Part shown: positions 1 through 43,690 of the stretch, piece by piece
How the letters are laid out: the number at the start of each line of letters is the position of its first letter
How positions within the stretch are numbered: position 1 is the first letter of the stretch
Origin: Patescibacteria group bacterium
GTDB lineage: Bacteria; Patescibacteriota; Minisyncoccia; UBA6257; 2-01-FULL-56-20
Assembly: GCA_038063755.1 (NCBI GenBank)
Contig: JBBTUL010000005.1
Location: 1,358 to 45,047, forward strand
Direction of reading: 5' to 3'
DNA length: 43,690 nucleotides
The notes under the pieces: generated by a model
Told to the model about the DNA's origin: nothing
Seen by the model: the letters and a program-made list of their open reading frames with translations, nothing else
Database searches by the model: none
Program-made: the position numbers and the translations under genes

Positions 1-2061
1 GGGCCTGTGTCGCACGATCTCGGTAAGCTGTCCCCCTTCCTCGTGTCCGATGTATCCCGGAGGAGACCCTACCAGACGAGAAACTGCATGTCGCTCCATG
101 TATTCCGACATATCGACTCGTATAAGCGCTTTCTCATCATTAAACATAAACTCCGCAAGCGCTTTCGCAAGCTCGGTCTTCCCAACTCCGGTCGGCCCCA
201 TGAACATAAACGACCCAAGCGGACGATGTGCGTCGGAAAGTCCTGCTCGTGCGCGACGAAGCGCATTGGATACGGCTTTGATGGCTTCTTCTTGTCCGAT
301 AACCCGATCGTGTAAAATTTCTTCGAGCTTTAAAAGCTTCTCGCTTTCGGTCTCAAGGATGCGATGCAGTGGTATTCCCGTCCAAGCAGAAACGACAGCG
401 GCAACATCTTCCTTGTCTACTGCTTCTTTCAGAAAATGCTCATCACCCGAAGCTCTGCTCTTTTTCTTGTCTTTCTTCTGAGGCGCTCCAAAATATTTTT
501 TCTCGAATATTTCAAAGTCTTTCTGTGCCTGCGGAAGCTCTCCGTACGTTATCTGAGCAACACGCTCCAGGTTTCCATCACGATCTGCGATTTCGGCTTC
601 GCGCTTTAGAGTTTCGATTTTCTGTCGAAGCTGGTGCAACGTTTCAAATTTCATTTTCTCCGTTCGCCAGCGAGAAGAAAGATCTTCGTTTTGAGATTTT
701 TTCTTTGTCAGTTCTTTGTCGATTTCCTTTATGCGAGCCGCGTTTTTTGCCGGCTTTTCCCCCAGGAGCGCTTGGCGCTCAACCTCAAGGCGGGCTACTT
801 CTTTTCTTACTTTTGCAATTTCCTTCGGAATACTCTCGCTCTCAAGCCTCCGCGCAGCTGCAGCCTCGTCAATAAGATCGACTGCTTTGTCTGGGAGGAA
901 GCGATCGGTAATGTATCGAGAGGAAAGGTTTACCGCTTCAATAATCGCTTCATCTGAAATTCGAAGTCCGTGATGAATTTCGTACTTCTCTTTGAGTCCC
1001 CGTAGAATCGCGATTGAATCTTCTATCGACGGCTCCTCGACCATAATCGGCTGAAATCTGCGCTCAAGCGCGGGGTCTTTCTCTATGTGTTTTTGGTATT
1101 CACGAACAGTGGTAGCGCCAATCGCGTGGAGCTCTCCGCGAGCGAGCGCTGGCTTCAAGAGGTTCGAAGCATCGACCGCTCCCTCTGCCGCTCCAGCGCC
1201 GACAATCGTATGAATTTCATCGATGAACAGTATGATTCTGCCGCTCGCGTTCTGAATTTCGCGAACAAACGCCTTCAGACGATCTTCGAACTCCCCGCGA
1301 AACTTCGTTCCCGCAATGAGCGAACCCAGATCGAGCATTAATATTTCCTTGCCTTTAAGCGGCTCCGGAACATCCCCCGAAAGTATTCGCTGTGCGAGCC
1401 CCTCAACTACCGCCGTCTTCCCAACCCCCGGCTCGCCGATAAGCACGGGGTTATTCTTCGTCCTTCGTGAAAGTACTTGCATCAGACGGTGAAGCTCATC
1501 CTCCCTTCCGATGACCGGATCAAGCTCGCCCCTTTTCGCTTTTTCGGTAAGGCTTATGGCATATTTCTCAAGTACTTGAAACTTTGATTCCGGAGTCTCG
1601 TCTGTCACGCGAACCGAACCGCGCAACTGCGCCAAAATACGAAAAGCGCCTTCGCGACGAACGCCGAATCGCTCAAGAATGGATGTCGCAGGGCCGGAAA
1701 CCTCAAGAAGAGCAAGGAGCAGGTGCTCACAGGAAACAAATTCGTCTTTTTGTTGAGAGGCCACTTTCGAGGCCTGGTCCAACACTCGCATGAGCTCCTG
1801 CGAAAGGTAAAGCTGGCTTATGTTCGAAACCGAGACGAGCTTCGGAATCTTGTCTATCTCTCGATCTAAATCCTCCCGAAATGCGTCGATATTCACTCCT
1901 GACCGCAGAAGGACAGGAACCACGAGCGACTGCTCGTCGTCAATAAGCGAAGATAATAGATGAAGTGCTTTTAGTTCTCCGTGATTTTTTTGAGCCGCAA
2001 GCTCCTGGGCGTTTTGCAGTGCTTCTTGTGCTTTTATGGTAAAACGGTGAAAGTTTGCCAT
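1..2061 (-). CDS. clpB: ATP-dependent chaperone ClpB (3' end runs off the window)
   Basis: Absent from the ORF track because no stop falls in the window. Manual translation from ATG 2061 gives [19 protein letters not shown]..., [25 protein letters not shown] (Walker A1), [14 protein letters not shown], a long coiled-coil M-domain and [18 protein letters not shown] (Walker A2). Confidence 0.95.
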
Positions 2062-2077
2062 TGATATTTGTCTTTCC

Positions 2078-2125
2078 ATTATACCGCATTTTTTTTGATT
2101 GGCAAGGTAAGCATGGCATTGCCAG
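2078..2125 (-). promoter_or_regulatory. clpB sigma70-type promoter overlapped by a degenerate CIRCE-like inverted repeat
   Basis: Minus strand TTGCCA (2100-2105)-16 nt-TATAAT (2078-2083). TTGGCA-N15-TGCCAG at 2099-2125 has CIRCE outer arms and spacing but lacks the inner CTC/GAG. Confidence 0.5.
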
Positions 2126-2134
2126 TGAAGATAC

Positions 2135-2157
2135 AAAAACCCGCACTATATGCGGGT
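2135..2157 (-). terminator. Intrinsic terminator of the 2188-2562 gene
   Basis: ACCCGCA-ctata-TGCGGGT hairpin followed by a U-tract on the minus strand. Confidence 0.75.
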
Positions 2158-2187
2158 GATGACTAGCGATCTTCCGTCGGTCCGAAC

Positions 2188-2562
2188 CTAGAGAACGGGG
2201 TTCTCTTTTCCGTCCGCACCGAGCGCTGCTTCGAGGATTTCATCCATATCGTTCGGCGAAGGGTCGACGGGGTCCTTTTTCTCCTCATCAAACATCTTGG
2301 CGAGTGTCTCCTCGTCGAGTTTCCGGCAACGTCCGACAAGATCGTCAAAGTCAGCGAAAACAACGCGCCGGATGTCCGTTCCGTCTTTCGTGATGCGAGA
2401 AATCATCGCCCGAAGTCGAGCTCTTGCATAAAGAAGCTTGTCTGTCTCGCGCGCTTTGATGTTGGGAATCTCTTCCGCCGTGGCGAGAATCTCAGAAAGA
2501 GTCATTCTAAAATACGTCTGGGAACTCCTATATCGGTCAAAATGACTTCTTTTCTGCGCCAT
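2188..2562 (-). CDS. Hypothetical protein (stand-alone orphan cassette)
   Basis: 124-aa ORF with AGGAGG SD, an upstream TTGCAA-17-TAAAAA promoter-like element and its own terminator. Confidence 0.75.
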   Translation of the reverse strand: MAQKRSHFDRYRSSQTYFRMTLSEILATAEEIPNIKARETDKLLYARARLRAMISRITKDGTDIRRVVFADFDDLVGRCRKLDEETLAKMFDEEKKDPVDPSPNDMDEILEAALGADGKENPVL

Positions 2563-2680
2563 CTTCTTGGCCTCCTGATGAAAATACTACCTTGTTTTTA
2601 CCAGCAACTGCTAGAAATTGCAACGCCCTAAACTCTCCTCGACAAAAACTTCTCGCGCGTCATCTGTCGCACAAAAACTT

Positions 2681-3865
2681 CTATTCGTAGCTCCGAAATA
2701 TTTTTTTGAATTCCTGCAAAAACGTCTCGATCTCTTTCGCGGTTGTTGCCGCACCGACACTTATCCGAACACTTTCTTTTCCGGCCCTCAAAGCAACTCC
2801 GATCGCCTCAAATACATGCGACGGAGAAACCGAGCGAGCCTTACAGGCCGAACCGGCAGAGATCGCTATCCCCTTCAAATCAAGCTGCGTAATAAGCTCG
2901 TCGGCACGCACGCCGGGAATATACATATTTAAAATATTCGGCAACCGCCGCGAGGCATCCCTTGGGCCATGCCGCTTGATGTTGGGATTGACTCTCAACA
3001 TCTGCCGCATCAGGCGATCCGCAAGAAGCGCCGCGCGCCCTGCCGCGCTTTTTCTGTTTTTTGTGGCAAGCTCAACCGCCTTTGCAAAACCGACGATACC
3101 GGCAACATTCTCCGTTCCGGAACGCAACCCGAACTCTTGTCCGCCTCCCGTTATAATCGGAAAAAGAAAATCCAAATCGCGCACGTAGAGCGCGCCTATT
3201 CCTTTCGGCCCGTATATTTTGTGCGCAGAAAGCGTCAGAAAGTCTGCCCCAAGCTCATTTACATCACAGAAAAGAAACTGAAACGCCTGGACCGCATCAA
3301 CATGAAAAAGCGGATACTGTGATGCACGCCCACTCCGAAACCCCGCGACCACCTTTCCGATCTCCTTTATCGGCTCTATCGTGCCAATCTCATTGTTCGC
3401 ATACATTATCGAAACGAGAATCGTCTCTGGGGTCATCGACTTTCGCACATCAATGGGGTCGATAAGCCCACCGGAGTCCACCCGTATTTCGGTAACCTCC
3501 ACGCCTTCTTTTGCGATGTCCTTCGCAGTCTCGCGCACCGATTCGTGCTCAATTGCGGAAATAATAATGTGCGGTTTTTTTCCCGCCCCTCCGTGTGTCT
3601 CATTCCACTTTTTCACCGCCCCGCGCAAGGCGAGATTGTTCGCCTCCGTTGCTGATCCTGTAAAAATAACATTTCGAAATTCAGCCCCTAAGGCACGAGC
3701 AAGAGCTTCACGGCTTTCGTCTACTGCGGCAATGGCTCTCTGCCCGAAAGAATGAAGAGATCCGGCATTTCCGTATTCGGCACTAAAATATGGCCGCATA
3801 GCAGATAAAACGTCCGTTCGAATTGGCGTTGAAGCAGCGTAGTCGAAATAAGTGCGTTTTTTCAT
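2681..3865 (-). CDS. iscS: Cysteine desulfurase (IscS/NifS family)
   Basis: YFDYAASTP, GSATEANN, HVDAVQA, SAHKIYGPKG (PLP lysine), RSGTEN and SAGSAC (catalytic Cys). Confidence 0.93.
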   Translation of the reverse strand: MKKRTYFDYAASTPIRTDVLSAMRPYFSAEYGNAGSLHSFGQRAIAAVDESREALARALGAEFRNVIFTGSATEANNLALRGAVKKWNETHGGAGKKPHIIISAIEHESVRETAKDIAKEGVEVTEIRVDSGGLIDPIDVRKSMTPETILVSIMYANNEIGTIEPIKEIGKVVAGFRSGRASQYPLFHVDAVQAFQFLFCDVNELGADFLTLSAHKIYGPKGIGALYVRDLDFLFPIITGGGQEFGLRSGTENVAGIVGFAKAVELATKNRKSAAGRAALLADRLMRQMLRVNPNIKRHGPRDASRRLPNILNMYIPGVRADELITQLDLKGIAISAGSACKARSVSPSHVFEAIGVALRAGKESVRISVGAATTAKEIETFLQEFKKIFRSYE

Positions 3866-3889
3866 GTTATTCTCCTCCTCTATATTATG

Positions 3890-4501
3890 CTACACGAGAG
3901 ATACCGCCGAAGGGCTTGCGGAGGAGAAGTCAACGCGCATCATCCCGCCGCTTTTTTTATCCGGCACCAGAAGCACTTTGTCTCTCACGTAGAGATCGTA
4001 GAGCTCTTTTGTAAGGCGGACATCTCCCAGGCAATACTCTTTAAGCTTTTCGATCTCTCCTCGCTCATAGAGTCCGATCGCTTCTCCTCCATGCATGTCC
4101 TTTTTTATTCCAAGATTTGCCTCCGCAAGACGGCTCAAGCTTACCCTCCCGCCATAAGCCTTCTCGATTTCCTCCAAAAGATCTATCCGGTTTTTGGTCC
4201 ACAGGTTGACATCATCACGATATTTCATTTTTTGGAAGTAAAGGTTCAAGACCGGCACATCGTATCGATTTGAGGCGAATCCTATGATCTTGTCGCTTCC
4301 GCGGAAAAGCTCGGCGGCAAGATCAAGCTCGTGCTCGTCGAAACACACATATTCGTTCTTGTTGTATGAATAGATACCAACGGCGGAAATCTTCAGAGCG
4401 CCAAAATTACCCCATCCCACGTCGGGATCGGTAAAAAAGTTCTGCGTTTCGATATCGAATACGAGGGTGTCTGGTTTCATGTGTTGCGTGTAGTGTTTCA
4501 T
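3890..4501 (-). CDS. RNase H-like DEDD 3'-5' exonuclease (RNase_H_2/YprB-like); alternative start at 4480
   Basis: Acidic motifs VFDIET, NRYDVP and YCLGDV. Confidence 0.8.
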   Translation of the reverse strand: MKHYTQHMKPDTLVFDIETQNFFTDPDVGWGNFGALKISAVGIYSYNKNEYVCFDEHELDLAAELFRGSDKIIGFASNRYDVPVLNLYFQKMKYRDDVNLWTKNRIDLLEEIEKAYGGRVSLSRLAEANLGIKKDMHGGEAIGLYERGEIEKLKEYCLGDVRLTKELYDLYVRDKVLLVPDKKSGGMMRVDFSSASPSAVSLV

Positions 4502-4503
4502 CC

Positions 4504-4645
4504 CTGCCGCACCTCTTTCGCTCGGGCGCTCCAGGCCGCTAGGCCGGTCTTACCCTCACTTCAAAGGATGCGGCAGAATTATTTCGTATATTTTCTTGCG
4601 CTACGCATCCTCCGTACTATAGGTTGGCACAAGAGGAGGTGTCAA
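4504..4645 (-). promoter_or_regulatory. Promoter and structured 5' leader of the exonuclease gene
   Basis: TTGACA (4640-4645)-18-TATAGT (4616-4621). Leader segments 4601-4613 and 4504-4518 are both complementary to 4563-4576. Confidence 0.55.
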
Positions 4646-4646
4646 T

Positions 4647-4682
4647 AAAAAATGCTATGCCCTCCAGGTCTCCCTGGAGGGC
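4647..4682 (-). terminator. Intrinsic terminator of the putative ncRNA
   Basis: GCCCTCCAGG-GAGA-CCTGGAGGGC stem followed by ATAGCATTTTTT. Confidence 0.75.
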
Positions 4683-5024
4683 GTTGTAGTTATAGTCGTC
4701 GACCGTGTGGTCAGCCCACGCTCATCGCCGGTGAAGGATTGCCGTGATGGTCCGGCTCAATCCTTTTTCTCACCAACGAAACCGGAGTTTCCTCGTCCCG
4801 TACTCCCTCCTGAGGGGTTTCGGGGTTCGATTGGCCTTCTGAGGGCGCTCTCCCTCCGGCTGTTGCGCGGAACAAACCTCCCTTGATCCTGCGTACCGGG
4901 TTTTGGTTCTCCCTGTCTCTGCGCCATGCGAGACAGCGAAGCGACGCTGACGCCCCTCTCCTGGCTTAAAATCTTTACTCTCGGCTGGCCAGGTAAGAGG
5001 CGGGGTCGTAGGCTTCAGATGCTA
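4647..5024 (-). ncRNA. Putative structured non-coding RNA of unknown class (~370 nt)
   Basis: Consensus promoter upstream, GC hairpin plus U-tract at 4647-4682, many hairpins between them, and only a weak 56-codon ORF with no SD. Confidence 0.65.
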
Positions 5025-5030
5025 TCGTCT

Positions 5031-5058
5031 ATTATAACAAACTATGCTAATTTGTCAA
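5031..5058 (-). promoter_or_regulatory. Consensus sigma70 promoter
   Basis: TTGACA (5053-5058)-16 nt-TATAAT (5031-5036) on the minus strand. Confidence 0.8.
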
Positions 5059-6468
5059 TCCTTCGACCTCGCTCAGAATTGACGCTGAGCCCGTCGAATG
5101 CGTCAATACCCCCCGGAGGCGCTCGGCTTCCCTTGTCATGATCTCTTTCGACGTCGCCTCAAGCGTGAATCGCAAAAGCGGTTCGGTGTTCGAGCCGCGA
5201 ACCGTAAACCAGTAATCCGGATACTCAACGCTTACTCCATCCAAAAAATCTTGTTTGCCGTCTGCATAAATCTTTTTCACTGTCTCTATTTTAGAGGAAA
5301 CCTCTTCCTTTGAATTGACACGGACGCTTGCCTCTTTTGAGTGCGCATATTTTAGAAATGGATTCACCGCTTCGGAAAGCGAAATATTTTTTTCCGATAG
5401 GCGAGCGAGAAGTTTTAGCACAAGAAGCATCGGGGCCTCAAAGATCCCACAGGGAAAAGAATAGTAATAATGCCCAGCGGCCTCGCCTCCGAAAACAGCA
5501 CCTTCTCTGATGATAGCCTCTTTCATATACGAACTCCCCACCCTACTCCGGACACGCCTTCCCCCGAATCTCTCCGCAACCTCTTCAACAATCCTCGACG
5601 GACCGGCGTCGCTCACGATCGCTCCTCCTGGATGCGCTTCGAGCTCGATTTCCGCAAGAATCGCGGCGAGTGCTTCGCTCGGAACAACACTCCCTTTTTC
5701 GTCAACAAAAAATATCCGGTCGCCATCTCCGTCCGGCGCGATGCCGAGGTCTGCATTTTCGCTCTTCACTTTCTCTTGTAGATACTTGATGTTCTCTTCC
5801 TTCGACGGGTCTATGCCGTGCGCGGGAAACGTCCCGTCAAGTTCGAAATTCATCGGAATGAAATCGCACCCAAGCCTTGAGAAGAGCGCCGCAAGATCAA
5901 GCGCCCCCATTGCGTTCGCGGCATCGGCAACAACCTTAAATGGTTTTATTCTTGACGGCGAAACAGTTCGAACAGCCTCTTCCACGCATGCGGCCAGAAT
6001 GCCTTCTCTTTTCTTCAGCGTCCCTCGCGCAGGAGAAATCATAAATCCTTCCTTTTCGATAATTGTCGCGATCTCTGCGATTCCGGTTTCTTTGCTCAAT
6101 GACTCTGCGTTTTTTCGCGTCATTTTCACTCCGTTCCATTCTTTCGGGTTGTGCGATGCAGAAACCTGAAGCCCGCCGTCGTACCCAAAGAAACCGACTC
6201 CGAAATAAAGCGTTGGCGTCGAAACAAGGCCAAGGTCGTCAACGTCTACTCCGCACTCAAGAAGGCCTTCGATGAGGCGTGTGTGTAGCTCTGGGCTTGA
6301 AACTCTTGTATCTCGCCCGACTGCGACCGAAAGCCTCTTCCCTGGATTTTCACGGGAAAGCAGCGTCGCATATGCTTTTCCTGCCGCGTAAACGGTATCG
6401 CCATTTATTTCGTTCGGGTATACTCCCCGAATGTCGTACCCGCGAAAAATGGATGGGTCAGCTTTCAT
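5047..6468 (-). CDS. Phosphomannomutase/phosphoglucomutase
   Basis: FRGYDIRG, SASHNP (phosphoserine), PDGDGDR (metal loop) and RGSNTEP. Confidence 0.93.
   Translation of the reverse strand: MKADPSIFRGYDIRGVYPNEINGDTVYAAGKAYATLLSRENPGKRLSVAVGRDTRVSSPELHTRLIEGLLECGVDVDDLGLVSTPTLYFGVGFFGYDGGLQVSASHNPKEWNGVKMTRKNAESLSKETGIAEIATIIEKEGFMISPARGTLKKREGILAACVEEAVRTVSPSRIKPFKVVADAANAMGALDLAALFSRLGCDFIPMNFELDGTFPAHGIDPSKEENIKYLQEKVKSENADLGIAPDGDGDRIFFVDEKGSVVPSEALAAILAEIELEAHPGGAIVSDAGPSRIVEEVAERFGGRRVRSRVGSSYMKEAIIREGAVFGGEAAGHYYYSFPCGIFEAPMLLVLKLLARLSEKNISLSEAVNPFLKYAHSKEASVRVNSKEEVSSKIETVKKIYADGKQDFLDGVSVEYPDYWFTVRGSNTEPLLRFTLEATSKEIMTREAERLRGVLTHSTGSASILSEVEGLTN
5054..5106. repeat. Pair of overlapping palindromic REP-like units within the 3' end of the PMM gene
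   Basis: GTCAAT-CCTTCGACCTCGCTCAGA-ATTGAC and TTGACGC-TGAGCCCGTCGAAT-GCGTCAA; translated in frame as THSTGSASILSEVEGLT. Confidence 0.65.
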
Positions 6469-6500
6469 ATATCATTCATTGTATATCCTGCGTAGAAATT

Positions 6501-6523
6501 AAAAACCCCCGATGTGGGGTTTT
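6501..6523 (-). terminator. Intrinsic terminator
   Basis: AAAACCCC-cgatgt-GGGGTTTT hairpin with flanking A/T tracts. Confidence 0.65.
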
Positions 6524-6527
6524 GTGC

Positions 6528-7166
6528 TTATGATGGCGGAAGTGAAACCTTCGGCGGGGCCGGCAGAATGAGAACCCTGTCAAAGTCCCTGACGCTTTTC
6601 ACCTCATCAAACGTCGGCAAAAGAAACTTTCCGAACGCAATGCTCGCGATCTTTAGTCCATGCTCAAGAGAAATTCGCTTCTTACCTCTATTGTAGATAT
6701 CCAAGCAAAGCTCGCCTTTGTTGTCGCTAAAAACCAAAGATTCTCTCGCGGCACGCTCTTCCGAGCCGTGTACTTCGACGAAACCACCCGGTGGTAATTC
6801 AACCGAAAAACCCGCGGCGAGGGAAACCATCTCTCCCGGGTCAAGGTCGTAGACATAAACGCCGTCCACTCCGCGCCTCACCTTCGGCATCGAAAGTCCG
6901 TTCTCGAGATAGTCGAATGCGAAAACCGCATATGGACCCAGCCCCGTCTCTTGATTTCTTACCCGGTGCCCGATGATCGCCCGAATAAAAACATCGAATC
7001 GACCCGATCCTTCCTCTGTCTGTTTCGGAGGCACTCCTCCCCAAAAGACGACCATCTTGAGGATGGGGTTCGTCTCTTTTGAGATTGCATGCGCTATCTC
7101 TTCTTTGGCAATCTCTCGAAAAAGATCAAAAAGTTTTTCCCTCCTTGAAGTACAAGGTGTTTTCAT
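6528..7166 (-). CDS. dUTPase-like protein, catalytically degenerate paralog
   Basis: Collinear with the adjacent dUTPase (GGVPPK, FDVFIRA, GFSVELPPG, SDNKGE, IYNR, GLKIAS) but lacks RSG, the motif III catalytic Asp and motif V. Confidence 0.8.
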   Translation of the reverse strand: MKTPCTSRREKLFDLFREIAKEEIAHAISKETNPILKMVVFWGGVPPKQTEEGSGRFDVFIRAIIGHRVRNQETGLGPYAVFAFDYLENGLSMPKVRRGVDGVYVYDLDPGEMVSLAAGFSVELPPGGFVEVHGSEERAARESLVFSDNKGELCLDIYNRGKKRISLEHGLKIASIAFGKFLLPTFDEVKSVRDFDRVLILPAPPKVSLPPS

Positions 7167-7210
7167 TAATTACACTTCTCCCCTTCAACGTTCTGATCTT
7201 AACCTAGCAC

Positions 7211-7239
7211 AAAAAGAAAACCTCGACAATTTGTCGAGG
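7211..7239 (-). terminator. Intrinsic terminator after dut
   Basis: CCTCGACAA-t-TTGTCGAGG palindrome followed by TTTTCTTTTT on the minus strand. Confidence 0.7.
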
Positions 7240-7253
7240 CATAACTCTTCCTT

Positions 7254-7934
7254 CTATTTAAGACCCGTCGAACCGAATCCTCCAACTCCGCGTTCTGTTT
7301 TCCCAAATTCGGCGAAAGACGGGAGGTGTTCGAACTCTGGGAAAAGTCCGTGACCGAAGATAACCTGCGCAATCCTCATTCCTCTTCGAAGATCGAACGG
7401 CGTGGAGTTTCGGTTGTACACCAAAACCCCGGCTTCTCCGCGATAATCAGAATCGACCGTTCCTGGGGCATTCGTTACCGTGATGCCCCACTTTGCGGCA
7501 AGTCCGCTGCGCGGCGCAACCCAGTAGAAGTCTCCTGGCGGGAGTTCGGTCACAAACCCGATACCGACAAGCACCGACTCGTGCGGTTGCATGCGGTACG
7601 TAAGCTCGCCGTTTGATTCGACCGAATGCACATGGCCGGCAACATCCGGATCTTCGGGATAATTCAAGAAATCAAAAAGCGTGCGACGAAGATTTGGATT
7701 TTTTGCGTCCATCTCGCGAGATGAGACCACCGCCCGAATGAAGGCATCATATCCGACAGCCTCCGAGGTAAGACGCTTCGGAACCTGTCCTCCGGGAAGC
7801 GCAAGGATTCGAACCTTCGGCCGTCGCTCCCGATCAAGTGCTTCTTCTATCTTTCTTTCAACAAATCGGATTAGAAAATCTTGCTGATCCGCGCCAAATG
7901 GCGCGCTAAAAGAAATTACTTTCTTCTCGCTCAC
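7254..7934 (-). CDS. dut: Trimeric dUTP diphosphatase with N-terminal extension and internal insertion
   Basis: Motifs AVGYDA, PRSG, GTVDSDYRG, RIAQ and RGVGGFGSTG; GTG start with AAGGAG SD. Confidence 0.93.
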   Translation of the reverse strand: MSEKKVISFSAPFGADQQDFLIRFVERKIEEALDRERRPKVRILALPGGQVPKRLTSEAVGYDAFIRAVVSSREMDAKNPNLRRTLFDFLNYPEDPDVAGHVHSVESNGELTYRMQPHESVLVGIGFVTELPPGDFYWVAPRSGLAAKWGITVTNAPGTVDSDYRGEAGVLVYNRNSTPFDLRRGMRIAQVIFGHGLFPEFEHLPSFAEFGKTERGVGGFGSTGLK

Positions 7935-7999
7935 GTTCTCTCCTTACTTATCCAAAAATACTAATAACAATCTACCCGAACGGCACATGACCGTCAAAG

Positions 8000-8488
8000 C
8001 TATGCGGAGAGTTTTTTTATGAGGACTCCTGCTTTTTTCGCAAGTTTCAAAACTCGTTCGGAAGCCTCGTATCGACTCATATAAAAATCTTTATAATATA
8101 CCGCGCTCACTCCTCCATTTACCATCATTTTAAAACAGTCGTAACATGGGGAGTGAGTAAGGTACATCGTTGAGCCATCGATCGAAATGCCGTTCCGTGC
8201 CGCCTGCACGAGCGCATTTGCCTCCGCGTGTACCGTCCGTACGCAATGACCGTCCACGATCTCGTGCCCCGACTCATCGCAATGCTCCATGCCGCGCGGG
8301 GCGCCATTGTATCCGGTTGAGAGGATCACGCGCGCGCGCACGAGAACCGCCCCCACGCTCCTTCTGTTGCACGTCGAGCGCGTCGCGACGATTTCGGCGA
8401 TCTTCATAAAGTATTCGCCCCAGCCTGGTCGCACGCCGGAAAGTACGAACTTTGGCCGCGCTTGCTTCTTTGAACCTTTTCTCTTCAT
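8000..8488 (-). CDS. dCMP deaminase (ComEB family)
   Basis: RSTC, TGYNG, and the HAE and PCYDC zinc motifs. Confidence 0.92.
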   Translation of the reverse strand: MKRKGSKKQARPKFVLSGVRPGWGEYFMKIAEIVATRSTCNRRSVGAVLVRARVILSTGYNGAPRGMEHCDESGHEIVDGHCVRTVHAEANALVQAARNGISIDGSTMYLTHSPCYDCFKMMVNGGVSAVYYKDFYMSRYEASERVLKLAKKAGVLIKKLSA

Positions 8489-8566
8489 ACATCAATTCTA
8501 CACAATCGGAATTTTCATTGAAACGATAGGGTTTTTAGAGTAAAGTGATGAAGCATTCCTTTTTAC

Positions 8567-10723
8567 ATGGCAAAGAAGAACGGAGAAGAAATCATCGCAA
8601 AAAAAGAAGATCGGAGGGAGAGATTGTCGAGTCGCGAACGAAAGCTCCACCCCGACACGACGAAAAGCATTTGGGGTATTGTTTTTGTTGGCCTTGGAGT
8701 CATCTTCACACTCGCCGGCATTGGGAAGGCTGGCCCCGCAGGAGCATGGACCTATAGCGCGCTTCACGCGCTTCTTGGTGTTGGATATTTCATTTTTCCG
8801 CTTACGCTTTTTTTCGCCGGCGCAGTCTTCTTCAAGACGGAACGCGATCGCTTTGTCGGAACAACTCTTTTCGGAGCGCTTTTTGTGATCCTCTCTGTTT
8901 TGGGACTTATTGATATTGCCGCAGCCGGTCGCGGTGGCTGGCTTGGTCGCGCCCTGGGATCACTCCAGGCACCATTCGGAATAGTCGGTGCCGCGGTATT
9001 AAACGGCGTGGTCCTCATTGTCGCCGTATTGGTAACCGCGAATACGCCTCTTCGAATTCCAAGAAGAAAACCAAAAGAATCTCCTGCCGGAGAAGTAATT
9101 CCAGTAATTGCGAACGGAAAAGAAATAAAGGAAGAAAAAAATGAAGGAGAAAGAAAAGAAAAAAACGATGCGGTTGTTGTCGCCGAGTCGAAAGGAAAAG
9201 AGAGAACAAGCACTCCGGCATTCGTTCCTCGAGTGAAAAGCTCCGCACAGGGATATGTCTATACGCCGCCGCCGCTTTCTCTCTTGCAGTCGGGAACCGA
9301 GCACCCCACGACCGGGGACCTCAGGGCAAACGCGAACATCATCAAGCGAACACTTGAGGGATTCGGCATCCCCGTCGAAATGGGAGAAATAAACATTGGC
9401 CCAAAGGTCACGCGCTACACCCTAAAACCCGCGGAGGGCATGAAGCTTTCGAGGATCGTTGCTTTAAATCAAGACCTCTCGCTTGCCCTCGCCGCACACC
9501 CCATCCGCATTGAGGCTCCTATTCCTGGAAAATCATTCGTGGGGGTCGAAGTCCCGAACAAAGCCGCGGCGCTCGTTCGCCTCGGGAGCCTTATGGGATA
9601 TAAAGATTTCGCCACCACCGGACCGCTTGGGTTCATCCTCGGACGCGATGTTACCGGAGAACCAATCTTCGCGAACATCGAAAAGATGCCCCATCTTCTT
9701 GTAGCCGGAGCCACCGGAAGCGGAAAGTCTGTCGTTATACACTCGCTCATTATTTCGCTTCTCTATAAAAATTCGCCGGAGACACTACGTCTCGTTCTAG
9801 TCGATCCAAAGCGTGTCGAGCTTTCGATATACGAAGGGATTCCTCATTTGGTAAGCCCCGTAATTACCGAAAACAAAAAAGCGATAGGGGTGTTGCGCTG
9901 GGCAATAAGCGAAATGGAACGCCGATATGACGTACTCTTGAAGGCCGGCAATCGAGATGTGAAAAGCTATAACGCAAGCCACGAAAAAGATCCGCTTCCC
10001 TACCTCCTTATCGTTGTCGACGAACTCGCTGACCTCATGGCCTCATACGGACGAGAAGTCGAGGGATCAATCGTTCGCCTGGCACAGATGGCAAGAGCAA
10101 CGGGGATCCATTTGATCCTTTCGACCCAACGCCCATCCGTTGAAGTTATTACCGGACTCATCAAGGCAAACATCACGAGCCGCATCGCACTCCAAGTAGC
10201 AAGCCAAGTAGATTCGCGCACCATTCTGGACGCCGCCGGCGCCGAAAAACTTTTGGGAGGAGGAGACCTTCTTTTCGTAAGCGCAGAACTCTCGCAGCCT
10301 CGACGCATCCAGGGTGCCTACATCGGAGAAAATGAAATCGTGAAAGTCGCTGGATTTATCCGAGAGAACAACGAATCTCTCATACTCGGAAGCGATGACG
10401 TCGCGCTTTCGATCCCGCAAGCGAAAGGCATCCCCGGTTCGGTTGAAGTCACGCAATCAAACGGCAATGTTTTTGATGAATTTCTCGAAGATGGAGATGA
10501 TGAGATGTACGAAGAGGCGGTTCGAGTTGTGGCGCAGGCCAAAAAAGCATCTGCTTCGCTTCTTCAAAGGCGTCTTTCGGTGGGCTATGCCCGCGCCGCA
10601 CGCCTCCTTGACCTTATGGAGGAGAGGGGCATTATAGGACCAGGGGAAGGCGCGAAGCCTCGCGAAGTCTTCCTCGAAAAAATCGAAAGTGGCGAAATGT
10701 ATATAAACGAAACCGAAGAATGA
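8567..10723 (+). CDS. ftsK: DNA translocase FtsK
   Basis: N-terminal TM segments, PHLLVAGATGSGKS, VDPKRVEL, VVDELADLM, STQRPS and gamma domain SLLQRRLSVGYARAARL. Confidence 0.96.
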   Translation: MAKKNGEEIIAKKEDRRERLSSRERKLHPDTTKSIWGIVFVGLGVIFTLAGIGKAGPAGAWTYSALHALLGVGYFIFPLTLFFAGAVFFKTERDRFVGTTLFGALFVILSVLGLIDIAAAGRGGWLGRALGSLQAPFGIVGAAVLNGVVLIVAVLVTANTPLRIPRRKPKESPAGEVIPVIANGKEIKEEKNEGERKEKNDAVVVAESKGKERTSTPAFVPRVKSSAQGYVYTPPPLSLLQSGTEHPTTGDLRANANIIKRTLEGFGIPVEMGEINIGPKVTRYTLKPAEGMKLSRIVALNQDLSLALAAHPIRIEAPIPGKSFVGVEVPNKAAALVRLGSLMGYKDFATTGPLGFILGRDVTGEPIFANIEKMPHLLVAGATGSGKSVVIHSLIISLLYKNSPETLRLVLVDPKRVELSIYEGIPHLVSPVITENKKAIGVLRWAISEMERRYDVLLKAGNRDVKSYNASHEKDPLPYLLIVVDELADLMASYGREVEGSIVRLAQMARATGIHLILSTQRPSVEVITGLIKANITSRIALQVASQVDSRTILDAAGAEKLLGGGDLLFVSAELSQPRRIQGAYIGENEIVKVAGFIRENNESLILGSDDVALSIPQAKGIPGSVEVTQSNGNVFDEFLEDGDDEMYEEAVRVVAQAKKASASLLQRRLSVGYARAARLLDLMEERGIIGPGEGAKPREVFLEKIESGEMYINETEE

Positions 10724-11382
10724 CAAACATTGAATTCTCACAATTGCTCCAGGAGAAAATTAAGGAACGAGGGTACACCCTAAAACAACTTGCGGAAGCA
10801 ACAGGCGTCTCGCCTGCTCATCTTGAGAATCTAAGCCATGGAAGATTTGAAAAACTTCCTCCGGCTCCATATCTTCACGGGTATCTTGAAAAAATCGGTC
10901 AAGCACTCGGTTTTGATCCGGAGCCTTGGTGGCAGGAAATGAAACGCCACGAAGACCTGCGCCAGTCGGGGCAAAAAGATCGCCTACCAGATAGCCGCTT
11001 TTTCAAAAAACCAGAGCGTTCATGGATTTTTGGCGCCGGGATTGTCGTGCTTGTTATTTTTTATGCCGGTTTTCGATTCTCTGCAATCCTTGGCCGGCCG
11101 CTCCTTACCGTTTATGATCCGAGCGACGCGACAACGGAAACCGGTGTCGAACGCTTTGCTGTCCGAGGAGTGGTGCAAAATGGAGACGTGTATATAAACA
11201 ATGAGGCAGTCACCCCACAAAAGGACGGCTCGTGGGAAAAAGAAGTGCTCCTCGAGAGCGGCTTGAACACCATTGAGATCCGAGCAAAAAAACTTCTCGG
11301 CCGCGAAAATGTTGTAGTGCGACAGATTATTTTTTCGCCTCCGGTAGAAAATCTCACCCCGGAAAGTGCCTCGTCGCAATAA
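10720..11382 (+). CDS. RodZ-like HTH membrane protein with C-terminal Ig-like domain
   Basis: N-terminal XRE HTH (LPPAPYLHGYL), one TM, LESGLNTIEIRA beta-domain; overlaps the ftsK stop codon. Confidence 0.75.
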   Translation: MTNIEFSQLLQEKIKERGYTLKQLAEATGVSPAHLENLSHGRFEKLPPAPYLHGYLEKIGQALGFDPEPWWQEMKRHEDLRQSGQKDRLPDSRFFKKPERSWIFGAGIVVLVIFYAGFRFSAILGRPLLTVYDPSDATTETGVERFAVRGVVQNGDVYINNEAVTPQKDGSWEKEVLLESGLNTIEIRAKKLLGRENVVVRQIIFSPPVENLTPESASSQ

Positions 11383-11449
11383 GAAGTTCGGTTTTTATAA
11401 TCTATAAAACAAAAGACCCCGCAGAAATGCGGGGCGTAAACCATTTCAA

Positions 11450-11896
11450 CTACCTTTCCGGTAGAAAATCCAGATAGTGCTTTCCTCTGAACTTGTCGGA
11501 AAAGAGAACTGCGGCCGGAGCAATAACCCTCTCAAAATCACGCTCGCAAATAGAAACATCCGAATGTAATTTTAGCTGATCCTCTTCCGGGAGATAAGTT
11601 TTTGCTACCCCCAACGTTCGGCGAGCAAAGTCTCGGTATGATCTCTCCAGATACCGAGCTCGAAGCTCAAGAAGTCGAGTTATTCCGCGGGCAAGATTCT
11701 CGTCCTTGAGCATTTCCTGTCGATATCTCCTCAACGTCTTCGTTCCGTAGTACGTCCTACGAAACTCCTTCCGAATTTCTCGCATGGCCCGGTCCTTGGG
11801 GGCCGTCGGCTGTGCAAAAAAATACTCAAGAGAAGCGGTGAGTGCTATTCCAAGAATAACGATCGCCATTCCAAGAATAAAGAGCTTGGTCGTCAT
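11450..11896 (-). CDS. Hypothetical single-pass membrane protein (orphan family A)
   Basis: ATG 11896 follows AAAGGAG; N-terminal TM; C-terminus YLDFLPER. Confidence 0.7.
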   Translation of the reverse strand: MTTKLFILGMAIVILGIALTASLEYFFAQPTAPKDRAMREIRKEFRRTYYGTKTLRRYRQEMLKDENLARGITRLLELRARYLERSYRDFARRTLGVAKTYLPEEDQLKLHSDVSICERDFERVIAPAAVLFSDKFRGKHYLDFLPER

Positions 11897-11999
11897 TCCT
11901 GCTCCTTTGTCAGAAAAACTACTAACCATCTTTTACCACACGGCGAAGAATATCGTCAAGCAAAAAAAATAAAACCACGCATTTCAGCGTGGTGTGCCA

Positions 12000-12515
12000 C
12001 TACCTTTTCGGTAGAAAATCCAGATATGATGTCTTGTCGTCAAAACAATAAGGGAATCCCGCCTTCGCTCGCCTCAGGAGTCGGTTGAACTTCTTGTAGC
12101 GCAAACGAATCTGCTCTGCAAGAACATCCTCCTCGTACCCAAGTCGTGCAAGCTCTTCAACCCCACACGATTCGGTCTCTTCGCGAAGCTTCGCGTGCCG
12201 ATCCAGCGCCCCCTTTAGGATGAGGGAGCGGTGCACGAGGTCTGCCCGAACAGAAGAAAGCAGGAAGCGCCAACCATCCAGGTTCTTGCTCCGTAGAGAT
12301 ACCCAAAACTCGCGAGCTAACCGAATGCGCCGGATCTTGAGCAGAAAACGAGCCACAGACGAAGAAGGTTCCTTCGCTAAGTCTTGGAGGATGGGAATGA
12401 TGAATGCCAGAGCCACAAGAAAACAACTGATAGATAGCCCGAGAAATACCACAAACAAAACCGGGTCATGAAATACGCGCTCAAAAGAATCGTCGAAATG
12501 CCCTAGCCTCATCAT
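12000..12515 (-). CDS. Hypothetical single-pass membrane protein (orphan family A)
   Basis: N-terminal TM; C-terminus YLDFLPKR; 3' nucleotide end nearly identical to that of the neighbouring gene. Confidence 0.7.
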   Translation of the reverse strand: MMRLGHFDDSFERVFHDPVLFVVFLGLSISCFLVALAFIIPILQDLAKEPSSSVARFLLKIRRIRLAREFWVSLRSKNLDGWRFLLSSVRADLVHRSLILKGALDRHAKLREETESCGVEELARLGYEEDVLAEQIRLRYKKFNRLLRRAKAGFPYCFDDKTSYLDFLPKR

Positions 12516-12593
12516 TCCTTTTCCTTTTTCTCTAAAGCTACTGCCTTTCTTTTACTCCGAACCCTTCTTCCTTGTCAAATAAAAACCGAAAAA

Positions 12594-13028
12594 CTAATAA
12601 AGAATTTTTTCTAAAACTACTGTCGCGAGAAATCCGAAAAGCACCCCGGTTGCTATGTCGAAAAAAGTATGCCCAGATATATCGAGCACTCTCTTTTCAA
12701 TGCTTGCGGCGCCGCTAGCCGGATTTTTAAAGTTGAATATTTTTTTGCGTATTTCCTCTCGCTCTCTGTCCGCAACGAGGTTATACATCAAAATAATCGC
12801 GGTAATTGCACAAAATACGAAAAGTGGCGCCGTTCCGACTTCTCGATAGACAAAATAAAGCGAGGAGACGAGAATAGCCGAATGCGCACTTGGCACCCCT
12901 CCCGCCCAAAGGTAAACCCACAGGGCTCTTTTGTCTAAGTCTTTACTGTCGCTTGAGGCCAATCGTAAAAAGAACTTCGCGGTCTGACAAAGGACATAAA
13001 CGATGAAAACGATTAATATCTGGTTCAT
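12594..13028 (-). CDS. Divergent PAP2 / DUF212-like membrane protein
   Basis: GGVPSAHSA and GHTFFDIATG motifs with TM helices. Confidence 0.8.
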   Translation of the reverse strand: MNQILIVFIVYVLCQTAKFFLRLASSDSKDLDKRALWVYLWAGGVPSAHSAILVSSLYFVYREVGTAPLFVFCAITAIILMYNLVADREREEIRKKIFNFKNPASGAASIEKRVLDISGHTFFDIATGVLFGFLATVVLEKILY

Positions 13029-13132
13029 TATGGTGTGGGATAAGTATAAATCGGTTTTGAAAAAAATCCGAGGACGGTTAAAAACTTCAAGCTCCGGTTT
13101 TTAGGCCGGAGCATTTGCTGCAATTACTGCTG

Positions 13133-13741
13133 CTACTGCACCTGGAGCGGGCACTCGGCAGAGAGTGCCGTGCCGAGTTCAAGGAATGTCAAGGCGAAAA
13201 ACATCTCCACCTCGACAGCTCGTCGAGTTAGTTTCTCGACGACCTTCGATACTGCTGGCGGGAAGAACATCCCGCCGGAAAACTGGAGGCTCACCTGCCC
13301 TCCAGAGACCTCCGTCCCGATATCCCGTAGGAGCGGGCTCTGAGACACCCGTTCCGCAGCTCCGTCGAGCCGATGAGCGGCCCGACGGAAGCAGGGAATC
13401 TCCTCCTTGCGGAGGAGTTCCCCCCGAAGCCGGTCGAGCAAACTCCACGGGACCCGCCGCGAACGCGACGCGACGGGGCGAAAGACAACCCACGCCGAAC
13501 CGTCGGTTCGTTCGGCGAGCCGGACAATCGTCGCCCCAGGGCGAATCCCGGCTCGCCACGCCGGCGAGCCGAGGACGACAAAACGAACAATGTCGCCCTC
13601 GCTGTCTGCCCCCATCCCGAAGGATGGCTGCAGAAGGCCGTGGGCGAGAGCCTTCGCGAGCTCGTCGCCGGCCGCCGCCTCCGCCGAAACGGTGCCTCCA
13701 AAAAGAAGGAGGCCGACAATCACCATCATCATGATTCGCAT
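13133..13741 (-). CDS. Secreted protein with PDZ-like segment
   Basis: AGGAGGAGG SD before ATG 13741, signal peptide ending AEA, VVLGSPAWRAGIRPG PDZ-like motif; visibly GC-rich. Confidence 0.65.
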   Translation of the reverse strand: MRIMMMVIVGLLLFGGTVSAEAAAGDELAKALAHGLLQPSFGMGADSEGDIVRFVVLGSPAWRAGIRPGATIVRLAERTDGSAWVVFRPVASRSRRVPWSLLDRLRGELLRKEEIPCFRRAAHRLDGAAERVSQSPLLRDIGTEVSGGQVSLQFSGGMFFPPAVSKVVEKLTRRAVEVEMFFALTFLELGTALSAECPLQVQ

Positions 13742-13903
13742 TCGCCTCCTCCTTTCGGAAAAGAAACTGCTTTTCACTTTTTTCTACGCTGTTTTCATGC
13801 TACCACTTATTAAGCTTTTGTCAAGTGTTGTTTCCTCCTCTTGACGCGCTGGCGTTTTTGGTACATCCTATCGAAAGCAATCGCACTTGAACTCGGAGGA
13901 TCG

Positions 13904-14110
13904 ATGAGCCAGAGTTCTGGAGGCATTTCCGTCATTGGATTTATCGTTTTCCTTTCTCTGCTTACGGGTATTTCCGCTGGGCTCGCGCTCAAAAACGTTC
14001 TTGCCGCGCCCGCGATTTTTTTTGGCCTGATTACCGTCATAGTTGGTATTGCGACGGCGCTTGAGGAAGTCGGAGAAATGATCGCCAAGGCGATCCGAGA
14101 AAAGAAGTAA
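13904..14110 (+). CDS. Small two-TM membrane protein
   Basis: GGAGG SD before ATG 13904, two hydrophobic helices, and terminator GAGCAGC-taag-GCTGCTC-T7 at ~14122-14146. Confidence 0.65.
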   Translation: MSQSSGGISVIGFIVFLSLLTGISAGLALKNVLAAPAIFFGLITVIVGIATALEEVGEMIAKAIREKK

Positions 14111-14212
14111 CTCCCTTGATCGAGCAGCTAAGGCTGCTCTTTTTTTATCCGAAAATTGTAGACGGCAAACAAAAAAACCGGCGATGTGCCGGTAATGTTT
14201 TCCCGATCGTTC

Positions 14213-14770
14213 TTATGCGCCCAACATGCCCAACTTCAGAAAATCATCGAACGAACGAATGTTGTTTCCGAAATCATCCGGAAATGCCCTCCCTGCAAGA
14301 CGAAGGTACTTCATAAATTCTCGCTCCATCTCCTGAAGATCAAACTCCATCTGGTCATGCTCCACCCGAAGGCGCCACGCATCAGGCGCACCCATCGAAG
14401 AGATGCCAACGAGCTTTTCCTCCTTGAACTTCCCGAAGTCCTCACGCTTCAGCTGAACGGCAAGCGCCCCCGCGAGAAGGACGAGCCACGCAAACAAGAC
14501 TTTAGAGGAATATGGGTCATCCTTTGCCTTTACGAGATGCCGGAATACCTCTGGTGCTGACTCGAAGGCAACGGTCCCTCCATCTTCTAACATCTGTCTC
14601 GCCCGGGAAAGCGCCTCTTCGTCTGCGCCGAACTCCTTGAGCAACTTTTTTTCCGCTCTTTTCCTTGAGCGCTCATTAAGGGCGGCGTTCGCCCGAGGAA
14701 GAAGGTATAGAGCAACCGCCATGATTGTCCAAGCGGAAAATAGCGCGACAAGGGTCCAGGCAATGGCCAT
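14213..14770 (-). CDS. Hypothetical single-pass membrane protein (distant orphan family A member)
   Basis: AGGAGG SD before ATG 14770, N-terminal TM, C-terminal AFPDDF...SFDDFL; own terminator at ~14170-14193. Confidence 0.7.
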   Translation of the reverse strand: MAIAWTLVALFSAWTIMAVALYLLPRANAALNERSRKRAEKKLLKEFGADEEALSRARQMLEDGGTVAFESAPEVFRHLVKAKDDPYSSKVLFAWLVLLAGALAVQLKREDFGKFKEEKLVGISSMGAPDAWRLRVEHDQMEFDLQEMEREFMKYLRLAGRAFPDDFGNNIRSFDDFLKLGMLGA

Positions 14771-14976
14771 CTTTCGCCTCCTATTTGCGGTCGATTTGTG
14801 CCACAAAGACCATACCACAAAAACAAAAACGGGCAAGGCCCCTGTTCGCTTTTAGAAAAAACTTCTGCCTTTATGGGTTCCGAAAAAATCGCTCTGCTCG
14901 AAAGACGGTTTTATCCGAATTTTTTCCCTAGTTTTCCATCATTTTTTTCTTAAGTTTTTGGTGGTACAATGTTCGC

Positions 14977-16020
14977 ATGCCAAAGAAAACACATCCAGAA
15001 AAGCAATCAAAAGAAGAATCGAAGGCTGGCCTAAATAGCCTTCTCGAATCCCTCCGCGATAAATTCGGAGAGGGATCAATTATGACCCTCGGGGAGGCAA
15101 GGAGAACAAACGTTTCCGTCGTTCCTACCGGATCTTTTTCGCTCGATATCGCGCTTGGCGTTGGCGGACTCCCGAGGGGACGCGTTGTTGAAATTTTCGG
15201 GCCCGAATCAAGTGGCAAAACAACCCTTGCGCTTCACGTGGTTGCCGAAGCACAGAAACAGGGCGGCAGGGCGGCTTTCATCGACGCAGAACATGCGCTC
15301 GACCCCGACTACGCGGCCCGGCTCGGAGTCAAGATTAACGAACTTTTGATTTCACAACCCGACAACGGAGAAGAGGCGCTTAATATTTTGGAAAGTCTCG
15401 TGCGGTCGAATATGATTTCTGTCGTCGTAGTCGACTCCGTTGCGGCGCTTACGCCTCGCGCAGAAATCGAAGGAGAAATGGGAGCGCAGTTCATCGGTCT
15501 CCAAGCGCGCATGATGTCTCAGGCGCTTCGAAAACTCACCGCAATCGCGGACAAATCGCAAACGCTTATTATTTTCATCAATCAAATCCGTATGCAGGTC
15601 GGCGTCTTCTTTGGAAATCCAGAAACGACGCCCGGAGGAAAAGCACTCAAGTTCTATTCCTCGGTTCGCATCGACGTGCGCCGCACCGCGCAAATCAAAA
15701 AAGGTGAGGAGGTCGCGGGAAGTCGCGTAAAAGCGAAAGTTGTGAAAAACAAAGTCGCTCCTCCGTTCCGCGTTGCGGAATTCGATATCATGTACGGAGA
15801 GGGAATCTCGTACGAAGCAGATGTTCTAAATACCGCCGTAAAAGTCGGTGTGGTAACAAAGTCCGGAGCAAGCTATACCTTCGAGGGAGAAAAACTCGGA
15901 AACGGATTCGAGAACGTCCGCCAGAAGCTTAAGGAAGACAAAAAGCTTCTTCAGGTTATGGCAAAAAAAGCTGAAGCCGCACGTCCGTCTATCGCCGCCG
16001 CCACTACCGAGGTTGAATAG
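14977..16020 (+). CDS. recA: Recombinase RecA
   Basis: [42 protein letters not shown] and KNKVAPPF. Confidence 0.98.
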
Positions 16021-16151
16021 TCCTCGCCTTCTTCTGGTCTACTCGCACCCTGAGCGTTCTTGGGCGAAGTGCAAGACTCGGCTTGGTGACCCGAAGTGCT
16101 AAAACAATAATGCGGAGGGTTTCTTACGGTAAAAAAACTATTACGGAAACA

Positions 16152-17234
16152 CTAAAGCCTTGCGGCGGCCTGTTTTACGCTCTCCTCGTTCGTTCCTAAT
16201 ATGAAATATTCCGTCCCAAACCAACCATACAGAAACACGCTCTTCGATGGCTCGAAGGGAATGATTCGTACCGGCTGTCCTCCGACCTGCCCGTCCTTAA
16301 ATGCCGCACCCGGCTCTCCCGGATTAGTAAGGAAAAATCCTGCGAATATAGACGGCGAACTCTCAATTTTCGCAGCCTCTCTTTGAAGAAGAATAGGAAC
16401 TTTCCCGCCCGAAAGCTTCAAGATATATCCCGGCCATAAGGAGCTCCCGTCACGGTAGATAAAAAGAGTAAAATCTTTCTCAAAATTATCCTGGAAAAAC
16501 TTGAGCGCAAGCGCCGAGTTTATGCGAGGAGAATAGTCCGTCCACGAAACACCGCTCCCGTCGGTATGTTGCGGCACAACTTCGAAAAACCCCTCCCCGA
16601 GAGCGGCACCCCTTGAAAGCTCGGCGAGAGAGTTCATGAGCGTTCCCGTTGCAGTATCAATATCCCACGTTACACGCTGGAGAGATGTCTTGAAAAATGA
16701 TCTATGTGACAACCTATCGCTTCCGCCCGGCTGATTCTGCGGCACATTGTCCGGCAGGGGCTGCTCTCCGGATGGCGGTTGGATGGCAGGAACCTTTTCT
16801 TGGGAAACGAAAAGCGGATAAAGGAAAAAACCGATCGCAAAAAGAATCGCTGCTCCCACTATTCCTCCCAAAAGATAGAGCACCAAAGAAGATTGTTTTG
16901 GCGCTTGGGGTATTATTTTCGGCGACTCGTTTCCGCCTGCGGTAGTCTGGGGAAAAACCTTCTCGGCCTGCGTTGGTGGTGTATATGCGGGAGGCGTAAA
17001 AGACGGTGGTGGCGTTGCGATCGGTTTTGGGCGCACCTCGCTCTCCGTAGAAAGTGAAACGGAGATTCGCTCTGGAGTAGAAAGAGTTCCTCCACCCTTC
17101 CCCATAAGCTCAATGTCTGTTTGGAGCGTGCGAATAGTTACCTCGGCAGACGAGGAGGGAACTTGTGGCTGAGATGAGGGGACCGTCTCTGAGGCGCGGC
17201 TTCCTTTTCTCAGGCTGTATGAACTAGGCTCCAT
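16152..17234 (-). CDS. Hypothetical membrane-anchored protein (Pro/Ser-rich N-terminus, one TM)
   Basis: 360-aa ORF starting 9 nt after the pnp stop codon. Confidence 0.8.
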   Translation of the reverse strand: MEPSSYSLRKGSRASETVPSSQPQVPSSSAEVTIRTLQTDIELMGKGGGTLSTPERISVSLSTESEVRPKPIATPPPSFTPPAYTPPTQAEKVFPQTTAGGNESPKIIPQAPKQSSLVLYLLGGIVGAAILFAIGFFLYPLFVSQEKVPAIQPPSGEQPLPDNVPQNQPGGSDRLSHRSFFKTSLQRVTWDIDTATGTLMNSLAELSRGAALGEGFFEVVPQHTDGSGVSWTDYSPRINSALALKFFQDNFEKDFTLFIYRDGSSLWPGYILKLSGGKVPILLQREAAKIESSPSIFAGFFLTNPGEPGAAFKDGQVGGQPVRIIPFEPSKSVFLYGWFGTEYFILGTNEESVKQAAARL

Positions 17235-17243
17235 AGCCTCATT

Positions 17244-19388
17244 CTACCCCGCGAGCGCTTTCAAAGAAAGGCCGATTCTTCCGTCGGCATCAACACGCAC
17301 AACTTTTGCGCGAACAAAATCACCCATTTTTACAACCTCGCCAACTTCTTTTACAAATCCGCTCTTAAGTTCGGAAACATGGATCATGCCGTCTCTCCCG
17401 CCGCCCAGGTCAACTATCGCTCCGAAGTCCAAGACCTTAATCACCGCGCCCTCAACGATCTCTCCGATAACAAAGTCGTGCGTAAGCGATTTTATCTCGG
17501 CAAGCGCCGCTTCGGCGGATGCAAGATCGATCGAAGAGACATAAACACGTCCGTCCTCCTCAATGTCGATTCCCGCAAGCGCATATTTTTTAATAAGTCC
17601 GTTTATCATTTTTCCTCCTGGACCAATTACGAGGCCGATCTTATCTGGGTCAATCACGTGCTGCAAAACTGCAGGAGCATATTTTGAAAGCTTCTCTCTC
17701 GGCTTGTCGATAACGGTCTTCATAAATCCGAGGATATGAAGTCTCGCTTCCTTGGCCTGTTCGAGCGTCTCACGGATCATTTTTTCCGTAAGTCCTCCTA
17801 TTTTCACGTCGAGCTGCACCGCGGTTATTCCGTCTTCCGTTCCCGCAACCTTGAAATCCATATCTCCATAATGATCTTCCGGTCCTTGAAGATCGGTGAG
17901 TACCTTGTAGTTTCCGGCCTCATCCGACATAAGCCCCATGGCGATGCCGGCGGCCGTCTTTAACATCGGAACTCCTGCGTCCATGAGCGAAAGCGAACAC
18001 GCGCAGACCGTCGCCATCGACGAAGAACCATTTGAAGAAAGAATTTCTGAAACCACACGAATCGTATACGGAAATTTGTCGACGGAGGGAATGAGCGGGA
18101 GGAACGCCTTCATGGCAAGCGCGCCGTGCCCGATCTCGCGTCTACCGGGACCTCGGAAAGGTCCAACTTCTCCTACGGAAAATGGAGGAAAGTTGTAGTG
18201 AAGCATAAAGCGTCGCTTCGTCGTTTCTTCCATCGTCTCCACGATCTGCTCTGCTCCAGGAGCCGCAAGCGTGGTAACTGCAAGCGCCTGCGTATTCCCT
18301 CGTATGAAAAGCGCTGAACCGTGCGTGCGGTTAAAAAGTCCGATTTCTCCATCAAGCGCGCGAACCTCGCGCAACCCTCTGCCATCAGGACGAAGGTCTT
18401 TTTCGAGTGTGTTTTTGTGCACCAGGGCATCAACCACCTCTTCAAACATATGCTCGACCGCTTGGGGGCCGATCTTTCGTTCCGCATCTTCCTTAAACTT
18501 CTCTTGGAGATGAAGCGCTAGTTCCTCCTTGAGCGCCGCGAGGCGAACTTCGCGCTCAACCTTGTCGAGCTGTTGCGGTTTTTTGTCTGGACGAGAAAGA
18601 TGCGGGTAAACAGCATCTTCAAGTCTCGGTGCGAGAAATTCATCAACAGCCTGCTTCGCAACCGCATCGTCCGTATAAAGCGATGTCTCGATTTTTCTCT
18701 TTCCAATCTTGGCAATTACCTCCTCCTGAAAAGCGATGAGCTTATCTACCTCTTCCTGCGCGCGAACGAACGCCTGAAGCACATCCCCCTCTTGTGCTTC
18801 GCGCCCTGCAAGTTCGATCATGCTGATCTTGCCCTTCGGTCCAGCGGCAAACGTCTCGAATAAGAGTTTTTCGTCTCGAAGCTCTTTGTTCGTTGCTCCA
18901 ACAACCAGCTTGCCTCCGATATTTGCAATACGAACTCCGGCCGCGGGGCCACCCCAGGGAATGTTTGAAGTTCCAAGCGCAAGCGATGCGGCGATAAGTC
19001 CCGGAAAATCCGGATCGTTCTCCTCGTCATAGGAAAGCACCGTTACCACAACCTGGATTTCCCGTCGTATCTTGTGATCAAAAAGAGGACGGATGACACG
19101 ATCAACAATGCGCCCAGAAAGAACTGCGTCTTCGGAAGGACGGCTCTCTCTACGGACAAATCTGCTTCCTAAAATCTTCCCTGCGGCATAAAATCGCTCT
19201 TCGTAATCAACCTTAAGCGGGAGGTAGTCAACGCTTTTATCCGCTCTCGACATAACCGCAGTCCCCAGAACAACCGTATCGCCATACTGCACAAGCACAG
19301 CAGCACTTGCCTGCTCGGCAACCTGAGAAATCTCGACGGAAAGCTCTTTCCCGCCCACCTCTGTTTTAAACGTCTTTTTTTCGCGCAT
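17244..19388 (-). CDS. pnp: Polyribonucleotide nucleotidyltransferase
   Basis: RTHGSALFIRGNTQ, RREIGHG, SNGSSS and GDMDFKVAG, plus KH and S1 domains. Confidence 0.97.
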   Translation of the reverse strand: MREKKTFKTEVGGKELSVEISQVAEQASAAVLVQYGDTVVLGTAVMSRADKSVDYLPLKVDYEERFYAAGKILGSRFVRRESRPSEDAVLSGRIVDRVIRPLFDHKIRREIQVVVTVLSYDEENDPDFPGLIAASLALGTSNIPWGGPAAGVRIANIGGKLVVGATNKELRDEKLLFETFAAGPKGKISMIELAGREAQEGDVLQAFVRAQEEVDKLIAFQEEVIAKIGKRKIETSLYTDDAVAKQAVDEFLAPRLEDAVYPHLSRPDKKPQQLDKVEREVRLAALKEELALHLQEKFKEDAERKIGPQAVEHMFEEVVDALVHKNTLEKDLRPDGRGLREVRALDGEIGLFNRTHGSALFIRGNTQALAVTTLAAPGAEQIVETMEETTKRRFMLHYNFPPFSVGEVGPFRGPGRREIGHGALAMKAFLPLIPSVDKFPYTIRVVSEILSSNGSSSMATVCACSLSLMDAGVPMLKTAAGIAMGLMSDEAGNYKVLTDLQGPEDHYGDMDFKVAGTEDGITAVQLDVKIGGLTEKMIRETLEQAKEARLHILGFMKTVIDKPREKLSKYAPAVLQHVIDPDKIGLVIGPGGKMINGLIKKYALAGIDIEEDGRVYVSSIDLASAEAALAEIKSLTHDFVIGEIVEGAVIKVLDFGAIVDLGGGRDGMIHVSELKSGFVKEVGEVVKMGDFVRAKVVRVDADGRIGLSLKALAG

Positions 19389-19390
19389 AT

Positions 19391-19903
19391 TTATTTTTTT
19401 ATAATACTCCTTGGAATCGACTCGATGCCAACAAAATTGTCTGCCGCTTCTTTCAGTTTCGCGGAGGTGCTCCGATCAAACGCCGCAACCTCAACAAGTC
19501 TTCCTGCGCCCCACTTCAAGTAATCCACAAGGGGAATGAAGTCTCCGTCTCCGGTAACAAGCACGACGACATCCAAAAAGGGTGCCATGCGGATCGCGTC
19601 AACCGCCATGCCGACATCCCAATCTGCTTTTTTCGTCCCGTCGGCATAAATCTGAAGGTCTTTTGTGCGAAGCTCAAGTCCGGCCCCCTCGAGCGCTTCA
19701 AAAAATGACGCCTCTCCCGCGGCGGTGTCGCTTTTTACCACATAGGCAACCGCCCGAATAAGCTGCCTCCCGTCAAGTAAGTGCTTTATAAGCTCTCGGT
19801 AATTCACCCTGCCTCGGTATACGTTCTTTGCGGAGTGATATAGGTTTTGTACGTCGATAAAAATCCCCACGCGCTGGCTGGGGTGACGGCTTGCGTGCTT
19901 CAT
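19391..19903 (-). CDS. NYN domain (LabA/DUF88) nuclease-like protein
   Basis: FIDVQNL, KADWDVGMAVD and TGDGDF. Confidence 0.9.
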   Translation of the reverse strand: MKHASRHPSQRVGIFIDVQNLYHSAKNVYRGRVNYRELIKHLLDGRQLIRAVAYVVKSDTAAGEASFFEALEGAGLELRTKDLQIYADGTKKADWDVGMAVDAIRMAPFLDVVVLVTGDGDFIPLVDYLKWGAGRLVEVAAFDRSTSAKLKEAADNFVGIESIPRSIIKK

Positions 19904-20169
19904 TACTTTTTCAATTCAAGCTTTTTAATGAGTTTTTCGTAATCCATCGGCTCTTTCTTCTTCATATACGCCAAAAGACGTCGGCGATGACCGACCATCT
20001 GCAATAATCCGCGACGAGAGTGATTGTCTTTCGGGTTTTTCTTAAGATGCGAAGCGAGCTCATCAATCTGTCGTGTCGTGACGGCAATCTGCACTCGCGC
20101 CGACCCCGTGTCTTTATCGTGAGCGCGATGCTCCTCAATAACCTTCTTTTTTACACGTTTTGTAAGCAT
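19903..20169 (-). CDS. rpsO: 30S ribosomal protein S15
   Basis: DTGSARVQIA and HLKKNPKDNHSRRGLLQMVGHRRRLL. Confidence 0.97.
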   Translation of the reverse strand: MLTKRVKKKVIEEHRAHDKDTGSARVQIAVTTRQIDELASHLKKNPKDNHSRRGLLQMVGHRRRLLAYMKKKEPMDYEKLIKKLELKK

Positions 20170-20258
20170 TTCCGGTATGATACAGGGAAATCAGTTCTTT
20201 TGCAAGCCCTGAGTCCTGTCGCAAAAGAAAATTGTGCGCTTCGGGGTATACTATATGC

Positions 20259-21143
20259 ATGCTGGAACTTTCCGCGCTTCTCAAGGAATACCTGGACTAT
20301 CTCGAAATCGAGAAAAACCGCTCTCCGCGCACAAGCGAAAACTACGCGCGATATCTCGCCCTATTTCTAAAAGACACCAAGGCAAAGCATCCGAAGGACA
20401 TCACCGACGGCACCGTTCGTGACTTTCGCATAGGACTTGCAAGGAGGGGTCTAAAGAAAATAACGCAAAGCTATTATGTAATTGCACTTCGGAACTTCCT
20501 CAAATATCTTGCGAAGCGCGATATCCCCTCACTCGCCCCCGACAAGATCGAGCTTCCAAAAATAGCAAAACGGCAAATCGACGTCCTCGAATACAAAGAT
20601 CTTGAGCGTCTTCTCGTGTCGCCGACCGGATCGGGTCTCAGAGCCCTGCGCGACCGCGCCGTTCTCGAGGTCTTTTTTTCAACTGGGCTGCGCGTCTCGG
20701 AACTCTGCGCGCTCGACCGTTATATAAACATCGACCAGGGAGAACTTTCTGTCCGCGGAAAGGGCGAAAAGCTCAGAGTTGTCTTTCTTGCGAACAGGAC
20801 AAAGAAGGCGCTTAAAGAATATCTTGAAAAACGAAGCGATACCGATCAGGCGCTTTTTATAAGCATTGATAAGGCGGGAAACGTTTTGGGTCGCATTATC
20901 CCGCGTGCCGTCGAACGCCTCGTTGATGCCGCGGCGAAAAAGGCGGGGCTTCCCAAAAAAATTCATCCCCATGAGCTGCGACACTCTTTCGCAACCGACC
21001 TTCTTATAAACGGCGCCGACATTCGCTCTGTTCAGGAATTATTGGGACATGCAAATATATCGACAACACAAATCTACACACACCTCACGAATAAAGAGCT
21101 TCGGGAAATCCACGAAGCGTTTCATGCAAGAAGAAGGAAGTAG
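20259..21143 (+). CDS. Xer-family tyrosine recombinase (XerC/XerD-like)
   Basis: SAM-like N-terminus, TGLRVSEL, GKGEK, HELRHSFAT and LLGHANISTTQIY. Confidence 0.92.
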   Translation: MLELSALLKEYLDYLEIEKNRSPRTSENYARYLALFLKDTKAKHPKDITDGTVRDFRIGLARRGLKKITQSYYVIALRNFLKYLAKRDIPSLAPDKIELPKIAKRQIDVLEYKDLERLLVSPTGSGLRALRDRAVLEVFFSTGLRVSELCALDRYINIDQGELSVRGKGEKLRVVFLANRTKKALKEYLEKRSDTDQALFISIDKAGNVLGRIIPRAVERLVDAAAKKAGLPKKIHPHELRHSFATDLLINGADIRSVQELLGHANISTTQIYTHLTNKELREIHEAFHARRRK

Positions 21144-21179
21144 GACATATTAAAAACCACGAACGATGTTCGTGGAAGA

Positions 21180-21413
21180 TTACGGAACCAGCTCAAAGAG
21201 ATTTGCGTTCAGCTCTCTTGGCCAAATAGTACCATCAGGTCGCCTGACCGTAAGGAATTGATCCCCCCAAAACCGGCTCGTCCTTACAACCGTAAGTATC
21301 AGCCCCTCTTCAATCGCCTTTCGGACGTTTGCAAAGTGCCCGACGGAACGGTCAAAAAAAGCAGAACCCCTAAAACGGACTTGCTGTTCGACACGAAATT
21401 CCTCTTGCGCCAT
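21180..21413 (-). CDS. Small hypothetical protein (stand-alone cassette)
   Basis: AAGGAG SD, TTGACG-17-TAATCC upstream, and terminator CCACGAAC/GTTCGTGG at ~21156-21175. Confidence 0.7.
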   Translation of the reverse strand: MAQEEFRVEQQVRFRGSAFFDRSVGHFANVRKAIEEGLILTVVRTSRFWGDQFLTVRRPDGTIWPRELNANLFELVP

Positions 21414-21475
21414 GAGAGTTCTCCTTGTCCGGCCCCTTGTGCTGGCCTAAGGATTACATATCGAGGACATATCCG

Positions 21476-23299
21476 TCAACCACGGTACCGCAAGAATGTG
21501 CCGTCTTGCACATCGCACCACGCATACGAATCATTCACGTACCATAGAAGCCTCTTCATATCCTCAAAGCTTCCTTGCGCCCCAAGGACAACTGCGTAAA
21601 CTCTTCCGCTACAGGGCGCCTCTGTTACAACAACCAAATTTTGCCCAGCTCGCGGCGTCTCACCTGTTTTCCCGCCGAGAACACGGAGCGGTACATCCTC
21701 TCGGCCCAAAAGCTTGTTGGTACTCTGAAGCCTTGCGATATAGCTTCCGTTTACGGCGAAAAGACCAAAGTCTTTTTTCGAGGTGATCGCGAGAAGGTCT
21801 GAACGCGTCTCTTGGATGTGTCTCATGAGCTTGTACAGATCGAAAGCAGTCGATTGATTTATTTTATCGCTCCCGATCTCCGGGTCGGTTCCTGAAATAT
21901 TCACAAGGCTTGTTTTTAAAAGCCCCAGAGACTCCGCCTTCTTGTTCATGGCGGCCAGAAACTCGTTCGCTCCAGTCCGAAGCGCAATCGCATTTGCAAT
22001 CTCATTGTGCGATGCAACAAGGAGGGCGTGGAGTGCATTTTCGAAAGAAAGCATGTCGCCTGCGTGATAGATTCCGGAGACTCCTTTGTCGCGAAGTGCT
22101 TGTTCTGAAACAACGATCGTATCTTCGCTTCTGTTTTTTTCAGAAGATACGAGCGCTACCATAAGCTTTGTGATGCTCGCGATCGGGAGTGCCAGCTCTT
22201 TCTCTTTCTCTAGTAGAATCTTCTCGCTTCCTGCGCTGTCCACAAAAACCGCCACAAACGACCCTGCGGAAAGTTGAAGTCCTGGCGATCCCTCCCTAAA
22301 GGAAGGTGTCTCTACAAGATCGAATTTTGATTCATTGTATGCCAGCTTCTCCGCATAAAGCGCTTTTGCCATTTGAACTCCGACAAAACGCCAATGCCAT
22401 GGTTCGTATGAAAATCCAGTCGCTTCTTTTTTTCCGTTCGGAAAACTCATGGTGAAGCCGTATTGATGTGCGTTTTTACGCATCCACCTGCCTCCCTTGC
22501 TATGCGCAAATCGGTCGTCAACACCCGTAAATTTAATAGAAGAATCCGTAAGGTCGACCGTCGTTCCAAGCTGGTGCTCGGAAAGTCCAGGCTTTGCAAT
22601 TTCGTCTATCGCGCTCCCTCCTTCGATGCTCAGCCAAAAATCGTATAAGTGTTTTTGTATCTCCGGTGTCCGATACCCGGACGTAATCATAAGCTCAACG
22701 TCGTCCTTTTTTGCGTCAGAAAACATCCGCTCTATCTGGGGCGCTACATCGGAACGCAAACAGACGACTCCGGCCGTCCGAACCCTCCTTGAAACATCCT
22801 CGAGGGACGGAGGGGTATAGTCGAGGGGCACCGCGAAGGCACTCCCCACCTTCTTCATCATAAAATCTGGATAGACAACCTCCTCTCTTGGGCAAAGACG
22901 AGAAAGAAAGATTTCGTTTATCCTCTCTCGAGTCTCGTCGTCAACAATGCCGCTCTCGACGAGTCCGTATTCTTTCTGAAAGTTCTTGACCGCACCCACG
23001 GTTCTTTCTCCGTAATGTCCGGTTGTTGCTTGTTCAGGATAAATAGCCTTGTCTTCCGAGAGCATCCGCTGCAAGAGAAGGACGTCGCTTCCGCTCTCGC
23101 CGTACGAAAGATTGTTTTTGAGCGAGCCTCTCTGTTGCCACTCCCTAAGCAGTCCCGTCTCTATCTCGATAATCTGAGCGAGTCGATTTTCGCCCCCGTA
23201 GCCTGGCACCTTGCCAGACAAAAAAACAAAAAGGAGGACGGCGCAACCAAAACAAAAAGCGCCCAGAACGAATGATTTTTTATTGTCTAGTCCATTCAT
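21476..23299 (-). CDS. Fusion: peptidoglycan-binding domain + M15B (VanY-type) carboxypeptidase + S11 D-Ala-D-Ala carboxypeptidase
   Basis: DVLLLQRML...TGHYGERTVGAVKNFQ; SGYR, SEHQLGTTVD and EPWHWR; SITK, SHN and KTG. Confidence 0.88.
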   Translation of the reverse strand: MNGLDNKKSFVLGAFCFGCAVLLFVFLSGKVPGYGGENRLAQIIEIETGLLREWQQRGSLKNNLSYGESGSDVLLLQRMLSEDKAIYPEQATTGHYGERTVGAVKNFQKEYGLVESGIVDDETRERINEIFLSRLCPREEVVYPDFMMKKVGSAFAVPLDYTPPSLEDVSRRVRTAGVVCLRSDVAPQIERMFSDAKKDDVELMITSGYRTPEIQKHLYDFWLSIEGGSAIDEIAKPGLSEHQLGTTVDLTDSSIKFTGVDDRFAHSKGGRWMRKNAHQYGFTMSFPNGKKEATGFSYEPWHWRFVGVQMAKALYAEKLAYNESKFDLVETPSFREGSPGLQLSAGSFVAVFVDSAGSEKILLEKEKELALPIASITKLMVALVSSEKNRSEDTIVVSEQALRDKGVSGIYHAGDMLSFENALHALLVASHNEIANAIALRTGANEFLAAMNKKAESLGLLKTSLVNISGTDPEIGSDKINQSTAFDLYKLMRHIQETRSDLLAITSKKDFGLFAVNGSYIARLQSTNKLLGREDVPLRVLGGKTGETPRAGQNLVVVTEAPCSGRVYAVVLGAQGSFEDMKRLLWYVNDSYAWCDVQDGTFLRYRG

Positions 23300-23301
23300 G
23301 G

Positions 23302-24384
23302 TTATTTCGACGAAAACCAAACGTCATTCTTCCACCTCCAATCGGAACCCATACCTCCAAAGATATATATTCTCTCGTTAAAAACAAGTGTTGAGTGGTC
23401 TTCTCTCCCCATCCACGGCGGGTCGCTGTCGGTTTTTTGCCACACAGCCCCGTCCGATGAATACCAAATATCATTCACGTCTCCCAAGATGCCGTCGTTT
23501 AGTCTTCCGACAATCCAAAGCAGACCGTGAAACACAGCGAGCGAATGCCCCTGTCGAGTCTGCCAAGACGGAGAACTCGTAACGAGCTCCCAGACCAAGC
23601 CATCCGCCGAAGACCAAACATCCCCAAATGTGTCTCCGGACAAGTTCATGCCGCCAGCTAGAAATATTTTCCCGTTAAAAATTGCGGTCGCATGATCCCA
23701 CCGCGGAAACCACGGAATTGTCGCCGTTGCCTTGCTCCACAAAAGCCCGTCTTCGGAGTACCAAACATCGTTTTGTACTTTCCGCTCGTCGTAATTTACT
23801 CCGCCGAAAAACCACAGCTTCCCCTGGAACACCTCCGCAGACTGTCCCTCTCTCGCCGGCCAAGGAGCATCCACAACAACTTTTTTCCAAAAAGCTCCGT
23901 CGTCGGACTGCCATACGTCGCTCGTGTAACCCGTGATCGGACTCCATCCACCGAACATCCAAAGCTTGTCCTTAAACGGAATCACGGACATTGATCGCCG
24001 CACAGGCCACTCCGCATGTTCTTTTGCGATATTCCAACTTAAACCGTCCTCCGAATACCAAATGTCGTTGAAATGCGGAGCCTCCCAGTAGCGAACGACG
24101 TGATTTTCAAGGAGAACCTCGCCGCCGTCTAGCCCGCCCATAGTCCACATTTTATTTTTAAAAACCGCGCTTGCGGCAGAATCTCTCGGGCGCCACCTAA
24201 AAGAAGATGTCGCTTCCTCCCAAGATAAAAGATTTGGCTGAAAACCAGTAATTTGTTTTTCCGGTTCGTTCTCTACCTTCGGGGCCTCTGTCTCTTGGGG
24301 TGGCGAATATAAGAACAGGGAAAGCGCGACGATTGCGACAAGAAAGACGAACCAAAAGAATGATGAATACTTGAGATTTTTCAT
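23302..24384 (-). CDS. Membrane-anchored Kelch-like beta-propeller protein
   Basis: Repeated F.GK(L/I)W..GG...NDVWYS.DG..W units after an N-terminal TM. Confidence 0.85.
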   Translation of the reverse strand: MKNLKYSSFFWFVFLVAIVALSLFLYSPPQETEAPKVENEPEKQITGFQPNLLSWEEATSSFRWRPRDSAASAVFKNKMWTMGGLDGGEVLLENHVVRYWEAPHFNDIWYSEDGLSWNIAKEHAEWPVRRSMSVIPFKDKLWMFGGWSPITGYTSDVWQSDDGAFWKKVVVDAPWPAREGQSAEVFQGKLWFFGGVNYDERKVQNDVWYSEDGLLWSKATATIPWFPRWDHATAIFNGKIFLAGGMNLSGDTFGDVWSSADGLVWELVTSSPSWQTRQGHSLAVFHGLLWIVGRLNDGILGDVNDIWYSSDGAVWQKTDSDPPWMGREDHSTLVFNERIYIFGGMGSDWRWKNDVWFSSK

Positions 24385-24423
24385 TTCAATTTTCTTTCTG
24401 CGAAGGCACTCTTCGATGGAATG

Positions 24424-24468
24424 TGCTCCTGAGAGCCCGCCTATCGGCAGGCAGGGATTCGAACCTCA
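24424..24468 (-). pseudogene. tRNA 3' fragment (T-arm + acceptor strand) interrupted by a palindromic insert
   Basis: TGAGGTTCGAATCC-[CTGCCTGCCGATAGGCGGGC]-TCTCAGGAGCAC. Confidence 0.55.
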
Positions 24469-24481
24469 AGATCAATCCCGG

Positions 24482-24562
24482 TGGGCAGGGCGGGAGTCGA
24501 ACCCGCATGCCTTGCGGCGCTAGCTCCTAAAGCTAGTGCGTCTGCCATTTCGCCACCTGCCC
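24482..24562 (-). tRNA. tRNA-Leu(TAG)
   Basis: Full cloverleaf with long variable arm; anticodon loop TTTAGGA; T-loop TTCGACT; no encoded CCA. Confidence 0.95.
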
Positions 24563-24630
24563 GCCCTCTCACCGCGAAAACGAGAGTGCGTATTCGCTCA
24601 TGGAAATAGTAAACCGATATAGAAAAAACG

Positions 24631-24667
24631 AAAAGCGCTCTTTCGACCCAAGTCGGAAGAGCGCTTC
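24631..24667 (-). terminator. Terminator of the pilin cluster
   Basis: AAGCGCTCTT.CGAC...GTCG.AAGAGCGCTT long hairpin with U-tract. Confidence 0.75.
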
Positions 24668-24687
24668 TTCTAGAAACATCCTTGAGC

Positions 24688-25059
24688 TTACTGAAACCCT
24701 CCCGGCTGCGAAATGACACAACCTGGGATAAAGCTGCAGACAAGCCTCGGAACGCCTCGTGCCAATATCGCGATCACAACGGCGATTGCCGCATACATGA
24801 TCTGATGATTCGCAATTTTTGTCTTTTCTGGATCTCCTCCGGCCGTAAGATACTTAAAGGCTGCGAGAATCACGAAGATAACCGCAAGCACAATAAGAAG
24901 CGCGAACAAGAAGTTCACGACGGTCTTCATGAGACCAAAGAAGTCGTTTGTGTTTGTTACAATGTCCGGCGCTGGGGGAAGATTTCCCTGAGCAAGCACA
25001 AGTGCCGGCAGAACCAACACGGCAAGCTCTGCCACCGTTCGAAGAGTATTTTTAGTCAT
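24688..25059 (-). CDS. VirB2/TrbC-like pilin
   Basis: Signal peptide and two TMs around FKYLTAGGDPEK. Confidence 0.8.
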   Translation of the reverse strand: MTKNTLRTVAELAVLVLPALVLAQGNLPPAPDIVTNTNDFFGLMKTVVNFLFALLIVLAVIFVILAAFKYLTAGGDPEKTKIANHQIMYAAIAVVIAILARGVPRLVCSFIPGCVISQPGGFQ

Positions 25060-25153
25060 GATTTCTAATACAAATGACCAACCATTCTCGACCTTTCAAC
25101 TATTACAGTATACCACAAAGCTGCAGGAAAAACCAGGATCCTTTGAAAAGCCA

Positions 25154-25516
25154 TTATTTTCCCGGAAATCCAGTAACCAGATCCCGCACCAGCTGCGGAA
25201 GTCCTTGAGCAAGCATGCCAACCGCAAGCGCAATAACGGCATACAGGATCTGCCGATTCGCTTCTTTCATTTTTTCCGGGTCTCCCGAGGCGGTTAAGTA
25301 TTTATACCCCGCAAAAAGAACGAAAAAGATGGCGACAACCGTAAGCAACCAAAAGATTAACCGAAAAACTCCGTCGGCGGTCCGCTTTAGGCCCTCTTCG
25401 CTATTTATGGGTGCCGCCGGCGCGTCAGAGAGCCCAATCGCCCCCACCATAAACGGAACCAAAAAAACTAAAAGAAGTGCCGTGATGCCCAACAACTGAT
25501 ATATATTTTTTTTCAT
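25154..25516 (-). CDS. VirB2/TrbC-like pilin
   Basis: GYKYLTASGDPEKMKEANRQI between two TMs. Confidence 0.8.
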   Translation of the reverse strand: MKKNIYQLLGITALLLVFLVPFMVGAIGLSDAPAAPINSEEGLKRTADGVFRLIFWLLTVVAIFFVLFAGYKYLTASGDPEKMKEANRQILYAVIALAVGMLAQGLPQLVRDLVTGFPGK

Positions 25517-25540
25517 ATATTTCCCTTGATAGACGACCTT

Positions 25541-25894
25541 TTAAGATAAAACGTCCTGGATAAGCGCGGGAACTCCCTTCGCGATGAGTGCTATCGCAAT
25601 CGCGATAGCTGAAAAAAGAAGCTGGCGGTTTGCTTGCTTCATCTTCTCTGGATCGCCCGACGCGGTCAGGTATTTAAATCCGGCAAAGAGAACAAGAAAA
25701 ATGGCGACAACGGTAAGAAGCCAAAACGCTAGGCCGAAAATCTTGTCCATCGCCCCCTCAAGGTCTTCAACGGTTTTAATGGGCGACGTGGGGGGCTTCT
25801 CTATCGCAAATGTCATAGCGGGCAGAAGGAATAAGACGATGATAAGCGCCGTTACCCACTTAAGCGTTGCCGTTTTGTACAGATGATTTTGCAT
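25541..25894 (-). CDS. VirB2/TrbC-like pilin
   Basis: GFKYLTASGDPEKMKQANRQL; close paralog of 25154-25516. Confidence 0.8.
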   Translation of the reverse strand: MQNHLYKTATLKWVTALIIVLFLLPAMTFAIEKPPTSPIKTVEDLEGAMDKIFGLAFWLLTVVAIFLVLFAGFKYLTASGDPEKMKQANRQLLFSAIAIAIALIAKGVPALIQDVLS

Positions 25895-25908
25895 AAATAT
25901 ATAGTACG

Positions 25909-26220
25909 CTATTCAAACACGCTTCGCACGAAATCCACTATCCCGCTTGCGAGATAGGCAACAAGGAATCCGATCACCGTCCACCAAATGGTCTGTTTTC
26001 CGTTTTTGAGTTTTTCGGGATCCCCTGCGGCGGTAAGAAGCTGAAAACCGCCCCAGAGTATCATGAGCGGGGCGACAATAAGGGCGATCCAGTAAACGCC
26101 GCCAATAAGCTTGTCGGCAACGCATCCCAAGTCTTCGCATGGAATGACCTTCGGAATACCGAATTTAACCTCTTCAGATGCAAGCGCTTTTTTCACCATC
26201 AGGAAAAGCGGATTTCCCAT
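25909..26220 (-). CDS. VirB2/TrbC-like pilin (start uncertain)
   Basis: GGFQLLTAAGDPEKLKNGKQTI between two TMs. Confidence 0.78.
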   Translation of the reverse strand: MGNPLFLMVKKALASEEVKFGIPKVIPCEDLGCVADKLIGGVYWIALIVAPLMILWGGFQLLTAAGDPEKLKNGKQTIWWTVIGFLVAYLASGIVDFVRSVFE

Positions 26221-26224
26221 CTCT

Positions 26225-26758
26225 TTATCGTACCAAAACGGCACAGAAACTCAACGGAAAGCCTCGCCCCGAAAGCGGGTTCGCCGAATCGTACTGAATA
26301 CCCAAAACTACGTCTAGCCGGCAAGCGTCTTTCTGAGATATCTCCAAAAGCTCTAGCAACCTGACTTCTGCTTCTTTCCGAGTCTCGTCAAACGATCCTC
26401 CGATTATGGCGATCCAAAACCCGCTGAGGAGCGTGTCGTAAGCAATAAAATATTTTTCGTCTCGATAGAAAACAAAGCCTCCGCTTTCATCAAGCTCAAC
26501 CTTCTCCGGATAGAAGTTTTTTGTTCGCACCGATCCGTCAGCGGTGCCTATCTCGATCGTTTCGCCTTCTGGCCGAAATGACAGCGCTCCGTCAGCGCGC
26601 AAAACCTTTTCCTGCGGCAACTGGGATGGCAGTATTTTTTGAAGAAGAGACTCTTCACCTTCGCTTCCGCTCGAAAGGAGGGTAAATACTGCGATCGCGC
26701 CCGCGATGAGAAAAAGCACGATACCCGCAAAAAGAATTGTTTTTCGTATATTTAGCAT
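26225..26758 (-). CDS. Hypothetical membrane-anchored protein within the pilin cluster
   Basis: 177 aa, N-terminal TM, C-terminal Cys pair; overlaps the stop of the upstream gene. Confidence 0.75.
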   Translation of the reverse strand: MLNIRKTILFAGIVLFLIAGAIAVFTLLSSGSEGEESLLQKILPSQLPQEKVLRADGALSFRPEGETIEIGTADGSVRTKNFYPEKVELDESGGFVFYRDEKYFIAYDTLLSGFWIAIIGGSFDETRKEAEVRLLELLEISQKDACRLDVVLGIQYDSANPLSGRGFPLSFCAVLVR

Positions 26759-27513
26759 CCGACTATGTGAATATGATGGCTAGTCCAGTACGTGGTCTTC
26801 TCTCCTCCGCAGCTTAGATACTCGTTTTTAACCGTCGCGCCGCAAGCTTGGGCTGCCTGTATCGCTCTTTTTACCGCGCCACAGTCAACCGTGCTCCCGC
26901 TTTGAAGCGCTATATCCACACAGCAGCCATTGTTGTGACACGCTGACTGGTGAAGAACCGAAGGCGGCATTCCTTCGGTTACCCAAAAACCTGAAGTTCC
27001 CCCGCTTTTTGCCATGCACTCTAGCTTTTCGACCATCGGAGCGGCGGCCTCACATCCGTTCTTGCACGAAAGACTTGTGATAGCCGCACATGTTCCTTGG
27101 CAACCAGTCCCTGAAAGAAATGGGCCCGTCGGAGGTGGCGGCACATTCAACCTCTCAATCACCGGCAGCTTGAGGGTAACCAGTTCAGGATTAATGGTAC
27201 GAAGGATGATATAGGCTCCCATAAGAAGCAGGAGCCCCAAGAGAGCCTGGGTAATGGCATCTTTTGCATCGGATTGAGACGAGGGATTCCCTCGGGATGC
27301 TGCGTATCTGATACCGGCATAGAGAATCATGATAAAGGCAAGAAGACCTCCCAAGGCAAGGGCGAAGTTATAGAAATCAAGAATAAAAGCTGCAGGACCG
27401 ACTCTTCCTGAGATACCCGGGAAGGTGGGGTTTACGGGGGGGGCGGAAGCCGCAATGACGGTGTTTGAAAGAAACATGATTACGCCTCCAAAAAAATATA
27501 TCGTTTTCTTCAT
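26752..27513 (-). CDS. Pilin-like protein fused to a Cys-rich M15/Hedgehog-type peptidase-like domain
   Basis: AGIRYAASRGNPSSQSDAKDAI...ILRTINPEL pilin part, then SACHNNGCCVDI (H-x6-D) and a terminal HIH. Confidence 0.72.
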   Translation of the reverse strand: MKKTIYFFGGVIMFLSNTVIAASAPPVNPTFPGISGRVGPAAFILDFYNFALALGGLLAFIMILYAGIRYAASRGNPSSQSDAKDAITQALLGLLLLMGAYIILRTINPELVTLKLPVIERLNVPPPPTGPFLSGTGCQGTCAAITSLSCKNGCEAAAPMVEKLECMAKSGGTSGFWVTEGMPPSVLHQSACHNNGCCVDIALQSGSTVDCGAVKRAIQAAQACGATVKNEYLSCGGEKTTYWTSHHIHIVGC

Positions 27514-27553
27514 TTCTATGGCCCAAAATCTGTCGCAAAAACCGCTCTTAATA

Positions 27554-28090
27554 TTACCGGTTTCCGGTTGCCCCACCTCCGCCAAAGCTACCGCCCGCTG
27601 GCTTGAAGTTCGGATCGGCTCCTCCGGGAACAAACGGAGAATCATAATCGCCAGGAGCAAACACTTTACATTCAATGTTTGGCCATCCGACCTTCGCACC
27701 ACCTTCCGCTTCGCCGTTTCCAAATATCCAAAGCGCGGTCCCGATAATCGCGAACCCGCATACAGAAATAAGAATTCCAATAATCGTGCTTGTTAGCGCG
27801 GACTTCGCTTTGCTTCGAAGATCCGGTGAGGCGCCGGAGACGAGGTACATCACTCCGCTTACCACGACCATGATCGGCGCGATCGCGTAAAGCACAAGGG
27901 TCAGTATAAACGCCAGTATGTGCTGTACCGTGTGTAGAATGTCGCAAAAGTTCGTGCATCCAAGTCCGGTACACGAAACAAGCGGACCCCAATACGGCGC
28001 CCCGGGAGTAATTTCGTGCGCGAAGACCGGCGCAGCAATAAGAAAAAAGAGGAGGACCGCTCCGCCGTACAGGATGATGTTTTTTTTCAT
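27554..28090 (-). CDS. Pilin-like protein with Gly-rich C-terminal tail
   Basis: LVSC...CTNFCDI, GVMYLVSGASPDLRSKAKSAL and GGSFGGGGATG. Confidence 0.75.
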   Translation of the reverse strand: MKKNIILYGGAVLLFFLIAAPVFAHEITPGAPYWGPLVSCTGLGCTNFCDILHTVQHILAFILTLVLYAIAPIMVVVSGVMYLVSGASPDLRSKAKSALTSTIIGILISVCGFAIIGTALWIFGNGEAEGGAKVGWPNIECKVFAPGDYDSPFVPGGADPNFKPAGGSFGGGGATGNR

Positions 28091-29355
28091 TTTCCTAGCA
28101 ATTGTGTCGTTTGATCTTCCGCTTGGCGTAATGCTGTTTCGCTTCCGAGTTTTCCGGTAAGCACATTCTTCACCGCATCATTTAAGATCGTTTTCATTTT
28201 ACCATCGTCGGGCACCTGCCACGAACGAGCGATCAGGGCTTGTCGCGCGAAGACCCCAAGAGACGCGTCGTTTTGCGCTTTTGCGATGGCCTCACGGAAC
28301 CCCGGAGGTCGCTTCGTAGTATCAAGATACGCCGCGGAGCCTTTCGCGTTTGCCGCAGCAAACATCATAAAATCCCAAGCCCACTGCGGATTCTTTCCCT
28401 GTTTTAGGGCGGCAAGTCCGGAATACGAAGCGTGGGCGATCGGACGATTCATGTCGACTTGCGGCATTGCCGCAACGCCGAAGGATAAAAATGGACTTCT
28501 CCCCTTTATCTCGGCGATATTGCCGTGATATCCGAATGCCATCGCGGACTTTCCGGAAGCAAACGACTCGATTGATTCTTCCTCCGCGTCGTTCCAAGTA
28601 TAAAGTGGTGACCCCGCATTCGAAAATTGAAGATAGAACTGGAATGCTTGGATTCCTTTCTCTTCGCGGGCAAACACGGCTCGCCCCGCGGAGGCATCGG
28701 TCATCCGGCCTCCGTTTTGCATAATCAAAAGCTCGAGAAGATCAGCCGCATATCGGACAGACTGCTCCGATCCTCCGATTGCCGCACCCGCGCGCGAATC
28801 TCGTCTTAACTTCAAAACTAACTCCTGGAACTCACCCCACGTCGTCGGGGGAGCGGTTATTCCGGCTTGATCAAAAGCGTCTTTGTTGTAAAAAAGCGCG
28901 AGCGTGTCAATAAAAAGCGGAACTGCGTACGCGTTCCCGCCGCGCACAAAATCCTGTTCGGCAACGGTTGGAAATGCCGCTTGGAATTGTGCAAGAGAGA
29001 ATTGGTTCGTGTTCGCAGGAGCAAGAAGCGTGAAAAGTGAATCTACGTCCCGACTTCCGATCGTAACCATATCGGGTCCCTTCCCTTCAGCGAGCGCGGT
29101 AAGAAGCTTTTCGTTCAGATCACCCGTTGGGAGCTCGGTATAGGTTATTTCTACATTCGGCCGAAATTGCTTATACGCGCCGAGGAGTCCCTCGAAATCT
29201 TTTTTGGACTCTGCACCCCAAAAAGCAAGCTTGATTTGTCCCGCGCTACCGCCTGGCTTTGATCCAATTCGTAATAGAACAAAAAAACCAACCACAACCA
29301 CAACGAGAACCCCAACAATGGCTATTTGTCGCTTTGACAGTGCGATAGGAAGCAT
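28087..29355 (-). CDS. Extracellular solute-binding protein (sugar-type, family 1)
   Basis: LAEGKGPD, YAVPLFIDTLALFYNKD, PPTTWGEF and FASGKSAM. Confidence 0.88.
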   Translation of the reverse strand: MLPIALSKRQIAIVGVLVVVVVGFFVLLRIGSKPGGSAGQIKLAFWGAESKKDFEGLLGAYKQFRPNVEITYTELPTGDLNEKLLTALAEGKGPDMVTIGSRDVDSLFTLLAPANTNQFSLAQFQAAFPTVAEQDFVRGGNAYAVPLFIDTLALFYNKDAFDQAGITAPPTTWGEFQELVLKLRRDSRAGAAIGGSEQSVRYAADLLELLIMQNGGRMTDASAGRAVFAREEKGIQAFQFYLQFSNAGSPLYTWNDAEEESIESFASGKSAMAFGYHGNIAEIKGRSPFLSFGVAAMPQVDMNRPIAHASYSGLAALKQGKNPQWAWDFMMFAAANAKGSAAYLDTTKRPPGFREAIAKAQNDASLGVFARQALIARSWQVPDDGKMKTILNDAVKNVLTGKLGSETALRQAEDQTTQLLGK

Positions 29356-29359
29356 ATTC

Positions 29360-31792
29360 TTAGATTACCACGATCGCCGCAAGGCGGTCTCCATTCTTCA
29401 CGTTCATAATGCGCACCCCCTGCGCCGAACGCCCCGTTTTTCTTACCGAATCAAGCGGGACACGGATAATTTGCCCTTTTGCAGATAATGCGAAAATTTC
29501 TGTTTGATCAACGATCACCTGCGCATTAATAAGAAGTCCGGTCTTGCTCGTAATATTGGCCGTTCGCACTCCCGACCCGCCGCGATTCTGAAGCTTGTAC
29601 TCCTTAAGAGGCGTCCGCTTTCCGAACCCATTTTCCATTACAACTAAAAGCTCTGCCGCTTTGTTCTCTGTTTTTGCGCTCTCAAGAAGCAGTCCGCATC
29701 CGGCAATACGATCCCCTTGTTTCAACTTCATACCGCGAATTCCGGCAGCGGTTCTTCCCATCGAACGAATCTGCGATTCTTTGAATCGAATTGATTGTCC
29801 CTTTTCTGTCGTTAGAACCACTTCGTCTTTCCCGCCGGAAAGACGAACCCAGCCCAAAAGATCCCCCTTCTTTAGATTGATTGCGATGATGCCCGTTCGT
29901 CTGATGTTGCCAAAGCCTTCGATGGGAGTTTTTTTCATAATCCCATCTTTCGTTATCATGAGAAGATAGCTTCCTTTCACGACCTTCGGATTATAGGCGA
30001 CAATAGCGCTTACGTTTTCTCCGGAGGAAAGTTCAAGAAAGTTGTGTATCGCCTTTCCCTTCGCGGTACGCGACGCAACAGGAATTTCGTATACCTTCGT
30101 CTGAAACGCCCGTCCACGATCGGTAAAAAACAAGATGTCGTCGTGCGTGCTTACGCTCGTAAACTGCGTCAAGAAATCCTCCTCGCCGACATCCGATCCA
30201 ATAAGGCCTTTTCCTCCTCTGTTTTGGCTCACGAAGGTGTCGGGCGAAATGCGTTTCACGTATCCTCCGTGAGAGAGCGTGATCATCGCCTCTTCCTGCG
30301 GAATAAGATCTTCATCCTTGAATGCCGTAATTCCAGTTTTCACCACCTGTGTGCGCCTCGCGTCGCCATACTGCCTAATAAGCTCCGCAACCTCGTCCGC
30401 TATAATTTTCAAAATTCTTGCGGAACCCTTTAGGATGAGCTGGAGTTCTTTGATAAGCGTCCTTTTCTCCTTGAGCTCATCTTCGATCTTTTTATGCTCA
30501 AGAGCCGCGAGCGTATGCAGCTTCATTTCAAGAATTGCTCCGGCCTGAATTTCGGAAAACTTGAATGTCTTTTTCAGATTCTCCTTTGCGTTCTCTTTGT
30601 CTTTTGATTTCTTAATAATTGAAATTACCTTGTCGATAACATCAAGCGCCTTCGCGAGCCCTTCGAGGATATGCGCTCTTTCTTCCGCCTTCTTCAGATC
30701 GAACTCTGTCCTCCTGCGAACCACTATCTTCCGGTACGCGAGATATTCCGAAAGTATCTCGCGAAGCGAAAGTATTCTCGGCTCAATGCCGTTTACGAGC
30801 GCGATCATGTTCGCGTGGAAGTCTTTCTGGAGATTCGTGTGCTTGAAAAGATGATTTAAAATCCTTTGCGGAGGAACGTCGTTCTTGAGCTCGATAACCA
30901 CGCGCAACCCTTCTCGATCCGATTCGTCCCGAAGATCACGTATGCCTTCAACCTTCTTCTCTTGCACCAAATCGGCGATTTGGCGAATAAGTTCGCTTTT
31001 GTCGACCTGGTATGGGATCTCGGTGATAATAATGTCAAAATACCCCTTCTTTCGTTCGGTTATTTCCGTTTTCGCGCGAACGGTTATCGAGCCTTTTCCG
31101 GAAACATAAAGATCCCGAATCGCCCTTTCATCAAAAATAACTCCGCCGGTTGGAAAGTCGGGACCCTTCACGAACTCCAAAAGATCTTCGCTTGTCGCAT
31201 CCATATTTTTCGCAAGATGCAAAATAGCATTCCCGATCTCGGTAAGATTGTGCGGTGGAATGCTCGTTGCCATGCCAACCGCGATACCGAGCGTTCCGTT
31301 CAAGAGCATGTTTGGAAGTCTTGCGGGTAGTATGCGCGGTTCATCTCGAGTGGCATCGTAATTTTTCTCCCACTCAACAGTCTCCTTCTCGATGTCCGAA
31401 AGGAGCTCTGCGGAAATCTTCGAGAGCTTGGTCTCGGTATATCGCATCGCCGCAGCATTGTCTCCGTCGATTGAGCCCCAGTTCCCCTGACCTAAAACGA
31501 GCGGATACCGCAAGGAAAAGTCCTGCACGAGCCGGACCATAGTGTCGTAAATCGCCGAATCGCCATGCGGGTGATATTTACCCATAACCTCTCCCACAAC
31601 ATTCGCGGACTTTTTGAATTTTGCGTCATGCGAAAGGCCGCTGTCCCACATCGCCCACAGGATTCTTCTCTGTACCGGTTTTAGCCCATCGCGCACATCC
31701 GGAAGCGCGCGGCTTACAATAACCGACATCGCATAGTCGAGATATGAATCTTTGAGCTCTTTTGTAATTTCTCTTTTTTCGATACTTCCCAT
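29360..31792 (-). CDS. gyrA: DNA gyrase subunit A
   Basis: [30 protein letters not shown] and the GyrA-box QNRGGKG. Confidence 0.98.
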
Positions 31793-31810
31793 GGTTAAGA
31801 TTGTTTCGAG

Positions 31811-32065
31811 TTATTTTACCAAAAAATCGCCTACCCTTCTCGCTGTGGCAGAAACCCACCCTCCGACCACGCTCGTTTTTTCTCGAACTCCAAGAGATAT
31901 CGCCGAAGGCTTTTTTTCCTCAAGGGAAAAAATGGTTGAAAAAAACACGACCCATATTGCAACAACAACCGCGCCGCAGACAAGGACGGCCGAAACAAAC
32001 CATTTCCGCCGCACCTCCTCGGACGCGGCATCAATCCTCTCTTCGATTTTTTCGCTAATCCTCAT
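31811..32065 (-). CDS. Small hypothetical membrane protein
   Basis: 84 aa, one TM; overlaps the upstream stop codon, directly upstream of gyrA. Confidence 0.65.
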   Translation of the reverse strand: MRISEKIEERIDAASEEVRRKWFVSAVLVCGAVVVAIWVVFFSTIFSLEEKKPSAISLGVREKTSVVGGWVSATARRVGDFLVK

Positions 32066-32634
32066 TTTTCGCTTTTCGCCTCAAGCGCAACGACTTTATT
32101 TTCCACCCCCTCAAGGTCTTTTTTCTTGAAAACGAATTTTTCTTCAAAATCTGTCTTGTGTCCGAACTCTTTGAAGAATTCATTCAGGTTTTTATAGAAG
32201 CTCGGAAGAACAATCGCCGGCTCCATCTGTTTCATGAGCTTTGATGCGTCTTTTGCCGAAAGGAATGGACCACCGCCCACCGGAACGACGACGACATCCG
32301 GATCATCAAGCTGCTCCAAAATCTTGGTGTCAGGAATCTCGGAGGCGTGCCCCAGAAGCAGAATTTTCACCCCCTCAAACTGAACGAGATAGATCGTTTT
32401 TAAAAACTTTGCGGTTGATTCTTTTGAAAGAGAAACGCCCTTGATTTCTATGCCCTTTGTTTCGTACTCTCCAGGAAAGATGATTTCGTCTTCTTTTGGG
32501 GAAAGCTCGCCAGGAGGGGCGAGTGTTTTCAAATACACATCCGCCTTGAGGCGGTTGTTCTGGGAGTCAACGAGAAATGAGGTTTCTCCGCTCTGGAAGC
32601 GATAGCTTCCATCGCCGAAATACGTAATAACCAT
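32062..32634 (-). CDS. MBL-fold metallo-hydrolase-like protein, metal site degenerate
   Basis: MVITYFG, PGEYETKG, DVVVVPVGG and MEPAIVLP; no HxHxDH motif. Confidence 0.7.
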   Translation of the reverse strand: MVITYFGDGSYRFQSGETSFLVDSQNNRLKADVYLKTLAPPGELSPKEDEIIFPGEYETKGIEIKGVSLSKESTAKFLKTIYLVQFEGVKILLLGHASEIPDTKILEQLDDPDVVVVPVGGGPFLSAKDASKLMKQMEPAIVLPSFYKNLNEFFKEFGHKTDFEEKFVFKKKDLEGVENKVVALEAKSEK

Positions 32635-32757
32635 GCGGGTATATCGTATCAGATATTTACGATAATTTCCAGTGTTTTTTGTGAAAATTGGTGAAATTAT
32701 GCCTTCGGGTAGCGATCGTTTTGTGATGAATGTCGTCACTGTCCCAAAAAACCGACT

Positions 32758-33159
32758 AAAAAAATCCCGGGGGGTTAGCCTGGGGATGATGATGCGGCCG
32801 ACTCAGGACATCTTGATCGCGACGCCGGCCGGAGCGTCGCCAATCGCCTTCTCCTTGATGCCGCTGCGGTAGTTGACGGTGCCCCTGAACTTGCAGAACT
32901 TCACGCCGTCCGCGCAAACTCCGCCGTCGCTGAAGCCCATCTTCTTCATGATGTCACTCCTCTCTTTCTGCTCCGACTTCGAGTCGGAGCGGTGTGCGCC
33001 CTTGGGCACGATTTCTTTTTGCCGCCCTGGGGGCGACCACCTTCAGGTCCTGCCCTGCTGGACTTTTCCATTATAGCGGGTCGGAAACTCCTGTCTACTA
33101 ATAATAATCACTGGCACCAGTTCTATAAATAGAAAAATCCCAGGGGTTAGCCTGGGTAA
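32758..33159 (-). repeat. Two near-identical terminator hairpins (32758-32788 and 33133-33159)
   Basis: AAAAATCCC(GG/A)GGGGTTAGCCTGGG occurs twice, each just after a small ORF. Confidence 0.75.
32803..32949 (-). CDS. Small protein, 48 aa (MKKMGFSDGGVCADGVKFCKF...)
   Basis: GAGGAG SD, TAGACA-16-TATAAT promoter at 33070-33097, strong GC3 bias, own terminator. Confidence 0.6.
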   Translation of the reverse strand: MKKMGFSDGGVCADGVKFCKFRGTVNYRSGIKEKAIGDAPAGVAIKMS

Positions 33160-33166
33160 TACATTT

Positions 33167-33313
33167 TTACTTCTTTGGATTCTGCGTCTTCTTCACGTTC
33201 ACGATGGCGCCAAGGATATTTCCGGCAACCAACTGCCTCACCGCAGCAGTCAAGGCTTCTGCGTCATTAATAGTTATGACCGGTATTTCGATCGCTTTTC
33301 GTCGAAGCTGCAT
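33167..33313 (-). CDS. Small protein, 48 aa (MQLRRKAIEIPVITINDAEALTAAVRQLVAGNILGAIVNVKKTQNPKK)
   Basis: Below the ORF-track length cutoff; GGGGTGGAG before the ATG, TATAGT upstream, own terminator. Confidence 0.55.
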   Translation of the reverse strand: MQLRRKAIEIPVITINDAEALTAAVRQLVAGNILGAIVNVKKTQNPKK

Positions 33314-33399
33314 GACTCCACCCCGAAAGCCAAGATTCTCTCAGGAGACTATACCGTGCTTGCATATTTTGCAAGCTTTTGTGTATAATCCACCCAACT

Positions 33400-34503
33400 A
33401 TGACACACGAACCGCAGGCCATAAAAACACTGACCCCGTTCGCGCAAGCGCTCAAAGACGAACTCGCAACCATCAACAAGCTCCGTGAGGGAGAGGTGGT
33501 GCAGGCCACGCTCATAAAGAAAACTCCTCGTGGAGCATATTTTTCAATCGGAAGATTCGGCACGGGAATCGTTTTCGGTTCCGAGCTGCAGGGAGCTCGT
33601 GAAGCGCTTAAGGGATTGAATGCCGGTGATCAGGTCGCCGCGAAGGTAGGCCAAGTTGAGGGGTATATGGGATATACCGAACTTTCACTTACCGAAGCAG
33701 GAAAACAAAAAGCGTGGCAAGAGGTGAAGGTGCTCGAAGAAAACGGGGAGATCACCGCGGTTAAGGTTGTCGGCGTAAACCAAGGAGGACTTTTGGTTGA
33801 TTTCTCTGGGCTTAAAGGATTTCTGCCTGTTTCGCAGCTTTCTCCAGAGCACACACCGAACATTCCGGACGGAGACAGGATGCGCATGCTTGAGGAAATG
33901 AAAAAGTTTATCGGGCAGGAATTAAGCGTGAAGGTGATTATGACGAACGCGCGAAACAACAAGCTCATCGTCTCTGAGCGCGACAATGCGGCAAGCGGCT
34001 CAACCGCGAAGGAAATTCTGGACCGCTACTCGATAGGCCAAGTCGTCCCCGGCGTCGTCTCGGGCATTGCCGACTTTGGCATATTCGTCCGTTTTATTGA
34101 CAACCCGGAAATCGAAGGACTTGTGCACATTTCTGAAATCGATCACCGCATCATTGACAGCCCCAAAGAGGTCTTGAAGCTCAACGAAAACGTACAGGTA
34201 AAAATCATCGACATAAAAGAGGGACGTGTATTTCTCTCTCTTAAGGCGCTCAAGCCCGACCCGTGGTTTTCGGCAGGAGAGAAATACAAGGAAGGCGAAC
34301 ATATTCGCGGAAAGGTATATAAATTCAATCCGTTCGGCGCGATTATCGACCTCGACGGAGGGCTTCAGGGTCTTATTCATGTATCTGAATACGGCGGCAT
34401 CGACGAAATGAAAAAGGTACTCGTCGTGGGAGAGCCTTGCGAGTTTATAATCGGATCGGTGAAGCAAGAAGAAAAAAGAATCGTTCTGAAGACAAAGAAA
34501 TAA
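33400..34503 (+). CDS. rpsA: 30S ribosomal protein S1 (short, four S1 repeats)
   Basis: S1 repeats with GFLPVSQL, EGLVHISEI and QGLIHVSE. Confidence 0.88.
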   Translation: MTHEPQAIKTLTPFAQALKDELATINKLREGEVVQATLIKKTPRGAYFSIGRFGTGIVFGSELQGAREALKGLNAGDQVAAKVGQVEGYMGYTELSLTEAGKQKAWQEVKVLEENGEITAVKVVGVNQGGLLVDFSGLKGFLPVSQLSPEHTPNIPDGDRMRMLEEMKKFIGQELSVKVIMTNARNNKLIVSERDNAASGSTAKEILDRYSIGQVVPGVVSGIADFGIFVRFIDNPEIEGLVHISEIDHRIIDSPKEVLKLNENVQVKIIDIKEGRVFLSLKALKPDPWFSAGEKYKEGEHIRGKVYKFNPFGAIIDLDGGLQGLIHVSEYGGIDEMKKVLVVGEPCEFIIGSVKQEEKRIVLKTKK

Positions 34504-34531
34504 AAAAATGCCCCGAAAGGGGCATTTTTTT
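34504..34531 (+). terminator. Bidirectional-type intrinsic terminator after rpsA
   Basis: AAAAATGCCCC-GAAA-GGGGCATTTTTTT. Confidence 0.85.
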
Positions 34532-34590
34532 GTTGCTTTTCGCTCACCGCTCTGTTATGTTGTAAAAAGGATTTTTGGAAGGAGTGTCGA

Positions 34591-34983
34591 ATGAGCAGAA
34601 AAGAGAAAGATATCCTTCTTCCCCTTGCAGAATCGGCGCGTGTCCTGGCTAAGCAGAACCGCGCGGCTCGGCGAGAAGTCGAGCGAGAAAAAGCCGTAAA
34701 GAAGCTTGAGATTCTTCAGGCGGTGAAAGAAGAGTTTCGGCGGGCAATTGACGTTGCGGTTACTCACGGAGAGTACGTGGCTGAACTGGCGTTTCTCTTA
34801 AGAGAAGATCACTCCGGAAAGTGGGACACTTTCACTGCCTGGGCGTTCGATCGGGCGGCTGAGTGGGTCCGTGAAAAGGGATACCTTCTGGATCACAAAG
34901 TGGTCCGATCGTACCAGATGAACATCCCTGGCAGCCTGATCGGATCTGGAGGGTTTCTCCATATCTGGCGTGTTAAGCTCTGA
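34591..34983 (+). CDS. Hypothetical protein (orphan family B)
   Basis: AAGGAG SD, TTGCTT-17-TATGTT promoter, terminator at ~34995-35023. Confidence 0.75.
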   Translation: MSRKEKDILLPLAESARVLAKQNRAARREVEREKAVKKLEILQAVKEEFRRAIDVAVTHGEYVAELAFLLREDHSGKWDTFTAWAFDRAAEWVREKGYLLDHKVVRSYQMNIPGSLIGSGGFLHIWRVKL

Positions 34984-35089
34984 AATTAGTTATTTCCTCG
35001 ATCAAGTTCGGTCGAGGATTTTTATTTTTGATTTGCATAGAAAAGCGATCCTGTGATATCCTGCCGAAAGAATCTTGAACAATGGAGAG

Positions 35090-35476
35090 ATGATGCGCAA
35101 CCTTGCGATTCTTTCTGCGAAAAAAGCCCTTGAATTGTCGCTTCTTGCAAAGAAAGAGCGGCTTGATCGGAAAGCCATTGAGCGAAGGGCTATGGCAAGG
35201 CAGGTCCGCGAAGAAAATATCGCGGCTCTTCTGCGCTTCTTGAGGCAAATCCAAGATGCCGCAATGAGAGAAAAGACGTGTGCGCGTGTTTTTCTGACAG
35301 TAATAAAAACCTCGACCAGGAAAAACCGGATGGAGGCAATTCGGCCATATGTTCTTGCTGCCAATAAACTACGGAAGAGGGGCTATAAGGTGCGGCATAC
35401 GTTGGAAATCCCGAAGCCGGACCCTGATCCTCGCCAGATCCCAAACGAGTGGCACACTTGGGACGTCTCTTGGTAA
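35090..35476 (+). CDS. Hypothetical protein (orphan family B)
   Basis: GGAG SD, promoter-like TTGCAT...TATCCT, terminator CCAGCGC-AAA-GCGCTGG-T6. Confidence 0.72.
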   Translation: MMRNLAILSAKKALELSLLAKKERLDRKAIERRAMARQVREENIAALLRFLRQIQDAAMREKTCARVFLTVIKTSTRKNRMEAIRPYVLAANKLRKRGYKVRHTLEIPKPDPDPRQIPNEWHTWDVSW

Positions 35477-35563
35477 CATCCAGCGCAAAGCGCTGGTTTT
35501 TTATTTCCCGCTCCTTGCGATTCACCCGCGCGGAAAACTAGATGCTTGTCCGAACAAGAATGA

Positions 35564-35623
35564 CCCGACGTAGGTCGGGGCATAACAAAATCTAAACTCG
35601 CAGCTCGTTAAGATTTTCTAATG
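35564..35623 (-). repeat. tRNA-trailer two-hairpin element (copy 1)
   Basis: CATTAGAAAATCTTAACGAGCTGCGAGTTTAGATTTTGTTATGCCCCGACCTACGTCGGG, homologous to the two units in 42008-42132. Confidence 0.7.
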
Positions 35624-35695
35624 TGCCGCGGGGGTGAATCGAACACCCGACGCCATCCTCTTCAGGGATGCGCTCTGCCACTGAGCTACCGCGGC
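35624..35695 (-). tRNA. tRNA-Phe(GAA)
   Basis: GCCGCGG acceptor stem, CATCC-CTGAAGA-GGATG anticodon arm, TTCGATT T-loop. Confidence 0.95.
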
Positions 35696-35795
35696 ACGTC
35701 AAACAGGAACGCTGGCATTTTATCTTATCTTTCCGAACGAAACAAGGATCGGAAATATGCCGAATCAAAAATCCCTCCCGAAGGAGGGATGTATA

Positions 35796-36935
35796 TTACC
35801 CCAGCAAAGAGTCAAGCATTCTGTGGGTTGTTCTCTCAGCGGCCCTCAGGGTTTCGGTAAGGCTGCCTGGAGAAAAACTATATTTGCTCGCCGCAAGCGC
35901 CGGAGATGGCGGAACGTGCGTAACTACGATCCGCGGGAATCTTACGGGACGCGCGTCTCCACAACGGAGCGCCTCGACTTCTTTTCTCAATCGAATGGTC
36001 TCGGCGAGACGAGTCGCGCTCTTGATACTTAAATACTCCTCAAATTCATGCTGCATAAGCAGGTAGTGATTTATGAAATGATCAGCAAATGGAAAATGTC
36101 GCAACATAAATCCGATGAACCTTTGCACGCGACCCGGAAGCACGCTTACGAGCGACGCCTCTTCCGCACCCCCCTGCACGCTTTCGGGATAGCAAAGAAA
36201 AACAAGAATTGTATCGGGTGGATCCTCTTGAAGAAGAATTGGCTCCAGATCAATAATAAATCCGTCCGCAAACTTTCTGCCATTGATCTCGACCGGCGGA
36301 AATGCCGGCTCGATGCTCGCGGAAGCAACCGTAAACTCGATTACGTCCTCGCGCCTTCCGCCTTCAGCCGGGTTGAATATTTTATCACGAAACGAAATCA
36401 ATCGATGAGCACCTCTGTTTTTCTTGTGCTCATAGACTCCAACCATCACGTGAACTCCGTCCTGTCTCGTCGCTCGCCGAGGATCAATATCCTCGAGGAG
36501 CCAACGAAGCGAGGCATTACTCACCATTCCATGAGAATTCCAAATCCTCAAACCCTTCCACCACCTCTTGAGTTCCGCCGGAGCAAATCCCGACGGGAAA
36601 AGACTTGGAAAGATCGTTCCCGACCCTCCCTTTTCGACTTGATCCCATTTTCTGATAACGATTCCGAGCGCCTTCCACAGATCTCCGACGGTCCGTGCTC
36701 CGGCAAATGCCGCGACCTGGAGCGCTGAAACAGAAACACCAGATATCGATTTTGGGAAAACTCCCCTCTTAAAGAGGGCTCTTAAAACACCCGCAAAAGC
36801 AACTCCTTTGAATACTCCCCCCGAAAAGGCGAAATGAATCCGTCCGAGCTTCGGATGTGGCCCGATCCGTTCGGGCCTGAAGTCATCCCCTGCGACTCCC
36901 AGATCAGGACAAAGCCTAGATTCAGGATCTGGCAC
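35796..36935 (-). CDS. Patatin-like phospholipase with variant motifs
   Basis: FSGGVFKG glycine-rich loop, GVSVS nucleophile elbow, ASASIEPAFPPV and ADGF; AGGAGG SD with GTG start. Confidence 0.8.
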   Translation of the reverse strand: MPDPESRLCPDLGVAGDDFRPERIGPHPKLGRIHFAFSGGVFKGVAFAGVLRALFKRGVFPKSISGVSVSALQVAAFAGARTVGDLWKALGIVIRKWDQVEKGGSGTIFPSLFPSGFAPAELKRWWKGLRIWNSHGMVSNASLRWLLEDIDPRRATRQDGVHVMVGVYEHKKNRGAHRLISFRDKIFNPAEGGRREDVIEFTVASASIEPAFPPVEINGRKFADGFIIDLEPILLQEDPPDTILVFLCYPESVQGGAEEASLVSVLPGRVQRFIGFMLRHFPFADHFINHYLLMQHEFEEYLSIKSATRLAETIRLRKEVEALRCGDARPVRFPRIVVTHVPPSPALAASKYSFSPGSLTETLRAAERTTHRMLDSLLG

Positions 36936-37037
36936 CTCTGCCTCCTAGCGCCAAAATTTCGAGAAGCTATTTATATTAAACTCTTCTCTCAAGAAAAAGG
37001 TCAAATCAAAAAACGCCACGTGTCGCAAGTAGAAGAT

Positions 37038-39218
37038 TTATTCTTCTTGTAGCGGAAAGGAAAGACCAAGTCGCTCGAGAAGCGCTGTTAATCGGTCGAG
37101 GTAAGACGAAATGGCGCTCCTCTCTCCTGCGCCATATCGCTCTCGAAGCGCAGCCGATCGCTGTGTTGTTGTTGCGGTTGTTGTCCCACCAGTCGAACTA
37201 GTTGTCACGGCGCGAAGTTTGTACATATACAGATGCCCCCAGATGGTGCCGACGATCATATTGCCGTTCGGAGCGATCTCGATCGCTGAGGCTCTGTCTG
37301 CAAACGAGACGCCTTCCGTGACTCCGGGTCCTGTCGTCACGGGGAGGTGAAACGATGCTATCTCGGCGGTTCCCTTCCAAACACGCACACCGCAAGAAAC
37401 ATATGCGTCTGCCACCCCTGGGGTGGACGCGATGGGAGGGAGATTGCACGCGGCGTATGCGATATAGTCGCCCATGAGGGCGAGATTGGGGATATTCTTC
37501 GCGCCCTCTATCCTTCCTGTGTCCATCGAACGAACGAGTGTGAGACCGTTCGAACCCGCTTCATATACCACGGTCTTTCCTCCGACGTTAAACGCGATCC
37601 GGTTCGGGTTGGCAGAATCCTTCGTGTAAGGACCGTATTCTTGCTGAAGGCCCGGCAGCTGCTGCACTTCTTCGAGCGTGTTGTCTCCACGCAGACGATA
37701 TACCCTCACAGCTCTCGCGGCAGACGCAGAGGGGTTTCCTGACAGGTCCTGTGCCTGGCGAGCGATGAGATAATCTCCTACGCCCGCGATGGGAACCACT
37801 TCCGGAAGGGTAACGGGCGGTACCCCGGAGAGAGCGGTAGAGGGAGGGGGACACACATACGGATTGCTCCATTCGCGGACCACTCCGAAACTCCCTGCGG
37901 TTTGGATGACGTTTGAATAGCGGTGACGGGGCCTCACGGTTCCCACCGCGGTGCCGCATCCCGTCACGAAGGAAGACCCCTCGAACTTGTTCTTCACTCC
38001 TATGATCTTCCCGCCCACCACGACGTTGTTCCCGATCTGAAAATTCCCCTTGTCGCCTTCCTCCCAGTCCCAACGGAGGTTGCCGGTGTACGGCTTCCCC
38101 ACAAGATTGATCTTCGTTGGAGTGATCTCATATTGCAGGGGCGGACGGGAGTTAAAACCGTGTGAGGCATCGAGTTGATCGTTCATTTCCCGCAATATCT
38201 GGTTCGAGCTCACGACGGAGAGCCCGACCGGGATCTCACACGCGCCTCCTTCATTGCAGTAGAGGGGCAGGTTGCCCGGATTCCCCGCGCCCGGGATATC
38301 TCCGTCGTGGCACACGTTCCGTTTCCCCACAAATGTTCCGTCTGAACGGAATGCATAGAGCCCTCCTTGGAGATCGATGTTGTTTAATGCTCCCTGTGCG
38401 TTTATTTTCTCTATGTTGCCGTTAACCGCGGGGCTGCATGTGCCCGCCACCACAAAGTACCCGCCCGAAAGATACTCGGCGTTGTGGAACGGGGTGGTCT
38501 GGGAGTACCACAGGAATGGAATGTCACCGATGTTGTAGATCTCGCGGACGAGCGTCACTCCGGGGGCGACTGTGTCGTCCTCCGAAACCGGGAGGATCGC
38601 CACGGTTTGGGTTATCCCTCGGTATGTCGCGGTGATCGTTGCGGTGGGGTTGTTCGTGAGGGCGCGGAACACTCCCGGGGAGACCATCTGCAGGACGCTC
38701 GCGTTCGAAGTAGACCATGTTGCCTGGCTTGTGACGCCCGCGAACTGGGGAGGGCAATTGGAGGTCGGACACGTCCTCCCCTCGCTGTACTGCGCGCTTA
38801 TGGTCGCCGTCTCTCCCTTCTTCAAGTTACGCTTGCTGGAGACCAACTTAAAACCGGGACCCAGAATCGTCCCCTGCACAGTGATGATCGCAGTCGCGGT
38901 TTGTCCCTGATATCGCGCTTGTACATATACCTCACCGCCGTAGAGCAGTCGAAACTGGCCGGGGCCGAGAAGATCTCCGCGCCTCGGATCGTTCGTGAAG
39001 GCGCCGGAGATGCTCCAGGTCGCCTGGCTTGTGACATCAGTCCCGTTATAGAGCGCGCGGAACTGCGCTGTGGTGTTGATCGGGAACGTTCCTCCATTCG
39101 GGTCGATCGCGAGAGGGGAACCTTGCGCGCCTGAAGGCAAGATCACGATCGCAGTAGCCGCAACAGCAGATACGAACACCAGCGTAGCGACAAATACATG
39201 GCGCATGTTTAGATTCAT
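37038..39218 (-). CDS. Large secreted/surface protein: two Ig-like (Big_2-like) repeats, beta-rich body, Thr-rich linker, helical tail
   Basis: Signal/anchor sequence; repeated VTSQATWS motif; paralog of 39348-41552. Confidence 0.8.
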   Translation of the reverse strand: MNLNMRHVFVATLVFVSAVAATAIVILPSGAQGSPLAIDPNGGTFPINTTAQFRALYNGTDVTSQATWSISGAFTNDPRRGDLLGPGQFRLLYGGEVYVQARYQGQTATAIITVQGTILGPGFKLVSSKRNLKKGETATISAQYSEGRTCPTSNCPPQFAGVTSQATWSTSNASVLQMVSPGVFRALTNNPTATITATYRGITQTVAILPVSEDDTVAPGVTLVREIYNIGDIPFLWYSQTTPFHNAEYLSGGYFVVAGTCSPAVNGNIEKINAQGALNNIDLQGGLYAFRSDGTFVGKRNVCHDGDIPGAGNPGNLPLYCNEGGACEIPVGLSVVSSNQILREMNDQLDASHGFNSRPPLQYEITPTKINLVGKPYTGNLRWDWEEGDKGNFQIGNNVVVGGKIIGVKNKFEGSSFVTGCGTAVGTVRPRHRYSNVIQTAGSFGVVREWSNPYVCPPPSTALSGVPPVTLPEVVPIAGVGDYLIARQAQDLSGNPSASAARAVRVYRLRGDNTLEEVQQLPGLQQEYGPYTKDSANPNRIAFNVGGKTVVYEAGSNGLTLVRSMDTGRIEGAKNIPNLALMGDYIAYAACNLPPIASTPGVADAYVSCGVRVWKGTAEIASFHLPVTTGPGVTEGVSFADRASAIEIAPNGNMIVGTIWGHLYMYKLRAVTTSSTGGTTTATTTQRSAALRERYGAGERSAISSYLDRLTALLERLGLSFPLQEE

Positions 39219-39347
39219 GGCTTCTATTATACCACCCTCTGCTTGGTCAAGCAGGTGCTAGTATTGCCATTCGATCCCGCAACGGAAAGGGTGAAAGTGA
39301 TGTCGTGGGAAATATGAAAAAAATATCTGCCGCGGGAAGCAGGGCCC

Positions 39348-41552
39348 TTATCGCCCTTGCGGCGGAAGAGAGACGCCAAGACGCTCAAGAAGTGCCGTCA
39401 GTCGATCAAGATAAGACGAGATGGCGTTTCGCTCTCCTGTGCTATACCGCTCGCGAAATGTAGCTGATCGCTGTGTTGTCGTTGCCGTAGTCCCACCAGT
39501 CGAACCAGTCGTCGCGGCGCGGAGCTTGTAGAGGTAAATGTATTGGGCGTACCTTAGTGGAGCGAATTCGGATGCCACGTCAGTAGCCAAGAAATCTTGG
39601 GTACCAACCATGATAGTGCCGTTCGGGGAAATGCCGACGCCCTGGATGAGTTGACTTTCCCCATACTGGTTCTTTGGGATCGGCTGGACATTCAATTTGT
39701 TGCCGTTTTTGGTGACCACCAATTCGCACACCCTGATGATCTGGCCGTAGTGCCAAAAGGTGGGTGTAAGATCGGAACCACCAGCGCATTTGGTATACGC
39801 AAAATATTCCCCGGCCAAAGACACGTTGGAGGTTGGTCCAGTCATACGGACATACATCGATTCAAGACCGGAGATCTCTTTTTCCAGCACGAGTCCGTTC
39901 GAGCCAGCTTTATAGATCCGGCCGCGATACGGCCCGCCCCGGGTCGGATCATCCGCGAAGATGACCACTATCCTTTTCGGGTCCAAGACATCCAACGAGT
40001 ACGCAGCCACTTGCCCAAACCCCTCTATCGTCTGGACCAGCTTCGGTTCTTCCCCGGCGAGCAGGGCCGTGGCCGAAGGCATTCGATAAACGAGTACTTT
40101 CCCGCGCGAAGCAGCACTAAAATACAAATCCTCGGTGGCCAGAAAGTACTCCCCGACCCCGACAATGGGGCGGTATTTGTTTTTGTATAGCGGCGGTGCG
40201 CCGCTGCACGCTCCGGCTGGGTCAAGACAGGGAAACGGCCCGTCGGTGCGAAACTCCGCTATCTCCCGAATCTTTGGAATAGCATAAACCTTGTTGGTAT
40301 CCCCTTTTTTGTCACGATCGAATGATAATTTATTGCTGACATACGTCTCTTTGCCTTCGTAGACAGTCTCGCCGTCGATTAGCACACCATTCGAGTAAGC
40401 CATGTTGGCCGCGCCGTAGATGTCTCCCTCTTCGTCCGGCCATCCGCCGCCTGGGTCGCCCTGTCTGGCAACAAACAAGCGATCTATCATGTCTATCCCC
40501 GTCTTGGATACTTTGTAGGTGATCCAAGGACGTTCGCGACTGATGACGAATCCGAGTTCCCGAACCAGGGCTCCGGATCCGATATCGACCATCTCCGGAT
40601 AAGCGTGGCATCCCGTATCGTGCTTGCATACGCGGGGTTTGCGTCCGGCAGTGGCATCTAGGCAGGCATCCCTTTTGGAAAGGTATTTGCCATCGTCGGT
40701 AAAAAGATACATACCTCCTCCGCCCCAGTTGCTGTTAACCATGGAACAATTCCCGGCGACCACGAAATATCTTCCGCCGTCCGTACCCTTCATGGAAACA
40801 ACTCCGTTGAACATGCTGTAGTTCTGGTGATGGCTCATCTGAACCTGCCTAGAGCCGAAAACGGGTTCGGGGCTGGTTAGCGACACATCGTATTGTCCGG
40901 TATCCGCCGCAGTGACTATAATCGTGGCGCTCTGCGTAATGCCCTTGTAAGTCGCCGTGACCACCGCACTGCCGCTATCAGCTATGGCCTTGAAAGTTCC
41001 GGGCGAGGTCATGCTCAAGACTTTTGGGTCTGAGATGGACCAGGTTGCCGCGGTAGCCACTCCATCAATCCTGGACTGACAGTCGCTCGTCGGACATACT
41101 TTCCCTTCTTGGTACCTTAGATCCGCGGCCACGGACTCACCTTTCTTGAGATTGCCCTTGGACAGATTCAAGATAAGCTGCTCATAAATAATCATTCCGG
41201 TGACGGTAACCGGCTTATCGACATGGTAGCCTTGGTACGAAACCGAGATGAGTGCGCCGCCCCATCGGTCGCCGACACCGAAAAGTCCGGGTCCCAGAAG
41301 GCGGACCCGTCGGGCCTCCTCGGACGTAAGTCCACCGCTGTTCCACTGTGCTTGCCCGGTGACATCCTGACCGTTGAAACGCGCGGTAAACTGCACAGTG
41401 TCGCTCGTACCTAAACGCAGAGTTCCGGATTCAGGCGTCACCACCAGCGGACTGCTCTGGGCCTCGGCCAGCCGATCGACAAAAGGAACGACAACGACCG
41501 AGGCCAGCATGGTTGCTATTAGCAAAAGGGTTGTCCTACGAGATCTACTCAT
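39348..41552 (-). CDS. Large secreted/surface protein, paralog of 37038-39218
   Basis: Start reassigned to ATG 41552 (TATGAT 7 nt upstream, signal peptide follows); the longer track ORF runs into tRNA-like sequence. Confidence 0.8.
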   Translation of the reverse strand: MSRSRRTTLLLIATMLASVVVVPFVDRLAEAQSSPLVVTPESGTLRLGTSDTVQFTARFNGQDVTGQAQWNSGGLTSEEARRVRLLGPGLFGVGDRWGGALISVSYQGYHVDKPVTVTGMIIYEQLILNLSKGNLKKGESVAADLRYQEGKVCPTSDCQSRIDGVATAATWSISDPKVLSMTSPGTFKAIADSGSAVVTATYKGITQSATIIVTAADTGQYDVSLTSPEPVFGSRQVQMSHHQNYSMFNGVVSMKGTDGGRYFVVAGNCSMVNSNWGGGGMYLFTDDGKYLSKRDACLDATAGRKPRVCKHDTGCHAYPEMVDIGSGALVRELGFVISRERPWITYKVSKTGIDMIDRLFVARQGDPGGGWPDEEGDIYGAANMAYSNGVLIDGETVYEGKETYVSNKLSFDRDKKGDTNKVYAIPKIREIAEFRTDGPFPCLDPAGACSGAPPLYKNKYRPIVGVGEYFLATEDLYFSAASRGKVLVYRMPSATALLAGEEPKLVQTIEGFGQVAAYSLDVLDPKRIVVIFADDPTRGGPYRGRIYKAGSNGLVLEKEISGLESMYVRMTGPTSNVSLAGEYFAYTKCAGGSDLTPTFWHYGQIIRVCELVVTKNGNKLNVQPIPKNQYGESQLIQGVGISPNGTIMVGTQDFLATDVASEFAPLRYAQYIYLYKLRAATTGSTGGTTATTTQRSATFRERYSTGERNAISSYLDRLTALLERLGVSLPPQGR

Positions 41553-41654
41553 TGTACAAATCATACCATGAGGCATGGCCCGCATATCAGACACAAAGAT
41601 TCTTTTCCCTTTCCTTTTATTAACATAAGCAAACAAAGACACGCGCAACAAATG

Positions 41655-41880
41655 TACCCCCGGCAGGAATCGAACCCGCATCAAGGCCCTAGAAGAGCCC
41701 TGCGTCATTTACCCCGCCCGAAATGCCCTCCTTGTTTTGCGTCCCCGCGAGGAATCGGACCTCGATCTGCTCCTTAGAAGGGAGCCGTTCTATCCGTTGA
41801 ACTACGGGGACATTTAGTGCGGGGTCTATTGATCCCGAACCATAGCCTTGCAAATGGTCCAGGGACGTGGCTACGGGGGC
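41655..41880 (-). other. Outer split tRNA-Arg(TCT)-like gene enclosing the inner tRNA
   Basis: 5' piece GCCCCCG-TA-GC (41870-41880) pairs with the acceptor strand of the 3' piece GC-A-GGGCT-CTTCTAG-GGCCT-TGAT-GCGGG-TTCGATT-CCTGC-CGGGGGT-A (41655-41703). Confidence 0.7.
41740..41811 (-). tRNA. tRNA-Arg(TCT), atypical T-loop TCCGATT
   Basis: GTCCCCG/CGGGGAC acceptor stem, GTTC/GAAC D-stem and GCTCC-CTTCTAA-GGAGC anticodon arm. Confidence 0.9.
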
Positions 41881-41936
41881 ATCCACTCTTCGGCTTTGAT
41901 TCTATGTGAAATTTAAGATACTTTAAAGGGTGTCAA

Positions 41937-42007
41937 CGGGCTGTCGTATACCGGTAGTACGCGTGCTTTGGGAGCACGTAGACTGGGTTCAATTCCCAGC
42001 AGCCCGA
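41937..42007 (+). tRNA. tRNA-Pro(TGG)
   Basis: CGGGCTG/CAGCCCG acceptor stem, CGTGC-TTTGGGA-GCACG anticodon arm, TTCAATT T-loop. Confidence 0.95.
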
Positions 42008-42132
42008 CATTAGAAGTTGGCTTGTCGAGCAAAGCGAGATTAGCAACTCTTATGTCCCGACTCCGGTCGGGACCAGAGAAAATCTTCGAGCGCAGCGAGT
42101 TAGAGCTTCTTATGCCCCGACAGACGTCGGGG
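42008..42132 (+). repeat. tRNA-trailer two-hairpin element (copies 2 and 3, tandem)
   Basis: Two ~60-bp units of AGAA...TCGAGC..AGCGAG.TAG...TCTTATGYCCCGAC....GTCGGG. Confidence 0.72.
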
Positions 42133-42336
42133 CTTGTCAGGAGTTATCCATAACCACCGCAGCTCAGAAAGCGCAGGCGGGACAGACCAATCCCCCGCCG
42201 AAGGCGGGGCAGCCAAACATCGTCATCCCAACCCGCAGAGTGTAGGCGCTCACTTTTCTAAAAATAATCTAGCAGGCCAGTATCTTTTGCCTTTGCTATT
42301 TTGGGCAAGCTTTTATATTGTGCTTATAAGACAAAC

Positions 42337-43452
42337 ATGATCGAGCACGAACCCCAAGAAACAAAAGATGCTCGTTTTGAGCGAGTCGCAGAAGAAATTA
42401 GGGGTGCCGGTTATCGCCTGCACGCCAAGCGGCACGACGTAGGCGGCGAAGATCCGAAAATCTATCACACATCGGAACATCCTCGCGCGCTTGATGCTCG
42501 TTCGGAAGAAATGATGGAAACGCTCGGCACCTCTCCGCGAGAGCGGTCGCTTGTCCGAATGGCAATTGCCTGGCACGACACCACGATACAATACGACCTC
42601 TCGGACCAGGAAAACTCGCTCGCAACCATCCGCCGGCATAGAGGGGCAAGAATCGGAGACACGCCCGATGGCGAAAACGGGAACGAAGGGCAAAGCGCGC
42701 GCGATCTCGAAAAAGAAATGCGCGAGGCAAATGCCGCTTCTCAAGAAGAAGTTTTCTCCGAAGAAGATATTCGCACCGCAATGTGGGCAATAGAAGCGAC
42801 ATACCCCGACGCAAAGCTCGGAAAAGATTTTCGCGGAATGCCGTTTAAAGAATATCCATACTACGAAGTTGCCGTCCAAAGAAATCCGGAAATCAAAGTT
42901 TTCTTGGAGAAGCTTGAAGCGGACGGCATCGACAAAGGGCCGCTCTTTCTCCAGCCGCATCTCGAAGAGCCGCTCGAAGCCGGCCTCAAGGTTCCGAAAG
43001 AAGTGCTTATTGTCGCGCTCGCCGATCTCGGGGCCGCTGGCACAGAAGAGTACCCCACCTTCGCAAAAGAAGGAGACCAAGAAATGCGCGAGCTTTACGC
43101 GAACCTTAGAAATCCATCCGTTTTCTCGGAACTTACAAGCGCCGACGGAGAAGCCGGACAAAAAAACAGAGAAGCGGCCGCAAAAGCGTTTCTGGGCTGG
43201 CTAGAAAGTCAGTCGGCGTTTGCAGTGTTCCAGGCTCTCCGCTTCGAAAAAGTAATTCACCTCTTGCGAAAAAATGAAGAGATCACGGAAGAGCAAGAGC
43301 TGGGACTGCGCAAGCAATTCTCTCATTTTGAAGAAAACGCGAAGATCGCCGCCCAACGGAGCAAAGAGCTAAAGGCTGAATATGAAGAAAAGAGAATGTC
43401 CCTGGGAGAAAAAGCTGCGTTTTCTCGTCTCGCGCAAGAACTTGGCTATTAA
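42337..43452 (+). CDS. HD-domain-like metal-dependent hydrolase, acidic
   Basis: YHTSEH...AIAWHDT...ALADLG pattern. Confidence 0.6.
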   Translation: MIEHEPQETKDARFERVAEEIRGAGYRLHAKRHDVGGEDPKIYHTSEHPRALDARSEEMMETLGTSPRERSLVRMAIAWHDTTIQYDLSDQENSLATIRRHRGARIGDTPDGENGNEGQSARDLEKEMREANAASQEEVFSEEDIRTAMWAIEATYPDAKLGKDFRGMPFKEYPYYEVAVQRNPEIKVFLEKLEADGIDKGPLFLQPHLEEPLEAGLKVPKEVLIVALADLGAAGTEEYPTFAKEGDQEMRELYANLRNPSVFSELTSADGEAGQKNREAAAKAFLGWLESQSAFAVFQALRFEKVIHLLRKNEEITEEQELGLRKQFSHFEENAKIAAQRSKELKAEYEEKRMSLGEKAAFSRLAQELGY

Positions 43453-43490
43453 CTATTTACTTACGGCCAACCGTCTTTTATTGTGAAACC

Positions 43491-43690
43491 ATGAAGATCG
43501 GCGAGCCACAACCAAAACTGGAGACTGCCGCGCAAGATAGCTTGCCGGAGCAAGCACCCGCCAAGAATGTTCCCGCGAGCTGGATACCGGACAAGAAGTT
43601 CGTTTTAGAAAACAAAGTGGGGCTCGACTCAGTAAAGCATGCGGCCCTCAAAATAAAACAATATTTCTGGGGCTTAAGCGAAAAAGAATC
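43491..43690 (+). CDS. Hypothetical protein (5' part only)
   Basis: ATG 43491 opens a frame that stays open to the window end (MKIGEPQPKLE...). Confidence 0.5.
   Translation, partial: MKIGEPQPKLETAAQDSLPEQAPAKNVPASWIPDKKFVLENKVGLDSVKHAALKIKQYFWGLSEKE

Follow-up and report, generated by a model that had tools for sequence, protein, structure and literature searches.

A candidate lineage-specific structured RNA behind a consensus promoter in a Patescibacteria genome

Described RNAs closest to the unit

Bacteria possess several structured non-coding RNAs of several hundred nucleotides, OLE, ROOL, GOLLD, the raiA motif and HEARO among them, whose function is not known. Another described kind is represented by the MicL/DapZ-type small RNAs, whose promoter lies within an upstream gene or at its 3' end; they are short after processing, and work by Hfq-mediated base-pairing. 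In the portions of the literature on CPR structured or non-coding RNA and on SRP that were available to us, including parts of PMC8321541 and PMC10768705, no RNA of the type considered below is described.

The DNA studied here, a stretch of 43.7 kb (the window), comes from a groundwater bacterium with a small genome (868,523 bases). Between a phosphoglucomutase/phosphomannomutase (PGM) gene and an exonuclease gene it contains a unit of about 375 nt (Table 1). Like the large orphan RNAs of the OLE, ROOL, GOLLD, raiA and HEARO type, the unit stands alone, has no credible open reading frame, is enriched in GC and has several hairpins; however, what defines the OLE/ROOL/GOLLD-type classes is a large set of homologues showing covariation, and the unit is a single sequence. 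With the enterobacterial MicL/DapZ-type RNAs it has in common that its -35 box overlaps the final codons of the upstream gene (the PGM stop codon TAG is at 5049-5047), and that it shares a region which would also have to serve as the 3' UTR and terminator of PGM. It differs from them in being about 375 nt long and, according to the predicted fold, almost fully base-paired. Complementarity to targets beyond chance was not detected, the longest exact matches to the unit's own genome being 13-17 nt. A 17-nt identity with C17:4200-4216 was dismissed as chance, as it lies within the gene of a 1135-aa protein and shares only GNSGFV.

We estimate a probability of about 0.5 that the unit is the gene of a structured non-coding RNA which is specific to the lineage, transcribed independently and active in trans. 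A promoter combined with a tight fold, no open reading frame and no known family, and yet no homologue, make it a credible but unproven lineage-specific RNA gene. The sigma-70 holoenzyme would use a consensus extended -10 promoter to start transcription around position 5025, and the transcript would form no fewer than four stable hairpins (H1-H4), possibly enclosed in a single multi-branch domain. The RNA would end at, or be trimmed to, the GC-rich hairpin 4682-4659 with its U run, and would most likely act in trans, as a stable folded protein-binding or scaffold RNA and not as an mRNA or a leader. The unit resembles the stable RNAs of the same genome, RNase P RNA and tmRNA, in GC content, promoter type and the presence of a 3' hairpin.

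Table 1. Features of the unit and its surroundings (window coordinates). Helix support (p) is the base-pair probability in the full-length ensemble of a single-sequence prediction.
Feature	Position	Strand	Description
PGM gene (upstream)	5047..6468	minus	phosphoglucomutase/phosphomannomutase; four PGM_PMM domains
Sigma-70 promoter (predicted from sequence)	5031..5058	minus	TTGACA-16-TATAAT, 12/12 with TG extension; -35 TTGACA 5058-5053; -10 TATAAT 5036-5031; spacer 16 nt; TG 5039-5038
Putative transcript	4647..5025	minus	~375 nt, 58% GC; both ends putative
Possible closing stem P1	4713..5014	minus	AGCCUAC (5014-5008) / GUGGGCU (4719-4713); p 0.57
H1, irregular hairpin	4951..5002	minus	CGCCUCUU.CCUGGC / GCCAGG.GAGGGGCG; terminal loop 22 nt; p 0.97-1.00
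H2, hairpin	4913..4936	minus	CUGUCUCGC / GC.GAGACAG; p 0.95-0.99
56-codon ORF	4757..4927	minus	ATG-started frame inside the unit; judged not coding
H3, hairpin	4797..4824	minus	CCCG..ACCCCU / AGGG.GU.CGGG; AAA / AGUA internal loop; p 0.68-0.95
H4, long hairpin	4725..4779	minus	UCGUUGGUGA-GAAAA-AGGAUU-GA-GCCG / CGGC-AAUCCU-UCACCGGCGA; two G-U pairs; p 0.86-0.96
3' hairpin	4659..4682	minus	GCCCUCCAGG-GAGA-CCUGGAGGGC; 10-bp GC stem 4682-4673/4668-4659; p 1.00
Second promoter	4616..4645	minus	TTGACA-18-TATAGT, 11/12; serves the exonuclease gene
Exonuclease gene (downstream)	3890..4501	minus	203 aa; RNase H-fold / PolB-exo-like 3'-5'

Promoter, 3' end and coding potential

The first-pass annotation had described a perfect promoter pointing into a region with no convincing open reading frame, and both parts of that description held. 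Judged from the sequence, the site has the -35 and -10 hexamers and the 16-18-nt spacer expected of a sigma-70 promoter, and a scan of the 700 nt downstream showed no ORF of 60 aa or longer. Such perfect promoters are rare: there are 7 in the whole genome, against an expectation of about 0.35 from our own base-composition arithmetic. The same pattern has 2-21 sites per genome in five relatives, and the backward-read pattern has none. The other six sites of the genome belong to a 16S rRNA gene, a tRNA-like gene and four protein genes led by a Shine-Dalgarno (SD) sequence. The five relatives have 65 perfect-promoter matches altogether; 30 of these loci were examined, and of the 11 that lack an early SD-led ORF, three have 16S or 23S rRNA genes downstream. 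The RNase P RNA gene of the genome also has a TG-extended -10 box. From the position of the -10 box, transcription of the unit would begin at A5025 or A5023, 6-8 nt past it, and the transcript would probably end within the T run 4652-4647.

The GC content of the unit is 58.2% (60-61% across 4700-4999), as compared with 49% for the genome, 58.7% for its RNase P RNA and 53.4% for its tmRNA.

The claim of a strong terminator at the end of the unit could be upheld in part. The 3' hairpin is very stable, but it is followed by AUAGCA before the U6 tract (4652-4647), so that 6 nt separate the tract from the stem, and the scan for terminators made no call there. A canonical intrinsic (Rho-independent) terminator consists of a GC-rich hairpin with the U tract within 0-2 nt, and the 3' hairpin is thus terminator-like, not canonical. 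The RNase P RNA and tmRNA genes of this genome also have GC hairpins at their 3' side without an adjacent U tract, therefore the distant U run is no strong objection in this organism. The second promoter abuts the T run, beginning one base later, and the position of a separate exonuclease promoter straight after the hairpin and U run speaks for the unit being separate from the downstream gene.

The same region has to be considered as a possible cis element, either a structured 3' UTR or terminator of the PGM mRNA, or a leader or attenuator of the genes for the exonuclease and the cysteine desulfurase; as a leader, it would have a conditional terminator in its hairpin and U run. The unit and all three genes are on the same strand, PGM has no terminator ahead of the unit, so its transcripts must enter it, and GGAGGGAGU (4810-4802), which could pair with the hairpin's 5' arm at 8 of 9 positions, is a possible antiterminator. 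This candidate antiterminator is, however, 117 nt from the hairpin and is based on repeated GGAGGG/CCCUCC words, the unit has a perfect promoter and the exonuclease, after the hairpin, an 11/12 promoter of its own, and no riboswitch, T-box or leader family matched at E<=10. Moreover, of the 124 other family genomes, 117 have the exonuclease conserved (full-length matches, 51-67% identity), most of them without such an upstream element. Taken together, we think that a cis-acting role is quite improbable.

It is extremely unlikely, in our judgement, that the unit is a gene for a small protein, made from the 56-aa ORF (4927-4757) or from another short frame. An ATG-started frame of 56 codons does exist. 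Direct reading of the sequence found no Shine-Dalgarno sequence 5-10 nt ahead of its ATG, the closest purine-rich run being about 27 nt upstream, whereas the neighbouring genes and the mini-gene found in the same slot of the nearest relative (see below) carry clear SD sequences. The ATG would be enclosed in predicted hairpin H2. The product is of low complexity, no protein homologue of it was found, and the three ORFs internal to the unit belong to no Pfam family. Reading the unit with TGA as Gly gave only low-complexity ORFs. Translated comparison of 16 six-frame pieces with 212 related loci (947 kb) yielded nothing below E 0.2, and there was no translated similarity between the unit and the remaining genome. 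With its own promoter, no Rfam match and neither protein homologue nor translated similarity, the unit fits the earlier description of a stand-alone non-coding element.

Predicted fold, known families and homologues

The strand 5025-4645 (minus) has a predicted minimum free energy of -154.1 kcal/mol, as compared with -126.6 +/- 6.7 for 100 dinucleotide shuffles (z -4.09; none of the 100 equally stable), and the z value was -4.8 with mononucleotide shuffles. In 46 other 381-nt segments of the window the mean z was -0.75 (sd 1.47), and only two of them, one containing tRNA-Leu and the other a gene of 69% GC, were more extreme than the unit. The predicted fold of the plus strand is almost as stable (z -3.77), therefore folding does not indicate the strand, which is assigned solely from the promoter.

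These values and the four predicted hairpins agree with the claim of the first-pass annotation that the region is highly structured. Among the individual helices named there, CCTGGC/GCCAGG together with CGCCTCTT/GAGGGGCG (0.97-1.00), CTGTCTC/GAGACAG (0.99), CCCG/CGGG (0.95) and the long hairpin 4779-4725 (0.86-0.96) were recovered in the full-length ensemble, GAGGG/CCCTC reached a probability of only 0.53, and neither the long-range AAACCCGG/CCGGTTT stem nor the GAG-GAAA-CTC GNRA hairpin appeared at p>0.5. The outer GAAGC/GCTTC closure competes with the stem 5014-5008/4719-4713 (0.57), designated P1, which would, tentatively, enclose H1-H4 as a multi-branch domain. It must be noted that a fold predicted from a single sequence is not evidence for functional structure.

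A covariance-model scan against all Rfam families, proposed as a check in the earlier annotation, found no relevant one. In the window there was no match to the unit at gathering thresholds, and at E<=10 (4227 families; region 4450-5200) there were four chance-level matches far below gathering scores. RNase P RNA type A (RF00010) deserves comment: the unit has a similar length, nearly the same GC content and a few short words in common with it, but these words are in the wrong order, as the annotation had remarked, and no covariance-model match was found at 4450-5200 even at E<=10. The single RNase P RNA of the genome is on another contig (C6:14355-14853, full model length, E 1.3e-23) and has no nhmmer similarity to the unit; the unit is not RNase P RNA, and the RNase P-like words in it are due to chance.

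The absence of tmRNA features, of the SRP helix-8 motif and of a T-box, all noted earlier, was borne out. ARAGORN detected four tRNAs and no tmRNA in the window, no covariance-model match to tmRNA (RF00023) was obtained, and the tmRNA of the genome is elsewhere (C12:80628-80983, 120.7 bits). SRP RNA (RF00169, RF01854) matched neither the region at E<=10 nor the genome at E<=1, and it was not found in 30 relatives. The genome (98% complete, 17 contigs) lacks PF02978, the M domain of the protein partner Ffh, and PF00448, the SRP54-type GTPase, and a regular-expression search with SRP-GTPase motifs of all six frames of the genome found nothing. An SRP54-type GTPase is missing from the order and phylum samples as well. 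Because the genome has no Ffh and FtsY, the SRP RNA reading is excluded. According to PMC8080830, many CPR lack SRP subunits.

A T-box or riboswitch leader was rejected on the lack of a match at E<=10 and on the downstream gene having its own 11/12 promoter. OLE, ROOL, GOLLD, raiA and HEARO gave no covariance-model match, either at gathering thresholds or at E<=10. A CsrB/RsmZ-type sponge was considered as well and was rejected, CsrA (PF02599) not having been found in the genome; by hand count, the unit contains 14 GGA motifs, about 9 being expected.

6S RNAs, which sequester RNA polymerase, are poorly conserved in sequence. Among the known universal RNAs, 6S RNA is the sole one that is unaccounted for in this genome: no match anywhere reached the gathering score, the best (16.5 bits) being on another contig. 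A very divergent 6S RNA would fit the failure of the homology searches and the strong predicted promoter. It is nevertheless very unlikely that the unit is such a molecule. RF00013 did not match the region even at E<=10, the unit at about 375 nt is roughly twice as long as the model (187), and the single-sequence predictions (MFE and centroid) give a multi-branched fold with four hairpins, not the rod of about 180-200 nt with a large central bubble that is typical of 6S RNA. A universal RNA should also show recognisable relatives in some of the 124 family genomes, and, as described above, RNase P RNA and tmRNA are encoded elsewhere and SRP RNA is excluded.

Homologues of the unit were sought at increasing phylogenetic distance. 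BLASTN found none in 40 relatives (0/40), only chance matches of 15-42 nt (E 0.001-1, in 83 genomes) among the 124 other family genomes, and none in 400 genomes of the order at E<=0.001 (0/400). A recurrent 15-nt match in the family genomes, CCGGCGATGAGCGTG, proved to be a coding motif within membrane-protein genes. The annotation had suggested searching CPR genomes for homologues with nhmmer; nhmmer and blastn found nothing in 124 loci (28 syntenic loci from genomes, 80 from metagenomes and 16 others). Two single-sequence covariance models, R1 (4831-4721) and R2 (5018-4908), were also used. In genome-wide searches, which scored 0-9 first-look candidates per genome and were thus not exhaustive, R1 had hits in 3 of the 124 family genomes (E 0.013-0.028), all within open frames of 224-863 aa, and R2 in none of them; R1 found nothing in 39 relatives. 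When both models were run with filters off on 30 of the 65 perfect-promoter loci of the five relatives, no co-located R2-R1 pair was seen. Phage and plasmid collections contained no homologue, two exact patterns of the unit had no match in viral contigs, and the genome itself contains neither repeats nor paralogues of the unit.

The same BLASTN search, applied as a positive control to the genome's own RNase P RNA and tmRNA, recovered the former in five of five relatives and the latter in four of five. The control RNAs were recovered and the unit was not, thus the unit is not conserved like the core RNAs. The best PGM identity found is 50-52%, and the searched collections contain no close relative of this organism. 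The sequence of the unit region was found in 8 DNA runs from 2 studies; in the four runs compared, the contig pieces were fragmentary yet identical across the RNA region, and their lower word shares are explained by low coverage, not by divergence.

The suggestion of a new CPR class found no support: no collection searched contained a homologue, so there is one sequence and no covariation. Lack of homologues does not refute the claim outright, because the searches see only relatives that are similar in sequence, and close relatives are missing from the collections. We entertain, as a possibility that we would not bet on, that Patescibacteria have a new, rapidly evolving kind of large structured RNA and that the unit is its founding member. 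If this were true, it might be routine for these ultra-small bacteria to have structured RNAs that are highly expressed, private to a lineage and located in variable slots of their genomes; such RNAs could serve, for example, in dealings with hosts or phages, and their turnover, faster than that of core RNAs, would hide them from family-based annotation. If real and functional, the unit would be a large structured RNA without known relatives in a barely understood group of organisms, in whose genomes there is little space for useless DNA.

The slot between the PGM and exonuclease genes

The PGM and exonuclease genes are often syntenic, and the spacer between them varies from about 124 nt to 2.6 kb, with unrelated content. 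The exonuclease gene starts about 530 nt downstream of the perfect promoter of the unit. In 16 of 19 exonuclease loci of relatives the upstream gap is 122 nt or shorter, the exceptions being G069 (534 nt), G008 (434 nt) and G004 (236 nt). Neither NCBIfam nor PADLOC has a family for the exonuclease, and searching the protein against the genome-contig collection gave one weak match. Other genes nearby encode ClpB-like and cysteine desulfurase-like proteins, dUTPase, dCMP deaminase and FtsK.

It is instructive to compare the unit with the content of the slot in the nearest relative, G069. There the slot has an SD-led ORF of 62 aa with 8 Cys and 62% GC, which ends in a hairpin followed by the same junction, TTTTTTATTGAC, of hairpin, T run and exonuclease promoter as in the genome studied here. 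The two elements are alike in their position relative to the exonuclease, in the hairpin, T6 and ATTGAC junction and in high GC content; they differ in that the unit has no SD-led ORF, and there is no sequence similarity between them. Judged from these sequences, the unit occupies a variable accessory slot, whose 3' border is common to the nearest relative but whose payload is not. A variable slot between conserved syntenic genes means that the unit is an accessory, fast-turning-over element, outside the conserved RNA set of Patescibacteria.

The variability of the slot is also the starting point of the main rival explanation, namely that the unit is a 'moron'-type accessory cassette, rich in GC and foreign or fast-evolving, which consists of a promoter, a decayed or neutral payload and a hairpin. 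The transcript, if made, would then be functionless, and the fold a by-product of a GC-rich, hairpin-rich composition. Besides the variable spacer, the short gaps in most relatives and the Cys-rich mini-gene of G069 with its shared junction, this explanation is favoured by the GC content of the unit (60-61% against the genomic 49%), by the absence of a homologue in any searched collection, and by a second GC-rich patch in the window (13133-13777, 69% GC). However, a genome of 868 kb would be unlikely to retain a perfect extended -10 promoter for an insert that is dead. The translated comparison revealed no trace of a decayed ORF, the genome has no further copies of the unit, and there are no mobile-element genes near it, the neighbourhood being of housekeeping type. 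We regard a decayed or neutral cassette as unlikely, and prefer the lineage-specific trans-acting RNA.

Neither terminal inverted repeats nor a target-site duplication became apparent at the unit in a scan for direct and inverted repeats. The heptamer ATAGCAT is present at both ends of the unit, and a shared 7-mer at such a distance is within chance expectation.

The exonuclease gene and its upstream region

The gene for the 203-aa exonuclease is conserved across the family, as judged by sequence comparison: it is present in 117 of the 124 family genomes, with full-length matches of 51-67% identity. The protein, which is RNase H-fold / PolB-exo-like, belongs to no family in NCBIfam or PADLOC. 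A GGAUGCG/CGCAUCC hairpin (inverted-repeat pair I11) is predicted in the gene's 5' UTR of about 108 nt, where the segment ahead of the SD is GC-rich.

In the nearest relative (G069, contig C35, locus L203) an SD-led ORF of 62 aa, with 8 cysteines and 62% GC, lies directly upstream of the exonuclease gene; after the ORF come a GC hairpin and then TTTTTTATTGAC. Farther upstream of this ORF an inverted repeat of about 27 nt flanks a stretch of about 110 nt.

Features of the window and of other contigs of the source genome (G000)
Feature	Location	Coordinates	Strand
Exonuclease, 203 aa	window	3890-4501	-
Region of the exonuclease 5' UTR	window	4502-4615	-
214-aa ORF	window	13133-13777	-
tRNA-like gene	G000:C15	3930-4044	+
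RNase P RNA (RF00010 match)	G000:C6	14355-14853	-

RNase P RNA and SRP components of the genome

At a length of 499 nt, the RNase P RNA of the source genome reaches just 75.6 bits with the RF00010 model, against a gathering score of 100; from this length and score we infer that it must carry large insertions. Neither an SRP54-type GTPase (Ffh, FtsY) nor the Ffh M domain nor SRP RNA was found in this 98%-complete genome. Searches for the SRP54-type GTPase gave partial matches of P-loop length only, in 8 of 41 genomes, in the order sample, and no match at E<=1e-10 in the phylum sample (0/61 genomes, the source genome included). The absence of SRP in such genomes appears to be known already, since a statement in PMC8080830 has it that many CPR lack SRP subunits.

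A tRNA-like gene and a GC-rich ORF

Elsewhere in the genome a perfect promoter (sigma-70 consensus, 12/12) probably drives a tRNA-like gene, whose score with the tRNA-Sec model is only 38 bits, under the model cut-off. A look-alike of this gene is found in a relative (G017, locus L168), likewise downstream of a perfect promoter. Within the window, the 214-aa ORF, which has a signal-peptide-like N-terminus, appears to be a foreign or accessory gene; the patch around it has a GC content of about 69% vs 49% for the genome, and its folding energy relative to shuffled sequences corresponds to a z of -5.3.

Follow-up and report, generated by a model that had tools for sequence, protein, structure and literature searches.

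How does a complete tRNA gene come to lie inside another tRNA gene with the same anticodon, and which of the two does the cell use? This question is raised by a locus on the minus strand of a 43,690-nt stretch of DNA (hereafter the window) from the genome of a tiny groundwater bacterium of the Patescibacteria. Mobile DNA is well known to land in tRNA genes, with a restored gene and a 3′ fragment as the known outcome; here the incoming DNA is a whole same-anticodon tRNA gene lodged in the D-loop of the old gene. A full-text literature search returned, by title and abstract, no description of a bacterial tRNA gene nested in another tRNA gene, though one may exist in print. We consider it probable that the locus is an in-place tRNA gene replacement caught before its debris was cleared.

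Two pieces of a resident gene enclose a complete tRNA gene

The outer 5′ piece, GCCCCCGTAGC (11 nt; 41880-41870, minus strand), is a tRNA 5′ start that corresponds to positions 1-11 of the resident ‘type B’ tRNA-Arg(UCU), comprising the acceptor 5′ strand, U8, A9 and the first two D-stem bases. It is identical to the first 11 nt of the tRNA-Arg(UCU) genes in L022, L024 and L028. By chance, 0.03 exact copies are expected per window and two were observed, the second lying within a 614-aa ORF. The outer 3′ piece (49 nt; 41703-41655, minus strand) covers positions 24-73 and holds the last two D-stem bases, the UCU anticodon arm, the T-arm TTCGATT, the acceptor 3′ strand CGGGGGT and the discriminator A, with a G where A38 is usual; this A38G is its only departure from the features common to all type-B relatives. 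The piece scores 21.1 bits against the Rfam tRNA model, under the 29-bit threshold, is matched by nhmmer at model positions 24-73 (E = 4e-13; HMM from the tRNA-Arg(TCT) genes of 26 relatives) and is identical to the G075 gene at 43 of 49 positions. In the predicted fold, the outer 5′ acceptor strand pairs over all seven positions (7/7) with 41662-41656, at pair probabilities of 0.94-1.0. Both pieces, together with their full acceptor pairing, had been described in a sequence-only reading of the window, and these results bear that description out.

The D-loop of the outer gene (positions 12-23) is absent, the pieces covering 1-11 and 24-73 only. With collinear pieces in the orthologous place and an essential part gone, the outer gene has the properties of a tRNA pseudogene by insertional disruption, and its two pieces are best taken as relics of the old gene that yield no tRNA. 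Because the outer 3′ piece is almost undamaged and the acceptor pairing is perfect, the event would be recent, or these parts have been kept by selection, a point that counts against the relic reading. A long ORF at 39348-41708 extends over the outer 3′ piece, which we take as chance read-through upstream of a later start.

Between the pieces lies an insert of 166 nt (41869-41704, minus strand), where about 165 nt had been estimated. It contains a complete tRNA-Arg(UCU) of ‘type A’ (41811-41740, minus strand; CCA not encoded), and the earlier claim of an inner tRNA at this place holds with both ARAGORN and Rfam (64.4 bits). No other complete tRNA-Arg(UCU) gene occurs in the genome (43 ARAGORN genes; 49 Infernal matches), in which AGA makes up 1144 of the 7699 Arg codons in 245 long open frames. 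The inner gene is 91-93% identical to the tRNA-Arg(UCU) genes of G074 and G004. On the best reading, the inner gene would be the working tRNA-Arg(UCU) gene.

The flanks of the inner gene were delimited by the fold and by comparison with G076, a genome of the same family and another genus. The left flank, or leader (58 nt; 41869-41812, minus strand), holds CACGTCCC, which is conserved in G076, a hairpin at 41865-41833, and the block AATAGACCCCGCACTAAAT, 16/20 identical in G076; in the 124 other family genomes, the only relative of the leader is that of G076. In the right flank, or trailer (36 nt; 41739-41704, minus strand), GGAGGGCATTT (41731-41721) could form pairs both with the leader and with the 5′ strand of the inner acceptor stem, ACCCCGC (41825-41819) is the pairing partner of GCGGGGT (41717-41711), and the blocks GGAGGG and GGGGTA stand at equal offsets in G076. 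Neither flank has a further copy in the 868-kb genome.

Other roles for these flanks were considered and rejected. The leader does not resemble a former promoter (z <= 2.6 against 26 upstream regions, where true promoters reach 13-14), and the GGAGGG of the trailer has the wrong spacing to the nearest ATG for a ribosome-binding site, both in the window and in G076. A third, middle tRNA relic (GACCCCGCAC ... GCGGGGTA), nested as in a Russian doll, was a resemblance seen by eye and gave no nhmmer match at E up to 100. Two GCCCNCGTAGC repeats are present at this locus, and a deletion between them would remove the leader.

Independent contigs support the nested layout

Logan contigs of run X1, which may be the source sample, cover 41300-41805 and 41776-41972 with zero differences, and a contig of run X2 covers 41300-41788. 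Furthermore, L079, a separate 1245-nt metagenome contig from the window’s species, has the same layout at 99.76% identity, with all 3 mismatches outside 41655-41880. All junctions of the nested layout are backed by independent contigs, and misassembly, which had been named among the findings that would overturn the layout, is contradicted by them. Runs X2, X4 and X6 have a coverage gap at 41827-41919, which is evidence neither way.

The locus keeps the promoter and place of the family gene

A TAGAAT -10 box had been noticed upstream of the locus, and it turns out to belong to a promoter-like site, TTTAAA-17 nt-TAGAAT (41927-41899, minus strand), which precedes the outer 5′ piece by about 19 nt. 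This is the only minus-strand promoter-like site found in 41400-42150, and none was found within the insert. The 65-nt promoter region resembles the upstream regions of relatives (z up to 13), in which TAGAATCAA or TATTATCAA stands directly 5′ of tRNA-Arg(UCU), and the site reads as the family-conserved promoter of the tRNA-Arg(UCU) gene. A divergent tRNA-Pro(UGG) called by ARAGORN (41937-42008, plus strand) serves as synteny anchor: tRNA-Pro(TGG) adjoins tRNA-Arg(TCT) in 19 of the 21 listed tRNA-Arg(TCT) loci, and in relatives this locus holds one uninterrupted tRNA-Arg(UCU), which follows the same promoter directly and is in divergent orientation to tRNA-Pro(UGG). Some relatives have tRNA-Phe next to the locus; here the two are about 6 kb apart, and the intervening DNA has two large ORFs without a clear family assignment.

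A second genome carries a homologous insert

The 5′ junction recurs in G076, together with flank blocks homologous to those of the window. The parts are GCCCCCGTAGCCACATCCC (19/20 identical), a leader of 56 nt, a complete tRNA-Arg(UCU) and a trailer that is collinear with that of the window. Insert sizes are similar, with leaders of 58 nt in the window and 56 nt in G076 and trailers of 36 nt in both. Aligned without gaps, the trailers of the two genomes share 36/88 positions, where shuffled sequences share 24.7 +/- 4.0 and 28 of 5000 shuffles reach 36. The outer 3′ piece of G076 is interrupted by a 24-nt GC hairpin and gives no Rfam match, so that of the nested layout looked for in relatives the 5′ piece and the inner tRNA are found here and the 3′ piece is degraded. 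G076 thus appears to show the outer relic decaying.

This second occurrence bears on how the insert arrived. G075, a congener of G076 (RpoB segment 93.7% identical), has an uninterrupted gene after the same promoter, and the same 5′ junction in G076 next to an intact gene in G075 suggests that the insert spreads laterally or inserts site-specifically. In a tree of RpoB segments the window’s genome and G076 are non-sister, their common node spanning 17 sampled genomes (single-gene FastTree with midpoint rooting on the 48 usable of 50 segments; those of G080 and G022, in the wrong frame and giving a spurious long branch, lie outside the 48). The insert does not seem to be simply inherited: since a non-sister genus has a homologue of it at the same junction, we infer that either the unit itself or the entire nested allele passes from lineage to lineage. 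No gene is shared in the flanks of the window, G076 and G075 loci.

Some features of the comparison count against the replacement reading. The blocks shared with G076 are split by unrelated sequence, a pattern that looks more like constraint than like a neutral unit recently transferred. Furthermore, the inner tRNAs of the window and G076 are 51/72 identical despite the shared flank blocks, and the G076 inner tRNA is 66/72 identical to its congener’s native gene, so a single simple insertion is insufficient as an account. Both types of tRNA-Arg(UCU), A and B, occur in scattered places on the family tree, with 5 changes on 13 tips, a number that 821 of 2000 label shuffles also give (13 genomes with the tRNA type read, all others pruned).

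The nested structure is present in 2 of 125 family genomes. BLAST of the 77-nt 5′ flank against these genomes found only G076 in the right context, other matches having E >= 0.07, and a type-B tRNA query for 3′-only relics in the same set found none, its partial matches being contig ends or other Arg isoacceptors. The pattern CCCCCGTAGCCAC (<=1 mismatch) gave at least 30 matches in 401 genomes of the order; among the matches inspected, 13 lie in tRNA-Tyr genes (12 on the opposite strand) and 1 in tRNA-Cys, and two others, in G048 and G075, are coding sequence. For the nested pattern, genome contigs gave one record, which is G076’s own, and metagenome contigs gave two, L079 and L078, the latter rejected as a tRNA-Arg(CCT) gene with a chance-like upstream match. 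Three patterns run against viral contigs gave 0, 6 and 0 matches, the six being coding sequence with no tRNA.

Predicted folding and maturation of the precursor

The 236-nt stretch has a predicted folding energy of -100.2 kcal/mol (z = -3.15), a stability that none of 200 shuffles reaches, in keeping with the earlier impression that the insert is ordered. The flanking stem had been given as about 24 bp, overlapping the inner acceptor: a stem that invades the inner acceptor strand is indeed predicted, its length being 7 + about 12 pairs. The folds are predicted to compete, as had also been foreseen: in the full-length precursor the inner acceptor stem would misfold, its pair probability being 0.04 and the cost of forcing it 3.7 kcal/mol, which weighs against the replacement explanation. 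No such competition is predicted for the G076 precursor. Leader-trailer duplexes are common among the 43 tRNAs of the genome, and the inner tRNA has the most stable one (-22.4 kcal/mol; the next two are at -22.3 and -19.6).

Under the in-place replacement that we favour, the resident tRNA-Arg(UCU) would have lost its D-loop (positions 12-23) to the 166-nt insert, which would have brought the complete, sequence-distinct tRNA-Arg(UCU) with its 58-nt leader and 36-nt trailer. The old promoter would transcribe the whole unit as a single precursor of about 240 nt, in which leader and trailer and both outer acceptor strands would base-pair around the inner tRNA. RNase P would then cleave at the 5′ end of the inner tRNA, RNase III and/or exonucleases would remove the trailer, and the CCA-adding enzyme would complete the 3′ end. 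The genome encodes candidates for these steps: RNase P RNA (E = 1e-23, but 75.6 bits under the curated cut-off), RNase III (244.8 bits) and a CCA-adding enzyme domain (132.7 bits). An RNase Z equivalog was looked for and not found. Judging from these genes and the position of the promoter, the old promoter probably drives the inner gene, and ordinary tRNA processing could excise the inner tRNA.

How the insert entered is a matter on which we can offer a tentative proposal. The locus showed none of the hallmarks of known insertion mechanisms. The sequence-only reading had suggested an inverted-repeat mini-element carrying a replacement tRNA into the ancestral gene. Insertion into the ancestral gene agrees with the promoter, the collinear pieces and G076. 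The inverted-repeat element, or any transposon or MITE, is not supported: the ends of the insert (CACGTC... and ...AATGAC) are not inverted repeats, the inverted repeat being internal and beside the tRNA; the target has lost 12 nt and shows no duplication, and neither flank recurs in the 868-kb genome. It is conceivable, if rather doubtful, that the 166-nt insert acts as a small, non-autonomous ‘replacement cassette’, a tRNA-Arg(UCU) gene with structured flanks that enters the resident isoacceptor gene at a specific site, after nucleotide 11, and spreads laterally among Patescibacteria. The identical 5′ junction in two non-sister genera and the scattered A/B types point to such a cassette, and since it would both kill and substitute for the resident gene, the host could not lose it.

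Alternative explanations

A first alternative extends the replacement explanation and does not exclude it. The outer acceptor/T-arm helix and the leader-trailer duplex, once relics, may now serve the inner tRNA as a co-opted scaffold, which could act as a clamp setting the cuts of RNase III, RNase P or at the 3′ end, or could protect the precursor. In favour of such a scaffold, the outer acceptor stem is predicted at 0.94-1.0; the 5′ piece of G076 is intact and perfectly paired with a nearer CGGGGGT in the trailer; the conserved blocks (the 5′ piece with CACRTCCC, GGAGGG and GGGGTA) all fall within predicted leader-trailer pairs; RNase III is present and an RNase Z equivalog was not found; and other tRNAs of the genome have leader-trailer duplexes too. 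However, the partner of the 5′ piece differs, being the far 3′ end in the window and trailer offset 22-28 in G076, and ACCCCGC and ACUCCGC pair with differing trailer sites in the two genomes. With two distinct sequences only, and the structure absent from 123/125 family genomes, we regard a present role for the relics as unlikely, though worth keeping in mind.

A phage or island could instead have entered tRNA-Arg(UCU), duplicated part of it and later been almost wholly deleted, leaving a scar. Partial tRNA genes in prokaryotes commonly stem from integrating elements, according to one study (bioRxiv 10.1101/2022.07.05.498093), about 6 kb with two large ORFs separates the locus from a tRNA-Phe that some relatives have adjacent to it, and a direct-repeat tRNA-Lys relic lies elsewhere in the genome. 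Integration, however, gives a near-identical direct repeat, and the outer 3′ piece is identical to the inner 3′ part at 32/49 positions; nor is a separate 5′ fragment one of its products. The window holds no other copy of either 3′ end at <=3 mismatches, and Pfam found no integrase or recombinase in the three nearest large ORFs, where there is one weak DUF3869 match. Near-equal insert sizes in two genomes are not expected of random deletion either, and we hold such a scar to be improbable.

Still less credible is a functional nested precursor in which both tRNAs mature and the 150-166-nt insert leaves the outer tRNA as a new kind of intron. The outer acceptor, anticodon and T arms are intact, and out of 800 constructs with in-silico deletions ARAGORN accepts 367 as a tRNA-Arg(TCT) or, sometimes, as another tRNA; within the 60 deletion matches listed, the tRNA-Arg(TCT) calls have a 3′ exon start at 41712-41724 and use GCGG..ACGC as D-stem. 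Yet exact removal of the insert leaves no D-loop, and the substitute D-loop, GGUAAAUG, has G14 and no internal GG at the G18-G19 position, whereas 21 of 21 relatives carry A-GYTYAAYGGAYAGARC there (A at position 14, GG at G18-G19). Rfam intron families gave no match at gathering score in the whole window and none at E up to 10 in 41400-42200, no ribozyme family was found, and the splicing endonuclease EndA (PF01974) and RtcB (PF01139) had 0 matches each in the 98%-complete genome, where control genomes had matches in 4/14 and 10/14, respectively. Finally, a second tRNA-Arg(UCU) would be redundant, and the outer 3′ piece is destroyed in G076. The novel spliced or fold-switching precursor put forward from the letters alone is not supported by these results.

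An assembly chimera of two strains with different tRNA-Arg(UCU) alleles, for which one could cite the intact type-B genes of other organisms in the same samples and the loose ends at 41703 that continue into a normal D-arm, can be set aside almost entirely, given X1 and X2 contigs that cross the junctions with zero differences, the same layout in L079 and in G076, an independent MAG of another genus, and 94 nt of unique flank that cannot come from joining two alleles.

Significance and comparison with known systems

If the locus is a frozen replacement intermediate, isoacceptor genes in streamlined genomes could be swapped in place with decoding capacity never lost, which would explain why tRNA-Arg(UCU) types do not track the species tree in this family. 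If site-specific insertion is true, the unit would be a new, minimal kind of mobile element, and if the cassette exists, it would be a selfish tRNA gene, addictive by replacement. Annotation pipelines report the inner gene only, and such relics would be missed or miscalled.

Integration of the att type duplicates the 3′ part of a tRNA. The locus resembles the tRNA fragments left by integrating elements, from which partial tRNA genes in prokaryotes are commonly derived (10.1101/2022.07.05.498093), in that incoming DNA supplies tRNA sequence, function is kept and a dead fragment lies beside a working gene. It differs in that the incoming DNA is a whole different tRNA and not a matching 3′ part, that both 5′ and 3′ fragments are retained, that the fragment is no direct repeat of the working gene (32/49), and that the unit, at only 166 nt, carries no integrase.

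Group I introns in bacterial tRNA genes usually sit in the anticodon loop. As with these introns, a bacterial tRNA gene is interrupted here with the acceptor pairing intact across the break. Unlike them, the insert lies in the D-loop, matches no ribozyme model, is too short at 166 nt, and comes with 12 nt of the host gene missing.

Archaeal tRNA introns at non-canonical positions are described as mobile between tRNA genes (PMC10714607, citing Fujishima et al. 2009, 2010). Such introns and split tRNAs share with our locus a break outside the anticodon loop and leader-like sequences that pair the halves. The present locus, in contrast, is bacterial, in a genome where splicing endonuclease and RtcB were not found; its halves would hardly give a canonical tRNA, and its intervening sequence holds a complete tRNA with the same anticodon.

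The last comparison is with the RNase III stems around rRNAs and their embedded tRNAs. The duplex predicted here differs from those of rRNA operons in being built partly from dead tRNA halves and in occurring in 2/125 family genomes. As in those operons, a long leader-trailer duplex encloses a structured RNA; release there is by RNase III and RNase P, and RNase III is encoded in this genome.

The nested locus and its predicted fold

Read on the minus strand, the locus starts with a promoter-like TTTAAA-17-TAGAAT (41927-41899), found by a promoter-motif scan and including the -10 box TAGAAT noticed in the sequence-only reading. Next come the outer 5′ piece GCCCCCGTAGC (41880-41870, by reading of the sequence), an insert of 166 nt (41869-41704) and an outer tRNA 3′ part of 49 nt (41703-41655). 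The insert comprises a 58-nt leader, a complete tRNA-Arg(UCU) (41811-41740) called by both ARAGORN and Rfam (64.4 bits), and a 36-nt trailer. The outer 3′ part scores below threshold against the Rfam tRNA model (21.1 bits), and nhmmer aligns it to positions 24-73 of an HMM that we built from the tRNA-Arg(TCT) genes of 26 relatives (E = 4e-13).

The 236 nt spanning the unit (41885-41650) have a predicted folding energy of -100.2 kcal/mol (z = -3.15), and none of 200 shuffles was equally good. The outer acceptor stem is predicted with pair probabilities of 0.94-1.0; the inner acceptor stem has a predicted probability of 0.04, forcing it costs 3.7 kcal/mol, and leader-trailer pairing wins. The layout as previously described, with its complete inner gene, paired outer acceptor and competing folds, is right in all points checked with ARAGORN, Rfam, the HMM and folding. 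A further exact GCCCCCGTAGC lies on the plus strand at 23192-23202, within a 614-aa ORF (21476-23320, minus strand) and with no tRNA features nearby; it is probably there by chance, despite an expectation of 0.03 copies per window.

The sequence-only reading had considered that reads might reveal a misassembly, and the assembled data support the layout instead. Logan contigs of sequencing run X1, possibly the source sample of the genome, span 41300-41805 and 41776-41972 with zero differences, and a 6138-nt contig of run X2 spans 41300-41788. L079, a separate metagenome contig of 1245 nt, has the same layout at 99.76% identity, its three mismatches (40856, 40869 and 42024) all falling outside the nested unit. 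Together with the same architecture in an independent MAG of another genus (G076), these contigs rule out an assembly artefact.

The outer gene as a broken resident

In related genomes a single tRNA-Arg(TCT) adjoins tRNA-Pro(TGG) in 19 of 21 tRNA-Arg(TCT) loci and sits directly after the same promoter motif as at the nested locus. The 65 nt 5′ of the outer 5′ piece resemble the relatives' upstream regions (z up to 13), and the insert leader has no similarity to these regions (z at most 2.6). Going by their anticodon stems, most of the relatives' genes belong to one of three sequence types. The inner gene resembles type A (GCTCC/GGAGC-like) and the outer pieces type B (GGGCT/GGCCT-like); a third type also occurs. 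Aligned with a type-B gene, the outer pieces cover positions 1-11 and 24-73, and the insert takes the place of the D-loop TCAATGGATAGA; the outer gene is thus the former resident, now broken. The sole unusual base of the outer pieces is G38, an A in 20 of 21 relatives' genes.

Two relatives have other features near this gene. In G022 a near-perfect GC-rich hairpin of ~19 bp (locus L022) separates the promoter from tRNA-Arg(TCT). In G027 (locus L021) a tRNA-like 5′ start, GTCCCCGTGG, lies ~106 nt upstream of tRNA-Arg(TCT) on the same strand, outside called tRNAs, and may be an older relic. Such a motif near tRNA-Arg(TCT) occurs on the same strand in 3 of 28 distinct loci (L021, the window and G076) and on the opposite strand in 0 of 28.

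Expression and maturation of the inner tRNA

We hold it to be rather probable that a small insert carrying a functional successor tRNA-Arg(UCU) split the resident gene, which would have died, that the old promoter would drive transcription of the inner tRNA, and that ordinary tRNA processing would free it from the precursor.

In the Patescibacteria-like genome of the window (G000; 868 kb, 17 contigs) the inner gene is the sole complete tRNA-Arg(UCU) (ARAGORN, 43 genes; Infernal, 49 matches); the Asp, Lys-UUU, Pro-CGG and initiator tRNAs, apparently missed by ARAGORN, are cut by contig ends or found with Infernal. Because it is the sole complete gene and AGA is in use (245 long open frames contain 7699 arginine codons, 1144 of them AGA), the inner tRNA must be expressed. 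The promoter-motif scan found no promoter-like site within the insert, so the simplest reading is that the old promoter drives transcription.

Within the same tRNA set, tRNA-Ile(TAT) and an initiator-like tRNA(CAT) were seen at G000:C5:60365-60437 and G000:C15:3975-4045, the latter tRNA having an odd D-arm (Infernal 31.8 bits) and being missed by ARAGORN. At G000:C11:137980-138208, outside the window, a tRNA-Lys(UUU) is cut by the contig end, and its final ~30 nt (T arm and acceptor 3′ strand) recur ~118 nt further 3′ with 29/30 identity; ARAGORN calls this repeat 'tRNA-???' and Rfam gives it 20.6 bits. With it, the genome has two tRNA relic loci, this one being of the direct-repeat (att-like) type.

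The inner gene encodes no CCA. The genome has RNase III (244.8 bits) and a domain of the CCA-adding enzyme (132.7 bits); no RNase Z equivalog turned up, the best match scoring 24.7 bits. Its RNase P RNA match (E = 1e-23, 75.6 bits) is below the curated cut-off of 100. All 367 model positions are matched over ~500 nt at G000:C6:14355-14853, and this RNA may be insertion-bearing or divergent.

Leader-trailer duplexes surround several tRNAs of the genome, the strongest being that of the inner tRNA-Arg (-22.4 kcal/mol), followed by tRNA-Ser(CGA) (-22.3) and tRNA-Ile(UAU) (-19.6); tRNA-Leu(UAG) has -17.8, and the median over 43 tRNAs is -10.4 kcal/mol. The stem that brackets the inner tRNA thus exaggerates a local habit and is no unique device. 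Predicted acceptor-extending duplexes at many tRNAs, together with RNase III and no RNase Z equivalog, hint at duplex-dependent pre-tRNA processing.

That the helix of the outer pieces, along with the leader-trailer duplex, has been co-opted for processing signals is a further reading, which we regard as unlikely. True splicing of the outer tRNA, the novel precursor of the sequence-only reading, is very improbable. No intron family is matched (Rfam), a group I or II ribozyme would need more than 166 nt, neither splicing endonuclease nor RtcB was found in the genome, and cutting the insert out exactly would leave the outer tRNA without a D-loop. In the suggested in silico deletion, ARAGORN accepts 367 of 800 alternative constructs; among the matches listed, the tRNA-Arg calls take GCGG-GGUAAAUG-ACGC as D-arm, and this loop has G14 and lacks an internal GG at positions G18-G19, where every relative has GG.

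A second nested genome

The search for the layout in relatives yielded a second, non-sister genus of the same family (G076), and broad scans added no other lineage: no further case was found in 125 family genomes, among 30 inspected matches from 401 genomes of the order, in one genome per species for 185,579 species, or in the metagenome collection. The G076 unit follows the promoter of its own lineage, and its junction GCCCCCGTAGCCACATCCC is 19/20 identical to that of the window. A 56-nt leader, in which the block GAATGGACTCCGCA-TAGAT is 16/20 identical, precedes a complete tRNA-Arg(UCU) and a trailer collinear with that of the window. Both trailers contain GGAGGG (offset 8-13), GGGGTA (24-29) and ATTCCTnCCGGG (69-81); ungapped, they are identical at 36 of 88 positions (shuffles 24.7 +/- 4.0; 28 of 5000 reach 36). 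Here too the precursor is predicted to enclose the tRNA in a long, interrupted stem (z = -2.77), whose pairing partners are unlike those of the window and which does not invade the inner cloverleaf.

The G076 outer 3′ piece has no Rfam match at E up to 10, and nhmmer matches just its last 15 nt (E = 0.031); decay of this kind is to be expected of a relic. A 24-nt GC hairpin, TGCCCGCCGGGTTGGCAGGCGGGG, occupies the place of the anticodon and T arms (L038:1685-1708). An identical hairpin stands at an unrelated site in the congener G075 (C1:181527-181550; L088:228-251), and TGCCCGCCGGGTTGGCAGGCGGGG may represent a family of small palindromic repeats in this genus.

G075 and G076 are 93.7% identical over the RpoB segment, and in G075, as in G003 and G124, an uninterrupted tRNA-Arg(UCU) directly follows the same promoter. 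A tree of RpoB segments, for which 48 of 50 sequences were usable, places the window's genome with G106 (support 0.94), within a clade with G074, G125 and G003 (0.98), and G075 with G076 (1.0), near G023 and G010; the node joining the two nested genomes spans 17 sampled genomes. The same junction and homologous flanks in two non-sister lineages require either a mobile unit inserting site-specifically or a nested allele that has spread laterally.

As to rpoB itself, its model was matched in G000 (C1:50953-53451) and in 118 other family genomes. For most of those listed the match lies in an open frame of ~2250-2300 aa, with shorter frames in some, for instance where a contig ends; this suggests a fused rpoB-rpoC gene.

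The inner tRNAs of the window and G076 are identical at 51 of 72 positions, that of G076 matches the native G075 gene at 66 of 72, and that of the window is 91-93% identical to type-A genes of its near relatives G074 and G004. Types A and B scatter on the tree as if random (5 changes over 13 tips, also reached by 821 of 2000 label shuffles). Within the family tRNA-Arg(UCU) thus seems to be turned over often, perhaps with the nested form as an intermediate.

Comparison with known elements

An att scar is rejected, the outer 3′ piece being just 32/49 identical to the inner 3′ part, with no other copies in the window; no integrase was found in the three neighbouring ORFs scanned. The inserted mini-element proposed earlier probably holds as regards a replacement tRNA in an ancestral gene, but no terminal repeats at the insert ends and no target duplication were seen and the flanks are unique in the genome, which rejects a transposon or MITE. 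No tmRNA-like or other known RNA family is matched (Rfam), and we found no description of a nested tRNA-in-tRNA layout in the literature searched. The observation that merits follow-up is that one and the same junction recurs in a second genus.
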